A stretch of DNA of 64,000 nucleotides, from positions 179,267-243,266 of the forward strand of contig JAFSOD010000004.1 of the NCBI GenBank assembly GCA_017447165.1. The letters run 5' to 3'. Within the stretch, counting starts at the first letter, position 1, and each line of letters starts with the position of its first letter. Origin of the DNA: Bacilli bacterium. Its GTDB lineage: Bacteria; Bacillota_I; Bacilli_A; RFN20; CAG-826. The position numbers and the translations under genes were made by a program. Below are positions 1 to 64,000 of this stretch, piece by piece. The notes below the pieces were generated by a model that did not search any database, was not told the origin of the DNA, and was given only the letters and a program-made list of their open reading frames with translations.

Positions 1-126
1 ATTGAATTCGACATAATGCTGCTTTTTAATCATCTCAAATCGATGAGGGTCATTCTCTTCAATATATTCAAAAGTCTTATACTCATCTAAAAATTTTTGC
101 GTTATTTCTGCGTTATATGTAGCCAT
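1..126 (-). CDS. hypothetical protein, N-terminal part only (gene runs off the window start)
   Basis: ATG at 126-124 (minus strand) opens MATYNAEITQKFLDEYKTFEYIEENDPHRFEMIKKQHYVEFN with no stop before position 1. No recognisable motif. Absent from the ORF track because it is truncated. Confidence 0.3.
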   Translation of the reverse strand, partial: MATYNAEITQKFLDEYKTFEYIEENDPHRFEMIKKQHYVEFN

Positions 127-195
127 AAATCAACATATCCCTTCTTATTTATAAATTAACACTTATATCGAAATAAATATCTATTTAAATTATAT

Positions 196-226
196 CAAAA
201 AGTCGCCACTATGGACGACTTAATTT
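196..226 (-). terminator. putative rho-independent terminator after the fic-like gene; near-copy of the rpsR terminator
   Basis: Minus strand reads aagtcgtccatagtggcgacttttt (imperfect hairpin plus T-run). It shares ggacgacttaatt and the aaaaag flank with 1446-1476. Confidence 0.45.
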
Positions 227-383
227 TCATTGATTTTAGCCCTTGCTTTCTTTAATCTTCTGGTTTTACATTGTTTCTATGATAATCATGAATAAGACTA
301 ATAAAATTGAAACAAAGAAAGATTGATACGGCCAATAACGCTACCCCTGCAATTAGAATAGCAATATCAAAAAACCAAAATAA

Positions 384-1355
384 TTATAAGATCTCCCAAT
401 AGCCAAATCTTTTGCCGTTAATTCTTTTGATTTTATTATTTTTAACCAAGGTAGCAGTGACGTTTTTAATGGTTCGTGGAGATACTCCAATTTTATTTGC
501 TAATTCATCGATGCTTATTTTTGGATTTGCTTTAATTAATTCGACAACACGCAGCTCTCTTGGTAAAGGTGCATCATTCTTCCTATCAATGCTGATACGT
601 AAATCTCTATTTCTTAATGAGTTATGTTCGTTAAGAAGTAAATTTCTTAAAAATAAAATCAAATAGGATTTGTCATCATTGATCCCTTTTCCAATGAATC
701 TAAAGTTCGCTCTCACCAAGGCGTTTCTAAAATACCACGCATTTTTAGCAAAGACATCATTAGTAACATCGAAACCCAATCTTCTTAAATATTTGATAAA
801 GAATACCGCAGTAGTTCTAGTGTTGCCTTCTTGAAATGCATGAATCTGCCAAAGATTTGAAACGAAGGTTGCTAAATGTTCGATAATTTCATCTTTTGAT
901 AAACCAATATAATTAAATTTTCTTTCAGAATCAAAATCGTATTCTAAAGTCGATTGAAGTTCATGATAATCGCCATAAATTACAGATCTTCCATCAAGAA
1001 CCCATTCCTTTTTAATATAATTAAAATCTCTTAATTTTCCAGCGTGATTAAACACACCATCAAACAAACGTTTATGAATACTAACCAGCTGACCTACTGT
1101 AAATGTGAAAGAATCATCTGAAATGATTTGAGCAATTCTATTTGAAACAATGTCGGCTTCTTCAGTTCTTTCATCTTCGCCAGGTTTATTTTCATAATAT
1201 GAATTAATAATTTTGTCTAACTCATCCAAAGATATCTTTCCATTAATATATTTGTCTGCTTGTGACAAAAAATAAGATGAGTTTTTTAATCCATCAACAT
1301 CTTGTAGTCCGATTCCTGTTTCTATAAGGTATTTATTAGAATATTTATTTTCCAT
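384..1355 (-). CDS. Fic/Fido-domain protein with C-terminal winged-HTH; non-canonical active-site motif
   Basis: 323 aa. Fido core motif HAFQEGNTRTTA matches HxFx(D/E)GNGRxxR except for G->T and final R->A. C-terminal LIKANPKISIDELANKIGVSPRTIKNVTATLVKNNKIKR looks like an HTH. Confidence 0.8.
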   Translation of the reverse strand: MENKYSNKYLIETGIGLQDVDGLKNSSYFLSQADKYINGKISLDELDKIINSYYENKPGEDERTEEADIVSNRIAQIISDDSFTFTVGQLVSIHKRLFDGVFNHAGKLRDFNYIKKEWVLDGRSVIYGDYHELQSTLEYDFDSERKFNYIGLSKDEIIEHLATFVSNLWQIHAFQEGNTRTTAVFFIKYLRRLGFDVTNDVFAKNAWYFRNALVRANFRFIGKGINDDKSYLILFLRNLLLNEHNSLRNRDLRISIDRKNDAPLPRELRVVELIKANPKISIDELANKIGVSPRTIKNVTATLVKNNKIKRINGKRFGYWEIL

Positions 1356-1379
1356 AGGAAAATATTATCATAGTTTGTC

Positions 1380-1405
1380 CCAAAGTGCAATTCCAAAGTG
1401 CAATT
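1380..1405. repeat. perfect tandem direct repeat ccaaagtgcaatt x2, 25 nt upstream of the fic-like start codon
   Basis: Read directly: 1380-1392 and 1393-1405 are identical 13-mers. Confidence 0.7.
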
Positions 1406-1445
1406 ATTAGATTTTTGCCCTTTGAAATAAAGTGATGTTGTTATA

Positions 1446-1476
1446 AAAAAGCCGTCCATTTTGGACGACTTAATTC
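1446..1476 (-). terminator. rho-independent terminator of rpsR
   Basis: Minus strand reads gtcgtccaaaatggacggcttttt directly after the rpsR stop: GC-rich hairpin plus T-run. Confidence 0.6.
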
Positions 1477-1492
1477 AATTGTCTGATTTTAA

Positions 1493-1720
1493 TTAATCAG
1501 CAACATATGGGAGAAGAGCCATGAATCTCGCATTTTTAATTGCGACAGCTAATTCTCTTTGATGTTTTGCACACGTACCAGTTGTTCTACGTGGAGAAAT
1601 TTTTCCATTAGAAGCAATAAACATTTTCAATGTTTCAACATCTTTATAATCGATGTGGGTAATGTTATTTTTCTTGAAGTAACAGACCTTCTTGTGTGGT
1701 CTAACTTTTTTAAACGCCAT
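1493..1720 (-). CDS. rpsR: 30S ribosomal protein S18
   Basis: 75 aa with the typical S18 core [32 protein letters not shown]. Sits in rpsF-ssb-rpsR synteny. Confidence 0.95.
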
Positions 1721-1736
1721 TATTTATCTTCCTTTC

Positions 1737-2171
1737 TTAGAATGGGAGATCGTCATCAGTAATTTCAATACTGTCTAAGCTCTTTGATTCGTCGGCTGGA
1801 ACCACATCATCAAATGGTGGAAGTTCGATTTCTTCGTTTGCGACTTCTTCTGCTCTCTTCTCTAAGAATTGAACAGAGTCACATAACACTTCGATGACAC
1901 TGGTTTTAGAACCATCTTGACGGATGAAGCTTCTTTGATTAAGACGACCTTCGACTCCAACTAATAAACCCTTACGGGCAAATTTAGAAACTGTTTCCGC
2001 GGTGGTTGTAAAGGCGGTACAAGGAATAAAGCTTGTGCCTTTGCTTCCATCAGGATTTTTCATTCTGTTGTCTAAGGCAACTGTGAATGTACAGACAGAG
2101 TTTCCAGATGTTGTTTTTCTTAATTCTGGGTCTCTAGTTAAGCGACCCACTAAAACGACACGATTAATCAT
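1737..2171 (-). CDS. ssb: single-stranded DNA-binding protein
   Basis: 144 aa. OB-fold N-terminus MINRVVLVGRLTRDPELR and acidic C-terminal tip DDDLPF. Confidence 0.93.
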   Translation of the reverse strand: MINRVVLVGRLTRDPELRKTTSGNSVCTFTVALDNRMKNPDGSKGTSFIPCTAFTTTAETVSKFARKGLLVGVEGRLNQRSFIRQDGSKTSVIEVLCDSVQFLEKRAEEVANEEIELPPFDDVVPADESKSLDSIEITDDDLPF

Positions 2172-2185
2172 TTAAATGATCCTCC

Positions 2186-2476
2186 TTATTTGTGTTCTAC
2201 AACAATAAGATGACGTAGGACACTTGGGTTGATACGGACTAAACGATTGAATTCACTAATCGCTTTGTTATCCATACTGACCTTAAGTACAACATAGTAG
2301 CCCTTAGTTTGTTCCTTAATTGGATAAGCAAGTTCACGTAAGCCCATGGATTCGCTGGTTTCTTCAACCTTACCACCATTATCAGTGATAATCTTAGCAA
2401 GCTTTTCCATAACTTCTTTACGTTGTGCTTCTTCTAAGTCGGCTCTTAAAATGTACATAATTTCGTATTTGCGCAT
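2186..2476 (-). CDS. rpsF: 30S ribosomal protein S6
   Basis: 96 aa starting MRKYEIMYILRADLEE, which is typical of S6. First gene of the rpsF-ssb-rpsR operon. Confidence 0.95.
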   Translation of the reverse strand: MRKYEIMYILRADLEEAQRKEVMEKLAKIITDNGGKVEETSESMGLRELAYPIKEQTKGYYVVLKVSMDNKAISEFNRLVRINPSVLRHLIVVEHK

Positions 2477-2549
2477 TTTCTTTTCCTCCTTGGTCTAACG
2501 GCTATTAACTTTAATTAATAGCAGAGTATTTGCTAACTTTAGCATATGT

Positions 2550-2578
2550 ATTATACATATCGCGCATAATCTTGTAAA
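2550..2578 (-). promoter_or_regulatory. sigma-A type promoter for rpsF-ssb-rpsR (TTTACA-17 nt-TATAAT on the minus strand)
   Basis: The reverse complement of 2573-2578 is TTTACA and of 2550-2555 is TATAAT, with a 17-nt spacer. The ~70-nt leader contains two small hairpins (gctaaagttagc, ctattaattaaagttaatag). It could be an S6:S18-type autoregulatory leader, but I cannot verify that. Confidence 0.55.
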
Positions 2579-2709
2579 GAAACAAATCCTACGTCAATAA
2601 ATCACCTTATTTATCTATAATGGCGGAATAAATATATCTACTAGGTGATAAGTGTTGACAATTACCCAGTTATGGTTTACTTTATTGCTGTTGAGTGAGC
2701 CTAGCTATG

Positions 2710-2775
2710 CTAGTGCTTTTTTATTATGTATACCAGGTAACATAACAAAGCTAACACTATAATGAAGTCATTCAT
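2710..2775 (-). CDS. candidate 21-aa hydrophobic peptide (type I toxin-like), MNDFIIVLALLCYLVYIIKKH
   Basis: Strong SD AAAGGAGG lies 7 nt before the ATG at 2775 and the stop is TAG at 2710-2712. One transmembrane-like stretch plus a KKH tail. It lies in an otherwise non-coding 540-bp gap. Too short for the ORF track. Confidence 0.3.
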   Translation of the reverse strand: MNDFIIVLALLCYLVYIIKKH

Positions 2776-2993
2776 TAATAGCACCTCCTTTAACAACCCC
2801 TTAGCCTTATCCTCCAAAAGGACCAGATAAGCCCAAAAGAAACCATTAAAAGAAACAACTTATTGACGCCCATGGGCATCAGTTAAGAGTAAGAAGTAGC
2901 CTCTAGTTGCGTCCAACTATAATAACTACCACTCATATATATAAAGACGGAAAAAATCGGCTTCCTTGTGAAAAAAAGTTTAAAAAGTTTTAT

Positions 2994-3022
2994 TAAAAAA
3001 AGAAAACTGGCTGAAGCCAGTT
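2994..3022 (-). terminator. rho-independent terminator of the mscS-family gene
   Basis: Minus strand reads aactggcttcagccagtt followed by ttcttttttt. Confidence 0.65.
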
Positions 3023-3890
3023 AGTTTTTGATATTTCTATCAGTGGAACAAGGGATATAAATTCCTTTTTCCTTAAATGCAAGATACACTCTTTCAGTTA
3101 ATTGGTTATATAATGTCCAATAATCTTCAAACTTGGTCCAACATCTAAGCCTCATATTAATCGAATATTCTTTGAAGCTTTCCGCGTACACCATTGTCTT
3201 TTCTGGATTAATCACTAATGGCTCATCTTTAATGACTGAGGCCAATGCTTCTTTTACTACTTCAAGGTCGCTATCATAGCTCACTCCAACATCAAAGTCG
3301 ATTCTTCTTTCTCCTGTGGCGGTGAAGTTAGTGATAACCGCACTGGCCATATTCTTATTAGGAATGATAATCTTTTGACCTTGGAAGCTAGTTAAGATAG
3401 TTGAAAAGAAATGGACTCTTTTAACAATACCTTCACATTCTCCAAATGCGTTTTTAACTAAAATGTGGTCGCCTGTTCGGATAGTCTTTTGATTTATAAT
3501 CAATAAGCCTGAGAAGAATGATCCCACTAAATCTTGTAAAGCTAAACCAAGGGCGACACCAACAGAGGCGATGATTCCGCCCATTCCTGATAAATTGATT
3601 TTTAAAACACTACAAACAATAAAGCCAACAGCAATCCAAATTAAGAATTTAATTAATCCTAAGATAATTAGTTTAGCAGAAACATCAATATCAGGTCCTC
3701 TTTTGACCTTAAATAGTTTTTTAAGTAGTGGGTTAAATAATTTAAGAACCAGCCAAGTAAAAATGATAATAGCAATCGCTACACCAATACGAGAAAGATA
3801 GTTAATACCAGAGTCATCAGGTTTCCAGAAAAAATCTGCAAACTTTTGCCAGAAATCTACCCATCCTTGCCAAGCATCTAATGTTTTCAT
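3021..3890 (-). CDS. MscS-family small-conductance mechanosensitive channel
   Basis: 289 aa with N-terminal TM helices and the conserved beta-domain pattern TGDHILV...GIVKRVHFFSTIL...GQKIIIPNKNMASAVITNF. Confidence 0.85.
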   Translation of the reverse strand: MKTLDAWQGWVDFWQKFADFFWKPDDSGINYLSRIGVAIAIIIFTWLVLKLFNPLLKKLFKVKRGPDIDVSAKLIILGLIKFLIWIAVGFIVCSVLKINLSGMGGIIASVGVALGLALQDLVGSFFSGLLIINQKTIRTGDHILVKNAFGECEGIVKRVHFFSTILTSFQGQKIIIPNKNMASAVITNFTATGERRIDFDVGVSYDSDLEVVKEALASVIKDEPLVINPEKTMVYAESFKEYSINMRLRCWTKFEDYWTLYNQLTERVYLAFKEKGIYIPCSTDRNIKN

Positions 3891-3972
3891 AGTGTTATTA
3901 TTTTATTAATAAATAGTGTTTTTCGCAACAAAAAATACGACCATTGGAGGCCGTATCTTTTTTGAAAAAGAA

Positions 3973-4512
3973 TTAATAATTTTTAGCTTGTCTTTCGAAA
4001 TAGCTCTTTGGATGTTTACAAGTTGGACAGAGCTCAGGAGCTTCTTTACCAACGTGGATATGTCCACAATTTCTACATTTCCAAATGACAACATCATCAG
4101 CCACAAAGACTTTTCCTGATTTCACTTTTTCAAGTAAAGCAAGATATCTTTCTTCGTGTTCTTTTTCAATCTTACCAACTAATTCGAACTTGCAGGCAAT
4201 TTCAATAAAACCTTCTTCACGAGCGACTGCTGCCATTTCTTTATACATTTCAGTCCACTCATAGTTTTCACCTTCAGCAGCGGCTTTTAAGTTCTCTTCT
4301 GTAGTAGGAACAGCACCACCATGGAGGTATTTAAACCATAATTCAGCGTGTTCTTTTTCATTATCTGCTGTCTCTTGGAAGATTGCAGCGATTTGCTCAT
4401 ATCCTTCTTTTTTAGCTTTAGAAGCAAAGTAAGTATATTTGTTTCTAGCTTGAGATTCGCCAGCAAAAGCGATTTCTAAATTCTTCTCAGTACGACTACC
4501 TTTTAATTCCAT
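3973..4512 (-). CDS. rbr: rubrerythrin
   Basis: 179 aa. Ferritin-like di-iron domain (E..E..H pattern; EKEHAELWFKYL, EKEHEERY) plus a C-terminal rubredoxin pair CRNCG...CPTCKHP. Confidence 0.9.
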   Translation of the reverse strand: MELKGSRTEKNLEIAFAGESQARNKYTYFASKAKKEGYEQIAAIFQETADNEKEHAELWFKYLHGGAVPTTEENLKAAAEGENYEWTEMYKEMAAVAREEGFIEIACKFELVGKIEKEHEERYLALLEKVKSGKVFVADDVVIWKCRNCGHIHVGKEAPELCPTCKHPKSYFERQAKNY

Positions 4513-4527
4513 ATGTTAATTTCTCCT

Positions 4528-5697
4528 TCACTTATTATAAATAACTTTTGGTCCACTGTCCTTAACAAATATTTCTTGAACATTATTTTCTCCGTAGTGT
4601 TCTTTCATTTTTACTAAAACTTTTTCTAGTTTAGAAGTAGGAACTAAAGCAATAACACTTCCTGCAAAGCCACCACCATTAATTTTGACAGCCCCTTGAT
4701 TATCGCTATATTTCATTAATAAATCACACGCTTCTAAAGGTGAACCTTCGTAGTTAGATCCCACCATCATATTTTTTAAATATTTAGTGGAAGATTCTCT
4801 TGATTCATTAATCATTTTTAAAAATGTTTCTTGTTCATTATCCTGTAGTGCTTTAAAAGCATTTCTCACTCTAGAATTTTCTCCATAAAAATGTTTAGCT
4901 CTTAAATAAGCCATCTCACTCATCTCACTTTTATGAGCTTCTACTTCCTCAAAAGTACCTTCGACTAAATAATTATGTCCACACGCTTTAGCGGCTTCAT
5001 ACATATCACTAGGTATAGAAGAATATAAATCACTGAGAGATGAATGATCTCCACCAGTATTTACTAAAACAAAGTGTAAATCTTTAAATGGGAATTCAAT
5101 TTGTTCAACTAGAGGATCATCAATATTTTTAAAGTCAATTTTTACAACTCCACCAAAACCAACTCCAATTTGATCCAAAAGACCACTTTTCTTTCCAAAA
5201 TATTCATTTTCTGCGTATTTTCCAGCTTTACAAAGTTCTAATTTAGAGATCTTGCCATTATTAAATAAAACATTAAAAATGTGTCCCACTAAAAGTTCGA
5301 AAGCAGCAGAGCTAGATACGCCCGCTCCTTTAAAGATTGTGGATTCGCTATAAGCGTTAAATCCTCCAACTTTGTAGCCATGTTCTTTTAAATAAGCAGC
5401 AACTCCTCTTATTAATCCTTTTGAAGTTGCGTATTCTTTTTCATTCGCGTTTAAATCAGATAAATCTACTTCATCTAACTCAAAACCTAGAGATTGAAAT
5501 AAGACTTTATTAGAGTCGTTTTTACTAACTGAAGCAACAATTTCTAAATTACAAGCACTGGCTAAACATAGACCGTGGTTATGATCTGTATGATTGCCTA
5601 AGATTTCAAAGCGTCCACCACAGGAAAAAACATGTTCAGTGTCACTAACAAATATCTTTTTATATTCAGATAATAATTTAGAAACGTTATCTTCCAC
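4528..5697 (-). CDS. galK: galactokinase-family GHMP kinase
   Basis: 389 aa. Galactokinase signature GRFEILGNHTDHNHG and GHMP ATP motif GAGVSSSAAFE. No galT or galE neighbour, so the substrate is uncertain. Confidence 0.65.
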   Translation of the reverse strand: MEDNVSKLLSEYKKIFVSDTEHVFSCGGRFEILGNHTDHNHGLCLASACNLEIVASVSKNDSNKVLFQSLGFELDEVDLSDLNANEKEYATSKGLIRGVAAYLKEHGYKVGGFNAYSESTIFKGAGVSSSAAFELLVGHIFNVLFNNGKISKLELCKAGKYAENEYFGKKSGLLDQIGVGFGGVVKIDFKNIDDPLVEQIEFPFKDLHFVLVNTGGDHSSLSDLYSSIPSDMYEAAKACGHNYLVEGTFEEVEAHKSEMSEMAYLRAKHFYGENSRVRNAFKALQDNEQETFLKMINESRESSTKYLKNMMVGSNYEGSPLEACDLLMKYSDNQGAVKINGGGFAGSVIALVPTSKLEKVLVKMKEHYGENNVQEIFVKDSGPKVIYNK

Positions 5698-6254
5698 TAT
5701 TTGATTTTTCTTCCTTCTGAAAATGCTTGTCCAACTTTTTTACCCACAACATAATAGCCATGGTTAAAAGGATCATATGAAATGATTTGCATTTTTTCTA
5801 AATCAACTTTACCGTTTTCATCTAGATATTTATCATCCACTAAGAGTTGAACAATATTACCAATAATTCCATAGTCCTCTTTAAAACATTCAAGTGTACA
5901 CTCTAAAGAATAAGGTAAGTCATCTAAAATTGGCGCGTCCACTAATTCACTCTTATGAGCTTTCCAACCAGTTTTTTCAAACTTCTTTGGATCATTTTTA
6001 CTAGATACAACACCAACAAAATCCGCTGGAACCATATTGCTAACATTAGCCAAAGAAACAGTAAAGGCTTTTCTTTTTCTAATATTCTCAGTTGTGCGAT
6101 GAGAATCAGAAATATTAAGTTCGATTTGTTTTGTGTCAAATGCGCATCCCCAAGCCGCGTTCATTACATCGATAGAACCATCATCATTGTAGGTTGCTAT
6201 TAAAATTACAGGCATTGGGAATATTGCTGGGCAAATATTCATTTTCTTTTTCAT
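5697..6254 (-). CDS. flavin reductase-like FMN-binding (split-barrel) protein
   Basis: 185 aa. Family-typical pattern PMPVILIATYNDDGSIDVMNAAWG...AFTVSLAN. Its stop overlaps the start of the downstream kinase gene by 1 nt. Confidence 0.7.
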   Translation of the reverse strand: MKKKMNICPAIFPMPVILIATYNDDGSIDVMNAAWGCAFDTKQIELNISDSHRTTENIRKRKAFTVSLANVSNMVPADFVGVVSSKNDPKKFEKTGWKAHKSELVDAPILDDLPYSLECTLECFKEDYGIIGNIVQLLVDDKYLDENGKVDLEKMQIISYDPFNHGYYVVGKKVGQAFSEGRKIK

Positions 6255-6257
6255 AGA

Positions 6258-7418
6258 TTATTCCTCCTCATTTTCACATATATAATTCATTAATCTATTA
6301 CAAGCATCTATTAAATTGCTTCTTGGAGTAGCGATATTTAATCTAATATATCCTTCTGCTGATTTTCCATAGTTAATTCCAGGCGCAACAACTAAGCCTG
6401 TAGATTCTTTTAGTCTTTTTACAAATAACCTTGAATCTTTACTATAATAAGAAATATCAATCCATACTAAATAGGTATAAGTTCCGCTGACAATTTTAAA
6501 ATTCGGATGGTTTTTGCGCAAAAATTCAATCAAAAATGTTCTATTTTCATTTAAATATGAGTTTAATTGATCTACATACTCATCTCCACAAGTAAAAGCA
6601 GTAATAACCGGATCAACTGCAAAATAATTTGGTTCACCAATATCGTCTTGCCAAAACCCGTTTTGCACCATTTCTTTTAACTCGTTATTAGGGATAATAG
6701 CTACTGAAGAATGTAATCCAGCAACATTAAATACCTTACTAGGAGATAACAATGTAATTACTTTGTCGTATTGAGTGACTCCACTATTTAAAATAGAGAT
6801 ATATCTTCCTTTATTTAGATCAATATCGCCATGAATTTCATCAGATATTACATAGACATTATTTTGTTTACATAGGTTAATTATCTTATTTAATTCATCT
6901 ATTGTAAATTTTCTTCCTAGTGGATTATGAGGATTACATAATAAGAAAAATTCCGCTCCATGTAGTTGAGTTTCTAGTTTTTTCCAATCAATACTAAGAT
7001 CTTTATCTAGAATAAATTCACACTCCTTTAGAACTAAATTATTGTTTTTGATACAGTTAAAAAACACATTATAAACAGGGGTGAACATTACAACTTCATC
7101 TTTTGGTTCACCTAAATGTTTAAATATAGAATCAATTGAGGCCACAACTGATTTAGAAAATATAAACCAATCTTTTTCTAATGTTGTGCTATGTCGATCT
7201 CTCCACCAACGAATATATGCTTGGTAATATGAATCAGGGACAAATGTATAGCCATAGCAAGCTTGCTCTGCCCTAGCTTTAATTGCTTTTTTTATTTCTG
7301 GCATAGCCATAAAATCCATGTCGGCAATATCTAAAGGAAGTTCACCTTCATTTACATTCCAACGAATACTACATGATTCTTTTCTATTTATAGAAGCATC
7401 AAAATTATATTTGCTCAT
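6258..7418 (-). CDS. PLP-dependent C-S lyase/aminotransferase of the MalY/PatB class
   Basis: 386 aa. PLP-lysine context LLSPSKVFNVAGL and class I/II aminotransferase layout. Confidence 0.8.
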   Translation of the reverse strand: MSKYNFDASINRKESCSIRWNVNEGELPLDIADMDFMAMPEIKKAIKARAEQACYGYTFVPDSYYQAYIRWWRDRHSTTLEKDWFIFSKSVVASIDSIFKHLGEPKDEVVMFTPVYNVFFNCIKNNNLVLKECEFILDKDLSIDWKKLETQLHGAEFFLLCNPHNPLGRKFTIDELNKIINLCKQNNVYVISDEIHGDIDLNKGRYISILNSGVTQYDKVITLLSPSKVFNVAGLHSSVAIIPNNELKEMVQNGFWQDDIGEPNYFAVDPVITAFTCGDEYVDQLNSYLNENRTFLIEFLRKNHPNFKIVSGTYTYLVWIDISYYSKDSRLFVKRLKESTGLVVAPGINYGKSAEGYIRLNIATPRSNLIDACNRLMNYICENEEE

Positions 7419-8253
7419 TGATGATTATCTCCGTTTTAGAAACATCAATTTTATCTTTTTCTAATATTAACTTTTTTATGCCTTTGCATTCAATTCTTCC
7501 AGAGATTGGATTTTTAACTGAATCAATAACACTTTTGACTTTTATATCTAAACGAGAACAATATTCAAAACATAAATCAGAATCAATTAGTTCACAATTA
7601 ATCATTTTAACGTTATCCATATAGCATAATCCCTGGTGTGAAATGATTTTGCAGTTTATAAACGTCACATTTTTACTATTCCAAGCTAGATACTCTCCAA
7701 TAATCGTAGAATCTGTAACAACGACATTTTCGACATTCCAAAAAGCATCTTTGGTTTTCAAAACTGAATTATGGATCTTGATGTTTTTTGCCCCATCAAA
7801 GCCATAATTTCCATCTAAAGATAAATTTTCAATTTCTAACTCTTCAGAATTAAAACCAAAATAATCGCCTTTAACTTCAATATTAATTAATTTAACACCC
7901 TTACATTTCCAAAGTGTTTCATCTGCATGCGGTAATTTAACATTTATTAAGGATATAGATTCACTTCTTCTAAATGTTTTAGGAGCTTCGATTATTGTAT
8001 CTATTATTTCAATGTTTTTTGTGTACCATATTCCGCTTCTTGCGGTATATAACAATTTTGAATTTCTTACTTTAACATTCTGGCAATACCATAATGGGTA
8101 TTTCCATTGAAAAGTTGATTCAATTATTTGGATATCTTTGCTTTCCTTTAATGGAGACTCTCCATCATGAAAATAACATTTATGAAAAGTGGCCTCACTA
8201 GTCATAAACATCGCTCGCTCACCACTAAAAGACTGTTCGTTATAATATTTCAT
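7405..8253 (-). CDS. DUF3737-like beta-helix repeat protein
   Basis: 282 aa starting MKYYNEQSFSGERAMF...GESPLKE, with repeated short N/I-rich turns typical of a right-handed beta-helix. The family name is from memory only. Confidence 0.5.
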   Translation of the reverse strand: MKYYNEQSFSGERAMFMTSEATFHKCYFHDGESPLKESKDIQIIESTFQWKYPLWYCQNVKVRNSKLLYTARSGIWYTKNIEIIDTIIEAPKTFRRSESISLINVKLPHADETLWKCKGVKLINIEVKGDYFGFNSEELEIENLSLDGNYGFDGAKNIKIHNSVLKTKDAFWNVENVVVTDSTIIGEYLAWNSKNVTFINCKIISHQGLCYMDNVKMINCELIDSDLCFEYCSRLDIKVKSVIDSVKNPISGRIECKGIKKLILEKDKIDVSKTEIIINEQI

Positions 8254-8254
8254 A

Positions 8255-8932
8255 TTATTTACTTTGTTGAATTAAACTATCAAGATAGTTAATTAGGCTA
8301 TCAACACCTTCATTTTTTATAGAAGAAAGAGCAAATATTTTTGCTTCAGGATTTCTAAATAATATATTCTCTTTAGCCTTAGAAAGATCAAAATCAAAAA
8401 TATCAGCGACATCCATTTTAGAAATGACCGCGATTTTACTGACTTGGAACATAAGAGGATATTTTAATGGTTTATCGTGTCCTTCAGAAGTTGATAATAA
8501 CATCATGTTTATATTACTGCCTGTATCAAATTCAGCAGGACAAACAAGATTACCGACGTTTTCTAGTATTAATAAGTCTAAATCATCTACCCCAAAAGCT
8601 TTTAAGGCATCTTCCACCATTTGAGCGGTCAAATGACACGCTCCAGAAGTATGAACTTGAATGACTTTTACGCCGGTATTCTGACTAATTCTTTCCGCAT
8701 CAACATCCCCATCAATATCCGCCTCAAGAACACCAATACGGTATTTAGATTTTAAAGAATTAATTACTCTAGTTAATAAAGTAGTCTTTCCACTACCAGG
8801 GGAGGCCATGACATTAATAAAATAAATGCCTTTTTCTTTTAAAAATGCTCTTAAAGAGTCTGCTTTCTTATTATTTTCAATTAATATATCTTCTTTGACT
8901 TTAACAATTTGAATATCCATGTGTAATATCAT
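8255..8932 (-). CDS. hypB: HypB-type nickel-incorporation GTPase (copy 1)
   Basis: 225 aa. Walker A SPGSGKTTLL, metal-site residues GACHL and ENVGNLVCPAEFD, and NKxD-like SKMD. No N-terminal His/Cys-rich Ni tail. The start could be the internal ATG at 8920. Confidence 0.85.
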   Translation of the reverse strand: MILHMDIQIVKVKEDILIENNKKADSLRAFLKEKGIYFINVMASPGSGKTTLLTRVINSLKSKYRIGVLEADIDGDVDAERISQNTGVKVIQVHTSGACHLTAQMVEDALKAFGVDDLDLLILENVGNLVCPAEFDTGSNINMMLLSTSEGHDKPLKYPLMFQVSKIAVISKMDVADIFDFDLSKAKENILFRNPEAKIFALSSIKNEGVDSLINYLDSLIQQSK

Positions 8933-8937
8933 ACCAC

Positions 8938-8957
8938 AAAATAAAATATTTTATTTT
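8938..8957. promoter_or_regulatory. perfect 20-bp palindrome aaaataaaatattttatttt between the divergent hypB genes
   Basis: Read directly; self-complementary over all 20 nt. It sits in the ~60-70-bp divergent promoter region. Confidence 0.4.
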
Positions 8958-8990
8958 AATATTTTTAATTTTCTAGATATAATGATGAGG

Positions 8991-9665
8991 ATGGAAAAAG
9001 TAAGAACTATTCTATTGAATCGTTCTGCCTATGCAGATAATGATCAAGAAGCTGATGAGCTAAGAAGCTATTTAAAAGACCACCAAACATTTGTGGTTAA
9101 TTTAATGTCTTCTCCAGGAGCGGGTAAAACCACTACTCTAATTAAATTAATCAACATTCTTAAGAAAGATTTTAAAATTGGGGTAATGGAAGCGGATATC
9201 GATAGTGATGTTGATGCAGTTAATGTCGCTAAAGAAACTGGAGTGACATCTATTCAATTACACACTAACGGAATGTGTCACTTAGATGCTGGCATGACTA
9301 AAACTGGACTAGACGGCATTAACTTCAATGATTTTGATCTTATTTTCTTAGAAAATGTTGGTAATCTTGTTTGCCCTGCCGAATTTGATACCGGGGCCTC
9401 TATGGATATGATGATTCTTTCTGTCCCTGAGGGCGATGATAAGCCAATTAAATATCCACTGGTGTTTGAAAAATCAAAACTAGTGCTCATAAATAAGATC
9501 GATGCTCTTCCATATTTCGACTTTAATATAGAGAAATGTATTTCTAATATTAAATACCGTAATAAAAATGCTACAATAATACCGATAAGTGCAAAAACAG
9601 GTAAAAATATCGATTTAGTCGCTAAATATTTCAAAGATATAGTTTCAAATTGGAGGAATAGCTAA
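8991..9665 (+). CDS. hypB: HypB-type nickel-incorporation GTPase (copy 2)
   Basis: Walker A SPGAGKTTTL, NGMCHL, ENVGNLVCPAEFD and NKID. I prefer the ATG at 8991 (preceded by gatgagg) over the track start at 8919. Its stop overlaps the next start (TAATG). Confidence 0.85.
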   Translation: MEKVRTILLNRSAYADNDQEADELRSYLKDHQTFVVNLMSSPGAGKTTTLIKLINILKKDFKIGVMEADIDSDVDAVNVAKETGVTSIQLHTNGMCHLDAGMTKTGLDGINFNDFDLIFLENVGNLVCPAEFDTGASMDMMILSVPEGDDKPIKYPLVFEKSKLVLINKIDALPYFDFNIEKCISNIKYRNKNATIIPISAKTGKNIDLVAKYFKDIVSNWRNS

Positions 9666-12562
9666 TGCCAGAGAAATGTAAAAAACCAGAAGTCACATCA
9701 AAATATGATGGTGAAAAAGACTTTCATAAGAATTATGCGAAATTAGGTAAGAAAATTACTGATATTGTCCCACACAAATTATTTGGGGTGAAAAACACTG
9801 ACCCTGAATATTGGGGACTTAGAGAAGTATTAAATGAAGATCAAGTTAATTTCTTGCTTAAATTCAAACAAAGAAAATGGTATTTGATTGAAGACTTAAT
9901 TAAAAAGTTTAAAGGTCAATTTGAACCTGCTAGAGTGCAACAACTTTTAGATGAACTTTCTTATATTGGTTTTATTGAATATGACTATGGAGATAATTAT
10001 GCGGAAGATCATCCAATTAAAGACGCTCCAAAAATCAAAAGATATAGAATGTCTTATTTCGTCCCTGGTTCAGCTGAATTAATGAATTCCTCTATTGATA
10101 GAATTGAAAAAAATCCTGCAGTTACTAACTTCTTTGAAAGAATGACATTTGTTCCACTCGCGGGTATTACTGAAATGATTGGTCCAGGTGGTAACGGTAT
10201 TGGTATGCACACCATCCCAGTAGAAAAAGCTATTCAAGGAGAACAAAAATCTCTTCCAGTAGAACATATTTCCCACTGGTTAAATAAATATGAAGGTCAT
10301 ATCTCCGCTGGTATTTGTTCTTGTAGAGCAAGTAGAGCAAAATTAGGAGATGGATGTATCGACGATGTCGATGACTGGTGTATCCAAGTTGGTGATATGG
10401 CGGACTATACTGTTGAAACAAAACGTGCCCACTATATCACAAAAGAAAGAGCCTTAGAGATTCTTGAACTCGCTGAGAAAAACGGATTCGTTCACCAAAT
10501 TACTAATATCGACGGCAAAGACCATATCTTTGATATTTGTAACTGTGATGTTAAAATCTGTAACGCTTTAAGAACATCAATGTTATTTAACACTCCTAAC
10601 TTATCTAGAAGTGCTTATACCGCTAAAGTCACTACTACTAACTGTGTGGCGTGCGGACAATGTGTTGCTAACTGTCCTGCTGGAGCGGTTAAACTCGGAC
10701 AAAAATTATGTAAAGGCGACGGCAAAGAACAAAAATATCCAAGTCAACCATTACCAGATAAAATCCACTGGGGTAAATATGCTTGGGATGAAAATTATAG
10801 AGACACTGCTAGAGCCAGTGATACCTATCCAACAGGTACCGCTCCTTGTAAAGTGGCTTGTCCAGCTCATGTCCCAGTTCAAGGCTATTTAAAGATGGCT
10901 CATGAAGGAAGATATAGAGAATCCTTAGCATTAATTAAAACTCAAAACCCATTCCCAGCAGTCTGTGGTAGAGTCTGTAATAAACGCTGTGAAGATGAAT
11001 GTACTAGAGGAAAAATCGATCAAGCCGTCTCTATTGATGCGGTCAAAAAATTTGTCGCTGATTTAGAAATCAACTCTAAAGATAGATATATTCCTGAAAA
11101 GATTATCCCATCAGTTCACGGGGAATTTGACGAAAAAATCGCCATTATTGGAGCAGGTCCAGCAGGATTATCTGCTGCCTACTATTTAGCAATCGCAGGC
11201 TTTAGACCAACTGTCTTTGAAAAAAATGAGAAGCCAGGTGGAATGTTAAGATATGGTATTCCTTCTTATAAATTAGAAAAAGATGTAATCGATGCCGAAA
11301 TCGATGTCATCAAAGCGCTTGGTGTTGAAATCAAATGTGGAGTCGAAGTGGGTAAAGACGTCACTATCGAATCCTTAAAGAAGGAAGGCTATAAAGCATT
11401 CTATATCGCGATTGGCTGTCAAGGCGGAAGAAGACCTGGTGTTAATAATGACACCGCTAAAGGTACAGAGATTGCTGTCTCTTATTTAAGAGAAGCGCTT
11501 GATAAGCAAAAAGAATTTAAAGGCAAAGTGGTCGTCGTTGGTGGCGGTAACGTCGCTGTTGACTGTGCTAGAACTGCTCATAGATTAAAAGCAGAATCTG
11601 TTTCTATGTACTGCTTAGAAGATAGAGACCACATGCCTGCTAGTAATGATGAAATTAGAGAAACTCTTGAAGAAGATATTTCTATCAATAACTCTTGGGG
11701 ACCAAAAGAAGTTCTCGTTAACGAGAAAGGTGAAGTTAAAGGTATTGTCTTTAAGAAATGTACATCCGTTACTGATAAAGATGGTAAATTCAATCCTCAA
11801 TATGATGAAAACGACACTATTACCGTGGAAGCTGATAAGATTATCTTTGCTATCGGTCAAGCCATTGAATGGGGCGACTTATTAAAAGGCACTAAAGTTG
11901 AGTTCTGGCATGGCAATTATCCATTCGCTGATAAAGTCACATATCAAACTAACGATGATGATATCTTTGTAGGTGGCGATGTCTTCACCGGACCAAAATT
12001 TGTTATTGATGCAATCGCCGCTGGTCACGCTGTTGCTGACGCTTTAGCAAGACACGTAAGACCAAATGCTCACCCAACCATCGCCTTTAATAAGAGAGGA
12101 TTCACTCCACTTAATAAAGATGATATTACTCTTCCAGGATATGACGATGCTGGTAGACAAGAAGAAGGTATGGATGAGTCCATCGACTATAAGAATAGCT
12201 TCAAAGATGCTCATAAGACTTTAACTGAAGAGCAAGTGAAGATCGAAACTGGTAGATGCTTATCTTGTGGTGCCGCATTTGTTGATCCACATAAATGTAT
12301 CGGTTGTGGTATTTGTACCACAAAATGTGAATTTGATGCGATTCACTTAGTAAGAGACCATCCAAAAGCTTCTACTATGAGATTCGCCGAAGATAAAGTT
12401 ACTGGCTTACTTAAATATGCTGTACCAAGATGGTTCAAGATTATGTTTAACGCTGGTAGCAAAGAAGCCAGAATGATGAGAAAGAAACGTAAAGCATGGA
12501 AGAAACACTACAAAGTAGCAAAGAAGACCATGCCAGATACAGGTAACGCCGTCGATGCATGA
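9665..12562 (+). CDS. multidomain Fe-S flavoprotein: unknown Cys-rich N-domain, ferredoxin motif, GltD-like NAD(P)H/FAD oxidoreductase and C-terminal 2x[4Fe-4S] ferredoxin
   Basis: 965 aa. Motifs: CSCRASRAKLGDGC...CNCDVKICNALR, CVACGQCVANCP, GltD-type CKVACPAHVPVQ...CGRVCNKRCEDECTRG, dinucleotide folds IAIIGAGPAGLSAAYYLA and VVVVGGGNVAVDCA, and CLSCG...CIGCGICTTKCEFDAI. Confidence 0.75.
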   Translation: MPEKCKKPEVTSKYDGEKDFHKNYAKLGKKITDIVPHKLFGVKNTDPEYWGLREVLNEDQVNFLLKFKQRKWYLIEDLIKKFKGQFEPARVQQLLDELSYIGFIEYDYGDNYAEDHPIKDAPKIKRYRMSYFVPGSAELMNSSIDRIEKNPAVTNFFERMTFVPLAGITEMIGPGGNGIGMHTIPVEKAIQGEQKSLPVEHISHWLNKYEGHISAGICSCRASRAKLGDGCIDDVDDWCIQVGDMADYTVETKRAHYITKERALEILELAEKNGFVHQITNIDGKDHIFDICNCDVKICNALRTSMLFNTPNLSRSAYTAKVTTTNCVACGQCVANCPAGAVKLGQKLCKGDGKEQKYPSQPLPDKIHWGKYAWDENYRDTARASDTYPTGTAPCKVACPAHVPVQGYLKMAHEGRYRESLALIKTQNPFPAVCGRVCNKRCEDECTRGKIDQAVSIDAVKKFVADLEINSKDRYIPEKIIPSVHGEFDEKIAIIGAGPAGLSAAYYLAIAGFRPTVFEKNEKPGGMLRYGIPSYKLEKDVIDAEIDVIKALGVEIKCGVEVGKDVTIESLKKEGYKAFYIAIGCQGGRRPGVNNDTAKGTEIAVSYLREALDKQKEFKGKVVVVGGGNVAVDCARTAHRLKAESVSMYCLEDRDHMPASNDEIRETLEEDISINNSWGPKEVLVNEKGEVKGIVFKKCTSVTDKDGKFNPQYDENDTITVEADKIIFAIGQAIEWGDLLKGTKVEFWHGNYPFADKVTYQTNDDDIFVGGDVFTGPKFVIDAIAAGHAVADALARHVRPNAHPTIAFNKRGFTPLNKDDITLPGYDDAGRQEEGMDESIDYKNSFKDAHKTLTEEQVKIETGRCLSCGAAFVDPHKCIGCGICTTKCEFDAIHLVRDHPKASTMRFAEDKVTGLLKYAVPRWFKIMFNAGSKEARMMRKKRKAWKKHYKVAKKTMPDTGNAVDA

Positions 12563-12899
12563 GTTAGGTATCGTCGTTCACGTTATTAATCAAATCGAAA
12601 AAATTGCCGAAGAAAATAAAGTTAATAAAGTCGTTGAACTCACTTTAGAAGTGGGCGAAGTTTCTGGGGTAGTTAAAGAATATTTTGTTGATGCATTCAA
12701 CTGGTCAATTAAAAAGACCAAGTATATGAAGGAATGTAAACTAAATTTTGTCACTATCAAAGGAATTACTTACTGCGAAAGTTGCGGTAAGACCTACTCC
12801 ACGACTGAGTATGGCAAAGAATGTCCATATTGTCACTCTGGTAAGACCTATCTAGTTACTGGAAAAGAAGTTTCAATTAAGGATATTAAAGTTATCTAA
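12555..12899 (+). CDS. hypA: HypA nickel metallochaperone
   Basis: 114 aa. N-terminal MHE Ni-binding motif and zinc site CESCG...CPYCHS. The start overlaps the upstream stop (ATGCATGA). Confidence 0.85.
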   Translation: MHELGIVVHVINQIEKIAEENKVNKVVELTLEVGEVSGVVKEYFVDAFNWSIKKTKYMKECKLNFVTIKGITYCESCGKTYSTTEYGKECPYCHSGKTYLVTGKEVSIKDIKVI

Positions 12900-12905
12900 A
12901 TAAAC

Positions 12906-12935
12906 AAAAAGACGCAGGCTCCCGCGTCTTTTTCA
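12906..12935. terminator. bidirectional hairpin terminator between hypA and the convergent membrane-protein gene
   Basis: aaaaagacgcaggctcccgcgtcttttt: GC-rich stem flanked by an A-run and a T-run. Confidence 0.65.
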
Positions 12936-12951
12936 TATATTTCAGCGCTTA

Positions 12952-13512
12952 TTATTCTGCTTTTTTATTGGTTGCTTTTATGCCATAAACAATAGCAGCA
13001 ACCCCAACCGTAATCGCTAATGCCCCCATCGTGATATAGACGATTTGTTTGAGAGTTGCGTGTCCTTCATAAACAAATGCTAAGATGCTTAAAGTAATAC
13101 CAACTGTTGCTAATAAGAAGTATAAGAAAATCCAACTCCTTTTATACTTAAATCTAATTCCAATAAAGGCCTTAGCTAAGAAGACAACACTAATAGCAAT
13201 CACGAATGCAGCAGAGAAGTAAATAAAGAAATCTCCAAGCATAAGTGGATATACAACAAAGACAACTCCTAGAGCGATAGCGATACATCCTAAAACTAGA
13301 GCTCCTCTAAAGAAGGACTTTGTATCTTTGATTAAATTAGCAATGATATGTAATAAGCCAATGATAAATAATCCACCAGCAATACAGTAACTCACAACCT
13401 TAATTGCAGAGCCCAAATCTACAATGCTTAAAATTAAATCAACTAAGCCAATCGCAAAAAGGATTATGCCATAGACTAGAATCATCCATTTTTGTTCTTT
13501 AAATGTTTTCAT
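12952..13512 (-). CDS. multi-pass membrane protein (possibly DUF308/HdeD-like)
   Basis: 186 aa with about six hydrophobic helices of similar length. The family assignment is tentative. Confidence 0.5.
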   Translation of the reverse strand: MKTFKEQKWMILVYGIILFAIGLVDLILSIVDLGSAIKVVSYCIAGGLFIIGLLHIIANLIKDTKSFFRGALVLGCIAIALGVVFVVYPLMLGDFFIYFSAAFVIAISVVFLAKAFIGIRFKYKRSWIFLYFLLATVGITLSILAFVYEGHATLKQIVYITMGALAITVGVAAIVYGIKATNKKAE

Positions 13513-13602
13513 AATTTTTTCTCTCTTTTTCTTACCTTATTATTTTTTCTTTTTTTAAAAAGATTTACAATAAGAAAGATAACAACGAGGTAATTAAATA
13601 TC

Positions 13603-14826
13603 ATGGAATTAGAAAGATTAAAAGAATATGCTTCATTATTAGCCTTAAGAGGTCTTAATGTTCAAAAAGGAGAAGAAGTTTGGGTTAACTGTCAAACTCA
13701 CCAAATGGAATTTGTCCGTTTAGTGGTTGAAGAATTATATAAAGCAGGTGCAAAAAAAGTTAGAGTCAGATTATCTGATGATGAGATAACAAAAATCGGA
13801 TATAGGTACGCAAGTGCTGCTGTTTTAAGTAAAGTACCTAATTACACTATCGCTGAATATAAATATATGGTGAAACATAACCCAAGTATGTTACACATCA
13901 TTTCTAAAGATCCAGATGCATTTAAAGAAATCTCTCAGGCCAAGTTAAGCAAAGTAATGTTTTCTTTTAGAAAAAAGGTCAAACCATATAGAGATTTAAT
14001 GGACGGCAAATACAAATGGTGTATCGCTGCGGTTCCTTCAAAAGCTTGGGCAGAAAAAGTCTTCCCTAAATTAAAAGGTGAAGAAGCAATTGAAGCATTA
14101 TGGGAATCTATTCTTTCTTGTTCTAGAGTTGATGGACATGCAGTTAAAAACTGGGATGACCATAATGCTGAACTCATGAAACATAGAAAACAACTTGCGG
14201 CATTAGACCTTCAATATTTAGAATATAAAGCCTCTAACGGCACTAACTTCAAAGTCGAGCTTATGAAAGATGTCCTTTGGGGTGGCGGAGTTGAGTTTAC
14301 AGATAAAGGTTTATCTTATAATCCTAATATCCCAAGTGAAGAGGTTTTCACTTCTCCTAAAGCCGGCTCTATCGAAGGTATCGTCTATGCATCTAAACCA
14401 TTAAGCTATAATGGTCAAATAATTGATGAATTCTGGCTCAAGTTTGAAAATGGAAGAGTCAGTCAAGTAGGCGCAAAAAAGAATCAAAAATTATTAGAGC
14501 ATATGGTCGCAACTGACGAAGGTGCGCGTATGTTAGGCGAAGTAGCTTTAGTCCCTTATGACTCACCGATTCAAAATTCAAAAATCTTGTTCTACGAGAC
14601 TTTATTTGATGAGAATGCCGCCTGCCACTTAGCGTTAGGGCATGGCTTTAAAGAACTCTTCCCAGAAGGAGCGTCTATCTCAAACGAAGAAGCCAGAAGA
14701 AGAGGATTAAATGACTCAATGATTCACGTTGATTTTATGATTGGTACCTCTGATTTAGAGATTATTGGTACCTCCTTTAACGGTAAGAAAACAACTATCT
14801 TTAAAAATGGAAACTGGGCAATTTAG
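13603..14826 (+). CDS. M29-family aminopeptidase (AmpS/PepS-like)
   Basis: 407 aa. LERLKEYASLLALRGLNVQKGEEV at the N-terminus and a C-terminal ENAACHLALGHGF...HVDFMIG pattern typical of thermophilic-metalloprotease M29. Confidence 0.85.
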   Translation: MELERLKEYASLLALRGLNVQKGEEVWVNCQTHQMEFVRLVVEELYKAGAKKVRVRLSDDEITKIGYRYASAAVLSKVPNYTIAEYKYMVKHNPSMLHIISKDPDAFKEISQAKLSKVMFSFRKKVKPYRDLMDGKYKWCIAAVPSKAWAEKVFPKLKGEEAIEALWESILSCSRVDGHAVKNWDDHNAELMKHRKQLAALDLQYLEYKASNGTNFKVELMKDVLWGGGVEFTDKGLSYNPNIPSEEVFTSPKAGSIEGIVYASKPLSYNGQIIDEFWLKFENGRVSQVGAKKNQKLLEHMVATDEGARMLGEVALVPYDSPIQNSKILFYETLFDENAACHLALGHGFKELFPEGASISNEEARRRGLNDSMIHVDFMIGTSDLEIIGTSFNGKKTTIFKNGNWAI

Positions 14827-14838
14827 GGGGTTTTTGAC

Positions 14839-16038
14839 ATGGAATATGCTTTATTAGCGGTATTAATTGTAGTTTTTATCGGTTTGGTTATCTTAACCAT
14901 TTTCGTGATTAAACTTTCAAAAAAACCAAACAAAGTTGATGGGACAATTTCTGAAAAAGAATTAGGAATGTTGTCACAGCAAATTAAGTCTCTTGAAGAA
15001 GTTTTGAAGAAAGATATTGAAATCTCATTAGCGAAAGAAATGCTTCAAGTCAACGAGGCTAATAACCAAAAGTTAGAAAGATTCCAATCTAACATCATTG
15101 AACAAATGACTAATAGATTCGAAGCCATCAATCTTCAACTTGGTGAGAAAATGAAAGAGATTAATCAAAAGGTTGAAGACAAACTTAAAGAAGGGTTCCA
15201 GGGAACAAGCGAGACTATGGCTCAAGTTAGAGAAAGGCTTAAGGTCATTGATGAAGCTCAAAAGAATATGGAATCTCTATCGAAAGATGTTGTTTCATTA
15301 AGAAGCATTATGGAAGGCAACCAAACTAGAGGAGCATATGGAGAATATCAACTTAATATGGTTCTTCATAACGTTTTTGGAGACACAGTAGGATGCTACC
15401 AAGAACAATACACTATTAAAAAGGTAAAAGATGGTGATGATGTCCGTGCGGATGCAGTCGTTTTTATGCCTGAGCCAAACAAAATGATTTGTATTGATTC
15501 AAAATTCCCATTCCAAGATTATGAAAGACTAATGAAAGAGGATAATGAATCAGCAAAAGAAGAATATAAGAAACAATTTGCTGCAGCAGTTAAAAAACAT
15601 ATCACTGTTATTAAAGACAAATATATTATTGATGGTAAAACTGCTCCAGAAGCATTGATGTTTATTCCAAACGATGGAGTATTTGCCTATATTCATCAAG
15701 AATTATTAGATGTAGTTGATTATGCTAGAGAAAAGCGAGTAATTCTTACTTCTCCAAGTACTCTTCCAGCAATACTAGTAACCATTAATATGGTTAGAAT
15801 AGAAGCAGAAAGAGCGAAGAACGTTAAAGAAATATCTAAACAATTAGATTTCTTAGGTAGACAATTTGCGATGTTCTCTAAAGAATGGGATACATTCTCG
15901 AAACAACTTGAAACCGCTTCTAGATCAAGAGAAAAACTTGATACTAGAGTAAATCGTATTACAACAAAGTTTGATGCGATATCAACTAATAGCGACGTTG
16001 AAATTGAAGCTATAGAAGAAAACAAGGCTGATGATTAA
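14839..16038 (+). CDS. rmuC: DNA recombination protein RmuC
   Basis: 399 aa. N-terminal TM segment, long coiled coil, then the RmuC nuclease-like core RGAYGEYQLNMVL...DAVVFMPE...IDSKFP. Confidence 0.85.
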   Translation: MEYALLAVLIVVFIGLVILTIFVIKLSKKPNKVDGTISEKELGMLSQQIKSLEEVLKKDIEISLAKEMLQVNEANNQKLERFQSNIIEQMTNRFEAINLQLGEKMKEINQKVEDKLKEGFQGTSETMAQVRERLKVIDEAQKNMESLSKDVVSLRSIMEGNQTRGAYGEYQLNMVLHNVFGDTVGCYQEQYTIKKVKDGDDVRADAVVFMPEPNKMICIDSKFPFQDYERLMKEDNESAKEEYKKQFAAAVKKHITVIKDKYIIDGKTAPEALMFIPNDGVFAYIHQELLDVVDYAREKRVILTSPSTLPAILVTINMVRIEAERAKNVKEISKQLDFLGRQFAMFSKEWDTFSKQLETASRSREKLDTRVNRITTKFDAISTNSDVEIEAIEENKADD

Positions 16039-16223
16039 TCAACCTTTTTCTTATCTTCTTTTTTATCTTTGGCCTTAAATATCAGCCATCTTCTTTTCAT
16101 TTCTTTTTCGTTTTTTTCAGCAACTACTTTGCCAGTCACTAATACAGTAATAATAATCCCGATTATAATCAGAAGCACAATACCTGCAGTTGCGCTTAAA
16201 AAGACAATTAATCTAGTTTGCAT
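16035..16223 (-). CDS. small membrane protein, hypothetical
   Basis: 62 aa with one TM helix followed by a Lys-rich tail. Immediately downstream of the hydrogenase-like gene. Confidence 0.4.
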   Translation of the reverse strand: MQTRLIVFLSATAGIVLLIIIGIIITVLVTGKVVAEKNEKEMKRRWLIFKAKDKKEDKKKVD

Positions 16224-16226
16224 ATT

Positions 16227-17657
16227 TTATCTTTTGAGTTTTTCCAATGAGTCAACAATAGTCTGACTCTTAGCTTCCATGCCGTACTTATCAACATCAG
16301 CCTTATTTCTCACTTCGTGAGTTAGTGAACATGGTCCGCCAATGCAGCCGCCAGGACAAGCCATTCCTTCAATAAAGTTATAGTCTTTATTGCCTGCTTT
16401 TACCTTTAATAACGCTAAACGAATATTTTCTAAGCCATCAACTGGTAATGGCCTATAATCGAATTCTAATTCTCTTTCTTTGATAGCTTCTCTAACCGCA
16501 TCAGTAATACCTCTACTTCTTGCGAAGATTCTACCGAAATAAGAGGCATTATCAAATGGTGATTCCTCTAATTTAGAGGCATCTATTTCTCTAGCGTCAA
16601 TAAGAGCCTGCAACTCTTCAAAAGTTAAAGTAACATCAACGTAAGGTTTAACAGACTCTAATTTGATTTCATGTTTTTTAGAAATACATGGTCCTATAAA
16701 CATTATTTTCGCAGTTGGATAATGTTCTTTAATCCATTTGGCGATGCTCGCCATCGGAGACAAATTAGAAGATATGTGTTCTACTAATGTAGGAAAATTC
16801 TTTTTGATATAGGTAACAAATGTTGGGCAGCAACTAGAAGTCAAAAATCTTTTTTCAACTAATTCTTTAGCCTCGTTATATGCGACCATATCCGCACCTA
16901 AAGCCGCTTCCACTATTTCTGAGAATCCTAATTCGTGCATTGCTGAGGCGATTTGGCCTAAGGTTGCATATTTAAACTGAGTAGATATTGTTGGAGCAAC
17001 AATAGCGACAGTTGGATATTTTTTACCAAAATCACTATCCTTTAGGATATCGATAGCTTCTTTAATATAAGATTTATCCATGATAGCGCCAAATGGACAT
17101 TGATAAACACAAGCTCCACATTGGACACACTTCTCATCATCGATTTGGGCAGCATTATCTTCGCCCATGCTTATAGCATGAACTTTACATGCTTGTTCAC
17201 ATGGTCTTTGATAGTTTTGAATTGCCCCATATTGGCATGCTTTAGCGCACATTCCACAGTTGATACATTTCTCTTTATTAATACGCGCCGCGTGGGTAAT
17301 ATCATCAAAACTAATCGCATCTTTATGACATGCCATCTGGCATCTATGAGCGATACAACCTCTACACCTATTAGTGACTTCATATCCACCTAAAGGACAT
17401 TCATCACATGCCACTTTAATAACTTCAACAATGTTATTTATATCTTTAGATCCACCTAAGGCTAATTTCATTCTTTCTAAAACGATTGCTCTCTCTTTAT
17501 AGATACAGCAACGCATTGTTGGCTTTGGACCAGGAACAATCTTATTAGGAATAGAATTATAATCTTCTAAAAGGGTGCCATTAAAATAAGATTTCGCAAT
17601 CTCTTTAAGCACCTTATATTTAAGTTCTTGTACTTTGGTATCAAATACAGCGGACAT
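16227..17657 (-). CDS. [FeFe]-hydrogenase family protein with N-terminal ferredoxin-type clusters
   Basis: 476 aa. H-cluster motifs TSSCCPTFV, GPCISKKHE and EGMACPGGCIGGP, plus two CxxCxxCxxxCP motifs (CINCGMCAKACQ, CVQCGACVYQCP). Confidence 0.8.
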   Translation of the reverse strand: MSAVFDTKVQELKYKVLKEIAKSYFNGTLLEDYNSIPNKIVPGPKPTMRCCIYKERAIVLERMKLALGGSKDINNIVEVIKVACDECPLGGYEVTNRCRGCIAHRCQMACHKDAISFDDITHAARINKEKCINCGMCAKACQYGAIQNYQRPCEQACKVHAISMGEDNAAQIDDEKCVQCGACVYQCPFGAIMDKSYIKEAIDILKDSDFGKKYPTVAIVAPTISTQFKYATLGQIASAMHELGFSEIVEAALGADMVAYNEAKELVEKRFLTSSCCPTFVTYIKKNFPTLVEHISSNLSPMASIAKWIKEHYPTAKIMFIGPCISKKHEIKLESVKPYVDVTLTFEELQALIDAREIDASKLEESPFDNASYFGRIFARSRGITDAVREAIKERELEFDYRPLPVDGLENIRLALLKVKAGNKDYNFIEGMACPGGCIGGPCSLTHEVRNKADVDKYGMEAKSQTIVDSLEKLKR

Positions 17658-17736
17658 AACTTCAATAGTATTCTATCTATATTTATAGATAATAGCAATA
17701 AAAGAAAAGACCTTTCGGTCTAATCAATATTTTTAA

Positions 17737-17976
17737 TTAGTCTTCTTTAAACCAGAAGATGCGGCTATAGAGGATAATCCAGATAAGATCAAGGACCCAA
17801 CCAACTGTACCAGCGGCGATCACCCAGATGATGCCAAGAACCATATGGAGCCAGTTTTGTTTACTAGCGGCTCTTCCGATTCTATAGACTGCCCAAGTGA
17901 TATCAAGGATCCAGATACATAAAATAATTTTGACTAATCTAGAATGACCATCCATCCATTTAATGTAATTTGCCAT
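17737..17976 (-). CDS. small Trp-rich membrane protein, hypothetical
   Basis: 79 aa with two predicted TM helices. No motif recognised. Confidence 0.4.
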   Translation of the reverse strand: MANYIKWMDGHSRLVKIILCIWILDITWAVYRIGRAASKQNWLHMVLGIIWVIAAGTVGWVLDLIWIILYSRIFWFKED

Positions 17977-18033
17977 ATTTGTCTCCTTTTATATTTGACG
18001 ATTTTAATATAGTCCACTTTTAGGGAAAATCAA

Positions 18034-18062
18034 TAAAAAAATCGGCCGATCCGATTTTTTTA
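18034..18062. terminator. bidirectional hairpin terminator at the secG 3' end
   Basis: aaaaaaatcggccgatccgattttttt: stem atcgg/ccgat with A and T runs on either side. Confidence 0.55.
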
Positions 18063-18296
18063 TGCAGCGTAGATAATTTTAATTATCACCGCAATAAGGA
18101 AGAAGATGGAGGCGATGATAAGGGTAAGAATTGAGATAACTTTTTCAGCTCCTCTTTCTTTGGTCTTAACAAAGACGTTAAGTCCACCACCGGTAATCGC
18201 TCCAGAAGCACCTTCAGATTTACCACCTTGAAGCAAGCATAAAACAATGATGATTACACTAGTAGCCATTAATACCCAGTCATACCAAGCAAGCAT
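18060..18296 (-). CDS. secG: preprotein translocase subunit SecG
   Basis: 78 aa. Two TM helices separated by the Gly-rich loop LLQGGKSEGASGAITGGG. Confidence 0.8.
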   Translation of the reverse strand: MLAWYDWVLMATSVIIIVLCLLQGGKSEGASGAITGGGLNVFVKTKERGAEKVISILTLIIASIFFLIAVIIKIIYAA

Positions 18297-18389
18297 ATTG
18301 TTTTTCTCCTTCTGCGTTTTTTTGCGCTGTTATATTTTAAGTAAAATAAATAAATTTATCAATTATTATTTTAGACTATATCAAATGGT

Positions 18390-20381
18390 TTACAAAATTT
18401 GCGCCTTTATTTCTAAAATAATGTCTCTAAGTTCTGCAGCTTTTTCAAAGTCATATTCCTTGGCAGCTTGTCGCATTTGCTTTTCAAGTTCTTTAACTCT
18501 AATTTCCATCTCTTTGCGACTTCCTTTTTTGGTGAGTTTAATCATATCAGAGATTTCATCATCACTATTATGGATTGGAGGTCTAATTTCTTTAACAATA
18601 GTTCTAGGGATAATACCATTTTCTTCGTTATAGGCTTCTTGAATCGCTCTTCTACGATTAGTTTCATCAATTGCAGCCTTCATAGAATCAGTCATATTAT
18701 CTGCATACATAATAACTAAACCGTTTTGGTTACGAGACGCTCTACCAATAACTTGGATTAAACTTCTTGTGCTTCTTAAGAAGCCTTCTTTATCTGCATC
18801 TAAAATAGAAATTAAAGATACTTCAGGAATATCTAGACCTTCTCTTAAAAGATTAATACCCACTAAAACATCATATTTGCCTTTACGAAGTTGATAAATA
18901 ATCTCACTTCTTTCAAGAGTTTTGGTCTCGTGATGTAGATAAACAACCTTAATTCCTCTTTCTTTTAAATATTGTGTGAGGTCTTCCGCCATTTTGACGG
19001 TTAAAGTCACTAGCATTACTCTTTCGTTACGTTCAGTTCTCTTTTTAATTTCAAAAAGAATGTCATCAATCTGGCCTCTAGTTGGACTAATTTTGATATG
19101 TGGATCAAGTAAACCGGTTGGTCTAATGATTTGTTCAGCGATTGGAGCGTCAGTTTTATTTAACTCGTAGTCTCCAGGAGTGGCGCTAGTGCAAATCACT
19201 TGAGGAATGAGTTTTTCAAATTCTTCAAAATTAAGTGGTCTATTATCTAACGCACTAGGTAATCTAAATCCATATTCCACAAGAGTCTCTTTACGGCTTC
19301 TATCTCCGTTATACATCCCTCTAATTTGAGGAAGAGAAACGTGAGATTCATCCACGAACAAGACAAAGTCTTCTGGAAAATAATCTAGCAAACAGAATGG
19401 TCTTTGACCTGGTTTTCTTTTATCGATATGTCTAGAGTAATTTTCTATACCAGGACACATCCCAAATTCTTCCATATTTTCCACATCTTGATTAGTTCTC
19501 ATCTCTAATCTTTCCGCTTCTAAAAGTTTTCCATTTTCGCGGAAATAATCTAAACGTTCTTTGAGCTCTTCTTTTATGGTTTTACAAGCTTCTTTGATTC
19601 TTTCTCTAGTTGAAGCATGGTCATAAGCAGGGAAAATTGGATAAGTATGATATGAGTGTTTAATCTCTCCGCTTAATAAATCCACTTCATAAATCTTTTC
19701 AATCTCATCACCAAAAGTATCGATACGGATTACAGTATGATCTTCAGCATTAGCAGGAACAATTTCAATGACGTCACCTCTCACTCTAAATGATCCTGGA
19801 GGGGTGTCTAAGTTATTTCTCTTGTACTGAGCATCCACAAGAGATTTATAGAACTCTTGACGATTGATTTCTTCACCAACTCTTATCTCAAATACTAACC
19901 TACGATATTCATCTGGATCAGTTAAACCGTAGATAGAGGCTACAGAGGCCACAACAATGGTGTCTCTTCTTTCTAAAATTGAGTTAATCGCGCTAGTTCT
20001 GAGCATTTCAATCTCATCATTCATCACTGCATTTTTATCAATGTAGGTATCGCTTTTAGGAATGTAGGCTTCAGGTTGATAAAAATCAAAGTTAGAGACA
20101 AAATACTCCACTCTATTATGAGGGAAAAGTTCTTTGAATTCAGAGTATAGTTGACCCGCTAAAGTTTTGTTATGAACCAACACCAAAGCAGGGCGTTGAA
20201 CGGACTGGATAATATTGGCCATAGTAAAGGTCTTACCAGTGCCAGTAGCACCTAATAATACTTGAAGCTTCTTTCCTTCGTTTAGACCTTTAACTAACTG
20301 AGTAATTGCAGTAGGCTGATCGCCTGTCGGTTTAAAGTTAGAAACGATTTCAAATTTATGTGAATTATCAATATTTTTCAC
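18390..20381 (-). CDS. uvrB: excinuclease ABC subunit B
   Basis: 663 aa. GATGTGKTF Walker A, helicase motifs, and the C-terminal UVR domain [15 protein letters not shown]. Confidence 0.97.
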
Positions 20382-20390
20382 TCAAAACTC

Positions 20391-21305
20391 CTATTTTTTT
20401 ACTTTTTTATTCTTTTTAGTATGCTTTTTAAATCCTTCTCCAAAGACAGCGTTTGTTTGGGTATAAGTCACAAAAGCTTTAGGATCTACAGAAGCAATAT
20501 AGCGTTTAATTTTTTCATATTGCATCTTATCAAACACCACTCTTAAAATGACTCTTTCTTCTCCCTTGTAGCCACCTTCAGCGCGTATGATTGTAGCGCC
20601 TCTTTCAAGCTCATCTTGAGCGTATCTAGAAATGTCTTCCCACTTATCGGAAATAATATCAACTTGATAAGCAGTTTGATTCTTAATATAAACAATTTCA
20701 ATTAAAACAGCAGTGACAAAGCTAGATAAAATACCACATAATGCCGCAACCCAAAGCTGCATTGTAGCCATACCAACAACAATAACGAGTCCATCAATCA
20801 TAAATGAAGAAATTGATTCTTTAATACCTGCATATTTTGAAAGCAAAACTTGCACTACATCGACACCGCCTGTTGATCCTCCTCCAAGGAAAGTAATAGC
20901 GACACCACCACCAATGAAAACACCACCAAAAATACCACATAATATGAGGTTTCCTGCTGCTTGTTCACCGGCGAATGTAATTGCAAGTTCGTCGAAGAAA
21001 GCCACTCTTTTAAATAAGAATGTAAAGCCAATATATAAAGCAGAAGACAAAGCAGTTTTTAATGCAAAGTCTTTTCCAACAAATATTAAACCTAGTAACC
21101 AGAAGAATACTGTTAATCCTGCTACAAGATAATCGTAGATTTGTACATCGACAAAGTGCTGAATAATAATCGCAATACCACTAATTCCACCAGCAACAAG
21201 TTCGGCTTTGGTTAAGAAAATTACAGAGCCAAATGATAATAAGAATGTGCCAAGGATAACTGCAATATAATTTGATGTTTGTTTTAAGACTAATTTTTTA
21301 TCCAT
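20391..21305 (-). CDS. YitT-family membrane protein with C-terminal DUF2179 domain
   Basis: Gly-rich TM helices, then [22 protein letters not shown] prefer the start at MDKKLVLK (21305) because the track start would overlap prfB by 38 nt. Confidence 0.8.
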
Positions 21306-22402
21306 TTTTCTTTGCCTCCATTTGTAGATATGCATATAAGAAGTTATCGATGTTTCCGTTCATTACTCCTTCAACATCAACTTCTTCATAATTTGTTCTA
21401 TTATCTTTCACTAATGTATATGGACAGAAAACGTACGAGCGAATTTGACTACCCCATTCAATGTTTTTCTTTTCACCGACAATTGAGTTAAGTTCATTAT
21501 TTCTTTTTTCGACTTCTAATAAATACAATTTGCTTTTCAACATCGCCATCGCAGTTTCTTTATTAGATAATTGGCTTCTTTCAACTTGGCAAGACACTAC
21601 TATTCCTGTAGGTAAGTGGGTGATTCTCACTGCGGTTTCCACTTTGTTGACATTTTGTCCACCAGCGCCACCACTACGGTAAGTATCAATTTTTAAATCC
21701 GATTCACTAATTTCAATATTAATTGAGTCATTTTGAAATTCAGGAATAACATTCACACTAGCAAAGCTAGTATGTCTTCTTTTATTCGCATCAAAAGGAG
21801 AGATTCTTACTAATCTATGAACACCTTTTTCTCCTTTTAATAAACCATAAGCGTGTTTACCGGCAATCTTAATAGTGACACTTTTTAATCCTGCTTCTTC
21901 ACCAGGTTCATAAGAGATAAGTTGCATCTTAAATCGATGCGCTTCCGCATATAAAACGTACATGCGATATAACATGTCCGCCCAGTCTTGTGCTTCTGTA
22001 CCACCTGCGCCTGGATGAATTTCAATAATCGCGTTAAGATTATCAAACTCACCACTAAATAAACGGTCTACTTCGAATTCATTAACTTCTTTTTTTAAAT
22101 CTTCAAAGGACTCGGAAATGGATTCAAGCAAAGATTCATCTCCTAAATCTAAAAGTTCCACTAAGTCAGTATAAGTGGAGGAAATAGATTTATAGGAATC
22201 ATAAGTTGATCGACTGGAATTGAGTCGATTAATAATCTCTAAAGCTTCGCTTCTTTTATTCCAGAAATCTGGAGATTCACTTTTTTCAGTTAATTCTTTA
22301 ATTTCAGTTTCTAATTTTGCGAGGTCAAAGAGAAGACCCGAGTTGACGGATTTTCTCGCCAACAGCACCAAGTTCCTGTCTTAAAGCAACAAGGTCTTTC
22401 AT
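21298..22402 (-). CDS. prfB: peptide chain release factor 2, requires programmed +1 frameshift
   Basis: Short frame-0 [28 protein letters not shown] ends at CTT TGA C (22330-22324). The +1 frame continues DLAKLE... through the SPF and GGQ motifs ([17 protein letters not shown]). Confidence 0.93.
22324..22330 (-). promoter_or_regulatory. RF2 autoregulatory +1 frameshift site CUU UGA C
   Basis: Canonical slippery CTT followed by an in-frame TGA then C, read on the minus strand. A G-rich stretch (ctcggg) lies a few nt upstream. Confidence 0.9.
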
Positions 22403-24858
22403 TATTCTTTCTTCTCCTCGACTTCAGCGTCGATGACGTCACCTTTATTTTCTTGAGGTGCTTCTTCTACTGGTTTCTTTTCAACTTTAACATTAACAAG
22501 ATTTAAAACAGCATCAACAGAGGCAATGTTTAAACATTCTCTAAACATTTTATAGCCTTCGTTAACATAGTCTTGAAGTGGGTTGACATTCGCGTAGCTT
22601 CTTAAGTGAATACCTTCTCTTAATCTCGCCATCGCATCAATATGTTTGGTCCAGTTTTGGTCAATGCATCTTAAGATAAAGTTTCTCTCAATGTTTTGAG
22701 CGAGGTCTTCTGGCCATTCTTTTCTTCTTTCAAGATAATAATCTTGAATTGCCTCACCTAAATCTGGTCCACATTCTTCGGGATAAGATTCATCAAAGGC
22801 GACAGCGTTTAAAGATCCTGCTGGTAAGAAACGAGGCTCAACTTCTTTTAAGAGGAGTTCACCACTAACCAAGTTAGAGTTAGACCCCACTGGAACGGCT
22901 TTTTGAGATAAGAATTCGCCTGTAGTCTTAAAGACTTCATCAATAATGTCTTGAATATTCTTGCCTTCAATAATACGGTCACGTTTGTCATAGACAATTT
23001 GTCTTTGTTTGGCTAAAACGTCATCATATTCAAGTAAAGATTTACGAGTGTCAAAGTTTTGTCCTTCGATTCTCTTTTGAGCGGAGGTAATAACTCCAGA
23101 TACCAGTCTTGCTTCAAGAGCTTCTTCTCCGAAGTTCTTTTCAATATAGTTACGCATATTATCCGCAGCGAAACGAATTAATAATTCGTCATCAAAGGAA
23201 ACATAGAATCTGGAGAATCCTGGATCACCTTGACGTCCACTACGACCACGTAATTGGTTATCAATACGTCTAGATTCATGTCTTTCAGTACCCAAAACAC
23301 ATAAACCTGAAAAGTTGTAATAGCCTTTCTTCTCAAGCTCCTTTTTCTTATCTTCTGGGACTGTGGATTCTAAGTTTCTGACTTCGTCAACAATTTTAAT
23401 ATCAGTACCACGACCTGCCATGTTAGTAGCAAGGGTGATAGAACCTTTTCTACCAGCATCTTTAATAATTTCCGCTTCACGAGCGTGGTTTTTAGCATTC
23501 AACATTTCGTGTTGTAAGCCAGCCGCAGTTAATAAAGCAGAGATTTCTTCGGAAGATTCAACTGAGACAGTACCAATTAAAATTGGTTGACCGATTTCAT
23601 GTCTCACTTTAACTTCTTCCACCAAGGCTCTTAATTTTGGTCCTTTATGTGCATAGATATAATCAAGTGCGTCCACACGAGCGATAGGTCTATTTGGTGG
23701 AACACAAACAACACGCATGTTGTAGATTTTTCTAAATTCTTCTTCTTCAGTTTTAGCGGTACCAGTCATACCTGCCATCTTCTTATATAGACGGAAGAAG
23801 TTTTGATATGTAATAGTGGCTAAAGTTGTGGTTTCTTGTTTGATTTCCACATTTTCTTTAGCTTGAACAGCTTGATGTAAACCATCACTCCATTCTCTTC
23901 CCGGAAGGACACGGCCAGTAAATTGGTCAATGATTTGCACTTGTCCTTCGGCATCGACTAAATAGTCGACATCTCTAAACATAATATAGTTCGCTCTTAA
24001 AGCGTTATGGATTCTATGGACTAAATCAGCGAATTCTGGATCATATAAATTTTTGATGCCAAACATTCTATCTGCTTTAGCGTTACCTTCATCAGTTAAG
24101 TTAACAGTCTTATCTTTAACGTCAACAACAAAGTCGACATCTTTCTTTAAGGCCTTAACAAATCTATCGGCAACTGTATATTGAGAGGCGCTGGCTCTAG
24201 CACCACCAGAAATAATAAGAGGGGTTCTAGATTCATCGATCAAGATGGAGTCAGCTTCGTCAACAATACAGAAATTGAGCCCTCTTAAAACTCTATTTTG
24301 CATAGAAGTCGCCATGTTATCTCTTAAGTAGTCGAAACCTAATTCAGAGTTTGTGGTATATGTGATATCACATAAATAAGCTTCTTTCTTTTCAGAAGTA
24401 GTCTTTGTTCTTAAGTTAACTCCAACAGTTAAACCTAAGAATCTATAAATTTGGCCCATCCAGTTCGCGTCACGTTCTGATAAGTATTCGTTAACAGTAA
24501 CAACGTGAACGCCATTACCAGCTAAGGCGTTTAAATAAACTGCCATAGTGGCTGTTAAGGTTTTACCTTCACCAGTTTTCATTTCCGCGACATCGCCAGA
24601 ATGTAAAACTAATGAACCAATAATTTGAACTTTGTATGGGAATTCCGCAAGTGTACGTCTAGCTGCTTCTCTAGCGACGGCAAATGCTTCGATTTTGATA
24701 TCGTCTAAAGTCTTTCCGTTAGCGAGTAACTCTTTAAAGTATGGAGTCTTCGCTCTTAATTCATCATCGCTTAGGGCTTTCATCGATTCTTCTAAGGCGA
24801 TAACCTTATCCGCAATCTTTGAATATTTTTTAAGCGCCATTTTGTCAAATAAGCCCAT
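22402..24858 (-). CDS. secA: preprotein translocase ATPase SecA
   Basis: 818 aa with DEAD-like motor motifs MKTGEGKTL and VDEADSILIDE. Confidence 0.97.
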   Translation of the reverse strand: MGLFDKMALKKYSKIADKVIALEESMKALSDDELRAKTPYFKELLANGKTLDDIKIEAFAVAREAARRTLAEFPYKVQIIGSLVLHSGDVAEMKTGEGKTLTATMAVYLNALAGNGVHVVTVNEYLSERDANWMGQIYRFLGLTVGVNLRTKTTSEKKEAYLCDITYTTNSELGFDYLRDNMATSMQNRVLRGLNFCIVDEADSILIDESRTPLIISGGARASASQYTVADRFVKALKKDVDFVVDVKDKTVNLTDEGNAKADRMFGIKNLYDPEFADLVHRIHNALRANYIMFRDVDYLVDAEGQVQIIDQFTGRVLPGREWSDGLHQAVQAKENVEIKQETTTLATITYQNFFRLYKKMAGMTGTAKTEEEEFRKIYNMRVVCVPPNRPIARVDALDYIYAHKGPKLRALVEEVKVRHEIGQPILIGTVSVESSEEISALLTAAGLQHEMLNAKNHAREAEIIKDAGRKGSITLATNMAGRGTDIKIVDEVRNLESTVPEDKKKELEKKGYYNFSGLCVLGTERHESRRIDNQLRGRSGRQGDPGFSRFYVSFDDELLIRFAADNMRNYIEKNFGEEALEARLVSGVITSAQKRIEGQNFDTRKSLLEYDDVLAKQRQIVYDKRDRIIEGKNIQDIIDEVFKTTGEFLSQKAVPVGSNSNLVSGELLLKEVEPRFLPAGSLNAVAFDESYPEECGPDLGEAIQDYYLERRKEWPEDLAQNIERNFILRCIDQNWTKHIDAMARLREGIHLRSYANVNPLQDYVNEGYKMFRECLNIASVDAVLNLVNVKVEKKPVEEAPQENKGDVIDAEVEEKKE

Positions 24859-24956
24859 AATAATACCTCCTAGTTTTCTTTAATTAATAAAGAATGGATT
24901 AAACATTCGCTAATTAATATATCATTTATGTATTAGTCTTGGCTAATACAAATTGT

Positions 24957-25583
24957 TTAATATTCTTCTTTCTTTTTCTTTTTGGTTTTCGCTATTACTA
25001 ATATTTCGATAGTTTTTGCTCCTTTGCTTCTTAATAAATCGATTGAAGTTAAAAGTGTGCTTCCTGTAGTCATAATGTCATCTACTAACAATATCTTTTT
25101 ACCCTTCATTGATATATTTTCATCTATTTCTAAAACATCATTTATCTTATGTCTTCCAAGTGAAGATTGATCAGACTGTTTATGCGCTGTTTTCTTCTTC
25201 AAAATGGGTAATTCTTTAAGCTTTAAACTCTCAAAAATCGCTTTTACGTGATTAAAACCACGCCGCTCATCATCAATGTGATAAGAAGGTATATAGACGA
25301 TATGATAACCATGATATTTTAACTTCAAAAAAGTTAGATATCGATCTAAGAAAACATCCTTTAATTCATAGTCATAACAACCTTTAAATTTATAGATTAA
25401 TTCCTTTATAAAATCTGTATATTCATAGACGGCTGTCCCTTTTATATTTCCTATTTCGAAAGACACAAATTTAGCCTGTAATTTACTAAAACAATCTCCA
25501 CATAAAATGTTCTTCCTTTTCAATAAGTTATATATGGAATTATCCGTTATTCTTTTAAAGCAAATTTTACAGAAATTATCCAT
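24957..25583 (-). CDS. comFC: ComFC/ComF-family protein (phosphoribosyltransferase-like)
   Basis: 208 aa. N-terminal Cys pairs CKIC...CGDC and PRTase motif ILLVDDIMTTGSTL. Overlaps the comFA stop by 8 nt. Confidence 0.85.
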   Translation of the reverse strand: MDNFCKICFKRITDNSIYNLLKRKNILCGDCFSKLQAKFVSFEIGNIKGTAVYEYTDFIKELIYKFKGCYDYELKDVFLDRYLTFLKLKYHGYHIVYIPSYHIDDERRGFNHVKAIFESLKLKELPILKKKTAHKQSDQSSLGRHKINDVLEIDENISMKGKKILLVDDIMTTGSTLLTSIDLLRSKGAKTIEILVIAKTKKKKKEEY

Positions 25584-26775
25584 TATCTAATGCCTCATTA
25601 TTCTTCTTTATTTCTTCTATAGATTCTTTAATATCGGAAGTCACTTTTTCGCATAGATAAATTACTTCTCCTTCTGGCGCATCAGCCTTTCTTCCCACTC
25701 GTCCTGCGATTTGAATTAAAGTGCCTTTTTCATATATTTTATGGTCAGTTTGACTGATAATTACCTGCAAATTCTTTACAGTTACCCCTCTTTCTAGTAC
25801 TGATGTAGTTACTAAATATGAAAATAAGTGATTACGAAATTCTTCGATTATTTCAGATCTATAATTCCTTTTAGAATGAACATAATTTCCACCTTTAACA
25901 AATAAGGAAATTACTCTATAGATTTTCTCACATAAATTAATGGTGGGAGCAAAAACAAATACAGGTTTGTTATTTTTCTTATATTCCTTTATTTTTCTAA
26001 TTAAATATAAGTATTGAAATAGCGTATTTCGTTTAACTATTTTGGGTATTGGAAGAGGATGACGATGAAAACGAACTTCTAATCTTAATATATCTTTGTT
26101 ATCTCCATGGAAATGATCTATTACTTCTTTAGATGGAGTGGCGGACATCATAACATAATGACCACACAAAGATTGATAGAACATGCTATGTAATGTTGGA
26201 TCATCTTTAAACGGAAAAGCGTCTATCTCATCTAGGATAATTAAAGAGAAATAATTCTTGTATCTATATAGTTGATGTGTGGTTAGGACAACTATATCGC
26301 CTTCTTTATCTTTTGTGTGCCCTCCATATAAGCAAACCACTTTGTTATATTTAAATATTTCTCTTAACCTATTATGTAATTCTATTGCAACATCTCTTCT
26401 AGGGAGCGCAAACGCGACCTTATCGCCACAATTAATTGCATATTTAATAATGTTGAGGCAAATTTCAGTCTTTCCTGATCCACATACAGCAAAAACAAGA
26501 CTATCTATTCCTTTCTTATAGTTCTCCACTAACTTATCGGATAATTCTTTCTGTTCTGGAGATAGCTCGTACTCTAAATGAATAGGTGCTTTCTTGGGAT
26601 AAGATGGCTTATGTTCTACTTCTTCACCACGAAAAGAGATACACCTACGACAATAGGGTTTGCCATTAAGATATCCAATTGAATGTATATCGGTGTTACC
26701 ACAAATAGGGCATTTATAAGTTTCTATGTTGCAACATCTCCTTTCTTTTGATTTAATATTTATACAACCTGTCAC
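25576..26775 (-). CDS. comFA: ComFA competence DNA-uptake helicase/translocase (only full-length copy)
   Basis: 399 aa. N-terminal 4-Cys motif CPICG...CRRC, Walker A AVCGSGKTE, DEID box, and the VTTSVLERGVT and QIAGRVGR helicase motifs. The start is uncertain: the track uses GTG 26775 inside a hairpin, and the position homologous to the ATG of fragment F2 is ATA (26727-26725). Confidence 0.85.
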   Translation of the reverse strand: MTGCINIKSKERRCCNIETYKCPICGNTDIHSIGYLNGKPYCRRCISFRGEEVEHKPSYPKKAPIHLEYELSPEQKELSDKLVENYKKGIDSLVFAVCGSGKTEICLNIIKYAINCGDKVAFALPRRDVAIELHNRLREIFKYNKVVCLYGGHTKDKEGDIVVLTTHQLYRYKNYFSLIILDEIDAFPFKDDPTLHSMFYQSLCGHYVMMSATPSKEVIDHFHGDNKDILRLEVRFHRHPLPIPKIVKRNTLFQYLYLIRKIKEYKKNNKPVFVFAPTINLCEKIYRVISLFVKGGNYVHSKRNYRSEIIEEFRNHLFSYLVTTSVLERGVTVKNLQVIISQTDHKIYEKGTLIQIAGRVGRKADAPEGEVIYLCEKVTSDIKESIEEIKKNNEALDNG

Positions 26776-26802
26776 GCAGAGCTAAATAGGCTCAGACAGG
26801 TT
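26766..26802 (-). other. 8-bp-stem hairpin between cassette ORF A1 and the comFA 5' UTR
   Basis: aacctgtc (26766-26773) pairs with gacaggtt (26795-26802). The loop holds a nested gagc/gctc pair. No U-run follows, so it is not a canonical terminator. Confidence 0.5.
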
Positions 26803-26803
26803 T

Positions 26804-27127
26804 TTATTTTAACTTAACAGGTTTTCTTCTTTTTATAATTCTTATTGTCAATCTATCATCAGGGTGTATTTTCATACCAATCAATTCTCTTGATCCAAAA
26901 TGCTTACGTTTACCCTGAACAGGTCTATTGTTCACAAACTAAGCCTTAACTTTATTTTCGGTAGGATGTTTTAGTTTTGTCTGATGTCTATGTTGAGATG
27001 TTCCTGTGATAACAGCAATATAAATGTTCTTTTTATCATTCTTTAAAACAATTAAACCAGGGTGTTTGTTTACTATATAAAATTTTCCTTTTTCTAAATG
27101 TTTGTTATAAATCTTTTTCTTACTCAT
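26804..27127 (-). pseudogene. cassette ORF A1 (small basic protein superfamily), interrupted by an in-frame TAG at 26939-26941
   Basis: The 62-aa ORF is MSKKKIYNKHLEKGKFYIVNKHPGLIVLKNDKKNIYIAVITGTS.... After the TAG, the same frame continues FVNNRPVQGKRKHFGSRELIGMKIHPDDRLTIRIIKRRKPVKLK, which aligns with the C-terminal half of A2. Confidence 0.7.
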
Positions 27128-27142
27128 ATTTCCTCCTTTCTG

Positions 27143-27424
27143 TTATGTATTTCGTGTTTTTGGGGATCCACATACGGCAAAAACTAAACTATCAATTCCT
27201 TTTTTATAATTCTCTACCAGCCTATCTGATAATTCTTTTTGCTCTGGAGACAACTCATATTCAAGATGAATAGGTGCTTTCTTTGGGTAAGATGGTTTAT
27301 GTTCTACTTCTTCGCCTCGAAAAGAGATGCATCTACGACAATAAGGTTTGCCGTTTAGATAGCCAATAGAATGAATATCAGTGTTGCCACAAACTGGACA
27401 AGTAAATGAAAGCTGGTTATCCAT
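27143..27424 (-). CDS. F1: open 93-aa comFA N-terminal fragment (Zn-ribbon region up to a disrupted Walker A, GSPKT)
   Basis: 77 of 79 aligned residues are identical to ComFA, yet 32 of those codons differ synonymously. It ends GSPKTRNT* inside the conserved linker, 15 nt before the ATG of A1. Confidence 0.8.
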   Translation of the reverse strand: MDNQLSFTCPVCGNTDIHSIGYLNGKPYCRRCISFRGEEVEHKPSYPKKAPIHLEYELSPEQKELSDRLVENYKKGIDSLVFAVCGSPKTRNT

Positions 27425-27821
27425 TTTTCTTGCCTTTCTTTTTATGTTTTGATTTAATACTGGTAGATGGTGTGCGCCCTTTCTGGGTTAAAGCTTCATT
27501 CGTTAGCTTTCCACCATTTTTTCTTTGCTCTTTAATTAGTGAAACATATACATCTATTTTTATTTCATCGGAAACTACTAAACGATACTTTTTAAGTTCT
27601 TGTCCTCTATGTCGGAGTTTATCTTTTCTTATATACTTTCTGAAATAAGATTTCTTGTCTGAATTGGGATTTGGATTTACATCAAATTCTTCATAATTTC
27701 CAGTTACAGTTGGACTATCAGTTATTTCGATATTTTCCCATGTTCCATCTTCTAGAACACTGATTTCTATTGATGGGTGGTATTTAGTTCTTTTGTTTTT
27801 AAATATTTTATATTTATTCAT
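27417..27821 (-). CDS. cassette ORF B1, 134-aa basic protein of unknown function
   Basis: MNKYKIFKNKRTKYHPSIEISV...ITDSP...VNPNPNSDKKSYFRKYIRKD...RGQ. Homologous to B2. Its Lys-rich tail is encoded by what is comFA 5' UTR in other copies, and its stop overlaps the F1 start (ATGGATAA). Confidence 0.7.
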   Translation of the reverse strand: MNKYKIFKNKRTKYHPSIEISVLEDGTWENIEITDSPTVTGNYEEFDVNPNPNSDKKSYFRKYIRKDKLRHRGQELKKYRLVVSDEIKIDVYVSLIKEQRKNGGKLTNEALTQKGRTPSTSIKSKHKKKGKKNG

Positions 27822-27840
27822 GTATCAATTCCTTTCTATG

Positions 27841-28113
27841 TTATGGATTTGTTGTTTTTGGTGATCCACATACGGCAAAAACAAGACTATCTAAGCCTTT
27901 TTTGTAATTCTCAACTAACTTATCCGATAGTACTTTTTGCTCTGGAAACAGTTCGTACTCTAAATGAATAGGCGCCTTTTTAGGGTATGATGTTTTGTGT
28001 TCCACTTCTTCACCTTTAAAAGAGATACACCTACGGCAATAAAGTTTGCCGTTCAACATACCAATTGAATGAATATCAGTGTTACCACATACAGGACATT
28101 TATAAGGTTCCAT
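27841..28113 (-). CDS. F2: open 90-aa comFA N-terminal fragment (GSPKT end), the only copy with ATG at the conserved start position
   Basis: MEPYKCPVCGNTDIHSIGMLNGKLYCRRC...AVCGSPKTTNP*. Eight amino-acid differences from ComFA over the shared region. Confidence 0.75.
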   Translation of the reverse strand: MEPYKCPVCGNTDIHSIGMLNGKLYCRRCISFKGEEVEHKTSYPKKAPIHLEYELFPEQKVLSDKLVENYKKGLDSLVFAVCGSPKTTNP

Positions 28114-28148
28114 ATTGAATTATCACCTTTCTTTTGATTTAAAATAGC

Positions 28149-28219
28149 CATAGTCGTGGTCATCACTAGTTTGATGCCGGCCCACAGGAAGCTGTGTAGC
28201 TCCATTAACGGGGCTTTTT
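28149..28219 (-). repeat. E1: ~70-nt structured element, copy 1
   Basis: Aligns base for base with 28981-29050. It contains two 5-bp hairpins: catca/tgatg, and cacag/ctgtg at 28183-28196. Confidence 0.7.
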
Positions 28220-28305
28220 ATTTTTACGGTTTTATAATATTTGCCATATATTGGGCATTTATAAGTTTCTATATTGCGTTACCTCCTTAATTTTGTTTTA
28301 ATATT
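28202..28305 (-). pseudogene. deletion remnant: comFA 5' UTR plus 7 codons fused to the last ~14 codons of an A-type cassette ORF
   Basis: Minus strand reads aaggaggtaacgcaat ATA GAA ACT TAT AAA TGC CCA ATA TAT GGC AAA TAT TAT AAA. The comFA start (IETYKCPI) runs into the A2-like tail (PIYG.YYK...), with the junction at about 28246-28256. Confidence 0.65.
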
Positions 28306-28360
28306 TGTAGTTAGTGCTATCGGTTAATCCGACCAAAGCCCAAGTTTAGTAGGTTTTACA

Positions 28361-28657
28361 CTAACTTTTTTTGTTGTTTAAATAGTTTTCAATTTCAATT
28401 AAATCATCTTCTGATAGGTTGAATTTTTCCAAAAGTTGACCTCTTGTTTTAATTGGATCCTTTCTTAAATACTTTCTAACATATGCTTTATCATTTCTTT
28501 TTGGATTCGGATTTACTTTAAGCTCAATATATCTGTTCTTCTTAGTGGGGCTTGAAGTTACTTCTAAATTAATCCAAATAGTTCCGTTTGAATCTACTTC
28601 TATGCTTGGATGATTTTTTGTTTTTCTGTTTTTATAGAATTTGAATTTTTTGCTCAT
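28361..28657 (-). CDS. cassette ORF B2, ~98-aa basic protein of unknown function
   Basis: MSKKFKFYKNRKTKNHPSIEVDS...VTSSP...VNPNPKRNDKAYVRKYLRKD...RGQ. I prefer the ATG at 28657 (SD aaaggagg) over the track start at 28687. Confidence 0.7.
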   Translation of the reverse strand: MSKKFKFYKNRKTKNHPSIEVDSNGTIWINLEVTSSPTKKNRYIELKVNPNPKRNDKAYVRKYLRKDPIKTRGQLLEKFNLSEDDLIEIENYLNNKKS

Positions 28658-28696
28658 TTGACACCTCCTTTTTGTTATGGTTTTCAAGTCTTTGGT

Positions 28697-28945
28697 GATC
28701 CTTATATCGCATAAACTAAATTATCTATCCCTTTCTTATAGTTCTCCACTAACTTATCCGATAGTTCTTTCTGCTCAGGGGGACAACTCATACGATAAGT
28801 GAATTGGGGCCTTACGATATGAAGGCTTATGTTCCACTGCTTAACCCTTAAAATAGATACATCTTCGGGAGTAATGTTTGCCGTTTAGGTATCCTATTGA
28901 ATGAATACCAATGTTTCCACAAACTGGGCATTTATATGTTTCGAT
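28697..28945 (-). pseudogene. F3: decayed comFA 5' fragment
   Basis: Reads IETYKCPVCGNIGIHSIGYLNGKHYSRRCIYFKG* with GAA->TAA, loss of one Zn-ligand Cys (C->S), and a later 1-nt insertion (tccccctga). Confidence 0.8.
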
Positions 28946-28980
28946 ATTGCATCATCTCCTTAAATTTGATTTAATAATGT

Positions 28981-29050
28981 CATGGTCGTGGTCATCACAA
29001 GTTTGATGCCGACTCGTAGGTAACTACGCAGCTCCATTAACGGGGCTTTT
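28981..29050 (-). repeat. E2: ~70-nt structured element, copy 2 (overlaps the stop of A2)
   Basis: Same architecture as E1. The hairpin cgtag/ctacg at 29015-29028 carries two compensatory base-pair changes relative to E1. Confidence 0.7.
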
Positions 29051-29441
29051 TTATTTTTTTGCGTTTTTTATAATAAGAACCGTAAATAGGATTACCTTTT
29101 TGTACTTTAATAATTAAATACATATCTTGGATGCTAAACGACATATCTGGATATTCTTTTTCTCCGTAATCATTTCTATCTCCTATAAAAGGTCTTTTCT
29201 TTATTAGCGATATTTCAACGTTACTATCGGTTGCATGTTTTAATTTGTAATATCCTTTTCTTAAACCTAGACGATCAAATTCTTCTTTGGTCATTGATCC
29301 AGTGATAATTGCATAGAAAGCTTTATCTTCATTATCAATTTTAAAAATTTGTCCAGGATGTCCACCTGGGCTACCATCTAAAACACGATAAAACTTGCCG
29401 ATTTCAAGTGTTATCTTGTGTTTTCTTTTCTTTTTACTCAT
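29037..29441 (-). CDS. cassette ORF A2, 134-aa basic protein of unknown function
   Basis: MSKKKRKHKITLEIGKFYRVLDGSPGGHPGQIFKIDNEDKAFYAIITGS...KKRPFIGDRNDYG...IQDMYLIIKV...KKRKKIKKPR. SD aaaggagg before the ATG. Confidence 0.7.
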   Translation of the reverse strand: MSKKKRKHKITLEIGKFYRVLDGSPGGHPGQIFKIDNEDKAFYAIITGSMTKEEFDRLGLRKGYYKLKHATDSNVEISLIKKRPFIGDRNDYGEKEYPDMSFSIQDMYLIIKVQKGNPIYGSYYKKRKKIKKPR

Positions 29442-29480
29442 ATTTTCCTCCTTTCTTGTTATGTTTTTAGTATCTTTAGC

Positions 29481-29603
29481 GATTCACATACCGCAAAAAT
29501 AATCTATCAATTCCCTTCTTATAGTTCTCCACTAACTTATCTGATAGTTCTTTCTGCTCTGGAGACAGTTCATATGAAAGATGAATAGGTGCTTTCTTAG
29601 AAT
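29481..29603 (-). pseudogene. F4: 5'-truncated, frameshifted comFA fragment (codons ~45-88)
   Basis: Reads KKAPIHLSYELSPEQKELSDKLVENYKKGID, then is frameshifted. At about 29603 its 5' end is fused to the truncated U5 ORF. Confidence 0.75.
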
Positions 29604-29727
29604 ATGAATGTTACTCTATGAAAAACGAAAACATTTCCTTCTTCATCAACGATATTTGCTGGGTGGTTGTTTTTTAAATAAATTCTGAAGTGCCTCCTGA
29701 AAGAACTATTTTTTGTTTTTGTTTCAT
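29604..29727 (-). pseudogene. U5: frameshifted and truncated remnant of a fifth cassette ORF
   Basis: ATG at 29727 after the conserved linker (aaatacataacataaaggag). Reads MKQKQKIVLSGGTSEFI*, then in another frame KNNHPANIVDEEGNVFVFHRVT, which matches the family HP-x-I core. Confidence 0.55.
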
Positions 29728-29892
29728 TTTTTCTCCTTTATGTTATGTATTTATTTCTTGTAGATCAGGGCGGCCTTTATTTTTTTATAGGTTTTCTCCT
29801 TTTATAATTGATAAAAAACTCCCTACATTATATATAGAGTGGCTTTCTTCATTTTTTTGTGAAAAAAAGTTTAATAAATCTTTATAGGTATT

Positions 29893-29914
29893 AAAAAAAG
29901 GCCTATAGGCCTTT
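29893..29914 (-). terminator. rho-independent terminator of rpiB (upstream boundary of the cassette array)
   Basis: Minus strand reads aaaggcctataggcc followed by ttttttt. Confidence 0.7.
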
Positions 29915-29935
29915 ATGTATTAAATATTTTTTAGA

Positions 29936-30373
29936 TTATTTTTCTAAGTCGTTAATCATCTCAACACGAGTTAAGTGTCTACCACCTTCAAATTCAGTGT
30001 TAAGGAAGATATCCACTCTTCTAAGAACATCTTCTAAAGCCATAAATTTTTGACCAAAGGAGATAACGTTTGCGTCATTATGTTGTCTCATTAATCTAGC
30101 AACTTCATCGTTATAGGCAATACCGCATCTAACGCCTTTGATTTTATTAGCCGCAATAGAGATACCCTCTCCACTAGTGCAGACAACAACACCAAATTGA
30201 CATTTTTTAGAAGCTACTTTTCTAGCTACTTCAGCGCCATATAAAGGATAATGGCAACTATCTAAAGAATAAGTACCAACATCAATTACTTCATGTCCTA
30301 ATTCTTTTAAATGTTCTGCGATCGCGTTTTTATATTCTAATCCGCCATGATCACTACCAACTGCAATTTTCAT
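29936..30373 (-). CDS. rpiB: ribose-5-phosphate isomerase B
   Basis: 145 aa starting MKIAVGSDHGG, with CTSGEGISIAANK. Typical RpiB/LacAB. Confidence 0.9.
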   Translation of the reverse strand: MKIAVGSDHGGLEYKNAIAEHLKELGHEVIDVGTYSLDSCHYPLYGAEVARKVASKKCQFGVVVCTSGEGISIAANKIKGVRCGIAYNDEVARLMRQHNDANVISFGQKFMALEDVLRRVDIFLNTEFEGGRHLTRVEMINDLEK

Positions 30374-30384
30374 ATTGATACCTC

Positions 30385-30978
30385 CTATAAGACTTTCTCA
30401 ATATTTTTTAAAGATATAGGTCCCTCTCTAACAATTTTAACTTGTTCTCCAGTAAGGTCAACTATTGTTGAAGGAACTCCACCTAAAGCAAATCCTTCAA
30501 GTATATAACCTAGTTCATCATTAAATATCTCTTTTACTTCATACGAAGTAAGCGCAGGTTTACATCCACTTTTATTTGCGGAAGGAACTAATAAAGGAGA
30601 ACCCACAAATTGAATTAAGTCTTGAACTAGTTTAATATCAGGAACTCTAATTCCAATTACACCTGTATCATGAGTGACATAAGTAGGAACGTTACCTCTA
30701 CTTTTAAGTAAAACAGTAATTGCTCCAGGCATAAAAGCTTTAATAACTTTTAACTCTCTTTCAGACACATATGCATACTCTTGGATATCATCAACTGAAC
30801 CTAACATTAAAGTATAAGGTTTATCTTCTGGACGTCCTTTAATTTCGTTTAAAAGTTTGTAGGCAGTAAAGTCGTTATAATAAACTCCTAAGCCCATAAC
30901 TGTTTCAGTAGGAAAAGCGATGACTTTAGATTCATCAAGAGCCTTTTTAGCGAGTTCAAATTCCTTAGTTGAGTGCAT
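30385..30978 (-). CDS. tsaC: L-threonylcarbamoyladenylate synthase (TsaC/YwlC type)
   Basis: 197 aa with FPTETVMGLG and SANKSG motifs of the Sua5/YciO/YrdC family. Confidence 0.85.
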   Translation of the reverse strand: MHSTKEFELAKKALDESKVIAFPTETVMGLGVYYNDFTAYKLLNEIKGRPEDKPYTLMLGSVDDIQEYAYVSERELKVIKAFMPGAITVLLKSRGNVPTYVTHDTGVIGIRVPDIKLVQDLIQFVGSPLLVPSANKSGCKPALTSYEVKEIFNDELGYILEGFALGGVPSTIVDLTGEQVKIVREGPISLKNIEKVL

Positions 30979-31831
30979 CAGTTAATTCCTTGTTATTAAT
31001 AATATATAAGAATCTAGTCTTTCCATACATATCTTTATCAAAACTATATAGCAGACCACTATAATTCTTCTCTAATAAATCAGTTAATTCTTCTTCCATA
31101 TCTTCCCCGATTTCAAAGGCAATTAAAAACTTGTTATCGTTTAATAACTGCCTATCAATAGAGGTTAATATCTCTTTATAGAATTTAATAGCAGGATCTG
31201 CAAATAAAGCAAGATGTGGTTCATACTTTAAAGTCTGTTCTGCCACAGTATCTTTACTTCTAATATATGGAGGGTTTGAGACAATTACAGATATATCAGA
31301 TTCATTAGATATTGGTTTTAACATATCACCTTCTCTAAAATCGATTTCAATATGATGTTCTTTCGCGTTAATTTTAGCAATATCTAGCGCTTTTGACGAA
31401 ATATCAGCGCAAATTACGGTGCTTTCTAGAAAATATTCTTTTAAATAGATTCCTAAAATTCCAGAGCCAGTACCAATATCCACGATCTTAATTTTAGGAT
31501 CTTTTCCAAATAGCTTTACAATCTTTGTCATCGTGGTAACTGCGAGTTGTTCTGTCTCTTGACGAGGGATTAAAACATCAGGGCTAACTATATAATTACT
31601 ATTAACAAAATAAGCATATCCTAAGATATATTGAAGTGGCTCTCCTGAGGTTAATCTATCGAGTTGATAATTAAGCTTATTCTCATCTTTAAGTTGTTCA
31701 TCAAAATGTTTAAGTAAATCAAAAAAATCTACAAATCCACCATTATCAATTAATAGGGATTTAATAGATGTTTGGTTGAGATATTGATTATCTAATTTTT
31801 TAAGTTCAAAAAACTTCTCGCGGTAAGTCAT
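30965..31831 (-). CDS. prmC: release-factor glutamine N5-methyltransferase PrmC/HemK
   Basis: 288 aa. SAM motif VDIGTGSGILG and catalytic SNPPY. Directly downstream of prfA. Confidence 0.9.
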   Translation of the reverse strand: MTYREKFFELKKLDNQYLNQTSIKSLLIDNGGFVDFFDLLKHFDEQLKDENKLNYQLDRLTSGEPLQYILGYAYFVNSNYIVSPDVLIPRQETEQLAVTTMTKIVKLFGKDPKIKIVDIGTGSGILGIYLKEYFLESTVICADISSKALDIAKINAKEHHIEIDFREGDMLKPISNESDISVIVSNPPYIRSKDTVAEQTLKYEPHLALFADPAIKFYKEILTSIDRQLLNDNKFLIAFEIGEDMEEELTDLLEKNYSGLLYSFDKDMYGKTRFLYIINNKELTDALN

Positions 31832-32907
31832 TAATTCTCACCAGCCAATTTTAAAGATTGATCGTAATGTATCAATGCTTCAACGATCGAATCAAGTTCA
31901 CCCTCCATTACTCTATCGAGTTGTTGGATAGTAAATCCTATTCTATGATCAGTAACACGGTTTTGCGGATAATTATAAGTTCTAATCTTTTCACTTCTTT
32001 CACCAGTACCGATTTTTAATCTTCTTTCGTTACCAATTTCTTCTTGTTGCTTTTCAAGCATAGTGGAATACATCTTCGCTCTTAACATTTGCATAGCGAT
32101 TTCTCTATTTTGAATTTGAGATTTTTCGGTTTGGCAAGCAACTACAATTCCAGTAGGAATATGGGTAATACGGACAGCAGATTCAGTTTTGTTAACGTTT
32201 TGTCCTCCAGCCCCTTGAGAGTGATAAGTATCAACTTGTAAATCATTTGGATTGATTTCGACATCGATTTCTTCAGCTTCAGGCATTACTAAAACAGTTG
32301 CGGTCGAGGTATGGATACGTCCACTAGCCTCAGTTCTAGGAACTCTTTGTACACGATGCGCTCCACTTTCAAATTTAAGTTTGGAGTACACCATTTTACC
32401 TTTAATCATAAAAGATACTTGAGAAAATCCACCAGCCTCAGAAGGATATTCATCTAACATTTGAATCTTCCAGCCTTGAGATTCAGCATATCTTGTATAC
32501 ATTCTAAATAAGTCACCAGCAAAGATATTGGCCTCATCTCCTCCAGCAGCCCCTCTAATTTCCACAATGATGTTTTTATCATCGTTAGGATCTTTAGGGA
32601 TGAGCATGATTTTTAATTCTTCTTCGATTTGTTCGTTTTCTTTGGTGAGTCTTTTAACTTCTTCTTTACCCATTTCTGATAATTCTGGGTCAGAATCATT
32701 TGACATCTCATAAGCACCTTCAAGCTCTTCTAAGTTTTTCTTATATCTATTAAAAGCTTCAACTTGAGGTTCTAAGTTCGCTCTTTCTTTAGAAATATCA
32801 CGAAAATGACGAATGTCTTTCATCGTGTTTTCATCTAATAATTCTTGATCAATTTCTTCTAAACGTTTACTAGCAACGTTTAGTCTTTGAAACATGCTTT
32901 CTTCCAT
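31831..32907 (-). CDS. prfA: peptide chain release factor 1
   Basis: 358 aa with PxT-type tripeptide region RVPRTE and GGQ motif [10 protein letters not shown]. Confidence 0.96.
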   Translation of the reverse strand: MEESMFQRLNVASKRLEEIDQELLDENTMKDIRHFRDISKERANLEPQVEAFNRYKKNLEELEGAYEMSNDSDPELSEMGKEEVKRLTKENEQIEEELKIMLIPKDPNDDKNIIVEIRGAAGGDEANIFAGDLFRMYTRYAESQGWKIQMLDEYPSEAGGFSQVSFMIKGKMVYSKLKFESGAHRVQRVPRTEASGRIHTSTATVLVMPEAEEIDVEINPNDLQVDTYHSQGAGGQNVNKTESAVRITHIPTGIVVACQTEKSQIQNREIAMQMLRAKMYSTMLEKQQEEIGNERRLKIGTGERSEKIRTYNYPQNRVTDHRIGFTIQQLDRVMEGELDSIVEALIHYDQSLKLAGEN

Positions 32908-33029
32908 AATTTTCTTTACCGCGAGTTATTGTAGCACACTATTTGAAAAACACAAAGATACTTAATATTTATATTAATTCTTCAAACTCAAACATTATTA
33001 AGTTATACTAGAAAAAGGTAATTTATCTT

Positions 33030-34742
33030 ATGGCATATAAAGCATTATATAGAACATATCGTCCTCAAACATTTGACGAAGTTGCTGGACAAGAACATAT
33101 TGTTAAAACTTTAAAAAATGCATTAGCAACTGGAAAGATCGCTCATGCATATTTATTTGCTGGTCCTAGAGGAACTGGTAAAACCACAATGGCGAAGCTC
33201 TTCGCTAAAGCTCTTAATTGTGAAGAAGGCATTGGTCATCAATGTAACGAATGTAAAAACTGTGTCTCTATTATTGAAGGCAATCATCCTGATGTATTAG
33301 AACTTGACGCAGCTAGTAATAACGGCGTTGACGAAATTAGAGAGTTAATTGATAAAGTCAAATATGGCACTATCCTTGGTAGATACAAAGTATATATCAT
33401 CGATGAAGTTCATATGTTATCCGCAGGAGCTTTTAACGCTTTACTTAAAACATTAGAAGAACCACCAGAACACGTAATCTTCATTTTAGCGACCACTGAA
33501 CCTCATAAGATTCTTCCAACTATTCTATCTAGATGTCAAAGATATGACTTTACAAAAGTAAGTGAAGTCGATATTAAAGAAAGGCTTAAGGCTATCTTGC
33601 TTAATGAAAACGTTGAGTACGTAGAAGACGCAGTCGAACTTATCGTCTCTTTAGCGGATGGTGGAATGAGAGATGCTTTGAGCATTTTAGAAAAAGTTCT
33701 CGCATATTCTAACAATAGGTTAATCGTAGAAGATGTTTTAAATATCTTTGCTCTTGAATCAAAAGAAGAAAAGATCAAACTTTTAAAATCTATCGTTAGT
33801 CACGATATGAGCGATGTCCTTTCTAGACTTAATAACTACGTTACTAAAGGAACAGATATCAAACGATTAACCGAGGACTTATTATCTATCTTAAAAGATA
33901 TAGTGATTTATAACTCTTCAAATATCGGCAACTATCTTGAATCCTTAAAAGAGGAAGAAGCCTCTGATTTAGCGAAGTATATCTCTAATGAACAAGCTTT
34001 AAAGATGATCGATATCCTTTTAGGTGCGATTAAAGACTATAAGAATGTCACCTCCATCAATCCTTTATTTGAGATTACTTTAATTAAACTCACTTCCTTA
34101 GATGACTCCGCTCCTAAAAAGGTAGTCGTTGAGACTCCAAAACCAGTAGAAAAGGTAGTCGTTAAAGAAGAGCCTAAACCAGTCATTGAGAAACCTGTCG
34201 AAGTTAAGGTTGAAGAACCAAAAATTGAAGAAAAAGTCATTGAAGAAATTATCGAAAACCCTACAGCAGCACGTGTTTTTTCCGATAATATCACCCCAGT
34301 TGATAGTGTTATTTATTTAAAAGATGCAGAGCAAGAAGATAACTTCGCCATTAGTGATGAGCTCATGGTTCAAGTCATGGCAATCTCCAAAAAAGAAATT
34401 AAATCCGAACTTGTTGATGGCTGGAAGAATATTAAGAGAATCTCCACCCATGAAATATATGGTAAAGCAGCGACTTTATTAATTGATGGACGTCCTTTAG
34501 TGGCCTCACCAAAAGTTTTAATCTTAGAATACCCGTTAGCTGAACTTGCCGAGAAGGTGAACGCAAAAGATATCCAATCTGAATTACAAACAGTTATTAA
34601 TCATATTTTCGGTAAACATATGTTTATCTACGCTGTTAGTAGAAATCAATCAATCGACTTACAAGCTTTATATATGAATCTTTTACAAATTGGCAAATTG
34701 CCAAAGGCAAAAGATGTGAATTTAGAATTTATAGGAGAATAA
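33030..34742 (+). CDS. dnaX: DNA polymerase III subunit gamma/tau
   Basis: 570 aa with GPRGTGKTT, IIDEVHML and SRCQRYDF. Confidence 0.95.
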   Translation: MAYKALYRTYRPQTFDEVAGQEHIVKTLKNALATGKIAHAYLFAGPRGTGKTTMAKLFAKALNCEEGIGHQCNECKNCVSIIEGNHPDVLELDAASNNGVDEIRELIDKVKYGTILGRYKVYIIDEVHMLSAGAFNALLKTLEEPPEHVIFILATTEPHKILPTILSRCQRYDFTKVSEVDIKERLKAILLNENVEYVEDAVELIVSLADGGMRDALSILEKVLAYSNNRLIVEDVLNIFALESKEEKIKLLKSIVSHDMSDVLSRLNNYVTKGTDIKRLTEDLLSILKDIVIYNSSNIGNYLESLKEEEASDLAKYISNEQALKMIDILLGAIKDYKNVTSINPLFEITLIKLTSLDDSAPKKVVVETPKPVEKVVVKEEPKPVIEKPVEVKVEEPKIEEKVIEEIIENPTAARVFSDNITPVDSVIYLKDAEQEDNFAISDELMVQVMAISKKEIKSELVDGWKNIKRISTHEIYGKAATLLIDGRPLVASPKVLILEYPLAELAEKVNAKDIQSELQTVINHIFGKHMFIYAVSRNQSIDLQALYMNLLQIGKLPKAKDVNLEFIGE

Positions 34743-34743
34743 T

Positions 34744-35049
34744 ATGAATCCAATGCAACAAATGGTCATGCAAATGCAAAAAGCCCAAAGAGAACTTCAA
34801 AAAGCTCATGCTGAATTAGAGGCCAAAGAATTTAAAGTTAATAAAGCAGGCCTAGTAAATATCACTGTTCTAGGCTCCAAAGAAATCGTTTCTATTGAAA
34901 TTGAAGAAGATGGCTATGAACTTGATAATAAAGAGATGGTTGAAGAATTAATTAGAGACGGCTTAAACGAATTATTCTCTCAAATTGATGAATTAGCCGC
35001 CGAGATAGATGAAAAGATTGCTGGAAAATCTGGAGGATTAGGTTTCTAA
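34744..35049 (+). CDS. ybaB: nucleoid-associated protein YbaB/EbfC
   Basis: 101 aa in the conserved position between dnaX and recR. Coiled N-terminus QMQKAQRELQKAHAELE. Confidence 0.9.
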   Translation: MNPMQQMVMQMQKAQRELQKAHAELEAKEFKVNKAGLVNITVLGSKEIVSIEIEEDGYELDNKEMVEELIRDGLNELFSQIDELAAEIDEKIAGKSGGLGF

Positions 35050-35645
35050 TGGAGAATTTAAAATCATTAGAAGCACTTCAAGAACAACTTTCTAAACTTC
35101 CAGGAGTTGGAAAGAAAAGCGCTGAACGTATGGCGTACGCTCTTTTAGATTTCCCAGACGAAGAACTAAAAGATATTGCTAAAGCTATTAGTTCTCTAAA
35201 AGAGAAAATCCACTTCTGTCCAATATGCGGAATGATATCTGATATTGATGGCTGCTATATTTGTGATGATTCAACTAGGGATCAAACTTCCTTAATGATT
35301 GTCTCTTACCCAAAAGACGTGATGTCACTTGAAAAGTCTCGTGCCTATAACGGTTTATATCACGTTCTTAACGGGGAAATCTCTTTATCTAAAGGATTAG
35401 ATGTTTCTAACTTAAACCTTGAATCTTTATTTAGAAGATTAGATGAAGGTAATATCAAAGAAATTATTCTAGCCACTAATCCTACAATAGATGGAGAAAC
35501 CACATCCGGTTATCTAAATAAACTATTAGAAAAATACGAAATAAAAGTTACTCGTCTAGCCTATGGTTTACAAATGGGAGGTAATCTCGACTATGTCGAC
35601 CCTCTCACTTTATCTAAAGCCCTAGAAGGAAGACACAAAATCTAG
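35049..35645 (+). CDS. recR: recombination mediator RecR
   Basis: 198 aa. HhH LPGVGKKSAERMA, Cys4 zinc finger CPICG...CYIC, and Toprim domain. Confidence 0.95.
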   Translation: MENLKSLEALQEQLSKLPGVGKKSAERMAYALLDFPDEELKDIAKAISSLKEKIHFCPICGMISDIDGCYICDDSTRDQTSLMIVSYPKDVMSLEKSRAYNGLYHVLNGEISLSKGLDVSNLNLESLFRRLDEGNIKEIILATNPTIDGETTSGYLNKLLEKYEIKVTRLAYGLQMGGNLDYVDPLTLSKALEGRHKI

Positions 35646-35656
35646 GAGGACATTGT

Positions 35657-36277
35657 ATGTTTATCACATTAGAAGGACCTGAAGGTAGCGGAAAAACCAC
35701 CGCTGTTGAAGCTGCTGTTAAAGAACTTGAAGCCAGAGGCTATCAAATCGTTAGAACTAGAGAGCCAGGTGGCACTCCTATTGCCGAACAAATTCGAAAT
35801 GTTATCTTAGATAAAGAAAACACTAAGATGGATCCTAGAACTGAGGCTTTACTTTACGCTGCTAGTAGAAGACAACATTTAGTAGAAAAAGTGTGGCCAG
35901 CTTTAAAAGAAGGAAAAATCGTCATTTGTGATCGTTATTTAGATTCCTCTTTAGCCTATCAAGGTGGAGCTAGAGGTTTAGGCATTGATAACATTTTAAA
36001 TGTTAATATGTTCGCTACTGAAAATACCTTCCCAGATTTAACTTTGTTATTTGATATCACTCCAGAAGAAGGCTTAAAAAGAATTGCCGCTAATGCATCT
36101 AGAGAAGTTAACCGTTTAGATTTAGAAAAACTAGAATTCCACCACAAAGTTAGAAACACTTTCTTGGATTTAGCAAAGCGTTATCCAGAAAGATATGTCA
36201 TTATAGATGCTTCTAAGAGCAGAGAAGAAGTAGCTTTAGCTACTTTAGAAGCAATCTTATCGAGATTATGCAAATAG
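35657..36277 (+). CDS. tmk: thymidylate kinase
   Basis: 206 aa with FITLEGPEGSGKTT and the DRY motif CDRYLDSSLAYQG. Confidence 0.95.
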   Translation: MFITLEGPEGSGKTTAVEAAVKELEARGYQIVRTREPGGTPIAEQIRNVILDKENTKMDPRTEALLYAASRRQHLVEKVWPALKEGKIVICDRYLDSSLAYQGGARGLGIDNILNVNMFATENTFPDLTLLFDITPEEGLKRIAANASREVNRLDLEKLEFHHKVRNTFLDLAKRYPERYVIIDASKSREEVALATLEAILSRLCK

Positions 36278-37260
36278 ATAATTATCTAAAGAATAGACAA
36301 CCAATCATTTATCAAACATTTACAAATTCACTTAAGAATAAAAGTCTTTCTCATGCCTATTTATTAGTGGGTAATCCTGGCACTCCTTTATTAGAGACCG
36401 CCACATTCTTAGCAAAATCAATTTTATGCGATGATCCGAGTCCACTTGCGTGCTCTAACTGCATCACCTGTTTAAGAATTGAAAGCGATAACTATCCAGA
36501 TGTGATGATTTTAGATGGTAGTAAGGGCACTATCAAAAAAGAAGATGTCTTAAATATTGAATCTAGATTTGAAAAGACTGCTTTTGAAACAAAGGGCATT
36601 ATGATTTATGTTGTCCATTTAGTGGAGAATATGACTTTAGAGGCCGTTAACTCTATCCTTAAGTTTTTAGAAGAGCCAGAAGGAGAAGTATATGCCTTCT
36701 TAACCACTAACAATTTAAACAATGTGTTACCAACTATCATTTCTAGATGTCAAACTCTAAATCTAAAAAGTATTGATAGACAAACCATTATAGATGAGGC
36801 TATTGACTTATCAATAGAGCAAGAAGACGCTGAGCTATTATCTTATTTTTACAATGACAGTGAACTAATTTTTGATTTCTTGAAGGATAAAGAAGAAAGC
36901 GAAAATTATTTCATTTCTAAAAAAGCGATTAAAGGATTACTTGAAACTTTAGAAAATGGAAGTGATAAAGACGCTACATTCTATGTTCAAAAAGAAATCA
37001 TCCCTTTAATCAAAACAAAAGAAGAAATGAGATTCTTTGTAGACTTGCTAAGTGAAATCTTTGAGGATTTACTTAATCTTAAATGTAATAGAGATATCTA
37101 TTTAAAGAGTTATGCTACAATATTGTCTAGCTTAGTTAATAAGCTTCCACATATTGAACAATCTCTAGCGGAGATTTTAAAACAAAGAAATCTGGTGAAT
37201 ATGAATCTTAATATATCACTACAAATTGATCACATTATCTTATATATCGTAAAGGAATAA
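36268..37260 (+). CDS. holB: DNA polymerase III delta' subunit
   Basis: 330 aa. Degenerate Walker A LLVGNPGTPLLE and SRCQTLNLK. Synteny tmk-holB-ricT. Confidence 0.85.
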   Translation: MQIDNYLKNRQPIIYQTFTNSLKNKSLSHAYLLVGNPGTPLLETATFLAKSILCDDPSPLACSNCITCLRIESDNYPDVMILDGSKGTIKKEDVLNIESRFEKTAFETKGIMIYVVHLVENMTLEAVNSILKFLEEPEGEVYAFLTTNNLNNVLPTIISRCQTLNLKSIDRQTIIDEAIDLSIEQEDAELLSYFYNDSELIFDFLKDKEESENYFISKKAIKGLLETLENGSDKDATFYVQKEIIPLIKTKEEMRFFVDLLSEIFEDLLNLKCNRDIYLKSYATILSSLVNKLPHIEQSLAEILKQRNLVNMNLNISLQIDHIILYIVKE

Positions 37261-37265
37261 ACATT

Positions 37266-38117
37266 ATGGAAAATACATTCGATTGCTATGTTGGAATTAA
37301 GTTCGTTTATGCGAATCATTGTTACTTTTTTGGAGTTAAAAATTTAGACCTTAAAATTGGTGATAAAGTGGTTGTAGAGACTACCCACGGACCAGAGCTT
37401 GGAGAAGTCCAAGTTAAGCCTATTTCTATTGAAGAATATCACTCTCAATTAGAGCTTAAACCAGTATTACGAAAAGCTACTGATACAGACTTAAAATTAC
37501 ACGAAATTAATCTAAAAGATGCGGAAATTGCACTAGAAATTTGTAGAAATGAGGTAAAAAAGGCTAATTTGGACATGAATCCATTATCGTGTCAATACAC
37601 CCTAGATAAGAGCAAAGTTATCTTCACTTATGTCGCTGATGAAAGAGTGGATTTCCGTGAACTTTTAAAGGCTCTAGCAAGTCGACTTCATACCCGTATT
37701 GAACTACGTCAAATTGGTTCTAGAGACAAGGCAAAAATGATCGGTGGAATAGGCTTATGTGGGCTTCCACTTTGCTGTGCTAGCTTTACTACTGAATTTG
37801 ATAATATTTCCATCAACAGAGCAAAGAATCAAATGCTTGCAATAAACATTCCAAAACTCTCTGGTCAATGTGGTAAATTAATGTGCTGCTTAAAATATGA
37901 AGATGATGCCTACACTGACTTAAAGAAAGAATTCCCAGAACTAGGCGCCAAAGTCTTTATCGATAAAGTACAATATGAAGTTACAAGCATCAATGTTATC
38001 TCTAAAACTGTAAGAATTGATAACGAAGAAGACACTAAAGTGTTATCCTTAAAAGAATTCTTTGAACAAACCCATTATCGCTTAAGAAGAAACGACAATA
38101 AAAATGAAGAGAATTAA
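37266..38117 (+). CDS. ricT: PSP1-domain protein (YaaT/RicT-like)
   Basis: 283 aa. PSP1 core ...ELRQIGSRDKAKMIGGIGLCGLPLCC...GQCGKLMCCLKYE. Confidence 0.85.
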   Translation: MENTFDCYVGIKFVYANHCYFFGVKNLDLKIGDKVVVETTHGPELGEVQVKPISIEEYHSQLELKPVLRKATDTDLKLHEINLKDAEIALEICRNEVKKANLDMNPLSCQYTLDKSKVIFTYVADERVDFRELLKALASRLHTRIELRQIGSRDKAKMIGGIGLCGLPLCCASFTTEFDNISINRAKNQMLAINIPKLSGQCGKLMCCLKYEDDAYTDLKKEFPELGAKVFIDKVQYEVTSINVISKTVRIDNEEDTKVLSLKEFFEQTHYRLRRNDNKNEEN

Positions 38118-38946
38118 ATCTTTTGATAACTCTCATAATCTTTTATATTTAATCGCCACTCCTATAGGGAACTTGGGAGAGTTTTCTCCTCGTGCTCTTG
38201 AAGTGATAAATGAAATGGATTTAATTGCCGCGGAAGATACTAGAAATACTGGTGACCTCCTTCATAAGTTTAATATTAAAAAGCCACTAGTCTCTTTGAG
38301 AGAACATAACGAAGTTGAGGCTAGTTTAAATCTCATTAATCAAATAAAAGCTGGTAAAAAAATTGCCTATATGTCAGACGCCGGATATCCAGGAATCTCC
38401 GATCCAGGATATATCTTAACTAAACTTTGTTTAGAAAATGATATCGCAGTGTCCACTATTTCTGGTAGTTCTGCTTTTATTAACGCTTTAGTGAGATCAG
38501 GATTAGACACTACTCACTTCTATTTCCACGGCTTCTTATCTGCTAAAGAAAATGAAGCCAAAAAAGAATTGGAATCATTAAAAGTAAAATCTGAAACACT
38601 TATCTTCTATGAATCACCTCATAGAATAATGAAGACCTTAAAACTTCTTTTAGAAGTATTAGGGGATAGAAAAGTGTCTCTACAAAGAGAACTCACCAAA
38701 ATTAATGAAGAAAACATCATTGGCAATCTATCCGAATTAACAAGTTTAGAAGAATCCACCTTAAAAGGTGAAATGGTCATTATTGTTGAAGGAAATAAAG
38801 AAGAATCTGATTCTTTAAATGATGAGAAAGTTATTGAATTAGTTAATTCTTTAGTCACTAAAGGGTTAAGTAAAAAAGATGCGATTGATTTTGTTTCTGA
38901 TACCTTCAAAGTAAGAAAAAATCACATGAAAGATATTATTAAATAA
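38104..38946 (+). CDS. rsmI: 16S rRNA (cytidine1402-2'-O)-methyltransferase RsmI
   Basis: 280 aa with LYLIATPIGNLGEFSPRALEV...AAEDTRNTGDLL. Confidence 0.9.
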   Translation: MKRIKSFDNSHNLLYLIATPIGNLGEFSPRALEVINEMDLIAAEDTRNTGDLLHKFNIKKPLVSLREHNEVEASLNLINQIKAGKKIAYMSDAGYPGISDPGYILTKLCLENDIAVSTISGSSAFINALVRSGLDTTHFYFHGFLSAKENEAKKELESLKVKSETLIFYESPHRIMKTLKLLLEVLGDRKVSLQRELTKINEENIIGNLSELTSLEESTLKGEMVIIVEGNKEESDSLNDEKVIELVNSLVTKGLSKKDAIDFVSDTFKVRKNHMKDIIK

Positions 38947-39017
38947 TAATTATTCTTGAAATTAGCGAAAGTCTTTTCTATTATTGAAAAGATTTTTTGT
39001 AATTAGGAGGAATAATT

Positions 39018-40850
39018 ATGGAATTAAGGAACATCGCAATCATCGCTCACGTTGACCACGGGAAAACTACCTTAGTCGACCAACTTTTAAAATCCTCCGA
39101 AACATTTAGAAGTAATGAAGAATTATCTGATAGAGCGATGGACTCTAACGATATTGAAAGAGAAAGAGGTATTACCATTTTAGCAAAGACCACCTCTATT
39201 GTTTATAAAGGCACTAAGATTAATATTTTAGACACTCCAGGTCACGCTGATTTTGGCGGTGAAGTTGAACGTATTATGAATATGGTCGATGGCTGTTTAC
39301 TTTTAGTCGATGCTTTTGAAGGTACCATGCCTCAAACCAGATTCGTTTTAAAGAAAGCATTAGAAGCCCATGTAAAACCTATCGTTGTTATTAACAAAAT
39401 CGATAGAGCAAACATCAATATCGAACAAACCTTAGATGAAGTTTTAACTTTATTTATTGAATTAGGCGCTCCCGATGAATTCTTAGAATTCAAAACTGTC
39501 TATGCTTCTGCTTTAAAAGGTACAAGTTCTTTAGATAGTGATCCTGCTAGCCAAGTCGAAGGTATGGATGCAGTACTTCAAACTATTATTGATGAAATCC
39601 CTGCTCCTAAAACTGATGCTAATGGGCCACTTCAAATGCAAGTTGCTTTACTCGACTATAACGACTTTGTTGGCAGAATTGGTATTGGCACTATTAAAAG
39701 GGGCACTATCCACGTTAATGATAACTGCACAGTATCTAGATTAGATGGCAGCACTACTAACTTTAGAGTATTAAAACTCTTTGGCTTTCAAGGATTAAAA
39801 AGATTAGAAGTTAATGAAGCAAGCGCTGGAGATATTGTCGCTGTAGCGGGACTTGCGGATATTAACGTTGGAGAAACTATTTGTGCATTCAACAATGTTG
39901 ATCCACTTCCACTTATTAGACTTGATGAGCCAACCTTACAAATGACATTCGGTACAAACTCATCTCCTTTTTCCGGAAAAGATGGAAAACTATTAACCGC
40001 GAGAAAAATTGAAGAAAGATTATATAGAGAAACACAAAGAGACGTCGCTTTAAGAGTGGAAAGAATTCCAAATACCGAATCTTGGATTGTTTCTGGTAGA
40101 GGCGAACTCCATCTTTCTATTTTAATAGAAAATATGAGAAGAGAGGGTTTTGAACTCGAAGTCAGTAAGCCTCAAGTCATTATCAAAGAAATAAACGGGG
40201 TGAAATGTGAACCATATGAAGACTTATTAATTGATGTCCCTAATGAATATGTTGGAGATATCATGACCACGATCGGAGAAAGAAGTGGTGAATTAGTGAA
40301 TATGGACGCGAAAGAAACAGTCACTATCTTAAGATATGTTATCCCTTCAAGAGGTTTATTAGGTTATATGACTAACTTTATGACCTTAACTAAAGGGTAC
40401 GGCATTCTCTCTCACACTTATAAAGAATATAGACCAGTACAAACCTCCTCTATTGGAGAAAGAAATATCGGTGTATTAGTTTCTGTAGAAGCTGGACAAG
40501 CCACTCCATACGCCATTGAGCATACCGAAGAAAGAGGAACAATGTTCATTCTTCCTGGAACTGAAGTTTATGAAGGTATGATTGTGGGTGAACATCGTTA
40601 TGACTTTGATTTAGCGGTCAACGTCACTCAAAAGAAAAATCTCACTAATGTTAGAAGCTCTAATAAAGACAATACAGTGGTCTTAAAGTCCCCAAGAAAG
40701 ATGTCTTTAGAAGCTTGTCTAGACTACATCAATAGTGATGAGCTCGTTGAGATTACTCCTACTACATTTCGTATGCGTAAAAAGATCTTAAATACTGCAG
40801 AAAGAAAGAAGTATGAAGCTCACGTAAAAAGAGCACAAGAAAACGAATAG
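39018..40850 (+). CDS. typA: translational GTPase TypA/BipA
   Basis: 610 aa with AHVDHGKTT, DTPGHADFGGEVER and NKIDR. Confidence 0.95.
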   Translation: MELRNIAIIAHVDHGKTTLVDQLLKSSETFRSNEELSDRAMDSNDIERERGITILAKTTSIVYKGTKINILDTPGHADFGGEVERIMNMVDGCLLLVDAFEGTMPQTRFVLKKALEAHVKPIVVINKIDRANINIEQTLDEVLTLFIELGAPDEFLEFKTVYASALKGTSSLDSDPASQVEGMDAVLQTIIDEIPAPKTDANGPLQMQVALLDYNDFVGRIGIGTIKRGTIHVNDNCTVSRLDGSTTNFRVLKLFGFQGLKRLEVNEASAGDIVAVAGLADINVGETICAFNNVDPLPLIRLDEPTLQMTFGTNSSPFSGKDGKLLTARKIEERLYRETQRDVALRVERIPNTESWIVSGRGELHLSILIENMRREGFELEVSKPQVIIKEINGVKCEPYEDLLIDVPNEYVGDIMTTIGERSGELVNMDAKETVTILRYVIPSRGLLGYMTNFMTLTKGYGILSHTYKEYRPVQTSSIGERNIGVLVSVEAGQATPYAIEHTEERGTMFILPGTEVYEGMIVGEHRYDFDLAVNVTQKKNLTNVRSSNKDNTVVLKSPRKMSLEACLDYINSDELVEITPTTFRMRKKILNTAERKKYEAHVKRAQENE

Positions 40851-40854
40851 AAAT

Positions 40855-40885
40855 GAAAAAGAGACGCAGCACTGCGTCTCTTTTA
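40855..40885. terminator. bidirectional terminator between typA and the convergent DUF2188-like gene
   Basis: aaaaagagacgcagcactgcgtctctttt: 9-bp GC-rich stem. Confidence 0.7.
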
Positions 40886-40900
40886 ATATTTTAGGCTTAT

Positions 40901-41293
40901 TTATTTCTTGCTTTTAATACGGCCTTTATTTGCCCCTTTGGAGTTATGAACTAACATACTGCCACCTTGGTTTTTAGCCATGACTTTGGAGTATTCAAGG
41001 GCTTCTTTTTGGGTGTCAAATAATTTAATAGCCTTTTGTCCGCCAGCAAACTTCACTTCCCATTTGCCATCACTTCTTTTAACGACGTGATAGGTTCTAG
41101 TTGCTTCTTTCTTTGCTGGTTCAGCTTTCTTAGCAGGTGCCTTTTTAACCGGCTCTTTTTTGGCTGGTGCTTTTTTAGCAGGAGCTTTCTTTGGAGCTTC
41201 TTTCTTTTTAGCAGCTTCTTTTTTCTTATCAGGTACTGCTTGTTTCACCGCTGGTTTCTTTTCTGGTTTAGCTTTTTTACTAAATAATCCCAT
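40901..41293 (-). CDS. DUF2188-like small protein with histone-H1-like AKKP repeat N-terminus
   Basis: 130 aa. N-terminal half is KKxAPAKK repeats. C-terminal YHVVKRSDGKWEVKFAGGQKAIKLFDTQKEALEYS resembles DUF2188. Confidence 0.65.
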   Translation of the reverse strand: MGLFSKKAKPEKKPAVKQAVPDKKKEAAKKKEAPKKAPAKKAPAKKEPVKKAPAKKAEPAKKEATRTYHVVKRSDGKWEVKFAGGQKAIKLFDTQKEALEYSKVMAKNQGGSMLVHNSKGANKGRIKSKK

Positions 41294-41316
41294 AATAGTT
41301 TTTCTCCTTAATGAAT

Positions 41317-43011
41317 TTATTTACTAAACTTTCGTTTAATTAATAATAATCCAATTCCGAGCACACTTAAAGTACTTAAAATAATACTGGTAGCTTCTAC
41401 ACTACCTCCACAGCCTCCTCCAGCAGGTTGAGGAGCGACAACTTTTACTTTACAAGTTGCGGTAAGTCCACCATCTACTGTTTTTACAGTAATTGTAGCT
41501 TCACCTACACTTTTCGCACTTACTAAACCTAGGAATGAAACAGTAGCAACACTTTCATTACTTGATGACCACACTACTTCTTTATTATCTGCGTTTTCAG
41601 GTAATATAGTGGCTGTTAGTCGAACTTGTTCATTGAGCTTTAGTTCTAAGGTTTCTTTATCTAAAGAAATAGAAACAACATGAATCACTGGATCACTAAC
41701 TACAATATTATATGAAGCAGTTTTAGTAATCTCGTCTTCTGTATATGAAATATTAACTTTTTTAGTACCGGTAGAAGTCATGTCTGGCTCAGTTAAAGTA
41801 TATACTGTGTTAGATAATATTTTACTATCCCCAATAGTATAATTAGCAGTAACCACTAATCCTTCACTAGTGAAGGTATCGCCTAATTCAAAATTAGTTT
41901 TATAGCTTCCAGATAAGGTAATAGAAGATAATTCTTTAACTGGTTTAGCGTTAACAGTTACTTCACAAGTTGCGGAATAAATTTCATCATCAATAACTGC
42001 GGTTGCAGTAAGAGACGCATTCCCTTCTTGTAAAGCAGTAATAATAATCGGAGAATCTGACCTAGATGTTGTGGCGCTTAAACTTATCACATCCGGATTA
42101 TTATTCTCCCATGTAATAGAAGAACCATCAGAACTTGTCGCGGAAATAGTAGCTTCTGAGTCGACTTCTAAAGAAAGGGATTCATCCGAAATGGTAATGC
42201 CTTTAACAACTTCTCCACAAATTTGTTTTGTGGTTGCACTTTCATTACCCCAGATACGACACGCATATTCTGGATGGTCTACGAATGGATTTCTATTATG
42301 CTGATTACTATAAACAACATCATTTCTTCTCATATCATTAGAGTCTGGTTGATATTCTAAATGCCATCTAAGCATTGTTTCGATACTCTCAAAATTATCT
42401 TCTGGATCATAACCATACATTGCAGCCGCATACATTGTGGTTCTAGCAACAATTCCTCTTGCGACATTATGAGGGTCAAATAAATCTGATGTCTTTCTAC
42501 ATGTTGTTGGTTTTCCGTTATAGTCATTTACAACACTACCACCGGTAACAACACCCATTTTTATATTACTTCTTGCACCATTAACTTTGTTATCACTAGC
42601 GAAAATAATATGATTATCTTTTTCGGCTTTTGGATTAGATAACTTACTAGCAGGGAATGTATGTTCTCTATTCCAGCCAATACTTCCATGAACATGTTCG
42701 GTCTTTTTCACAGAATTTCTGGCATATATCAAAATCACGTTTGAAGAATTATTAGGATCCTCATCGGCAGCTTCGTATCTGGACCAATCATAATCGACAG
42801 ATACTCCACTTGAGTTGATAATAGACTTTAACTTGTTTAAAAGAGTATTACCAGTCATTGAATCATCAATTGAAGCATAATAATTCTCTGGAGCGTCCGC
42901 TAGAACAGGTGTAGATGTCTTTGCTTGTTTAAAAGAAAACGAACTAACAACCCCACCAATAGCAAAAGCACATAACAGCGATAAAGAAATAAATTTCTTA
43001 GATTTCATCAC
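41317..43011 (-). CDS. cell-surface endonuclease I-family DNase with Ig-like domains and a C-terminal membrane anchor
   Basis: 564 aa with a signal peptide. Endonuclease I motifs NREHTFPAS, DNKVNGARSN, ARGIVARTTMY and HNRNPFVDHPEYA. Three Ig-like modules. Ends GGGCGGS plus a hydrophobic helix plus KRKFSK. Confidence 0.8.
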   Translation of the reverse strand: MMKSKKFISLSLLCAFAIGGVVSSFSFKQAKTSTPVLADAPENYYASIDDSMTGNTLLNKLKSIINSSGVSVDYDWSRYEAADEDPNNSSNVILIYARNSVKKTEHVHGSIGWNREHTFPASKLSNPKAEKDNHIIFASDNKVNGARSNIKMGVVTGGSVVNDYNGKPTTCRKTSDLFDPHNVARGIVARTTMYAAAMYGYDPEDNFESIETMLRWHLEYQPDSNDMRRNDVVYSNQHNRNPFVDHPEYACRIWGNESATTKQICGEVVKGITISDESLSLEVDSEATISATSSDGSSITWENNNPDVISLSATTSRSDSPIIITALQEGNASLTATAVIDDEIYSATCEVTVNAKPVKELSSITLSGSYKTNFELGDTFTSEGLVVTANYTIGDSKILSNTVYTLTEPDMTSTGTKKVNISYTEDEITKTASYNIVVSDPVIHVVSISLDKETLELKLNEQVRLTATILPENADNKEVVWSSSNESVATVSFLGLVSAKSVGEATITVKTVDGGLTATCKVKVVAPQPAGGGCGGSVEATSIILSTLSVLGIGLLLIKRKFSK

Positions 43012-43082
43012 TAATATTATAGACCTTTAAAAATATATGAAAAGGAGTGATTTTCTTCACTCCTTGTAAGTTATGTTAATAA

Positions 43083-45638
43083 TTATGCTGTTGCTAAATT
43101 AAAGACTGTTGGTGTAGTTGCCTTTTTAACAACTTGAGCGCCTGCTTCATAGGTTACAGTTAATAAGTTAGCAGCAACAGAGCCTTGGTAAAGACTGATA
43201 TTAATTGATTGATAATCTAAATAGCCATCAGCGAAGATTCTATAACCGTTTGCGAATTTAGACATATTAACGTCTGTGTCATAACTAGAGAACGTTGCTT
43301 TTAAAATGTTTTCAACAATTGTGTAAGTGAAGTGAACAACATATGGTCCAACTGCTTGAGTATAGTACACTCTTTCATAATATCCAGTTCCATCATCACC
43401 AAATACAAATCTATACTTTTGGACAACATTTCCACTTGTTCCATAAATATTACATTCATATGGGGTATTAGTTACTACTGATGTAGCAGGAACGCTACCA
43501 CTAACGGTAATGTTGTATGATGTGGTTTTAGTCACTCCGCTCTTGGTATAAGAAATAGTAACTGTATATTCACCTTCAATAGCCATATTATAGCCACTAA
43601 AAGTTAATTTACTAGCAGGAACTTCTTCATATTCGCTTGGGGTGCCTCCGCCAATAGAATAGAAGGCATAAACAGTTGGAGGTTCAAGAGTTTCATTAAG
43701 TTTATATTCAGTTTTTGGAGTTCCTTGGACGCTAATATGATCTAATACTTTAGGAGCGCCAGAAGTAGTCACTGTAATAGTGATATTCATCTCAGGCATT
43801 GTGAAGAAATAAACACCAAAACTATCCTTACTAATTTTAATTGAACTATCTTCAACAACATATGGTGTGCCAGCGGTCACTCCATCCACAGTAGCGATTG
43901 TGAACATAAATGGATCTTCGGCAGTGCATGGGTTTTCACTAGCAGCGTGTTTAGTAAATGTCACATATTGGACTTCCGCGAATGTCACAGTGTATTTCCC
44001 TAAGGCTGTAATTGAAGCGGAGAAAGTGACGTCTTTAGCAGGCATTGTAAATCTATAACCATTAGAAACGTCTGGGTTAATAGAGACGACAATAGAACTA
44101 TCTTCCACGATAAATGGAAGACCATTTAATTTATATCCACTATTAGGGGAAACAATAATTGTGACTAAAGAACCAGTTTGAACATTATTTAAATCAAGTG
44201 ATCCTGTTGCTTCAGCAATATAGGCATTAGAAACATCATCAATTGTTAATTTATAGGTTTCAGAAGCTACTTCAGTAACATTAGCACTGATAGCAACATC
44301 CTTTTCAGGCATAACAAATGAATAAACTGTTCCAGAAACTTGACTCACTGGAGTGGAATCGTTCACTAAGAATGGGGTACCCACTAATTGATAGCCTTCA
44401 TCAACTCTAATATAGAATTTAACAGAACTTCCTGGAGCGTATTGAGATTCACTAGTTCCTGAAAAATTCATAGTGGCATGAGCGACATTAGCAAAGCTAA
44501 CTGTGTATTTAGTAGTTGAAGATGATTTCACATTAACAGAGAAAGTGATGTCTTTAGCAGGCATCACAAATACCCAACCATTTTGAGCGGTATCACTCTT
44601 AGTAACTATAATAGAGGCATCACCAACGATAAATGGTTTACCATCAAGTTCATACCCAGCTTCAGGAGTAACAACGATAACTACAACTTGGTTTTCCACT
44701 AAATGGTCTAAATCTTCAACGGAATAATGTTTACTTAATGTGACGTGAGCGACATTATCTAAAGTACATTTATAAGTATCGGCTTGTCTTTCTACTATAG
44801 TTGCACTAATAGAGACATTTTTAGATGGCATAGTGAAACTATAAACATCATTTTTATTCTTAGAGATTGTAATAGAGCTATCGCCAACAATAAATGGAAG
44901 TCCACTTAATTCATAACCGTCATCTATAACAACTATAAACTCCACTGTTGTGCCTGGATAATTAGATTCTTTACTAGTTCCAGAGTATTCAAATCTAGCG
45001 TGTTCTACACTAGCAAATGTTGCGTTATATTTTTCTCCGTGTTCTCTAGCGCCTAAATAAACTGTTAAGTTACTCTTTGGCATTACAAAGGAGAATTCAC
45101 TTTCAGTGAGATCATATTCTTCAAATTGGTCGTAGAAAGAATCATCCACATTAGGTCCGGTAACAAAGAAACCTGTGTAATCGTATTCTTCTTTAACAGA
45201 GACTTTAATAGACACAGTAGCGCCATTTTTCGCACTACTAGGTAAAGTAGAATTAACTAAATCTAAAGCACTTAAATCTTGAGAGTTATTCACTAAATAT
45301 TGAATGGAATAATCTCTAACATCATCTTTGATTTTAACTGTAAAAGAAGTTGTCTTTTCTTTATAAGTGACTGTGATAGGTAAGGATTCTCTAACTACTG
45401 ATGAATCAAACCCGCTTAAAGAGTAGTCACTAACCACTTTATAAGTGCTATCATCATAGAAGGCGGTAACTTCTAAACCAGAGGCATCAAATTCTTCTCC
45501 GATAACATATTCCGTTTTGCTCGGTAAATGAGTAACGGCAATATAATCTAAATTAGGATCTTGAGGAGCATCTCCTCCGCAGCTGGTGATCGCTAAAACT
45601 GATAGTAGTGATGTAAATACTAGTGTTCTTAGTTTCAT
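43083..45638 (-). CDS. lipoprotein with Ig-like end modules and six tandem ~85-90-aa internal repeats
   Basis: Lipobox LAITSCGG. I prefer the start MKLRTLVF at 45638 (SD gggggg). Repeats follow the pattern Y(K/S)xT...V...GY(E/Q/K)L.G.PF(I/L)V.D.S......Y.F.MP.K(D/N)V. Confidence 0.7.
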   Translation of the reverse strand: MKLRTLVFTSLLSVLAITSCGGDAPQDPNLDYIAVTHLPSKTEYVIGEEFDASGLEVTAFYDDSTYKVVSDYSLSGFDSSVVRESLPITVTYKEKTTSFTVKIKDDVRDYSIQYLVNNSQDLSALDLVNSTLPSSAKNGATVSIKVSVKEEYDYTGFFVTGPNVDDSFYDQFEEYDLTESEFSFVMPKSNLTVYLGAREHGEKYNATFASVEHARFEYSGTSKESNYPGTTVEFIVVIDDGYELSGLPFIVGDSSITISKNKNDVYSFTMPSKNVSISATIVERQADTYKCTLDNVAHVTLSKHYSVEDLDHLVENQVVVIVVTPEAGYELDGKPFIVGDASIIVTKSDTAQNGWVFVMPAKDITFSVNVKSSSTTKYTVSFANVAHATMNFSGTSESQYAPGSSVKFYIRVDEGYQLVGTPFLVNDSTPVSQVSGTVYSFVMPEKDVAISANVTEVASETYKLTIDDVSNAYIAEATGSLDLNNVQTGSLVTIIVSPNSGYKLNGLPFIVEDSSIVVSINPDVSNGYRFTMPAKDVTFSASITALGKYTVTFAEVQYVTFTKHAASENPCTAEDPFMFTIATVDGVTAGTPYVVEDSSIKISKDSFGVYFFTMPEMNITITVTTSGAPKVLDHISVQGTPKTEYKLNETLEPPTVYAFYSIGGGTPSEYEEVPASKLTFSGYNMAIEGEYTVTISYTKSGVTKTTSYNITVSGSVPATSVVTNTPYECNIYGTSGNVVQKYRFVFGDDGTGYYERVYYTQAVGPYVVHFTYTIVENILKATFSSYDTDVNMSKFANGYRIFADGYLDYQSINISLYQGSVAANLLTVTYEAGAQVVKKATTPTVFNLATA

Positions 45639-45652
45639 ATAGGTCCCCCCCT

Positions 45653-47674
45653 CTAGAAATCTTGAGCGTATAATTGACATCTGATTTGCACTATACCTGT
45701 ATAGTTATTGATATCAATCTTGTCTAACGCGGTGATTGAGACATAAGAATTTTTATCTTCTAAAAAGAAATTGTAGACATTCATAATGGTGTTATAAACG
45801 CGGTTAGTGAAGCCGTATTCTTCAAGTTGAGAAGCAAATACCGATAAATCTTCTAAAGCGACATTATAGTCATCAATATAGAAGTTTGTAGGTGTTCCTT
45901 GATAGAACTTATATAAAGGATTAGAAGAATTATAAGCAAAGTTAGTAACTCTAGTTACTTCGCCACCAAATAATAGTTCTGGTAAGACTCCTTCTCCAAC
46001 ATAATCTTGAATAAATCTGTTATATCTAGAAACAGTGTTCACCGAAGTAGTTTCGGATACCATATATTCAACATAGAATTCACCTTGAGGATAATAATAA
46101 CCATAGGTTCTTCCATTATATGATTCAGTTGGTAAGTGATAAGTCATATAGACATCGTAGTTAATGATTCTTAATCCTTTTTCAATGACATAGCGATAAT
46201 GACAATCATCATTACCTACTTGAATATAGTTAGCAGCAATTAATTTATTACGGTAAGACTCTCTTAAATCACCACAAGAATAATCTGTGACATATAAATA
46301 TGTCCCTTTATAATTTGTATCCGCATCAAAATACATTGAATAGGACACTCCATCAATGAACGGAGGGACAACTCCACCATAATAAGTTGTGAAATATTCA
46401 ATATCAGTCTCACTCCACTCAGTTGGGGCGACAAAGATAAAAGATGGATCTTCAATATAAGACTCTAATGTTTCATCAATGACTCCACCGACGGTGACAT
46501 TTAAAGTACATTTACCTGGCTCATTAACCATTTCCCCTTTTTCACTATCCCAATAGATAACTCCAAAGTTAACAATAAGATTAAACTTATTATTGGCTTT
46601 ATATTCTGCGATAATACTCTCTGGAGCTTCTAAGTTAGCGGTTTGAGAGTAACCAGTAAAGTTACATCCAGTAGCGATAGAATAATAATTAGTGGTTATA
46701 AATTTTGTATGATCTTTTTCATCTTGAACCCATTTTGCGTTTAAAACATTTTCTATTACGACATCATAGATGTCACTGGCCATATGTTCTAAGGAAGTGG
46801 TATAGAAACTACCAATAGATAAGGCTTCAGTTTCTGCTGATTTTCTAAAGACTACAAAGCCTTGGTCTTTTTGATAAATAAAGCCACCATAAAGACCTAA
46901 ATCTTCATCGTAGTTATAATATGCTTTGTTATTGAGGTTGAAGTATTTAGCCTTTAATCTCTCATCAGTGTGATAGAAGATATAGGATTCTAAATCAATC
47001 GTGTAATTATGGTTTTCTAAAACATCATAAACAAGATTAGAGAAGGCTATTCCTTCATCATTATCGCCAAATACAGAATCATCTAAACCTTCAGGTTCTC
47101 TAACATAGATTTCAAATGTATCGAATTTTCCATCGTACTTAACTTTAACGGTTCTCACTCCTACAGTAGAAAGATCTTCCGCTCCTTCAATCGTAGCGAG
47201 TTCACTGACATCGAGAATAGAACCATCAGAAAATCTAGCGGTTACCACCATTCCCGTTGGATCGAATTCGTCCCCTGGAAAATAGTTAGTTTTAGTAGGT
47301 AGAACATCAACATCCACGGATTTTAATGATTTCACTGAGCTTCTTTCTTGAACATAAATCATAAAAGAATCAGAACATCCTTCATAAGTAATAGTGACTT
47401 TTCTATCACCTTTAGATATGGTGGTCGCCCCTTCAATCGTGCAATCAAAGATATCGACTGGATTATGGTCGTTATTTTTATAATAGGCTTCTATTTCAAT
47501 TCCATCAAAATTCACAGAATCGTTAACGTAATAATTAACTTTATCTGGTTCTTTTAAAATGGAAATATGGTCTAACGCGGTTGGATCAACTGGTTCGGGA
47601 TTCTCTCCACAGGAGGTCATAATAAAAGGCATAGAGAGAAGGACAGATAAGATAAATGAAATCTTTTTTCTCAT
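45653..47674 (-). CDS. lipoprotein with two N-terminal Ig-like modules
   Basis: Lipobox IMTSCGE. I prefer the ATG at 47674 (SD aaggagg 7 nt upstream). Contains LDHISILKEPDKVNYYVND..FDGIEIEAYY and LKSVDVDVLPTKTNYFPGDEFDPTGMVVTARF modules. Confidence 0.65.
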   Translation of the reverse strand: MRKKISFILSVLLSMPFIMTSCGENPEPVDPTALDHISILKEPDKVNYYVNDSVNFDGIEIEAYYKNNDHNPVDIFDCTIEGATTISKGDRKVTITYEGCSDSFMIYVQERSSVKSLKSVDVDVLPTKTNYFPGDEFDPTGMVVTARFSDGSILDVSELATIEGAEDLSTVGVRTVKVKYDGKFDTFEIYVREPEGLDDSVFGDNDEGIAFSNLVYDVLENHNYTIDLESYIFYHTDERLKAKYFNLNNKAYYNYDEDLGLYGGFIYQKDQGFVVFRKSAETEALSIGSFYTTSLEHMASDIYDVVIENVLNAKWVQDEKDHTKFITTNYYSIATGCNFTGYSQTANLEAPESIIAEYKANNKFNLIVNFGVIYWDSEKGEMVNEPGKCTLNVTVGGVIDETLESYIEDPSFIFVAPTEWSETDIEYFTTYYGGVVPPFIDGVSYSMYFDADTNYKGTYLYVTDYSCGDLRESYRNKLIAANYIQVGNDDCHYRYVIEKGLRIINYDVYMTYHLPTESYNGRTYGYYYPQGEFYVEYMVSETTSVNTVSRYNRFIQDYVGEGVLPELLFGGEVTRVTNFAYNSSNPLYKFYQGTPTNFYIDDYNVALEDLSVFASQLEEYGFTNRVYNTIMNVYNFFLEDKNSYVSITALDKIDINNYTGIVQIRCQLYAQDF

Positions 47675-47854
47675 ATACACACCTCCTTGTTAATAAATAA
47701 GCAACTTTTAACCTTATATAATAAGTTAAGTTCTCTTTATTTTACACGAATTTTTAGAAAATGACACTAAAGTAAAATAAAAGAGAAACAATTAGTTCGT
47801 CTGAATCGCTTTTTTTGCTTCTCTTTAATTAAGTTATATTTATTAAAAAATTAA

Positions 47855-49129
47855 TTATCTAGAAAAATTCGTGGCATCAGTGTTTTGGGAGCTGTAATTA
47901 TAGAGTGTTACAGAGAAAACACCATTTGCATAGTTCCCAGTTATCTTTGTTGTATTTGCGACTGGAGTAGATGATGAAATCCTTAAATTACTATAGTCAC
48001 TGTTGGTTGTTGTACCCGTACCACTAGTTGTCTGCTTCGTTCCAAAATTTACAAACGTTAAGGTTATAACATTGCTTTCATTTATTGTAAATTTTAAATT
48101 CATTGAAGCTGTAATAGCACCATTAGGGAATGTCCCGTTAGTAGTTTTTCTAGTATAGGTAGCGGTTCCGTCCTGGTTAAATGTAAAAGAATATAAATAG
48201 TGATAAACACCACCAGTACCAATTTCTACTCTATAAGAGTAAATTGTATATTGGAACGTGTCTTCTCCCTCTTCAGATACATTAATTACATATTCATCTG
48301 ATCTAGTTATCCCGCCTTCAGTGTATGAAACAGTAATTGTTTTTTCTCCAGCTGAAGACATATCAGGTTTAGTGACTGATGTTGGGGAAACAGTCGCAAC
48401 ACTTTCATCACTATAAGTTGCAGTAACTGTTCCATCAAAATCAAATTCATCTCCAACTGTGTATTCTGTTGTTGCACCAGTTACTGAAATAGAATTTAAT
48501 GTTTTCACCACAACAGGCGATGGACTATTTGAACAAGAGTAATTAATAGTCAATGTGTTAATATATGCAGGCCACATTCCAGAATATGTGATTTTAACGT
48601 ATTTAGCGCCATCAACAGATGTGTTTGTTCCACCTGCACTAGCAATTGTGCCTGCTGATGTCCATGAACTGCCATCAGATGAAGTATATACGTCTAGATT
48701 CCTAGATGTTTTATCTGATGTCATTGAAATGCTTGAAATGTGTTGAAATTCAAATAAAGATTCATTGGTTGCGGAGGCGTTTCCTGTAGTAAACGTTATC
48801 TCAGGATCTTTAGATGGAGAGTCAGTAGTTCCTGGCATAATAGCAACATAAGAAGATTCAAGACTAATAGTTGTACCATTAACATTTCTTAAATAAAAAG
48901 TAGTCCCACCTGATGTAACGGTGCTTGTGTAATTATAATCTGATAAGCGTGTAACAAGAGTGCCTGTCTCACGGCTTATTGTAGCAGAATAATTTCTTGG
49001 ATCATTAGAATTAAGCCTATGGATAATAGATGAAATTGATATGCCGCCAGTTGCGTTAAATCCAGCTACTGCTACGGCAACAATAGATAATAATCCACCT
49101 ATACCAAATAAATACCCCTTGTGTTTCAT
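47855..49129 (-). CDS. secreted or anchored surface protein with one Ig-like module
   Basis: 424 aa. N-terminal hydrophobic signal/anchor and LNSISVTGATTEYTVGDEFDFDGTVTATYSD module. Confidence 0.6.
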   Translation of the reverse strand: MKHKGYLFGIGGLLSIVAVAVAGFNATGGISISSIIHRLNSNDPRNYSATISRETGTLVTRLSDYNYTSTVTSGGTTFYLRNVNGTTISLESSYVAIMPGTTDSPSKDPEITFTTGNASATNESLFEFQHISSISMTSDKTSRNLDVYTSSDGSSWTSAGTIASAGGTNTSVDGAKYVKITYSGMWPAYINTLTINYSCSNSPSPVVVKTLNSISVTGATTEYTVGDEFDFDGTVTATYSDESVATVSPTSVTKPDMSSAGEKTITVSYTEGGITRSDEYVINVSEEGEDTFQYTIYSYRVEIGTGGVYHYLYSFTFNQDGTATYTRKTTNGTFPNGAITASMNLKFTINESNVITLTFVNFGTKQTTSGTGTTTNSDYSNLRISSSTPVANTTKITGNYANGVFSVTLYNYSSQNTDATNFSR

Positions 49130-49145
49130 AAAAGTATCCCCCTAA

Positions 49146-49748
49146 TTATGCACTCAAGGAGCAATCATAAAATAATTCCACTGATGTAACGTATTTATGG
49201 AACCCGTTGTTACTAACAATTCTAAAGTAAGTAACAGGGGATGCAAACTCCACTTTAGATGGGCTTGAACTTACAGCTACAGCGTAATAATTAGAATCGC
49301 TATAGTTAATTCCATCATTTGAATATAAAACATACATTGTAGAAGATGCTGAAGTTTTAATCTTGATTCCTGTAACACCTTGGAAGCAAGCTAAAGATTC
49401 TCCTTCTTTATCATTAGAGAAATAAATATATTCAATAGCAATAGAAAATGTTCCATCGTTAATGTCAGAAACATAGTTAGTTCCTGAAATACTTGTGTCG
49501 TTTTCAGAAATTAAATAGTAAGTGTTTCCACGACTTGTAGTTCCGGATACACATGTTTTCTTGCCATCACCACTGATGTCATAGAATTCGCCAGTTGCTC
49601 TAGAAAATATAATTGAGTCACTAATTTCGTTTGATGCAACGCCTTTAAATAGAGTTTTGCTATTTGAAAGAGTGAAGACCATTCCCATGGCACCTAAAGC
49701 CATAGCAGATGTTGTAGTAATAATTAATGTTTTCTTTTTTGCGTTCAT
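49146..49748 (-). CDS. secreted protein, paralogous to the N-terminal domain of the 47855-49129 product
   Basis: I prefer the start MNAKKKTLIITTT at 49748 (SD taggagg). The two share the ...YF/YVKI...Y(V/I)(T/N)(S/T)(V/L)...Y(D/S)CS ending. Confidence 0.55.
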   Translation of the reverse strand: MNAKKKTLIITTTSAMALGAMGMVFTLSNSKTLFKGVASNEISDSIIFSRATGEFYDISGDGKKTCVSGTTSRGNTYYLISENDTSISGTNYVSDINDGTFSIAIEYIYFSNDKEGESLACFQGVTGIKIKTSASSTMYVLYSNDGINYSDSNYYAVAVSSSPSKVEFASPVTYFRIVSNNGFHKYVTSVELFYDCSLSA

Positions 49749-49906
49749 AGTTTCCAACCTCCTATTATACGCGCGTATACACGAAGTCCGGGTAAATCCC
49801 GGAATTTGTATATTTGAGCAAGAGTGTAGCATTTATAAGAAAAAAAAGTCAACAAAAATAACCTATTTATACATATAAAATATTAGATTAAATATATATT
49901 TAAAAA

Positions 49907-50593
49907 TTAACTAAAAAATGGACAAAGAATATTAAATATTCCAATAAATTGAATAACCGCTGCGACTAAAATAAAGATGTGGAAATAGACATGAAACCAT
50001 TTGTTTTTCTTGCCTATTGCATATGAGATTGCTCCCACCGTATAGACAAGTCCACCACAAAAGATGAAGATAAAAACAGTAAAGTCTAAAACTTGCTTAA
50101 AAGGGTAGAAAAATATCACTGCCCAACCTTGAATGATATAGATGATATAGCCAATTAAGTCACATTTCTTGTTTCCTAAACCAAAAATAGTGATAAAGAA
50201 ACCAGCTATAGCAAGTGACCACTGAATCACAATTAAAGCGATTGAGATTGATTGATCAGAAATCGCTCTTAAACATATTGGAGTGTAGGTTCCAGCAACA
50301 AATAAATAGATACCACAATGGTCAAAAACTCGACAGATCACCCGTATTTTGCTATTTTGAGGGCATGAATGATATAAAGTTGAATTCATAAAAACCATAA
50401 ACATAAATAAAAAGTAAATATAAAAAGGATACATATATCTAAAACTGAGATTATGTTTAACTTGGATGGTGATTAGTATCCCTAAAACCGCAAAGGAAAA
50501 CACTACCCCTAGTAAGTGTGTAATTGAGTTCCATAGTTCTTGTTTATTTGTATATTGAGGTAGTGCTCTATTCATAAGACCACTACTATACAC
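49907..50593 (-). CDS. hemolysin III / PAQR-family membrane protein
   Basis: 228 aa with 7 TM helices and motifs NSITHLLG, YHSC, DHCGIYLFVAGTYTP and HVYFHIFILVA. Confidence 0.85.
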   Translation of the reverse strand: MYSSGLMNRALPQYTNKQELWNSITHLLGVVFSFAVLGILITIQVKHNLSFRYMYPFYIYFLFMFMVFMNSTLYHSCPQNSKIRVICRVFDHCGIYLFVAGTYTPICLRAISDQSISIALIVIQWSLAIAGFFITIFGLGNKKCDLIGYIIYIIQGWAVIFFYPFKQVLDFTVFIFIFCGGLVYTVGAISYAIGKKNKWFHVYFHIFILVAAVIQFIGIFNILCPFFS

Positions 50594-50654
50594 CTTTATT
50601 TTGTAAAATCAAAAAAAATATGTGGCTAGTTCATTACTTTTCCACATATTATTT

Positions 50655-51095
50655 TTATTCAATCACAGCAGGATGCTGTTTAGACATTAGTTCATTTGCT
50701 TGTTTCACTGAAAATACATGCATTCCACAATTCTTAAACCCTTTTTTATCATTTGTTACAATTGCATCAGCGAGTATTTCCTTTGCTGCAGTTATTTGAA
50801 GTTCATCCTCATAATCATTATTCTCGGAGTAAAGAGCTTCAATTGCTGCGTCTGCGCTTGTATCACAGATTTTACTTACAATATCATAAGTTTTAATTTG
50901 AATATCTCTAGAAAGATTACTGTCATGTAGCTTTTGTTGGGCAACATATCCGATATCTCTCATCGACATCGATGTAACATATATTTCGTTTCTTAATCGA
51001 TAACAATATTGGAAGAATAATCTAGCATCAATTCTACTTTCATCATTCCTAACAAAAAAATCTAAAAACACATTTGTATCAACTAAAAACCGCAT
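50655..51095 (-). CDS. PIN-domain toxin (VapC-like)
   Basis: 146 aa with MRFLVDTNVFLDF at the N-terminus and acidic residues spaced as in PIN domains (D...E...D..TND). Overlaps the upstream antitoxin gene by 13 nt. Confidence 0.75.
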   Translation of the reverse strand: MRFLVDTNVFLDFFVRNDESRIDARLFFQYCYRLRNEIYVTSMSMRDIGYVAQQKLHDSNLSRDIQIKTYDIVSKICDTSADAAIEALYSENNDYEDELQITAAKEILADAIVTNDKKGFKNCGMHVFSVKQANELMSKQHPAVIE

Positions 51096-51319
51096 TTTTT
51101 CTTAATTTCCCTTCCAATAATTTCATCATATTCTTCATCGCTGTAATTATCAGAAAGACATCCTTCTAATTCCATAAATTTAGCAAAGCTTTTATCTCTT
51201 GTATTGGTAATAATGGCAATACTCTTTCCATTTTTTGTTACACAAATATCCTCTTTACTAGATAATTCAAGATAATAACTTAAATTATTTTTTAATTCAG
51301 TTGAAGTTATTCTGCGCAT
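51083..51319 (-). CDS. Phd/YefM-like antitoxin
   Basis: 78 aa; ITSTELKNNLSYYLELSSKEDICVTKNGKSIAIITN is a typical Phd/YefM N-domain. Confidence 0.7.
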   Translation of the reverse strand: MRRITSTELKNNLSYYLELSSKEDICVTKNGKSIAIITNTRDKSFAKFMELEGCLSDNYSDEEYDEIIGREIKKKCGF

Positions 51320-51410
51320 TATTAATTACCTCAAATATATTGTACAATATCAAAATAAAAATATGTACATTTTTTCAATAATATTTTGTACATATTCTTA
51401 ACTATTTAAA

Positions 51411-51737
51411 TCATTCGAATTTTAATCCGGCGACATGACTGACAGGAAGGGCAAACACAATGCCTTGTCCTTTTGTTTCAATTCCTGCAACTTTATTAAC
51501 CGCCGACATAACTGCGTCTCTAATTGATTCATTAACTAGGATATAAAGCATTTCTTTAGAAGGAGTTATAACAACACCATATTTCTTTTCCATTTCTTTA
51601 TTAGCGGTGCCTCTAGCGTGAAGAATGGTACCACCTCTAGCTCCTACTTCTCTAGCAGCGTCCATGATGATATCACTATATCCTTCGTTAACAATGACCA
51701 CGATAACTTCGTGTTTATTAGTTTTCTTTTCTGCCAT
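51411..51737 (-). CDS. PII-like signal-transduction protein (short form)
   Basis: 108 aa with ferredoxin-like beta-alpha-beta layout and a GARGGTILHARGT loop resembling a PII T-loop region. Confidence 0.6.
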   Translation of the reverse strand: MAEKKTNKHEVIVVIVNEGYSDIIMDAAREVGARGGTILHARGTANKEMEKKYGVVITPSKEMLYILVNESIRDAVMSAVNKVAGIETKGQGIVFALPVSHVAGLKFE

Positions 51738-51738
51738 A

Positions 51739-52131
51739 TTATCCCCTCACAGTCTGAGTGAAAAATTTATATAATTTCACTCCCATAAATGAATCTAAAT
51801 CAATTGCAAAGCCAACCCCAGCATTTCTTTTGCTGGCAACAAAATAAGCTTCTAATTCTTTTTGTAAATCTGAAATATAATCTTCTCTAATCAAGGTATA
51901 TATCACTTCTTTACGATTGTCATCGATATTTAAAATATCTCTAATTTTATTAGTCGCTGTCCCTTCTCCAGCTTGAATAAATTGAGCGGTTGAATGATTA
52001 GCTTTTAAAATCCTGACTATGTTATCACCTTGACCAAAATTCACAATCACCACATAAAAGACGAGTTTCTTTAACTCATTTCTTTCTTCAAATGGAGTGT
52101 ACTTTGTTTCTACTTTCTTTACTTTTTTCAT
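51739..52131 (-). CDS. PII-like protein, divergent paralog
   Basis: 130 aa; VVIVNFGQGDNIVRILK...AGEGTATNKIRDIL parallels the neighbouring PII-like protein. Confidence 0.5.
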   Translation of the reverse strand: MKKVKKVETKYTPFEERNELKKLVFYVVIVNFGQGDNIVRILKANHSTAQFIQAGEGTATNKIRDILNIDDNRKEVIYTLIREDYISDLQKELEAYFVASKRNAGVGFAIDLDSFMGVKLYKFFTQTVRG

Positions 52132-52139
52132 AGCTATAT

Positions 52140-53732
52140 TTAATTAAAATGAATAATTTCATTATTCCTTGAATCTGTTAATTGTTCACGCATAACTTTA
52201 AGAGCGTACATTGTCTTAAACTTACTCATTAAACCTAATAATTGTATCGCGATAATTGGTGTTAAGGCAATTAAGGCCACAACACCAAAAGAAGTCTCAT
52301 AGAAACTAATATCAGACGTATATCCAGATCTCACGGAATATATACCGATAATTAAAGGTAAAACAAAGGATACCGCCATCGGACCAGAAGCTGTTCCACC
52401 AGAGTCAAATGCAATCGCGGAATATAAATCTGGGACAGCAAACATTAATAATAAAGATATTAAATATCCTGGAACCACTATATACATAATAGAGAACGAA
52501 TATAATGTTCTAATAACAGATAAGAAAATAGCTAAACCAACACCGATAGAAAGCGTTAATAAAACTGTTCTTTTCTTTAATTGACCATCACTTATATTCT
52601 CAATTTGTGTTGTTAATACATGAACTGCAGGTTCACACAAGATAGTGACCATACCAATAATAAAGGCAATAATAATGATCACATAATTTTCTTGTCCTGC
52701 TAATTGTTTCCCTACTAGTAATCCAATAGGAGACATAGCAGCGCTAACAGCCGTCAAGAATAAAGATAAACCAATAAAAGCAAAGCCAAAACCAATAAAT
52801 AATTGACCAATTTTCTTTGCCGGCAATTTAATAAATATAGCTTCATAAATAAAGAAGATTATTAAAATAGGCGCTAAAGCCATAAGCACTTCTATTAATG
52901 CTCCTAAATGTGAAGCGCCACTAGGAATTAATGCATGTAAGAAATTACCAAAAATATCTAATTCACTTGCTGGAACAGTTGCACTAACTGTATATGGTTC
53001 AAAAGCTGCTGGTTTAACTAAAATTAAGATAACCATAGTAAGAATTGGACCAATTGAAGCAAGTCCAACTAAACCAAAGGAACTATCACGAGATTTTCCA
53101 CCACCTCTAACCATAGCAACTCCAGCTCCTAAAGCTAGAATAAATGGAACAGTTGCACTACCGGTTGTCACTCCACCTGCATCAAAAATGAAAGGAAGAT
53201 AAACAGCGTTCCTTGGATCTATTTGTAACAAGCAAATAAATAAGAAGACAATCAAATAAAATAATACGTACCAAAGTTTTAAAGATTTATTAAAAACTAT
53301 TCTTAATAAACCAAAAACAACAAAGATACCAACTCCAATTGCGATAGAGCCAATAAGTAGCCAATTAGGAATACCTACTTGACCAGCAACAATTAAAATA
53401 CTAGGTTCAGCGCAAGTAATTAAAGCTCCTAATAAAAAAGCAAAGATAATCACTATCCAAAGATTTTTTTGTTTTGATAATGAAGTACCCATATATTCGC
53501 CAACTTTAATTAAACTTTTAGATGCTCCAATTGAAAATAGAGTTAAACCAAAAATCATCACAAAAGCGCCAACTAAAAGAAGTATATAATATTGCCATCC
53601 TAATCCAGACTTGGTAAATGTATCGCCTATAGGAGCTAAATTAGACAAAGATAAAATAATAACGATAATAACAATAGGTAATATCGATAGAGACGATGTT
53701 AATAAGGAATTTAAAAATCTATTTTTGCTCAT
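52140..53732 (-). CDS. DUF1538-family multi-pass membrane permease
   Basis: 530 aa with an internally duplicated Gly-rich polytopic membrane layout (FDAGGVTTGSATVPF and FDSGGTASGPMAVSF). The family name is from memory. Confidence 0.6.
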   Translation of the reverse strand: MSKNRFLNSLLTSSLSILPIVIIVIILSLSNLAPIGDTFTKSGLGWQYYILLLVGAFVMIFGLTLFSIGASKSLIKVGEYMGTSLSKQKNLWIVIIFAFLLGALITCAEPSILIVAGQVGIPNWLLIGSIAIGVGIFVVFGLLRIVFNKSLKLWYVLFYLIVFLFICLLQIDPRNAVYLPFIFDAGGVTTGSATVPFILALGAGVAMVRGGGKSRDSSFGLVGLASIGPILTMVILILVKPAAFEPYTVSATVPASELDIFGNFLHALIPSGASHLGALIEVLMALAPILIIFFIYEAIFIKLPAKKIGQLFIGFGFAFIGLSLFLTAVSAAMSPIGLLVGKQLAGQENYVIIIIAFIIGMVTILCEPAVHVLTTQIENISDGQLKKRTVLLTLSIGVGLAIFLSVIRTLYSFSIMYIVVPGYLISLLLMFAVPDLYSAIAFDSGGTASGPMAVSFVLPLIIGIYSVRSGYTSDISFYETSFGVVALIALTPIIAIQLLGLMSKFKTMYALKVMREQLTDSRNNEIIHFN

Positions 53733-53747
53733 GGTCGATAAATTATA

Positions 53748-54674
53748 CTATTTTATTTTTAGATTGGGGAACAAAGTTTGGAATTCTTTCGGAATAGGAG
53801 CTTTAAACTTCATCTCTTTGCCAGTAAAAGGATGCTTTAAAATTAGCTCATAAGCATGTAATCCAAGACGTTTAATTGGATTAGTAGGATTACCATACTT
53901 ATCGTCACCAATGACATTATGACTAATGTCTCCTAAATGGACTCTGATTTGGTTTTTTCTTCCTGAATCGATGTGAACATCTAGAAAAGAATAATTCTCA
54001 GTTTCCGCTAAAACTTTATAGTGGGTAACCGCGTATTGTCCATCTCCAGCTTTTTTGGAAGAATACATCATGTTTTGTGCATTTTTCTTTAAATATGAAG
54101 TCAAAGTGCCACTTTTTTTGTCTAATTTGCCATCCACTATCGCATAATAGCCTCTGGAAGAAACTAGATCGTTCCACTTATCTTGAAGGGCATCTCTAAG
54201 CTTTTCATTTTTCGCCACCATCAAAACTCCTGAGGTATCTTCATCTAATCTATGAACGACGTAAATTCGATTATGTTTATCCTTTTGTTGAACATAGTCA
54301 GTTAACATACGATAAGCAGTTGAACCCTTCTCTTTATCACTAGCGATACTGAGTAATCCACTAGGTTTATTAATGACGATAATTTCATCGTTTTCAAAAA
54401 TGATTGGTAAGTTACTTCTTGTCTTTTTATGAATAGGGGTTTTTGAGATAATAACCACATCTCCCTTGGTGAGTTTAAAGTTATATTGAGAAATAGGTGC
54501 CCCGTCCACTGACACTCGATGATTAGTTAAAATAGACTTTACAGAATTACGAGATTGTCCTTTTAAAGTTTCCAAAAGAAATTCTAAAAGTTCACAGTTT
54601 TTTGTTACTGGGTATTCCCTTATATCTTTATAGTCCTTTGATCTATGTTCAAATCTCTTTTTATTTTTATTCAT
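53748..54674 (-). CDS. RluA/RluD-family pseudouridine synthase with N-terminal S4 domain
   Basis: 308 aa with catalytic motif HRLDEDTSGVLMVAKN and RKNQIRVH. Confidence 0.85.
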   Translation of the reverse strand: MNKNKKRFEHRSKDYKDIREYPVTKNCELLEFLLETLKGQSRNSVKSILTNHRVSVDGAPISQYNFKLTKGDVVIISKTPIHKKTRSNLPIIFENDEIIVINKPSGLLSIASDKEKGSTAYRMLTDYVQQKDKHNRIYVVHRLDEDTSGVLMVAKNEKLRDALQDKWNDLVSSRGYYAIVDGKLDKKSGTLTSYLKKNAQNMMYSSKKAGDGQYAVTHYKVLAETENYSFLDVHIDSGRKNQIRVHLGDISHNVIGDDKYGNPTNPIKRLGLHAYELILKHPFTGKEMKFKAPIPKEFQTLFPNLKIK

Positions 54675-55542
54675 AAATCTTTCTTTTAATCATTAAAGCG
54701 TATTCTTTAGCGACATTAATACCAGTCACTTTTTCAAATTCTTCAAAGAAGGCATTAGAGTTAATCTCACATAAGATTGGCTCTCCACTTTCTAGGAACA
54801 TGAAATCTATTCCAGCGTATTCAATATCTAGCTCTTTAGCGATATACTCCGCGAGTTTAAAACATTGATCTCCTTCTTTAAGAGGTCTAGAAGAGGCGTT
54901 ATCTCCAAAGTTACTTCTAAAATCAGTTTTGTTATATCGGATAAAGCCGCCTACTACTTGTTTATCTATGATAATGACTCTCGCGGACACTCCATAGGAG
55001 CTACCAACATATTTTTGAAATAAGATTGGGGCCCTACAATGTTCTTTATAAGCTTCGATTAGTTCTTCTTTAGTTTTAATGAGATACACTCCTAAGCCTA
55101 ATGAACCATACACTCTTTTAAGAATTAAAGGTAATCCAAGTTTATCGATTACGTCATCTAAAAACTCTAGATTCTCCTCTTTTAATTCAGGAGAATAAAA
55201 TAATGGTCCAGTAATCGTGTCTGGCATTTTAATGCCTTTAGAGGCACAAGCAATATTAGTTAAAGCCTTATCATCACATAGTTTGATAAAGTCCGCTTTA
55301 TTAAATAAACGGTATCCCACTTTTTCTAATATTCTAGCAAGATAAATATCTTTATCTAAGTAGATAACAAAATCACATTTAGGAAGATTTACCACTAATT
55401 CATTATCCTTAATCATCGCTAAAGTGCCATCATTAACAAAAACATCTAAGGAGATATCTAACTTAGAAAATTCTTCCTTGTATCTTTTGATTTTATAGGC
55501 GTTATGGCCTAGTTCTTGATTAATAATAATGATTCCGTTCAT
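54667..55542 (-). CDS. RimK/LysX-like ATP-grasp ligase
   Basis: 291 aa with ATP-grasp pattern PLILKRVYGSLGLGVYLIKT...QKYV...AGIDFMF...CEINSN. Confidence 0.7.
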   Translation of the reverse strand: MNGIIIINQELGHNAYKIKRYKEEFSKLDISLDVFVNDGTLAMIKDNELVVNLPKCDFVIYLDKDIYLARILEKVGYRLFNKADFIKLCDDKALTNIACASKGIKMPDTITGPLFYSPELKEENLEFLDDVIDKLGLPLILKRVYGSLGLGVYLIKTKEELIEAYKEHCRAPILFQKYVGSSYGVSARVIIIDKQVVGGFIRYNKTDFRSNFGDNASSRPLKEGDQCFKLAEYIAKELDIEYAGIDFMFLESGEPILCEINSNAFFEEFEKVTGINVAKEYALMIKRKIYE

Positions 55543-55840
55543 ACCAAATTAATTATATTGGAGTTGTATTATATAATACAATCTCAAATTTGGCCATTCT
55601 ATTTATTAGAGTCACCAAAAAGGTCTTAAACCATAAGGCATAGTACCGAACCCTTATTTAAAATGTAAATCAAGTATTACGGTAAATATATAGGAAACAC
55701 CCCTATCAAAATCAAATCTTAAAAATACTGGTAAATATATATTTATAATAAAGGGTGTTTGGTATAGAATTAATACATCGAAACGTTTGTTTGTTTTATA
55801 AAGTCGATGTTTTCATCGATTTTGTTAATGGAGGATTTTT

Positions 55841-56098
55841 ATGAGAAACACAAATGAATTTAGAACACTCGCCAAAGACGAAATCGCAAAGTTAGAGAAA
55901 GACGTCTATGGTCGTGATGTTAGTCACGAAGAGATTGAAATCGTCTTCATGTCCTATGTTATGGGATATATCAAAGGATTATTCGTCGTTGCTAGAAATA
56001 CCGAAGGTAGAATTTACGAGGTCTCCTCTAACCCAAGTAACGGAAAATTATATATTGATGTCTATAAAAAAGAAGGCAACAAAGTCGTTAGTCTTTAA
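55841..56098 (+). CDS. hypothetical 85-aa protein
   Basis: ORF with SD ggagga 8 nt upstream. No motif recognised. Directly precedes the EF-G-like gene. Confidence 0.5.
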   Translation: MRNTNEFRTLAKDEIAKLEKDVYGRDVSHEEIEIVFMSYVMGYIKGLFVVARNTEGRIYEVSSNPSNGKLYIDVYKKEGNKVVSL

Positions 56099-56119
56099 TT
56101 TCTAGGAGATGATCAATTT

Positions 56120-58171
56120 ATGAAAACTGAAAATATCCGCAATGTTGTAATCCTTGGCCACCAAGGAAGTGGCAAAACCTCTTTAGTAGAATCTTTAGCC
56201 TATGTCGCTAAACTTATTCCTGCTAAAGGCGAAGTTGAAAAGAAAAACACATTATCTGATTACACCCCTGATGAACAAAAAAGAGGTGGATCAATCCAAA
56301 CCGCTGTTATTCCTTTAGAATACGAAGGTTATAAAATCAATTTAATTGATATTCCAGGTAACGATGACTTCATTTCTGAAACCATCGGAGTTACTGGTGT
56401 CGTTAAAGGGGCAGTCTTAGTCATCGACGCTTCAGTCGGTGTACAAGTTGGCACTATTAAACACTTCAATCACTTAAAGAAAAAAGGCGTTCCAACATTT
56501 ATCTTTGTTAATAAAATGGACAAGGAAGATGTCGAATTTGAATTAGTCCTAGAAGAAATTAGAGAAAAATTAGGTAAAGAAGTTATCTCCTTCTGTTACC
56601 CACTTGGTCACGATAAAGCATTTGATGGCTTTGCTAACGCTGTTGACCTAAAAGCTCATATCTATAATGGAAAAGAATGCGTTGATGCAGAAATCTATCC
56701 AGATAAGAGAGCAAAAATTTTAGAACTCCACAACACAATCGTTGAAGAAGTCGCAAAAACAAACGACGAATTATTAGAAAAATTCTTTAATGGAGAAGAA
56801 TTCTCCATGGAAGAAATTAGAGAAGCATTAAGAGTTGGCGTCTTAAAAGGCGAACTCACTCCTCTTATTGTTGGTAGCGCCACTAAAAATATTGGAGTTC
56901 AAACATTATTAAGTATGTTTATTAACTACTTGCCAAATCCTAATGACCTCAAACCACTTGAGGCTCATGATGAGGCTGGTAATGACAAAGTCGTTCCTAC
57001 TGATGTTAATCAACCATTCTCAGCTTATGTCTTTAAGACAGTAGTCGATCCATACGCTGGAACCATTAACTTATTAAAAGTTTGTTCTGGTGTCCTTAAA
57101 GTTGGAGACGAAGTCTACGTTAATGGCAGCTCTCAAAGAGTAAGTATGCTTTATAAAATGACTGGTAAAAAACTTGACGCTGTTAATGAAATTATCGCAG
57201 GCGATATCGGCGCAGTTACTAGACTAGAAAAAGTCTCTTCTGGAGATTCTTTATCTTCTCCAAAATCAGTGACTATCTATAAACCAGTTAAATATCCAAC
57301 TGCAGTTATCTTTAAGGCTATTGTATTAGCTAATAAAAACGATGAATCCAAATTAGGACCAGCACTTGCCAAAATGCAACTTGAAGATCCTGCTTTAGAA
57401 GTTAAACGTAATAATGAAACTAAACAATTATTATTAGGTGGATTAAGTGATTCTCATATCGCTTATGCCTTAGAAAAACTTAAAGGTGTTTATAAGATTG
57501 ATCTCACAACCGAAAAGATGAAGATTATTTATAGAGAATCTATAAAAGGTACTGCTGAAGGCGATGGAAGATACGTCAAACAATCTGGTGGTAGCGGATT
57601 CTATGGTGTCGTTAAAATGAGATTTGAACCAGCCGAAGAAAATGTCTTTGCTGAAGAAATCTTTGGTGGATCAGTTCCAAAGAACTACTTCCCTGCAGTT
57701 GAAAAAGGATTCTTTGAAGCCTTACAAAGCGGCTTATTAGCAGGATTCCCAGTAATCGGCGTTAAAGGTGTCTTAGTGGACGGCAAATACCATCCAGTTG
57801 ATTCTAACGAACAAGCCTTTAAGATGGCAGGTATTTTAGCCTTTAAAGATGCTTACTTAAAGTGTCGCCCAATTATTTTGGAGCCAATCATTAGAATTAA
57901 AGTTAACATTGAATCCAAATATACCGGTAACATCCTCTCTGATTTAAATACCAGAAGAGCGAGAATCCAAAATATTGAAGAAAAAGAACATGGCTATCAA
58001 GAAATTGAAGCTCTTGTCCCAGAAGCAGAGATTATTGACTATGTCACTCAACTTAAGTCCTTAACTCAAGCTAGCGGCTTCTTCAATAGAGAATTTGTTG
58101 CTTACGAAGAATTACCAGAATACTTAAAAGATAAAGTAATTCAAGAAAACGCGATTAAACAACAACAATAA
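56120..58171 (+). CDS. EF-G-like translational GTPase paralog lacking the catalytic histidine
   Basis: 683 aa. G1 GHQGSGKTS, G3 DIPGNDDF (canonical DTPGHVDF), G4 NKMD. EF-G domains II-V are recognisable. Confidence 0.8.
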   Translation: MKTENIRNVVILGHQGSGKTSLVESLAYVAKLIPAKGEVEKKNTLSDYTPDEQKRGGSIQTAVIPLEYEGYKINLIDIPGNDDFISETIGVTGVVKGAVLVIDASVGVQVGTIKHFNHLKKKGVPTFIFVNKMDKEDVEFELVLEEIREKLGKEVISFCYPLGHDKAFDGFANAVDLKAHIYNGKECVDAEIYPDKRAKILELHNTIVEEVAKTNDELLEKFFNGEEFSMEEIREALRVGVLKGELTPLIVGSATKNIGVQTLLSMFINYLPNPNDLKPLEAHDEAGNDKVVPTDVNQPFSAYVFKTVVDPYAGTINLLKVCSGVLKVGDEVYVNGSSQRVSMLYKMTGKKLDAVNEIIAGDIGAVTRLEKVSSGDSLSSPKSVTIYKPVKYPTAVIFKAIVLANKNDESKLGPALAKMQLEDPALEVKRNNETKQLLLGGLSDSHIAYALEKLKGVYKIDLTTEKMKIIYRESIKGTAEGDGRYVKQSGGSGFYGVVKMRFEPAEENVFAEEIFGGSVPKNYFPAVEKGFFEALQSGLLAGFPVIGVKGVLVDGKYHPVDSNEQAFKMAGILAFKDAYLKCRPIILEPIIRIKVNIESKYTGNILSDLNTRRARIQNIEEKEHGYQEIEALVPEAEIIDYVTQLKSLTQASGFFNREFVAYEELPEYLKDKVIQENAIKQQQ

Positions 58172-58260
58172 ATATCAAGCCAAACAAAATACCGCTTCAG
58201 ATTTGGGGTACCTTTCAACCTTTCATTCACTCGAGCGGTATTTTTTATTATTAATAATAA

Positions 58261-58761
58261 CTATTCAAATTTGAAGTGTTCTTCAAGAAGCAAATTAATA
58301 TAGTCGATTTTTAGTTCTCTATATGATTTCCAATCACTACCACATTTACGAGTTAATTCGTCTCGAAATTCATTGTATTGTCTAACTAAATGTTCGTGTT
58401 CTTTAAGTAAAGTGATAAATGCATTGTATTTATTAAAGATTTCAGAAGCATATACCATCACTTTAATGGTGACTCCATAGCCTAATACTTTTTTAGGGAC
58501 CACTAAAGTGGAACAATCATGTCCGTCTTCATAATTAATGAGTTTATATCCTTTTGATTGTAAACGAACCACAACAGCGGTTAGATCCGCTAAAGATTCT
58601 ACTGTAACTAAGATATCAACATTACGGTTACTACGTCCGTTTTTATAAGCAGTCGCACCGTAATGATTAATCGCAATCTTAAAGTTCTTCAAATAGTATT
58701 GAAGATTGTTTTTCTCTTCTTGAAAGGTTTTGCCCCAACCAGTTGGATCAAATCTTAGCAT
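58261..58761 (-). CDS. GrpB-like nucleotidyltransferase-fold protein
   Basis: 166 aa; HYGATAY...NVDILVTVESL resembles the GrpB H.GST...DI.V pattern. Tentative. Confidence 0.45.
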   Translation of the reverse strand: MLRFDPTGWGKTFQEEKNNLQYYLKNFKIAINHYGATAYKNGRSNRNVDILVTVESLADLTAVVVRLQSKGYKLINYEDGHDCSTLVVPKKVLGYGVTIKVMVYASEIFNKYNAFITLLKEHEHLVRQYNEFRDELTRKCGSDWKSYRELKIDYINLLLEEHFKFE

Positions 58762-58763
58762 GA

Positions 58764-60047
58764 TTACGCTCCATCAATATGATTATCGCAAATATTTCCA
58801 TCATCTGCGACTTTATTAAATTTATTATTGCCACCATTTGAGCCGGAACTATAACCAACTCTTCTATTTACGTATTGGTGGAAGGTTTCCACTTCTTCTA
58901 CTGTATTAAATTTTGCCATAAAGAATCTATCACCCATAACACCCGATAATACTTTAGGGTATCTACCATGGTTGCAAATGTTGCTTTTATAGGTCCTCAT
59001 AACATCTTCATCAGAGTAGAAGTATTCAACATTATCTCTTCTAGCACCTGTTGGTAAATAGAACTTAGGTTCCATCTTTACTTCAGGGTGATTGTCCGCA
59101 ATAACTTGTCCATAGAGTTCATAACAATCAATGGAATTAGCGAAGTTATGCATATCAGGAGAATAACCTCCAGGAGAACGAACGTTAATCTCTAATCCGA
59201 CGATATCTCCAACCTTAAATAAGCCCTTTCTAGCCTTAGTAACTCTAAAGTATTCAATATGGAAAAATCTCTTCTTTAATTTAAAAGCTTTAATGGTGGT
59301 CTTACCTAATTCTGCAAACTTTTTATCTAAGAATGGATTACAGTAATAGAACATATCTCCACCCTCAATAAGGATGTCACTAATAGATGGTGGACACTCT
59401 AAAGAGGTGAAGTAAACCGCATTACTATTATTATCAGTTAACCCGTCAAAAGTCACGATGTCTCCGGTAACAAAAGTTTCGCAAATAAACTGGCAATTTT
59501 GGTCTTTTTTCTGGTAAAAAGCCTCTAATTCTTCATAATTATTAATTTTATAGCTTTCTTCAGCGCCCACTCCAATATCTGGTTTAACAAATAATGGATA
59601 TCCATATTTTTCTGCAAATTCTTTTAAAGATTCAAAATCATTTACAAGCATATAAGGAGCGACTTTCACTCCCGCTTCTTGAAAATGTTTTTTCATAAAA
59701 GACTTTCTTTGATAATCATCAAGTTCACATGAATGGAAACCAGTATCGATGGAAAATAGATCTCTTAAAATAGAGTCTTTTCTAAGCCAGTATTCATTAT
59801 TGCTTTCTAAAAAGTCGATGTGACCATATTTTCTTTCAAAATAACCTACTGCTTGCTTTTCTTCATCAAAATTATCTAAGTTAGAAACTTTGTAATATTC
59901 AGTTAAAGCATCTTTCAAAGCTGGGTTAAGTTCATCGTAAGGTTGATCTCCAACTCCAAGCACTCTAAAGCCTGCTTTTTTTAATCCAACACAAAATCTA
60001 TAGTATGTCTCTGGGAAGTTTGGAGAAATGAATACAAAATTTTTCAT
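58764..60047 (-). CDS. ATP-grasp domain protein
   Basis: 427 aa with YPLFVKPDIGVGAEESYKI and ...GLEINVRSPGG, typical ATP-grasp elements. Confidence 0.65.
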   Translation of the reverse strand: MKNFVFISPNFPETYYRFCVGLKKAGFRVLGVGDQPYDELNPALKDALTEYYKVSNLDNFDEEKQAVGYFERKYGHIDFLESNNEYWLRKDSILRDLFSIDTGFHSCELDDYQRKSFMKKHFQEAGVKVAPYMLVNDFESLKEFAEKYGYPLFVKPDIGVGAEESYKINNYEELEAFYQKKDQNCQFICETFVTGDIVTFDGLTDNNSNAVYFTSLECPPSISDILIEGGDMFYYCNPFLDKKFAELGKTTIKAFKLKKRFFHIEYFRVTKARKGLFKVGDIVGLEINVRSPGGYSPDMHNFANSIDCYELYGQVIADNHPEVKMEPKFYLPTGARRDNVEYFYSDEDVMRTYKSNICNHGRYPKVLSGVMGDRFFMAKFNTVEEVETFHQYVNRRVGYSSGSNGGNNKFNKVADDGNICDNHIDGA

Positions 60048-60180
60048 GTGAATATTATATTCTTATTCGTTTATTTTGTTTAGTTTTAATAATTTTATAA
60101 ATCATTAAAGAAAATACTTACATTAAAAAATAATTAGTAATATAATACTTCCACTGACAAAGTAGTCAATTAAAAATATT

Positions 60181-60789
60181 ATGCCAAGAACAGTTGAACA
60201 AAACGAAATTATTAGAAATGAGAGAATCAGTAAAATTCTCATTGCGTCTTTATATTTATTCGCCAATAAAGGTTATGACGCTACTACTTTAGATGAGATT
60301 GCTAAGACTGCTGGATGCTCCCATGGTCTTTTATATCATTACTATAAAGATAAATATCATCTATACAATCATTTAGTAAACGAAGTAGCATTCCCAATCA
60401 TGAGAGATAGAATCATTAACGTTGACATTAATCAAAAAGCAAAATTTGTCTTAAGAGACGTAATGACTACATACATTAAAAATCTAAAGTCAAAAGATGA
60501 TAAATACTGCTGGGCTGTTAATTTATTAATTAGTGTTGAATTATCTGTTGTAGACGGTACTAAAACTATTAGAGTTTCTAAAGAAAAGAACGATAAAATC
60601 TTTCAGTGGTTCTTTAAAATCATTGAAAGAGCAAAACAAGAAGGAGATATCCCTCCTCACAAAGATTGTCGTGAATTAACTGCAATGATCATTTACATCA
60701 TGAAAGGAATGGCATATATCCGAATGAAATTAGGATATAAAAAGTTCATTAGTCCAGATGTAAGTATTATAATGGACATGGTCTTATAA
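60181..60789 (+). CDS. TetR/AcrR-family transcriptional regulator
   Basis: 202 aa with N-terminal HTH LFANKGYDATTLDEIAKTAGCSHGLLYHYY. Confidence 0.85.
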   Translation: MPRTVEQNEIIRNERISKILIASLYLFANKGYDATTLDEIAKTAGCSHGLLYHYYKDKYHLYNHLVNEVAFPIMRDRIINVDINQKAKFVLRDVMTTYIKNLKSKDDKYCWAVNLLISVELSVVDGTKTIRVSKEKNDKIFQWFFKIIERAKQEGDIPPHKDCRELTAMIIYIMKGMAYIRMKLGYKKFISPDVSIIMDMVL

Positions 60790-60790
60790 A

Positions 60791-62608
60791 ATGATTAAGA
60801 AATTTAAAAGAATTCTTCAAAGCGTCAGACAATATAAAAAATACGCAATTCTTACACCTTTATTCATGATCGGAGAAGCAGGATTAGAATGCGCAATGCC
60901 TTTCATTATGGGTATTTTTGTTGATGAAATTAAATTATTAACTTCTCCAGAAGGATTCTTCCACACTACTGATAAAGTTACATTCCCTATCTTTTATATA
61001 GCGTTAATTTTATTAGTTATGGCAATCGTTTCGCTTCTATGCGGATGGATTGGAGGTAAAACTGCCTCTATTGCTTCAGTTGGATTAGCCTGTAATTTAC
61101 GTGAAGACTTATATAAAAAGTTAAATAGTTTCTCTTTTGAGAATATCGATAAATTCTCTACTTCAAGTTTAGTTACTAGAATGACTACGGACATTAATAA
61201 TGTCCAAATGGCATTCCAAATGATGATAAGAATTGTTGTTAGAGCCCCACTTATGCTTATTTTCTCTGCAGTTATGACATTTGTTGGCGGAGGAGTAATG
61301 GGCTTCATCTTCGTTGGATTAATCCCAATCGTGGCTTTTGGATTGTTCTTAATCATCAGACACGCGATGAGAATCTTTATGCAAATCTTCAAAAGATATG
61401 ACTTCCTTAATCAATCGGTTCAAGAAAATGTTTCTGGCATTAGAGTCGTTAAATCATACGTTAGAGAAGAGTATGAGAAAGAAAAATTCACTAAAGCAAG
61501 CGACGCCATCACCACTGACTTTGTCAAAGCTGAAAAGATTGTCGCCTTAAATAACCCATTGATGAATACATCAATTCACTTGAGCAACATTTTAATTATT
61601 GGACTAGGTTCATATTTAATTTACACAACTGGTCACTTTGAATGGACCGAAAAAGGTGGAGATTATATTGGTGGAACCCTAACCTTAGGACAATTATCAG
61701 CCTTAATCACATATGGCATTCAAATCTTAATGTCATTAATGATGATTTCTATGATCATGGTAATGCTCGCTATGTCTATTGAATCTATTAAACGTATTTA
61801 TGAAGTATTAGAAGAAGAACCAACTATTGAAAATGGTGATGCTCCAATTATGGACGTTGATAATGGTGATATTATCTTTGATAAAGTTAACTTTAAATAT
61901 CGTAAAGATAGTGATAGAGAAGCTCTCACAGATATTAATTTAAATATCAAATCTGGACAATTCATTGGTATTTTAGGATCTACTGGTAGTGGTAAAACCT
62001 CAGTTATCAATTTAATCTCAAGATTATATGACGTCACTGATGGAGAAGTGAAAGTCGCAGGTCATAATGTTAAAGATTATGACTTAGAAGTACTTAGAAA
62101 TAACGTTGCTGTTGTTTTACAAAAGAATGTCTTATTTAGTGGCACGATTGAAAGTAACCTTAAATGGGGTAATTTAAACGCTAGTGAAGAAGAAATGCGT
62201 AATGCTTGTAAGATTGCCCAAGCCTTAGAAATTGTTGATGCTAAACCAGAAGGATTAAAATCCAGAGTTGAACAAGGCGGAGCCAACTTCTCTGGCGGAC
62301 AAAAACAAAGACTTTGTATCGCTAGAGCGATTTTAAAACAACCAAAGATTATGATTTTAGATGACTCTACCTCCGCAGTAGATACTAAAACCGATAGATT
62401 AATTAGAAAAGGCTTAAAAGAAGATTTACCAGAGATGACTAAAATCGTCATTGCTCAAAGAATATCTTCTATTGAAGATGCTGATCAAATCGTCATCATG
62501 GATAATGGTAGAGTTAACGCTGTTGGAACCCATGAAGAATTATTAAAGAATAACCACATCTATCAAGAAGTCTATTACACCCAAAATAGAGTAGGGGGTG
62601 ATAAATAA
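60791..62608 (+). CDS. ABC exporter, fused permease/ATPase (heterodimer half 1)
   Basis: 605 aa with a six-TM domain, Walker A GSTGSGKTS, signature FSGGQKQR and Walker B IMILDDSTS. Confidence 0.9.
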   Translation: MIKKFKRILQSVRQYKKYAILTPLFMIGEAGLECAMPFIMGIFVDEIKLLTSPEGFFHTTDKVTFPIFYIALILLVMAIVSLLCGWIGGKTASIASVGLACNLREDLYKKLNSFSFENIDKFSTSSLVTRMTTDINNVQMAFQMMIRIVVRAPLMLIFSAVMTFVGGGVMGFIFVGLIPIVAFGLFLIIRHAMRIFMQIFKRYDFLNQSVQENVSGIRVVKSYVREEYEKEKFTKASDAITTDFVKAEKIVALNNPLMNTSIHLSNILIIGLGSYLIYTTGHFEWTEKGGDYIGGTLTLGQLSALITYGIQILMSLMMISMIMVMLAMSIESIKRIYEVLEEEPTIENGDAPIMDVDNGDIIFDKVNFKYRKDSDREALTDINLNIKSGQFIGILGSTGSGKTSVINLISRLYDVTDGEVKVAGHNVKDYDLEVLRNNVAVVLQKNVLFSGTIESNLKWGNLNASEEEMRNACKIAQALEIVDAKPEGLKSRVEQGGANFSGGQKQRLCIARAILKQPKIMILDDSTSAVDTKTDRLIRKGLKEDLPEMTKIVIAQRISSIEDADQIVIMDNGRVNAVGTHEELLKNNHIYQEVYYTQNRVGGDK

Positions 62609-64000
62609 TGCCACCTGTTCATATGAGAGAAAGAGGAAAAGCAAAAAAAGGTACTATGAAGAATCTTTTAAAGATGCTTTTTAAGCTCTACCCTGCTCAA
62701 TTAATCATTTCTTTAATATGCTTAGTCTTTAACGTTATCGGTAATTTATGTAGTTCAATATTTGTCGCTTTAGCTACAACCGCATTAACTGCAGCGGGTA
62801 TGTACGGCTTAAATCCTTTCGTAGATACTTATCCTGTACGTACTATCTTTGGATTTAATGTCACCACTAACGTTTCCTATTTATTAATTATTTTAGGATC
62901 TATTTATATTGTTGGTATCTTCGCTGCTTGGACATGGAATAGAACGATGGCCATTGTCACTCAAAGATTCATGAACTATTACCGTAAGGCGATGTTCTCC
63001 CATATGGAAGACTTACCAATCAAATATTTTGATACCCACGCTCACGGGGCAATAATGTCTTTATATACCAATGATATTGATACTATTAGACAATTTATCT
63101 CTCAAGCCTTACCAAGTTTAATTCAAACCGGATTAACAACAATATTTGTATTTGTCACCATGTTAACAGCATCAGTCTGGATGACTTTAGTCATCATTGG
63201 TGGCTTTATCATCATGTTATTCGTGGTAAAAATTATTGGCGGTAACGCCTCTAAATACTTCATTAAACAACAAGCCTCTTTAGCGAAAGTTGAAGGTATG
63301 ATTGAAGAATCAATCAACGGCTTAAAAGTTATTAAAGTATTCTGTCATGAAGAAAAGAGTAATGAAGAATTCATCGAATTAAATGAAGAATATAGACATA
63401 ACTCCACCCAAGCTAATATTCACGGTAATATCATGATGCCAATTATGGCTAATATTGGTAACTTCTTATATATCTTATGCGGATTAATGGGCGCCTTTAT
63501 CTTTGCCTTTGGATGGAGCAATTTATCTCTTTCTGGTTGGGCAAAATTTGAAGGAACAGAAGGAACCGCTCTATTTGCGGGTATGATTGCCTTATTCTTA
63601 ATGCAAAGTAGAATGTTCGCTAATAACGTTAACCAATTTTCTCAACAAATTACTTTTATCGTTATGGGCATGGCGGGAGCCTCTAGATGTCTCGAACTCA
63701 TGGAAGAAGAAAAGGAAAAAGACGAGGGCTACGTCTATTTATGTAACATTATTCGCCATGAAGATGGAACCTTTGAAGAGACAAGTGAACACACTCATGA
63801 CTATGCTTGGAAGTATCGTCATAAAGATGGTCAACTTGAATATAGAGAACTTAAGGGCGATATTCTTTTAGATGGTGTTGATTTCTCCTATAACGGAAAG
63901 AAATTAGTTCTTGAAGATATTCATATTTACGCGCATCCAGGTCAAAAGATTGCTTTAGTTGGCGCTACTGGTGCGGGCAAAACCACAATCACTAACTTAA
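62608..64000 (+). CDS. ABC exporter, fused permease/ATPase (heterodimer half 2), 3' end outside window
   Basis: ATG at 62608 overlaps the upstream stop (TAATG). The open frame runs to the window end; the TM domain is followed by Walker A GATGAGKTT at the very end. Absent from the ORF track because no stop is reached. Confidence 0.85.
   Translation, partial: MPPVHMRERGKAKKGTMKNLLKMLFKLYPAQLIISLICLVFNVIGNLCSSIFVALATTALTAAGMYGLNPFVDTYPVRTIFGFNVTTNVSYLLIILGSIYIVGIFAAWTWNRTMAIVTQRFMNYYRKAMFSHMEDLPIKYFDTHAHGAIMSLYTNDIDTIRQFISQALPSLIQTGLTTIFVFVTMLTASVWMTLVIIGGFIIMLFVVKIIGGNASKYFIKQQASLAKVEGMIEESINGLKVIKVFCHEEKSNEEFIELNEEYRHNSTQANIHGNIMMPIMANIGNFLYILCGLMGAFIFAFGWSNLSLSGWAKFEGTEGTALFAGMIALFLMQSRMFANNVNQFSQQITFIVMGMAGASRCLELMEEEKEKDEGYVYLCNIIRHEDGTFEETSEHTHDYAWKYRHKDGQLEYRELKGDILLDGVDFSYNGKKLVLEDIHIYAHPGQKIALVGATGAGKTTITNL

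Follow-up and report, generated by a model that had tools for sequence, protein, structure and literature searches.

The window analysed here is a 64,000-nucleotide stretch of Bacilli DNA, in which the interval between rpiB and a working comFA gene carries five small ORFs, all on the minus strand and where a preliminary description of this DNA had placed them. Each cassette follows the same order, namely a leader with a ribosome binding site (RBS), the ORF, a family-specific hairpin element, and the comFA start with its first ~100 codons. Six such cassettes are stacked in the window (Table 1); the sixth, which the preliminary description had overlooked, survives as an A2-like stub and is the leftover of a deletion. 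Three of the six are intact (A2, B2 and B1) and three are dead (U5, the A2-like stub and A1, which has a stop codon), the disruption lying in the ORF itself in all three dead cassettes. The A1 cassette adjoins the working comFA. Intact relatives of A1 with 92% identity (P0232, L015) were found, its truncated product is seen again on other contigs (P0328, P0329), and U5 has full-length family C relatives in P0231 and in ORFs of L012, L019, L022 and L042. Neighbouring genes include prfA, prmC, sua5, rpiB, comFC, secA, prfB and uvrB.

Table 1. Features of the comFA-linked cassette array (positions in the window)
Feature	Position	Strand	Details
Resident comFA	25576-26727	-	probable start ATA at 26725-26727; Walker A coding site 26461-26496
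W-type hairpin element and ATATTAAATCAAAAG box	26745-26802	-	between A1 and comFA
A1, family A	26804-27127	-	107 codons; in-frame TAG at 26939-26941, inactivated
A1 junction and leader	27125-27184	-	comFA-fragment end ..GTATGTGGATC, then CCCAAAAACACGAAATACATAACAGAAAGGAGG, then A1 ATG
Displaced comFA 5′ copy	27143-27424	-	93 codons, open; ends GSPKTRNT plus stop at Walker A position; protein 92% identical to resident ComFA residues 16-100
B1, family B	27417-27821	-	134 aa
Hairpin element Y	27447-27518	-	
B1 junction, equivalent to that of A1	27819-27882	-	
Displaced comFA 5′ copy	27841-28113	-	90 codons, open, ATG start; protein identity 88%
Hairpin element X	28133-28219	-	
Sixth-cassette remnant	28205-28239	-	last codons of A2-like ORF; match to A2 3′ end
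comFA RBS/start remnant	28240-28290	-	51 nt; cut off by the deletion that took most of the sixth cassette
Hairpin element Z	28291-28365	-	
B2, family B	28361-28657	-	98 aa, intact
B2 junction, equivalent to that of A1	28655-28716	-	
Displaced comFA 5′ copy	28696-28948	-	degraded (stops, frameshift); two tblastn pieces, 70-79% identity
Hairpin element X	28965-29052	-	
A2, family A	29037-29441	-	134 aa, intact; predicted MazF/CcdB-like fold
A2 junction, equivalent to that of A1	29439-29500	-	
Internal comFA 5′ piece	29494-29607	-	residues about 58-95; fused to truncated U5
U5, family C remnant	about 29600-29727	-	frameshifted, 3′-truncated; cassette nearest rpiB
U5 leader	29725-29770	-	without comFA fragment upstream

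The five proteins are strongly basic (pI 9.9-10.9, net charge +11 to +23), as had been noted from their translations. Residues 1-100 of B1 form the folded core, and the tail (101-134), which is predicted to be disordered, is encoded by the 3′ hairpin element. Identity of A2 at codon positions 1 and 2 is 0.87-0.92 versus 0.53-0.57 at position 3, a pattern that demonstrates purifying selection and marks the ORFs as real genes (or remnants of them).

The comFA fragments terminate in GSPKT.. and a stop codon 10-20 nt ahead of a separate RBS and ATG, with one gene per module, and in the window each ORF is separated from the next comFA start by a hairpin element of 80-110 nt and a separate RBS. The 40-nt leader is single-copy. 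Identical junctions precede cargo of families A, B, C and D and the YhcG gene in other genomes, and a single ancestral junction seems to have given rise to them all. At the probable start codon, the resident comFA has ATA and the other copies ATG. Among related genomes, ComFA residues 16-100 are 88-99% identical and residues 101-399 46-68% identical, while identity at the third codon position is 54-68% in the 5′ part of comFA versus 33-50% in the 3′ part. Comparison of the window with its closest relative, L009, gave 96% identity for rpiB, about 95% for the 3′ part of comFA and 80% for the 5′ part, identity switching no more than about 10 nt from GTATGTGGATC, where the Walker A motif (GSGKT) is encoded; distant pairs have the same breakpoint. 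Since residues 16-100 are far better conserved and the identity switches at Walker A, the 5′ end of comFA evolves apart from the rest of the gene. These alignments establish the segment before Walker A as an apparently exchangeable pool with a genealogy separate from that of the 3′ segment, and comFA 3′ of Walker A tracks the host lineage. A search of the literature and of annotations returned no description of this arrangement of cassettes and comFA 5′ copies.

Genes lie between rpiB and comFA in 28/28 related rumen Bacilli genomes, and arrays are present in at least 14. ORF modules are common to genomes with far more diverged host genes: the B2 protein is 96-99% identical in L020, L025 and L035, and B2 with its 3′ element shows 92-100% nucleotide identity in four genomes, where the flanks show 70-88%. 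A YhcG/DUF1016 PD-(D/E)XK nuclease gene is found in the same slot in six genomes. The ORF overlaps the comFA start in L007; in L042-44 a member overlaps the end of comFC and a C-family gene lies upstream of comFA at the same locus, and in L049 and L050 a member directly follows comEA-comEC, ahead of holA. The majority of sampled distant members lie away from competence genes. One distant subfamily adjoins an overlapping 73-aa XRE-HTH gene, like higBA-type pairs, one member is located 70 nt downstream of a COG3943 RNA, and several are solitary, with neither an evident partner nor a comFA copy. Searches of phages, plasmids and viral contigs yielded no relatives, and no recombinase domain was detected within about 6 kb in the related loci.

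The preliminary description had proposed that the five proteins share a common skeleton and form one divergent superfamily. BLASTP bears out its two pairs (A1 and A2, 31% identity, E 2e-14; B1 and B2, 48% identity, E 7e-31), whereas U5, which had been treated as one extra member, belongs to a third family, C (E 1.4e-17 against the family C HMM). Pairwise BLASTP between A and B gave a best E of 0.04, and narrow profiles reached a cross-family hhalign probability of just 0.1-10%; B against C directly gave only 1.4%, and family D has no link to the superfamily (9%). These figures would favour the view that the basic proteins of families A, B and C have separate origins and came by their small common barrel and composition through convergence, which we nevertheless consider highly improbable. 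Once 55 representatives retrieved from 1.84 billion searched proteins had been added to broaden the A profile (A-super), hhalign probabilities rose to 92.9% against B (E 3.6e-7, 85 columns) and 93.0% against C (E 3.3e-7), the alignments spanning 59-85 columns in the same register, compared with at most 3.5% for the reversed and 20 column-shuffled controls. Independent bridging members of the A list are matched by both the B and C HMMs (for example P0479, E 1e-7 and 3e-9), the structural models of A2 and B1 have the same order of secondary structure and nine top structural matches in common, and A, B and C share both their genomic slot and their leader. The register is the one originally proposed, pairing HP with HP, KHPTEN with NPNPNS, SFVNNRP..G with SYFRKY..RG and DDRLTI with SDEIKI, with the ITGTS and ITDSP strand offset by a single residue in the hhalign comparison of A with B. 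The profile-profile comparisons, the bridging sequences and the AlphaFold models thus support the assignment of A, B and C to one divergent superfamily, joined via the broad A profile. H28, P29, T47, G48, S78, R83, P84 and R89 are each shared by all, or by at least 90%, of 74 A sequences, and the conserved positions in family B are H15, P16, T34 and S36. The superfamily comprises about 150 clusters at 50% identity in the proteins searched, and its members are named 'hypothetical' in every source.

AlphaFold gave confident models of A2 (pLDDT 94) and of the B1 core (about 95), both consisting of strand b1, strand b2 from HP, strand b3 ending in IT.S, then four further strands and a helix at the C terminus. 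Full-length structural matches of both models include MazF/Kid/CcdB and the type III toxins CptN/ToxN, which shows the predicted fold to be that of the CcdB/MazF toxins (an SH3-like barrel with a C-terminal helix); A2 is predicted to have an extra helix at residues 52-58. The likeness to PemK/MazF-type SH3 barrels raised in the preliminary description therefore holds, at the level of fold. No sequence match to the A or B proteins was found in Pfam, NCBIfam, PHROGs, PADLOC or the PDB: PemK (PF02452) and CcdB were not matched in Pfam at E up to 1 or in NCBIfam, neither family alignment retrieved MazF or CcdB in HMM searches of the PDB, and the B profile gave an hhalign probability of 0.1% against an approximate B. 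subtilis EndoA sequence. The conserved His of HP opens strand 2 and the conserved Thr/Ser of IT.S closes strand 3, and by strand topology in the models they would occupy the positions of the MazF catalytic Arg29 and Thr52, which would put a His where MazF has its catalytic Arg. The cassette proteins are predicted to share the fold of MazF/PemK/Kid and CcdB but have no detectable sequence similarity to them, and they are far more basic, with Lys-rich tails. Whereas those type II systems are two-gene operons with a MazE, PemI or CcdA-type antitoxin, the genes described here form a chromosomal comFA-linked cassette array without one; apart from the comFA 5′ copy, the only further frames in the cassettes are antisense or overlapping ones that lack independent support, and no cognate antitoxin ORF was found among them.

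The 3′ elements give a weak signal as structured RNA (fold z-scores of -0.7 to -1.6, two covarying pairs). Rfam had no match over 24500-30500, and Tandem Repeats Finder reported only trivial 6-10-nt repeats over 26000-30500. In the known type III systems (those of ToxN, AbiQ and CptN), the antitoxin consists of 34-45-nt units repeated in tandem ahead of the toxin gene, whereas the candidate element here is single-copy and downstream; ToxI-like tandem repeats were not found, and the cassette proteins have no PADLOC or Pfam match. The architecture recalls the orphan arrays of CDI and Rhs loci, in which each displaced module keeps part of the conserved gene as a potential homology arm, the same modules turn up in different strains, and older ones degenerate. 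Here, four comFA 5′ copies and a start remnant, each with a variable module, lie upstream of the full-length comFA; the stacked, displaced modules each keep a potential homology-arm fragment, several genomes have modules in common, and the old modules have decayed. The polarity is mirrored, however, the repeated piece being the 5′ end and the stack lying upstream; the cargo is a separate gene, one per module, rather than a toxin domain fused in frame and accompanied by an immunity gene; and the conserved gene encodes a cytoplasmic DNA-uptake ATPase instead of a secreted toxin. Integrons likewise stack small, mostly single-gene, co-oriented cassettes at one site, with cargo of toxin or unknown type, each ORF being followed by an element rich in hairpins. 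Unlike integron cassettes, which are bounded by attC hairpins, those described here are bounded at the comFA P-loop/Walker A codons and each carries about 300 bp of comFA; with boundaries outside the hairpin elements and no integrase or other recombinase within about 6 kb in the related loci, we rejected an integron.

The most likely function of the cassette proteins is that of putative MazF/ToxN-like RNA-targeting toxins or defence cargo, and our best explanation of the locus, offered tentatively and at a little under even confidence, is that MazF/ToxN-like effectors are carried as cargo in comFA-linked exchangeable cassettes. The proteins would act on nucleic acids, probably by cleaving RNA as endoribonucleases or by binding it tightly. 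Since no protein antitoxin is encoded, control would have to lie in the co-inherited 3′ hairpin RNA, in low expression or in a host factor. Recombination between the conserved stretches (comFA 5′ repeats, leader and start region) may spread the cassettes, in the simplest case following natural transformation; a newly arrived cassette would join the array without replacing the old one, and old cassettes would then decay, the toxin gene first. Putative toxin, immunity or anti-defence cargo fits the turnover, the sharing between genomes and the alternative cargo in the slot. The conflict-type company of the family (YhcG nuclease, XRE-HTH neighbour and COG3943 RNA) was counted for a toxin. Counted against one were the missing sequence link to toxin families, the missing antitoxin, the weak structured-RNA signal, the His at the presumed position of the MazF catalytic Arg, the lack of phage, plasmid or viral relatives, and the solitary, partnerless members, which are easier to understand as harmless nucleic-acid-binding proteins. 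It is also conceivable, though rather improbable, that this is a recombinase-free cassette system riding natural transformation, with a MazF-fold toxin cargo that has no antitoxin protein and is held by the 3′ hairpin RNA. The first ~100 comFA codons would then act as a portable landing pad, letting a flanked cassette enter the comFA of even distant species with the gene kept whole; the hairpin RNA 3′ of the gene would constitute a reversed, single-copy type III-like arrangement, and RNA-held toxins would make the cassettes addictive, hence their stacking rather than replacement.

The proteins could instead be competence accessory factors, non-toxic basic binders of single-stranded nucleic acids that act on incoming DNA or the operon mRNA in partnership with ComFA, ComFC or ComEC, their diversity reflecting lineage-specific tuning rather than conflict. 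This is unlikely, if deserving serious consideration: their position upstream of comFA in every related genome, the members overlapping comFC or following comEA-comEC, the strong basicity, the capacity of MazF and SH3-like folds to bind single-stranded nucleic acids, the solitary members without antitoxin and the purifying selection all speak for it. Nevertheless, among close relatives one and the same slot holds any of three divergent families, family D (not linked to them) or an unrelated nuclease, YhcG, the gene adjoining the working comFA in the window is a pseudogene, most sampled distant members lie away from competence genes, and sharing between genomes, stacking and decay would be unusual for a core cofactor. 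Immunity or anti-defence proteins that neutralise a nuclease or toxin, or shield incoming DNA, with old copies still protective as in the orphan immunity genes of CDI and Rhs arrays, would account for one divergent paralog per cassette, displaced-cassette arrays and sharing between species. We regard this as very unlikely, because the conserved His, Thr, Ser and Arg on a toxin fold suggest an active or binding site rather than a neutralising surface, and no cognate toxin gene lies nearby. These proteins are strongly basic, whereas an acidic character is usual for inhibitors of enzymes that act on nucleic acids.

There is, finally, a slight chance that the ORFs are translation-coupling or regulatory leaders, in which translation upstream of a poorly started comFA is what counts. 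The probable ATA start of the resident gene and the overlap in L007 would agree with such a role, for which there is a precedent in the reported requirement of ComEB translation for ComEC synthesis in B. subtilis (bioRxiv 10.1101/2020.12.30.424838). The sequence and fold of the proteins are conserved under purifying selection, however, the hairpin element and separate RBS intervene before the next comFA start, and members occur far from comFA.

If the reading of the cassettes as carriers of MazF/ToxN-like effectors is correct, a sequence-orphan family of about 150 clusters would join the MazF/CcdB toxin fold and, with a His at the catalytic-Arg position and no protein antitoxin, would present a concrete target for work on toxin-antitoxin systems and phage defence. 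The core competence gene comFA would be a mosaic whose first ~300 bp travel with accessory cargo across species, an unusual route by which accessory genes may gain entry to a conserved gene and yet leave it functional. Three DNA-uptake contexts (before comFA, after comFC and after comEC) would be tied to a toxin-like family, and whether its members exploit, regulate or sabotage natural transformation would become a testable question in uncultured rumen and gut Bacilli.

Six cassettes are present in the window, three of them with a disrupted ORF, since direct-repeat analysis and tblastn mapping confirmed the repeated comFA segments. Each cassette consists of a leader with a ribosome-binding site, a small ORF, a family-specific 3′ hairpin element (type W, X, Y or Z) and the comFA start with the first ~100 codons. 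The genes described here all lie on the minus strand and are listed below in 5′ to 3′ order. Sequencing error is an unlikely source of the in-frame TAG interrupting A1, because identical truncated products (P0328 and P0329) are called on other contigs, and a dead gene would thus lie in the cassette adjoining the working comFA. An assembly artefact was rejected, since arrays turn up in numerous independent assemblies and identity between the repeats is just 77-82%.

Positions of genes, comFA copies and 3′ elements in the window
Feature	Position	Strand	Remark
rpiB	29936-30373	-	first in order
U5 remnant	~29600-29727	-	fused to internal comFA piece
Internal comFA piece	29494-29607	-	joined to U5 remnant
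A2	29037-29441	-	
comFA 5′ copy, degraded	28696-28948	-	
B2	28361-28657	-	
comFA start remnant, 51 nt	28240-28290	-	joined to A2-like ORF end
Last codons of another A2-like ORF	28205-28239	-	joined to comFA start remnant
comFA 5′ copy, open, 90 codons	27841-28113	-	
B1	27417-27821	-	
comFA 5′ copy, open, 93 codons	27143-27424	-	
A1	26804-27127	-	in-frame TAG at 26939-26941
Full comFA, then comFC, secA	after A1	-	
3′ hairpin elements with ATATTAAATCAAAAG box	26745-26802, 27447-27518, 28133-28219, 28291-28365, 28965-29052		

The cassette ORFs are real genes, since codon positions 1 and 2 are far more conserved than position 3 in every family (0.87-0.92 versus 0.53-0.57 for A2). Each ORF is preceded by a AAAGGAGG-type ribosome-binding site, the cassette proteins have a pI of 9.9-10.9, and all database relatives, from rumen or gut ‘Bacilli bacterium’ assemblies, are unnamed or ‘hypothetical’. 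B1 ends in a Lys-rich tail (GGKLTNEALTQKG..KKKGKKNG; 27417-27521) of a type common to family C proteins and internally deleted B variants (P0231, P0210 and P0221). Predicted to be disordered, this tail is encoded where the Y hairpin element and the ribosome-binding region of comFA lie, and instead of serving a function in the protein it may simply be translated from a nucleic-acid element.

The preliminary description had grouped the five cassette ORFs into one divergent superfamily. BLASTP bears out the pairing of A1 with A2 (31% identity, E 2e-14) and of B1 with B2 (48% identity, E 7e-31) and gives no significant match between A and B, while U5 belongs to a third family, C (HMM E 1.4e-17), with P0231 among its full-length relatives. 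Narrow profiles built from close homologues did not link A to B (profile-profile probability 0.1-1%, and 0.1-10% over the narrow tests as a whole), a failure that alone would have falsely refuted the superfamily, since a broader A profile was needed for the link. A search of 1.84 billion representative proteins with an A1+A2 profile recovered only 151 clusters, within which subfamilies A1, A2, A4, A5 and A6 interconnect at 95-99.9% and some members, such as P0479 (E 1e-7 and 3e-9), also match the HMMs of families B and C. The broadened A profile, comprising 55 representatives with A1 and A2, matched B with a probability of 92.9% (E 3.6e-7, 85 columns) and C with a probability of 93.0% (E 3.3e-7, 59 columns). 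Reversed alignments and 20 column-shuffled B and C alignments gave 3.5% or less, so the signal does not reflect Lys-rich composition. Families A, B and C therefore constitute one superfamily, as joined by the broadened profile and bridging members such as P0479, and the profile-profile alignment reproduces the register originally proposed. Family D, a fourth cassette family found in other genomes, has no statistical link to the superfamily (9% profile probability).

A loose resemblance to PemK/MazF toxins had also been suggested, and this held for the predicted fold and found no counterpart at the sequence level. AlphaFold2 models of A2 (pLDDT 93.9, pTM 0.85) and B1 (pLDDT about 95 for residues 1-100, with a disordered tail) have their elements in the same order: first a short strand, then one opened by His-Pro, one ending in IT.S, four more strands and a C-terminal helix, to which A2 adds a helix at residues 52-58. 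The top Foldseek matches were Staphylococcus aureus and Mycobacterium tuberculosis MazF (probability 0.99-1.00, TM 0.47-0.55), and the models thus show a predicted MazF/CcdB-like fold. Scans of the cassette proteins against Pfam, PHROGs, NCBIfam and PADLOC returned only noise (E 0.05 or worse), and PDB sequence searches and hhalign against EndoA gave no link. Because the relationship is invisible to every sequence method, the likeness is one of fold and does not establish membership of the family. Judged by strand topology, the places of Arg29-Pro30 and Thr52 in MazF are taken in the cassette proteins by the conserved His-Pro and Thr/Ser, with His at the position of the catalytic Arg. A metagenome match to A2, P0116, is a chimera in which an ORF6N-domain (PF10543) N-terminus precedes an A2-type protein that lacks its first third. 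The two parts meet at the ..SEDEFKRLGLRKG.. helix, the insertion specific to A2, which an ORF6N gene may have supplied.

Scanning GTDB species genomes with the window ComFA identified 28 related comFA loci in MAGs of rumen Bacilli or ‘Erysipelotrichaceae’. At all of these loci with upstream sequence, the rpiB-comFA gap is filled by at least one family A, B, C or D gene or by a gene for a 330-aa YhcG/DUF1016 PD-(D/E)XK nuclease (Pfam E 3e-52 and 2e-38). The nuclease replaces the small basic ORF in the same slot, behind the same leader, in six genomes (L009, at 5031-6023, L010, L013, L028, L029 and L031), with two copies in L029. Extra comFA 5′ copies like those in the window occur at at least 14 related loci. 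Internal junctions are uniform, with the comFA fragment ending in ..GTATGTGGATC, followed by CCCAAAGACACGAAATCCATAACAGAAAGGAGG and then ATG, and the leader retains a resemblance to the stretch of comFA immediately 3′ of the Walker A codons, suggesting that all junctions derive from one ancestral duplication. At the resident comFA, ATA is found at 26725-26727 where other cassette copies have ATG (for example 28111-28113). Since most related genomes have an in-frame TAA three codons upstream, ATA seems to be the start codon; an upstream ORF of 6-7 codons (ATG..TAA), directly after the ribosome-binding site, overlaps it (start region 26699-26760).

Relative to the window, ComFA residues 16-100 are 88-99% identical where residues 101-399 are 46-68% and RpiB 57-85% identical; third-codon-position identity is 54-68% in the comFA 5′ part and a near-saturated 33-50% in the 3′ part. 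Intrinsic constraint on the 5′ part was rejected, because the 5′ parts of L007 and L026 have diverged as much as their 3′ parts and because in the closest relative, L009, the 5′ part is 80% and the 3′ part about 95% identical at the nucleotide level (rpiB, 96%). The jump in L009 lies within about 10 nt of GTATGTGGATC. In distant pairs, identity falls from about 90% to about 55% directly after the GSGKT codons. Together with the contrast in L009, this drop indicates, from sequence comparison, a separate genealogy for the comFA 5′ segment. The most recently shared part of the cassette runs from the ribosome-binding site through the 3′ element: the B2 module is 92-100% identical at the nucleotide level in four genomes, with flanking comFA copies at 70-88%, and ORF modules are thus shared between genomes.

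Each cassette ORF is followed by its family-specific hairpin-rich element and the conserved ATATTAAATCAAAAG box. Between genomes whose A2 genes have diverged at 47% of third codon positions, X-type copies keep about 90% identity. Compensatory changes in the X element are few (GCGTAG/CTACG versus CACAG/CTGTG; CCTGTC/GACAGG versus GTTGTC/GACAAC), no more than two pairs covary, and fold z-scores range from -0.7 to -1.6, which points weakly to structured RNAs; an RNA partner, a protein-binding site and a promoter are candidate roles. A 50-aa hydrophobic frame over the X element was rejected as a gene, since compensatory hairpin changes cause non-conservative residue changes and there is no ribosome-binding site. 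On the plus strand, the first X hairpin (28198-28215 and 29030-29047) resembles a terminator, with a stem-loop (AGCTCCATTAACGGGGCT) and then a run of T; antisense transcription entering from the comFA start region would be halted precisely where the A2-type ORF ends. A W-type covariance model recovered the 10 comF-locus copies. Outside comF loci its one match, at L052, reached no better than E 0.17, and L049 had none, so the model did not confirm the impression that a hairpin and box also follow distant members. An Rfam scan of the region gave no match, and no type III-like tandem repeats were found.

The simplest route for cassette movement would be homologous recombination, plausibly following natural transformation, with exchange in the conserved leader, the start of comFA and its 5′ repeats; cassettes would stack because replacing one would carry a cost. 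A site-specific recombinase supplied in trans and acting at the P-loop codons is a possible alternative; no recombinase gene lies within about 6 kb at related loci. An integron-type mechanism was set aside, as there is no integrase and the boundaries are not in hairpins, and a phage or plasmid origin is unsupported, since phage, plasmid and viral-contig collections contained no relatives.

We infer that the cassette proteins act in a toxin-like manner on RNA and that the co-inherited 3′ hairpin element would control them. Against this reading, no antitoxin gene was found, some members are solitary, His stands in place of the catalytic Arg and there is little evidence that the 3′ elements form structured RNAs. 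The comFA N-terminal fragment was set aside as an antitoxin, because first-position or single cassettes and solitary members have no adjoining fragment. The chief competing reading is that the proteins are non-toxic accessories of the DNA-uptake machinery that bind nucleic acid, and genomic contexts, looked up for 12 family members, bear on both readings. The distant member P0343 (L042, 5001-5351) overlaps the comFC end before secA, at a locus with a C-family gene upstream of comFA, and another, P0348 (L049, 3134-3538), directly follows comEA-comEC, before holA, so the superfamily touches three positions in DNA-uptake operons. In a distant subfamily, P0369 and a paralog (L046, 783-2012; 173 and 167 aa) lie on either side of an overlapping 73-aa gene of the XRE-type HTH kind, a layout that recalls the toxin-first higBA pair. 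The remaining members are solitary genes in unrelated neighbourhoods, among them P0355, 70 nt downstream of a COG3943 RNA motif (L055, 3688-3792; Rfam RF02941; 77.7 bits versus a gathering score of 71.8). In L054, member P0364 has a divergent tmRNA gene about 150 nt upstream. A metagenome scan with a degenerate leader pattern gave chance matches almost exclusively, 3 of 120 loci being relevant.

Our literature search found no paper on the family or on a comFA cassette array. What appears to be new is a family with a predicted MazF/CcdB fold that has neither sequence similarity to these toxins nor a protein antitoxin, in a comFA cassette arrangement resembling orphan toxin arrays in mirror image. 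Two signals stand side by side in this superfamily, a recurrent tie to DNA-uptake operons and company typical of toxin and defence genes.

Follow-up and report, generated by a model that had tools for sequence, protein, structure and literature searches.

Truncated comFA copies joined to toxin-like cassette genes at one conserved Walker A junction in uncultured rumen Bacilli

In Neisseria, the minimal mobile elements of Saunders and Snyder are reportedly alternative gene contents held between conserved flanking genes and exchanged by transformation and homologous recombination. Arrays of orphan toxin and immunity modules are known at the polymorphic toxin loci Rhs, CdiA and MafB. In Streptococcus and Bacillus, prophage integration into comFA has been described (PMC12378983). 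A comFA locus of a Bacilli bacterium (assembly GCA_017447165.1, contig JAFSOD010000004.1, positions 179,267 to 243,266) was analysed here; the whole 64,000-nt stretch is referred to as the window. The arrangement of comFA with cassettes, MazF or gene fragments was not described in the literature searched, where only prophage insertions in comFA were found.

Among known systems, the locus comes closest in its workings to a recombinase-free exchange island, with conserved flanks, alternative contents and horizontally shared cargo. As in the minimal mobile elements, no recombinase is encoded by the element, the flanks are conserved (rpiB and its promoter segment on one side, comFA on the other), the contents are wholly different in close strains, and the host is presumed to be competent. 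The locus differs from them in that its cargo is restricted to toxin-like genes and in that its right flank lies inside a partly duplicated gene, so that exchange leaves tandem arrays of gene fragments with one fixed junction.

Like the orphan arrays of Rhs, CdiA and MafB, it holds displaced variable modules beside the main gene, each preceded by a fragment of the conserved part, and it appears to grow by recombination in that part and to decay outwards. The layout is mirrored, however, with 5' fragments upstream where those loci have 3' modules downstream; the variable part is encoded by a gene of its own and not as a fused domain, the conserved gene encodes a DNA-uptake ATPase and not a toxin, and no immunity genes were recognised. 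The resemblance to an integron is in outline only. The cassettes are promoterless, are all oriented alike downstream of a promoter region that serves them jointly, share a conserved short boundary sequence and are in many cases followed by imperfect hairpins, but there is no IntI-type integrase and no attI, the hairpins are not universal, each boundary carries a gene-derived repeat of about 270 bp, and there is evidence for homologous crossovers. With the prophages the locus shares comFA as a recurrent target of mobile DNA; those are whole elements with integrases that disrupt the gene, whereas the units here measure 0.7–0.8 kb, have no integrase and leave the gene intact.

The live gene in the window is ComFA, the competence DNA-uptake ATPase. 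Hallmarks of ComFA are a DEAD/ResIII and Helicase_C core and an N-terminal zinc ribbon, and in Firmicutes the gene lies beside comFC, upstream of secA and prfB. The protein of the window matched the Pfam DEAD, ResIII and Helicase_C domains (E-values 5e-18, 7e-15 and 1e-12), its N-terminus carries CxxC...CxxC, and comFC (PRTase), secA and prfB follow downstream. Its Walker A GSGKT sequence, GTATGTGGATCAGGAAAGACT, starts at 26487, and the start-region comparison placed ATA at 26725–26727 where other copies have ATG. The array between this gene and rpiB consists of four truncated comFA 5' copies (F1–F4) and an outer linker, arranged as a tandem repeat with periods of 688–835 nt (Table 1). The in-frame TAG marks X_F1 as a recent pseudogene. 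A hairpin lies between X_F1 and the live comFA. The same gene order was found in 20 contigs from other samples, on which ground an assembly artefact was rejected; the array is stable.

Table 1. Coordinates of the array and its flanking genes in the window
Feature	Position	Strand	Remarks
rpiB	30373-29936	-	Followed by terminator and conserved promoter/hairpin segment
Left border of the variable region: rpiB terminator (29897-29914) and conserved promoter/hairpin segment	29795..29935	-	L009 homology resumes at 29795
Outermost unit: linker with GATC remnant (29728-29770) and truncated type-C cassette gene, ATG 29725-29727	29608..29770	-	
Linker J (29442-29480) and F4, 5'-truncated comFA fragment, core variant GTATGTGAATC (one mismatch to GTATGTGGATC) at 29481-29491	29442..29607	-	
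X_F4, cassette gene, type B4, 134 aa	29037..29441	-	
Hairpin element E1 copy 1, GC-rich	28960..29036	-	
Terminator-like hairpin, overlapping last codons of X_F4	29030-29047	+	
Linker J (about 28658-28698) and F3, degenerate comFA 5' pseudogene (stops, frameshifts)	28658..28951	-	
X_F3, cassette gene, type A2, 98 aa	28361..28657	-	
Three-part spacer	28130..28352	-	E1 copy 2, stub, A2-specific hairpin
Hairpin element E1 copy 2	28130-28235	-	
Terminator-like hairpin in spacer	28198-28215	+	
Stub fusing comFA start to 3' end of lost B4-type cassette	28240-28290	-	
A2-specific hairpin	28300-28352	-	
Linker J (27822-27862) and F2, intact 90-aa comFA 5' ORF (27841-28113), ATG start, core GTATGTGGATC at 27863-27873	27822..28113	-	
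X_F2, cassette gene, type A1, 134 aa; 8-nt overlap with F1 start codon	27417..27821	-	
F1, intact 93-aa truncated comFA 5' ORF ending GSPKTRNT-stop, core GTATGTGGATC at 27165-27175	27143..27424	-	
F1 linker J: C CCA AAA ACA CGA AAT ACA TAA CAGAAAGGAGGAAAT, then ATG 27125-27127	27128..27164	-	
X_F1, B-type cassette gene, one in-frame TAG at 26936-26938	26804..27127	-	
Live comFA, 399-aa ORF as listed	25576..26775	-	Pfam domains, synteny with comFC, secA, prfB
GTATGTGGATC in live comFA, right-hand limit of the exchangeable 5' module	26477..26487	-	L009 divergence, identity drop

Each fragment is joined at its Walker A Gly-Ser codons to a common linker of about 40 nt, which carries CCA in place of GGN, an in-frame stop, an RBS and the ATG of the cassette gene. 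All junction strings given in the initial annotation were recovered at their positions on the minus strand, in the reading frames it had claimed (F1 and F2 ending in GSPKTRNT and GSPKTTNP before the stop, F3 with an early TGA, F4 ending in ESLKILKT). The core GTATGTGGATC is exact in the live gene, F1 and F2, carries one mismatch in F4 and is degenerate in F3 (GATATAAGGATC); with up to one mismatch allowed, it was matched 8 times in the window against 0.6 expected. Four copies of the linker motif AAANNCATAACANNAARG were found against 0.22 expected. Core and linker are thus both strongly enriched, and within the window both are confined to this array. The linker copy of F2 was detected by an nhmmer profile and not by this motif, and the F1 linker differs from the cross-species consensus by 2 mismatches, with 0 such matches expected by chance.

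The shared break point at GGATC was confirmed; comFA similarity, which had been taken to end there, continues as a degraded match for about 17 nt (AAAGAC.GAAAT, with GG changed to CC and one extra base that moves the frame onto TAA). These first 17 nt or so of the linker are comFA-derived, as one alternative in the initial annotation had supposed; that alternative also required degradation by drift, but the linker is conserved and not drifting. The Ser codon is mostly TCC in the fragments and never TCC in the live genes (mostly TCA or TCT), so the cassette-specific sequence begins at the third base of the Ser codon, one base earlier than had been proposed. The proposal that the fragments stem from a cassette-specific version and not from this gene copy agrees with the alignments: the version with CC for GG, stop and RBS occurs in no live gene, and the fragments thus descend from a shared junction and not by local decay of this copy. 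The outermost unit had been described as a linker alone beside an unrelated flank. The linker is present, but it keeps the GATC remnant, and the outermost junctions of relatives retain 0–40 nt of the comFA fragment; the flank is therefore an eroded fragment and not another type of site.

Relatives were collected by a ComFA scan of the genome collection. It gave 32 loci, found in MAGs of rumen origin that carry the labels Erysipelotrichaceae, Bacilli or Bacillales; as retrieval went partly through 5'-module peptides, this sample is biased toward conserved modules. Besides the window, 15 retrieved loci carried extra comFA 5' fragments (tblastn), and the preserved 3' ends of these stop at the same residue. 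The nhmmer profile identified 39 junctions in 25 genomes of related rumen Bacilli, all with the same layout: ...GTNTGYGG(A/T)TC up to the break, then C CCA AAG ACA CGA AAT CCA TAA CAGAAAGGAGG..ATG. Recurrence on this scale (39 times in 25 genomes) excludes chance or local drift as the source of the junction. The alignment of junctions across genomes, by which the initial annotation expected its break point to stand or fall, showed break point and linker to be conserved between strains and species, with no strain-to-strain variation in position.

Where the junction was properly anchored, the Walker A Gly codon had given way to CCA (20), CCG (3), CTA (4), TCA (2) or CGA (1), and GGN was never seen. 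In 28 of 32 junctions, the reading frame meets a stop 5 or 8 codons past the Ser codon. From stop through SD to ATG the distance is mostly 15–19 nt, a spacing which would be compatible with the suggested translational coupling of fragment and cassette gene. In every relative, the interval from rpiB to comFA contains one or more cassette genes, in many cases running into the start codon of comFA, together with 0 to 4 further units of fragment, linker and cassette. A pattern scan of metagenomes for the linker returned 13 loci; 3 were genuine, all with a comFA fragment at the left, and the others were chance matches. A very different comFA type was found at locus L065 (Ser codon AGT, about 52–57% identity in the 5' region). 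L065 also has an array, in which the comFA fragment is self-type up to GGTAG and meets the common linker at the codon used elsewhere (GGT AGA, with CCA AAG after the break).

Across the 25 array-bearing genomes, mean pairwise amino acid identity of ComFA was 90–96% up to GSGKTEI and about 60% from there on. The 5' module protein of the window is 89–99% identical to that of genomes whose remaining ComFA is 46–97% identical, and by these sequence comparisons the comFA 5' module behaves as a separate evolutionary unit. Loci found through a cassette protein (L001–L008, L065) have ordinary, diverged comFA 5' regions. The closest relative, L009, shares 95% nucleotide identity with the window in the 3' part of comFA and 82% in the 5' module, and divergence falls from about 20% to 5% or less within the 11-nt GTATGTGGATC block. 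From 29795 to the Walker A block the two loci are wholly different, the array of L009 containing a single YhcG cassette; outside this interval they are 92–95% identical. Linkage between cassette type and the downstream 5' module gave almost no signal past the first third of the module (82.2 vs 79.0%); all 5' modules are about 80–83% identical, which fits synonymous saturation, so this comparison does not separate the models discussed below. The fragments are decaying relics: they carry 9.1 changes from the consensus against 4.75 in live modules (p = 2e-4), in addition to stops and frameshifts.

The cassettes move horizontally, being 90–100% identical in nucleotide sequence between species whose comFA 3' parts are 58–67% identical. 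The A2 cassette (X_F3 in the window) is 93–100% identical in the window, L035 and L020, and the comFA 3' parts of the window and L020 share 67% of their nucleotides. The tract of high identity around A2 begins in the right part of the linker and ends after about 10 codons of comFA, beyond which identity is about 80%, and the same pattern was seen in pairs of B1, B2, B4, C and D cassettes. Recently transferred tracts thus comprise the linker, the cassette and the first 10 or so comFA codons, and not the whole unit of cassette and 5' fragment. X_F2 is 97–100% identical to a cassette of L065 that lies beside the very different comFA type, the identity ending at the comFA ATG. From these tracts, the cassettes appear to transfer largely on their own. 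Some B1 cassettes were also found away from comFA, one of them beside a tRNA gene with the same promoter hairpin and another at a site where a remnant of the comFA leader persists; their presence at unrelated loci means that another route of mobility exists.

The cassette genes of types A1, A2, B1–B4, C and E encode small basic proteins, none of which was recognised by a profile library. Type D, which is found in relatives and absent from the window, is a YhcG/DUF1016 nuclease of the PD-(D/E)XK type (in L010, DUF1016_N and YhcG_C PDDEXK with E-values of 6e-38 and 5.5e-52). The cassette proteins of the window had no match in Pfam, NCBIfam, PHROGs or PADLOC, and PDB sequences searched with the profiles of families A and B gave nothing relevant. 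All 111 homologues of family A and all 458 of family B come from metagenomes, and none has a Pfam domain; an exhaustive HMMER search with the B profile yielded 134 clusters at 50% identity, with a Pfam link in 0 of 10 scanned. The cassette products have a MazF, CcdB or CptN fold, and their conserved motifs, GGHP..L and a hydrophobic strand followed by T-S, resemble GG.RP..V and ..IT.. of MazF, a correspondence read from the sequences without residue-level alignment. Relations between the cassette families in hhalign were weak or insignificant, and it is from fold and motif that A, B, C and E are taken to share an ancestor. Families A and B are undescribed MazF-fold families unrecognised by profile libraries, and C and E probably are as well.

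The products differ from MazF, PemK, Kid and CcdB and from ToxN and CptN in having no Pfam PemK or PDB sequence match, no adjacent antitoxin gene and no upstream RNA repeats, and His replaces the Arg of the MazF RP motif. No cognate antitoxin gene was found beside the cassettes of the window, whose sole neighbours are comFA fragments or the live comFA. A distant member of family B is followed by an overlapping HTH_3/XRE gene, in the layout of a classical type II toxin-antitoxin system. The cassette products are putative toxins. A type III system (ToxIN/CptIN) was ruled out by the lack of upstream RNA repeats: Rfam gave no RNA family at E<=1 over 25000–31000, and TRF no array of 30–50-nt repeats over 26600–30000. 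A prophage or ICE attachment site was rejected for lack of element genes.

As the best explanation of the locus we propose, with moderate confidence, that a single ancestral junction has been propagated by homologous recombination, probably by way of natural transformation in hosts assumed to be competent. In one ancient rearrangement, the comFA 5' module would have been duplicated and the Walker A Gly-Ser codons brought to abut a cassette leader made up of stop, RBS and toxin-like gene; the junction would be the inherited scar of that event. The interval from rpiB through the cassettes to comFA would from then on serve for the exchange of cassettes without encoding a recombinase itself. A cassette would be flanked at the left by a comFA 5' module with linker and at the right by the start of another 5' module, so that incoming DNA of relatives, probably taken up by natural transformation, could undergo RecA-type homologous recombination on both sides. 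Unequal alignment would add a unit and push the former 5' module upstream, where it would become a dead fragment keeping its old junction; equal alignment would swap cassettes, and microhomology deletions would erode old units. The uniformity of the break would follow from one common ancestor, from the end of interspecies homology at the Walker A block and from the need of the cassettes for the linker in their expression.

Exact runs of at least 14 nt between divergent comFA genes fall mainly in the 5' module; they peak 15–45 nt before the GS codon (56–63% of pairs) and occur in 6% of pairs or fewer just past it, which makes the Walker A block the last usable point for interspecies crossover. 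One pair of loci is consistent with a crossover inside the module. L023 (B1, fragment, linker, B3) and L032 (B1, live gene) are about 98% identical through cassette, hairpin and module and 88% identical in the last 82 nt, with 13 mismatches in 567 nt (2.3%) against 10 in 82 (12.2%) near the junction (Fisher p = 2e-4, with the breakpoint chosen post hoc). A left crossover in the module predicts such a pattern, and in this single pair it would have fallen about 80 nt inside the fragment. No recombinase Pfam families were present among the called genes within about 6–8 kb (L001–L008, L061–L064), where only housekeeping genes were found, and viral contigs scanned with the comFA fragment and the B-family profile held no relatives. 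The own-type fragment of L065 at the same codon is explained only awkwardly by homologous recombination. The transferred tracts end close to the cassette edges, which could reflect precise, site-directed exchange, and the B1 cassettes outside the locus and a weak dyad symmetry at the junction also count against the homologous model. In this symmetry, GTATGTGG agrees with CCAAAGAC, read as its reverse complement, at 6 of 8 positions; the change of GG to CC increases it.

The initial annotation had read GTATGTGGATC as a candidate attachment core. In the corresponding model of site-specific recombination, in the manner of an integron or IMEX, a recombinase encoded elsewhere would exchange strands at the Walker A core GG(A/T)TC, immediately before the next C, and circular units of linker, cassette and comFA 5' module would be inserted, displacing the resident 5' module. 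The base-identical position of the 39 junctions, also in L065 with its different Ser codon, suits such a reaction, as do the switch between window and L009 inside the 11-nt core, the dyad symmetry, the cassettes at other loci, and the promoterless cassettes of one orientation behind a shared promoter region, many with imperfect hairpins. The role given to GTATGTGGATC was nevertheless not supported: more than 30 loci were without a recombinase gene nearby, homology runs past the proposed core and the crossover indicated by L023 and L032 falls inside the module. Moreover, the 5' module downstream of the cassette is not co-transferred with it (about 80% identity against 93–100% for the cassette), and A1, C and some D cassettes have no hairpin behind them. 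Site-specific recombination is kept as a minority rival because the divergent comFA type of L065 has its junction at the same codon, and we regard it as rather unlikely. Local tandem duplication of cassette and comFA 5' region, followed by drift without horizontal input, is highly improbable. The tandem layout with its regular periods and the stronger decay of outer units are what it would produce, but the differences that separate F1 and F2 from the live module are mainly synonymous (77–82% nucleotide against 88–91% amino acid identity), the cassettes come from different families, L009, a close strain, has completely different content, and near-identical cassettes in distant species already contradict it.

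Nuclease-driven homing would start with a cut in naive comFA at the Walker A sequence, presumably at GGATCAGGAAAGAC as contrasted with GGATCCCCAAAGAC, made by a protein that a cassette encodes, either the YhcG nuclease or one with the MazF fold; repair from a cassette-bearing template would copy the cassette in, and the change of GG to CC would make displaced copies immune. One cassette type is indeed a PD-(D/E)XK nuclease, no fragment retains the Gly, and the sharp Walker A boundary with its homogenised adjacent 5' module resembles a co-conversion tract. Each array, however, coexists with an intact and supposedly cleavable live site in the same genome, and five unrelated or remotely related cassette types would need one common target. 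MazF-fold proteins are RNases or gyrase poisons and not DNA endonucleases. We consider homing very unlikely. A toxin-antitoxin logic, compatible with any mechanism, would have the N-terminal zinc-ribbon module of ComFA, in a fragment or in the live protein, neutralise the MazF-fold products, so that only break points survive that keep the whole N-module with its translation coupled to the toxin gene. It would account for the fold of the cassette products, for a ComFA N-module after every cassette with its start codon often overlapped, for the missing antitoxin ORF and for the unusual conservation of the N-module (89–99% amino acid identity), and the pairing of the distant family member with an HTH/XRE gene recalls classical type II systems. 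On the other side, decay is faster in fragments than in live modules, with many fragments broken beside intact cassettes, B1 cassettes occur at loci with no adjacent comFA, and a nearly invariant N-module could not give type-specific neutralisation. We judge this explanation improbable as a whole; a putative interaction between ComFA-N and the cassette products is worth testing, given their constant pairing and the extreme conservation of the module.

A wider reading, which we put forward as speculative and doubtful, is that the array is self-propagating, recombinase-free and driven by transformation. Each toxin-like gene would be carried together with the ultra-conserved comFA 5' module or come to lie next to a copy of it. 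With this module as its universal homology arm, a cassette could enter comFA in any competent relative and leave the gene active, and the module would at the same time be the common antidote or partner of the MazF-fold products; the Gly-to-Pro change, the stop and the RBS would be selected features and not a neutral scar. With the ComFA N-module as antidote, loss or disruption of comFA would be penalised. If this reading is true, an essential competence gene can house mobile genes in integron-like arrays, and only a partly duplicated gene segment as portable homology arm and the recombination of the host are needed for it. The locus would link DNA uptake with the spread of toxin-like genes in uncultured rumen Bacilli; it brings several MazF-fold families to light and flags the N-terminal module of ComFA as exceptionally constrained.

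Hairpins follow B, A2 and some D cassettes and are absent behind those A1, C and D cassettes that run into the comFA start. Within the comFA sequences, the GTATGTGG motif in the zinc-finger codons mediated internal deletions, a further point against the attachment-core reading: at four junctions, the CPVCG codons of the zinc finger and the AVCGS codons of Walker A are fused via the shared (C)TGTATGTGG. Other microhomology deletions run over TGGAT with different endpoints, and the stub in the spacer of the window is a further case.

Read antisense to comFA, the three-hairpin element that lies between cassette units closes with a terminator-like hairpin and a T-run (28198-28215 and 29030-29047 in the two copies in the window). 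Its predicted folding was better in the antisense orientation (-24.3 vs -17.8 kcal/mol). Compensatory changes were seen in its middle stem. The copy at 28960-29067 shares sequence with the final codons of X_F4, the B4-type cassette gene of the window. No Rfam match to the element was found. We consider it a candidate small RNA in antisense orientation that faces the 3' end of the cassette as well as the comFA leader. The coordinates of this and the other features are listed in the table below.

Features of the comFA array, of the retrieved relative loci (L numbers, each with its own coordinates) and of prfB
Feature	Coordinates	Strand	Description
Conserved three-hairpin element	window 28130-28235 and 28960-29067	+	two copies in the window
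Two further hairpins	window 26760-26805 and 28300-28352		each specific to one cassette type; read on the + strand, A-run before and T-run after
Conserved inverted repeat	window 29800-29870; L014 5470-5500; L025 4005-4040; L041 5930-5965		around a TATATA-like box, then a T-run
Duplicated rpiB 3' end with insert	L003 7230-7600		insert of ~290 nt, A2-type hairpin inside; rpiB 3' end duplicated around it
B1-type cassette genes at loci unrelated to comFA	L041 5880-6520; L060 4980-5400
Distant B-family member with HTH_3/XRE gene	L057 783-1485; also L058, L059		173 aa, followed by an overlapping 73-aa gene
prfB programmed +1 frameshift site	window about 22320-22335	-	classical CTT TGA C

Copies of the 28300-28352 hairpin were present in L020, L025 and L035, and in L003 just 3' of rpiB. 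The duplication of the rpiB 3' end in L003 indicates that small insertion with duplication of the flanking gene also occurs on the rpiB side of the locus. The inverted repeat (for example CCCTCTTATATATATGAGAGGGTTTTTT) is preceded in many relatives by a TTCGAAAA-like box, 5' of the first cassette. This region could serve as promoter or operator of the operon, or could be a competence-sigma box.

One of the two B1 cassettes away from comFA adjoins a tRNA gene and the other is flanked by PALP and Flg_new genes. Each has kept its hairpin, and the one in L060 retains a comFA leader remnant. These cases imply another relocation route for cassettes. The L057 genes are, by their layout, a classical toxin-antitoxin pair, and this supports a toxin ancestry of the B family.

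Many database versions of the B1 proteins (P0113-P0158) read through the KKK-TGA stop as ...KKKWFT..., which suggests that genetic code 4 was applied to these MAGs by the gene callers. TGA is taken as a stop in the window because prfB with its frameshift site, which is an ordinary one, is present.

At 26725-26727 (-), live comFA has ATA, preceded by a strong RBS (AAAGGAG), where F2, an intact truncated comFA 5' copy, and several relatives have ATG. An in-frame TGA lies just 5' of the comFA start position in several relatives, so that a canonical start codon is unavailable. comFA could thus start at a non-canonical codon, or its initiation could be regulated. In the window, the ATA site is overlapped by a mini-ORF with an out-of-frame ATG, MLQHRNL*, and the mini-ORF at the comFA start site of several relatives reads MMQYRNL*.

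Follow-up and report, generated by a model that had tools for sequence, protein, structure and literature searches.

How did partial copies of comFA, separated by small genes, come to be stacked upstream of the intact gene, and does their order record their age? The earlier note on this DNA had proposed that preservation falls with distance from the live gene and that new units enter next to it, as in integrons and CRISPR arrays. We analysed the window, that is, the whole 64,000-nucleotide stretch of contig JAFSOD010000004.1, and compared its array with those of related genomes. The array lies between rpiB and the live comFA, all of it on the minus strand. Four 5' fragments of comFA (F1–F4) and one stub alternate there with small open reading frames, just as had been described. 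The displaced pieces correspond to approximately the first 85 codons of the gene, and their similarity to the module profile is far above chance (nhmmer E-values from 1e-33 to 1e-76). From the gene outward, the features are as follows.

24957..25583, minus strand: comFC (Pribosyltran domain), the operon partner downstream of comFA; flank, outside the array
25576..26727, minus strand: live comFA (open reading frame with DEAD, ResIII and Helicase_C domains)
26728..26803, minus strand: spacer of the proximal unit, with the hairpin CCTGTC...GACAGG (26768–26800) and the comFA ribosome-binding site (RBS)
26804..27127, minus strand: cargo U1, A2-like family; pseudogene (62 aa, stop, 43 aa)
27143..27424, minus strand: F1, displaced comFA module; intact 93-aa open reading frame
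27417..27821, minus strand: cargo U2, family B1, 134 aa, intact
27841..28113, minus strand: F2, displaced module; intact 90-aa open reading frame with ATG start; junction motif J at 27830–27867
28114..28272, minus strand: deletion scar (module-start stub, remains of a deleted cargo gene and spacer)
28273..28657, minus strand: cargo U3 with spacer, family B2, 98 aa, open reading frame intact (ATG at 28657, stop at 28361–28363, spacer 28273–28360)
28664..28945, minus strand: F3, displaced module, damaged; module part approximately 28688–28945, J at 28664–28701
28946..29036, minus strand: A1-type spacer between U4 and F3 (fold z = -1.1)
29037..29441, minus strand: cargo U4, family A1, 134 aa, intact
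29447..29612, minus strand: F4, displaced module, 5'-truncated and frameshifted; profile positions 110–243, J at 29447–29485
29609..29766, minus strand: U5, remnant of a family-C cargo gene (ATG at 29725–29727; codons from about 3 to 34 left)
29897..30373, minus strand: rpiB (open reading frame 29936–30373) and its terminator (29897–29914)

The probable start of comFA, as judged from the sequence, is the ATA codon at 26725–26727, located 9 nt past AAAGGAG. The GTG at 26775, given as the start in the list of open reading frames, was rejected: it lies inside the hairpin and has no RBS. Codons 1 to approximately 86 (26467–26727) form the mobile N-terminal Zn-ribbon module, and the Walker A codons (GSGKT) are at 26467–26481. 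In every related genome, rpiB and its terminator mark the fixed outer edge of the array. The neighbourhood consists of housekeeping genes (dnaX, prfA, prmC, tsaC, rpiB, comFA, comFC, secA, prfB and uvrB, assigned by open reading frames and Pfam). An assembly artefact is excluded, since the same gene order is found on approximately 20–24 contigs from other samples (about 20 assemblies of the strain of the window); all contigs carrying ComFC, rpiB or U2 of this strain have the identical array, and none differs. A comparable arrangement is common to many uncultured rumen bacteria. The arrays also break metagenome-assembled genomes, as L039/L008 and L040/L021 are split there.

All displaced copies end at one point inside the Walker A codons, where GSGKT becomes GSPKT, followed by a stop (TAA). 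This holds for 31 non-identical junctions from nine cargo families. The junction motif J reads GGATCC-CC-AAARAC-ACG-AAATCC-ATAACA-GAAAGGAG, with approximately 80% or higher conservation at most positions, well over the saturated synonymous background. The stop of the fragment reading frame is 10–20 nt ahead of the cargo start; in F1 the C-terminus ...CGSPKTRNT* falls at J (27132–27169). At the other end, the start codons of F1 overlap the end of U2. Cassettes of families B1, C and E have no spacer at all and run straight into the module start. The hairpin and leader at 26728–26803 recur in other genomes as the last part of A2- and A3-type cassette spacers; the fold of the spacer in the window is not significant (z = -1.2). 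Spacer hairpins proved to be family-specific, the cassettes share no single attC-like hairpin, and the spacers fold no better than shuffled sequences (z from -1.1 to -2.1). Tandem repeat finder and repeat scans of the region 26400–30000 found no tandem repeats, and there was no Rfam match.

The damage to individual units largely agrees with what had been reported. F1 differs from the live module by two amino acids across codons 3–81, and its first two core codons differ as well (FT vs YK), because the 5' start of F1 is a different, cargo-linked one. F2 has eight changes, and both fragments are open. The deletion scar retains 45 nt of the comFA start (28228–28272) joined to the final codons of a deleted A1 (U4-type) cargo gene (28205–28219), and also the spacer of that gene (28114–28204). 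In F3 we found the nonsense codon (GAA>TAA), the loss of a Zn ligand (Cys>Ser in the second ligand pair, YCRRC>YSRRC) and the frameshift (+1, in CCCCC), together with a second stop and a 3-nt deletion. The module part of F4 (approximately 29480–29612) lacks the first 36 or so codons and is joined to the remnant of U5, which is itself truncated. A degenerate J (29733–29766) preceding U5 is the sole residue of the outermost fragment. The in-frame TAG in the gene-proximal cassette is at 26939–26941 of U1, where the homologue in L009 has Ser. Fragment damage in the window does rise with distance from the gene, whereas cargo genes show no such gradient: the middle ones (U2, U3 and U4) are intact, and the proximal U1 and outermost U5 are damaged. 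An ordered pattern of two intact and two damaged fragments has a chance of about one in six of arising at random.

Dating by synonymous divergence, which had been suggested as a check, yielded no gradient. The dS values are saturated and unordered (live–F1 1.69, live–F2 1.27, F1–F2 1.54) with dN of 0.02–0.07; F1, with dN of 0.02 from the live module, is synonymously farther from it than F2 is. The dN/dS ratio of the module is approximately 0.01–0.05. Saturated dS combined with low dN means that the fragments are no dated series of local duplicates; they are old, separately evolved alleles and not successive copies of the live gene. Across approximately 40 arrays a single positional rule holds, and it concerns the outermost fragment: this is full length in 0 of 41 arrays with a defined rpiB boundary, as compared with 14 of 29 inner fragments (p = 4e-7). 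The inner fragments, taken over all arrays, show no trend (eight intact and 11 damaged at position 1, three and six at positions 2 and further; p = 1.0), and cargo integrity is likewise ungraded by array position. Displaced copies decay: stops or frameshifts occur in about 11 of 25, and a Zn-ligand Cys is lost in seven of 25 vs none of the 90 live copies (p = 1e-5).

Module and cargo have been transferred horizontally between species. Between hosts, the N-terminal 86 codons of ComFA are 90–100% identical, and the first 88 amino acids 90–98%, as compared with 46–70% for the ComFA bodies. In 44 live genes of the module type, identity stays at approximately 1.0 up to codon 86 and then falls to 0.2–0.7. 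The 86 N-terminal codons are thus a horizontally mobile module. Conversely, in close relatives whose bodies are 97–99% identical (the window vs L001; L007/L067/L073; L003/L065), the modules differ at 13–23% of nucleotides and the cargo differs too; the array of L001, the closest relative, is wholly different from that of the window. The same cargo genes are 92–100% identical in species with approximately 50% identical ComFA bodies. The U3 cassette is 92–100% identical in nucleotide sequence to the copies in L012, L029 and L039, and U3, the third unit of the window, is 97–100% identical to copies that are proximal in other arrays. This between-species identity of 92–100% is mostly limited to cargo and spacer, whatever the array position, and such cassettes lie between modules that are merely 75–85% identical. 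Most comparisons show identity falling abruptly at the cargo edges. An A3 cassette of L032, 100% identical to those of L018/L039, stands beside a module with only about 60% similarity.

Live modules are mosaic in five host groups (L028/29/103, L100/101, L104, L106 and L110), with the switch near codon 27. The displaced fragment of L029 has host-native first codons, as in L116/L033, and its live gene has foreign ones, which is the reciprocal product of one crossover. In L114 a full-length host-type fragment immediately follows rpiB, and then come J and a cargo gene. An A2 cargo–spacer–module unit that is joined to the gene in L025 recurs with 95–100% nucleotide identity in L017 as a displaced unit, an A4 unit having pushed it upstream; the identity ends 30–60 nt ahead of Walker A. 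The mosaics, the reciprocal product and the variable breakpoints speak for homologous recombination inside the repeated module.

We consider it likely, with some reservation, that this is a displacement array, located at the comFA 5' end and grown by homologous recombination in the module. The mobile unit would consist of the junction with an RBS, a small cargo gene, a spacer and replacement comFA codons 1 to about 86, the comFA piece serving as a portable homology arm. After recombination with the resident comFA, the module of the unit would become the new gene start, and the old start would stay upstream, dead, stopping just past the Walker A codons (GSPKT, TAA). The recombination would be of the RecA type within the module of approximately 250 nt, with crossovers in conserved patches; RecA dependence is our inference, and delivery by natural transformation may likewise be supposed. 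For the array to grow, a circular intermediate or an unequal exchange would presumably be required, similar to what has been put forward for Rhs tips. Since every module copy is a possible partner, cassette swaps, module shuffling and unit deletion could occur anywhere in the array. Illegitimate deletions would generate stubs and 5'-truncated fragments; displaced fragments would decay neutrally while cargo genes are mostly retained. A counterpoint is that modules with about 80% DNA identity are a poor RecA substrate. This low identity, the L032 cassette, the sharp cargo edges and the conservation of J would also suit a sequence-specific enzyme encoded elsewhere. Moreover, simple ageing would predict a weaker rule than 0 of 41; selection against a truncated ComFA that is expressed may be required, or else another route of first entry, e.g., homology-facilitated illegitimate recombination.

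Returning to polarity, only the last module copy is joined to the gene body, so any displacement of the 5' end adds a gene-adjacent unit. Entry next to comFA is plausible for some events, given the L017/L025 case and the outermost-fragment rule, but it is unproven as a rule, as neither the inner fragments nor dS show a gradient. Recombination inside the repeat can act on any copy, which also counts against strict polarity. The decay order in the window fits the outermost fragment having been displaced first, and does not establish that every unit entered proximally. The stack is not a clean newest-next-to-gene record, because it was built and reshuffled by recombination between repeated gene starts. 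Several observations speak against a strict form of the integron- or CRISPR-like polarity of the earlier note: dS is unordered, inner fragments are ungraded, cargo and spacer identity between species occurs at any array position, recombination occurs inside the repeat, and the array has no dedicated recombinase, attC-like structure or cas genes.

Two cargo families have a MazF/CptN/Kid/CcdB/ToxN-like fold with the SH3-like barrel of MazF/Kid/CcdB: U2 (B1) is MazF/ToxN-like with a basic disordered tail, and U4 (A1) is MazF/CptN-like. No membership of the cargo in Pfam PemK_toxin or a related sequence family was found in searches of Pfam, PHROGs, PADLOC or PDB profiles. Family E (330 aa; absent from the window) belongs to YhcG/DUF1016 and corresponds to PDC-S02, a candidate defence gene in PADLOC; its member at L002:8456–9448 has DUF1016_N and YhcG_C PD-(D/E)XK domains (Pfam 6e-38 and 5.5e-52, PADLOC PDC-S02 1.5e-113). 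These similarities suggest that the cargo may act as toxins or in defence. Unlike MazF/Kid/CcdB and ToxN/CptN/AbiQ toxins, the cargo has His-Pro in place of the usual Arg-Pro and neither an evident cognate antitoxin gene nor tandem RNA repeats, which in the type III ToxIN/CptIN/AbiQ systems lie upstream of the toxin. No unit has a second small gene; the sole reading frame adjoining the cargo is the displaced comFA fragment, which decays beside intact cargo. The U2 and U4 proteins had no match in phage records, and the module gave five weak ones (34–45% identity; four Listeria phages and one human faecal phage contig). No relatives of the module or of the A1 (U4) cargo profile were found in IMG/VR.

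Several other explanations were weighed against the displacement array. Strictly chronological stacking by a trans-acting recombinase, inserting a circular cargo-plus-module element solely at the intact Walker A site, is unlikely, although much of the anatomy would suit it: the single invariant fragment end with a conserved J of about 30 nt, the GG>CC change that abolishes the site in every displaced copy, the sharp loss of identity at cassette edges, the L032 cassette beside a poorly homologous module, the attached and displaced L017/L025 unit, and the most degraded fragment being always outermost. Against it, no recombinase was found in or beside about 120 loci, whose neighbours are dnaX, prfA, prmC, tsaC, rpiB, comFC and secA; crossover points vary (codon 27 or so in five host groups, 30–60 nt before Walker A in L017); L029 carries a reciprocal mosaic product; no attC-like hairpin is shared, with B1, C and E lacking a spacer and spacer folds insignificant; and inner fragments have no positional gradient and dS no order. 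A reading that we hold tentatively, as possible yet doubtful, is that of undescribed minimal cassettes, selfish or beneficial, spread between species by natural transformation with a copy of the first 86 comFA codons, compatible with any host, as the homology arm. Any cell importing DNA would necessarily have the target, and the gene would be repaired upon entry. The MazF-fold or YhcG nuclease genes would be co-transcribed with the competence operon and have defence or addiction functions, and J would be a dedicated regulatory or recombination signal.

An addiction module in which the MazF-fold cargo is the toxin and its antitoxin is the N-terminal module of ComFA, either live or as the displaced reading frame of about 90 aa, would account for the extreme protein conservation of the module (dN/dS 0.01–0.05); the toxin-like fold agrees with it, and so does the distance of 10–20 nt from the fragment stop to the cargo start, which resembles that in type II operons. 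It is nevertheless quite improbable: displaced frames decay freely by intact cargo (U3 and U4 are flanked by the broken F3 and F4), seven of 25 displaced copies miss a Cys, the same module accompanies unrelated cargo including the YhcG nuclease, and in many arrays the first cargo gene is not preceded by a fragment. Silent-cassette variation as in pilS/pilE or vlsE, with fragments donating gene conversion to the live N-terminus, would explain promoterless partial copies upstream of one expressed gene and mosaic live modules. We give it very little weight, since the copies are 90–98% identical in protein with mostly synonymous differences and have no diversity to deliver, ComFA is cytoplasmic, displaced copies gain stops and lose Zn ligands, and the variable element is the interleaved cargo. 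The least credible account, local tandem duplication of the comFA 5' region with decay in place and no horizontal transfer, would fit the direct repeats, which share one orientation and whose damage is graded in the window. It is refuted by saturated dS between copies at dN of 0.02–0.07, by the contrast in identity between modules and bodies, by cassettes shared at 92–100% identity despite ComFA bodies about 50% identical, and by the wholly different array of L001.

One of the closest known parallels to the displacement array preferred here is the C-terminal displacement of Rhs/CdiA/MafB, in which an intact gene is followed by fragments that each retain part of the conserved region (Jackson et al. 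2009, PMC2935791). Rhs tips are old exogenous alleles and not rapidly diverging copies, and homologous recombination in the conserved region via an excised circle was proposed to shunt the incumbent tip aside (PMC2935791). Likewise, the intact comFA is flanked by conserved-region fragments, here on the 5' side in a mirrored layout; a given tip is attached or dissociated depending on the genome (L025/L017, 95–100% nucleotide identity); recombination falls within the conserved region (mosaics, the L029 product, the L017 breakpoint); and displaced tips are old, exogenous alleles. The differences are that the 5' end is displaced upstream, as a mirror image; the tip is a near-invariant protein (90–98%) and the payload is a separate reading frame between fragments; the host gene encodes a cytoplasmic DNA-uptake ATPase and no secreted toxin; and there are no immunity genes. 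With integrons the array shares small, promoter-poor single-gene cassettes of diverse content at one chromosomal site, common to several species in differing order, but it lacks IntI, attI and attC, the repeat between its cassettes consists of 250 nt of coding sequence from the neighbouring gene, and its crossover points vary. Unlike a CRISPR array, with its short non-coding repeats and invader-derived spacers, this one has coding fragments of 250 nt for repeats, genes in the place of "spacers", and no cas genes. In ICE/IME/CIME accretion (PMC5704250) and in tycheposons (bioRxiv 10.1101/2020.12.28.424599), whose islands are flanked by partial tRNA repeats, successive arrivals at a gene end likewise make the target gene whole again and leave part of it behind, and integrase-less cargo modules lie between repeats. 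The comFA units, in contrast, are merely 0.6–1.2 kb, have no integrase nearby or in viral collections, duplicate a long piece (the 250-nt 5' coding region), and have breakpoints indicating homologous and not site-specific recombination. comFA is a recurrent target of mobile DNA, with prophage insertions in Streptococcus equi/suis and Bacillus cereus/thuringiensis (PMC12378983); there whole prophages interrupt the gene, whereas here the gene is restored, the cassettes carry single genes, and phage genes are absent.

The first domain of a conserved housekeeping or competence gene thus acts as a mobile module across species and scaffolds a cassette array with no visible recombinase. The displacement logic known at the 3' ends of secreted toxin genes is thereby extended to the 5' end of a gene for a cytoplasmic ATPase. 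The arrays reveal several unannotated MazF-fold protein families, with hundreds of variants in rumen metagenomes, and a candidate defence nuclease. By their position, the cargo families may be expressed along with the DNA-uptake machinery. The arrays are also relevant to how transformation and mobile elements come into conflict. Such arrays would also be liable to mis-annotation as comFA pseudogenes.

The minus-strand gene order is secA, comFC, comFA, a 3.2-kb array and rpiB. Repeat finding, alignment and an nhmmer profile revealed in this array four copies of the comFA 5' region (nhmmer E = 1e-33 to 1e-76) and one stub, interleaved with small ORFs. The copies F1–F4 and the cargo ORFs U1–U5 are numbered from the live gene outwards. 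The state of the copies agrees with the earlier note: F1 and F2 are open reading frames that carry 2 and 8 substitutions, respectively, in codons 3–81; F3 carries two stops, a zinc-ligand Cys replaced by Ser, a 3-nt deletion and a frameshift; in F4 the first third is missing, the frame is shifted and the remnant of the fifth cargo ORF is attached; and U1 contains an in-frame TAG. The three middle cargo genes are intact, and the proximal and outermost ones are damaged. The stub is the following feature:

28228–28272, minus strand: deletion scar, the start of a comFA 5' copy joined to the final codons of a lost U4-type cargo.

Identical gene order was found in about 20–24 contigs from other samples, one of them 718 kb long; hence the array is genuine. 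As a strain-level test of polarity, exact look-ups of the U2, ComFC and rpiB proteins retrieved identical arrays only. The sole other copy found of the U1-type cargo (window 26804–27127), at L009:9598–9903 in a related locus, reads through the position of the TAG, yet is frameshifted near codon 6, so both known copies are pseudogenes.

Scans of species-representative genomes and of metagenomes yielded about 120 related loci (designated by L numbers), all from uncultured rumen or gut Bacilli (MAG labels Erysipelotrichaceae, Bacillales and Bacilli) and all situated between rpiB and comFA. About a third are naive, with an rpiB–comFA gap of roughly 80–250 nt (the shortest, 81–115 nt, in L027, L034 and L041); the others contain one to six units each. 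Two MAGs have the array split over two contigs, L039 and L008 in RGIG9216 and L040 and L021 in UBA3835, and these contigs end inside comFA 5' copies. Since repeats break short-read assemblies, array lengths in MAGs are probably underestimated.

The cargo families A1–A4, B1, B2, C and D consist of small, basic proteins 100–135 aa long, and family E proteins have 330 aa. No family match was found for four window cargo ORFs in Pfam, PHROGs and PADLOC, nor any Rfam match for the array, and profile comparison detected no homology between A1 and B1. Family E is a predicted YhcG/DUF1016 nuclease (PADLOC PDC-S02). It is intact in L002 (8456–9448), L001 (9007–9999), L020, L024 and L089, and is represented by independent deletion remnants in L005, L013, L023, L029, L069, L086 and L096, which suggests its frequent loss.

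The ComFA N-terminal 88 residues are 90–98% identical between hosts, and the remainder of the protein, 46–70%. In 44 such genes identity is about 1.0 up to codon 86 and drops to 0.2–0.7 just beyond, which marks the first ~86 codons as a module with horizontal mobility. The same holds for a second lineage, type 2 (..FRGQEA....YELSDDQKRLSNQLVENYKNGIDSLVH). It is live or displaced in L029, L032, L107, L113 and L114, and its last third is 96% identical between hosts that share only ~52% identity in the ComFA body; thus, more than one module type circulates. Several hosts with modules other than type 1 (L033, L035, L072, L102, L116, L117 and L137, the cargo lying 87–91 nt past rpiB) have a single, often divergent cargo after the rpiB terminator, without the junction motif described below, a layout that may represent the ancestral cargo–comFA operon from which arrays arose.

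In most comparisons the tract of 92–100% nucleotide identity between species begins at the cargo RBS and stops where the next module starts, while the flanking modules are only 75–85% identical. A unit of A2 cargo, spacer and module, joined to the gene in L025, is 95–100% identical to its counterpart in L017, which is followed by a junction and an A4 unit; this identity ends 30–60 nt before Walker A. Each module's 5' leader and initial codons vary together with the cargo that lies upstream of it. Thirds of the module were only weakly linked to the cargo family on either side, and deletions confounded this signal. Along the module, conservation at synonymous sites showed no clear nucleotide-level hotspot beyond codon bias. 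L084 and L087 have identical modules and ComFA bodies, unrelated rpiB genes (59% and 69% to that of the window) and cargo regions only 91% identical; this probably reflects a chimeric metagenome contig or a recombinant, and the pair was left out of use.

All displaced copies terminate at one point, within the Walker-A codons. The live comFA reads GGATCA GG AAAGAC TGAAAT (GSGKTE) there, and the fragments, GGATCC CC AAARAC ACGAAATCCATAACA GAAAGGAG, encoding GSPKTRNP*, after which come an RBS and the ATG of the next cargo. In 31 non-identical junctions from nine cargo families this motif, J, is conserved at ~80% or more at most positions, and its sequence visibly continues comFA in degenerate form. 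J was also considered as a dif/Xer-like site, a reading dropped because it does not resemble known dif sequences. In L114 a full-length host-type fragment directly follows rpiB and precedes J and cargo, the arrangement that would be expected of a first displacement.

Live modules in five host groups are mosaic: the first ~27 codons are foreign, and those beyond belong to another type. The displaced fragment of L029 keeps host-native first codons, as in its relatives L116 and L033, and represents the reciprocal outcome of one crossover within the module. Breakpoints therefore vary (codon ~27, about −50 nt and close to Walker A), and they fall in the patches best conserved across module types. 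No neighbourhood of the related loci contains a recombinase, and searches of phage and viral collections with the module and cargo were negative, the module giving only weak matches to phage records. Taken together, the varied breakpoints and the lack of recombinase and phage or viral matches favour homologous recombination within the repeated module over site-specific activity by an unseen enzyme. Several observations speak against the former and for the latter: the low DNA identity of the modules, the sharp cassette edges, the conservation of J and, in L032, an identical A3 cassette adjoining a poorly related module.

Under homologous recombination, arrays would grow via an excised circle or unequal exchange, and an ordinary double crossover involving any two module copies would replace or delete cassettes. 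Delivery would be by natural transformation, which we infer because the hosts retain intact comFA/comFC and no vector was found. We likewise infer the mechanism and the function of the array as a whole. Excised circles or unequal exchange have also been proposed to displace Rhs tips (PMC2935791), and C-terminal displacement in Rhs, CdiA and MafB is the nearest known logic; in contrast to these systems, the comFA array is mirrored to the 5' end, its displaced tip is conserved and the payload gene is separate. comFA is a known prophage target, and prophages disrupt the gene (PMC12378983). A literature search found no description of a self-repairing single-gene cassette array.

Zinc-ligand Cys residues are lost in none of 90 live modules vs 7 of 25 full-length displaced ones (p = 1e-5), and about 11 of these 25 contain stops or frameshifts: copies decay once displaced. 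The dating by synonymous divergence suggested earlier gave saturated, unordered values: dS is 1.69 (dN 0.022) between the live copy and F1, 1.27 (dN 0.070) between the live copy and F2, and 1.54 between F1 and F2. At synonymous sites the live copy is closer to F2 than to F1, and no gradient emerges. The copies diverged long ago under strong purifying selection, i.e. as working gene starts elsewhere. Displaced fragments that lie between the same cargo families, and so look "orthologous", are deeply diverged (pS 0.63–0.87).

The gradient of fragment damage within the window, from which the earlier note deduced polar insertion next to comFA, is real. Across arrays a single positional rule holds. 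In none of 41 whose outer limit is defined does a full-length fragment lie upstream of the outermost cargo: 32 have no detectable fragment there or just a remnant of J, and nine have a 5'-truncated one. Inner fragments are full length in 14 of 29 cases (p = 4e-7 against 0 of 41), with no positional trend among them (8 intact and 11 damaged at position 1; 3 and 6 at positions ≥2; p = 1.0). Cargo integrity shows no gradient by array position either. What separates close relatives is mostly deletions and the exchange or absence of whole cassettes, at various positions, and in the closest one, L001, whose ComFA body is 97% identical, the array is entirely different and has a single unit. L004 and L086 have the proximal part in common and different distal parts; they were rejected as a case of polarity, as differential deletion from a longer ancestor explains them equally well. 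Proximal insertion is a natural result of events that replace the live start and is not established as a rule; the comparison with integrons and CRISPR arrays fails, the array lacking the defining features of both.

Outermost fragments often have internal deletions joining the first codons of the module directly to the last ones (L101, ~740–800; L029:8992–9111; L067, ~4540–4650). In L101 the join falls at a repeated TGTGG of CPICG and AVCGS, and these deletions look like microhomology-mediated collapse of the first-displaced copy.

A non-coding spacer of ~130 nt that follows A3 and, in part, A2 cargo is 95–100% conserved between species (L018:9830–9990, with equivalents in L006, L012, L032, L039, L064 and L086), and a related hairpin is present at 26768–26800 of the window. 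The A3-type spacer can form three hairpins; its fold z-score is only −2.1, which is not significant, and it has no Rfam match. A promoter scan was uninformative, giving fewer matches than in shuffles.

The apparent start codon of the live comFA is ATA (window 26725–26727, minus strand; AAAGGAG-N9-ATA GAA ACT TAT AAA TGC). An in-frame GTG further upstream (26775) lies within a hairpin and has no RBS. In an alignment of 24 loci, ATA is also the apparent start of most type-i modules from other genomes, and F2 and some other modules have ATG in its place. A competence gene may here be using a non-canonical start codon of low efficiency.
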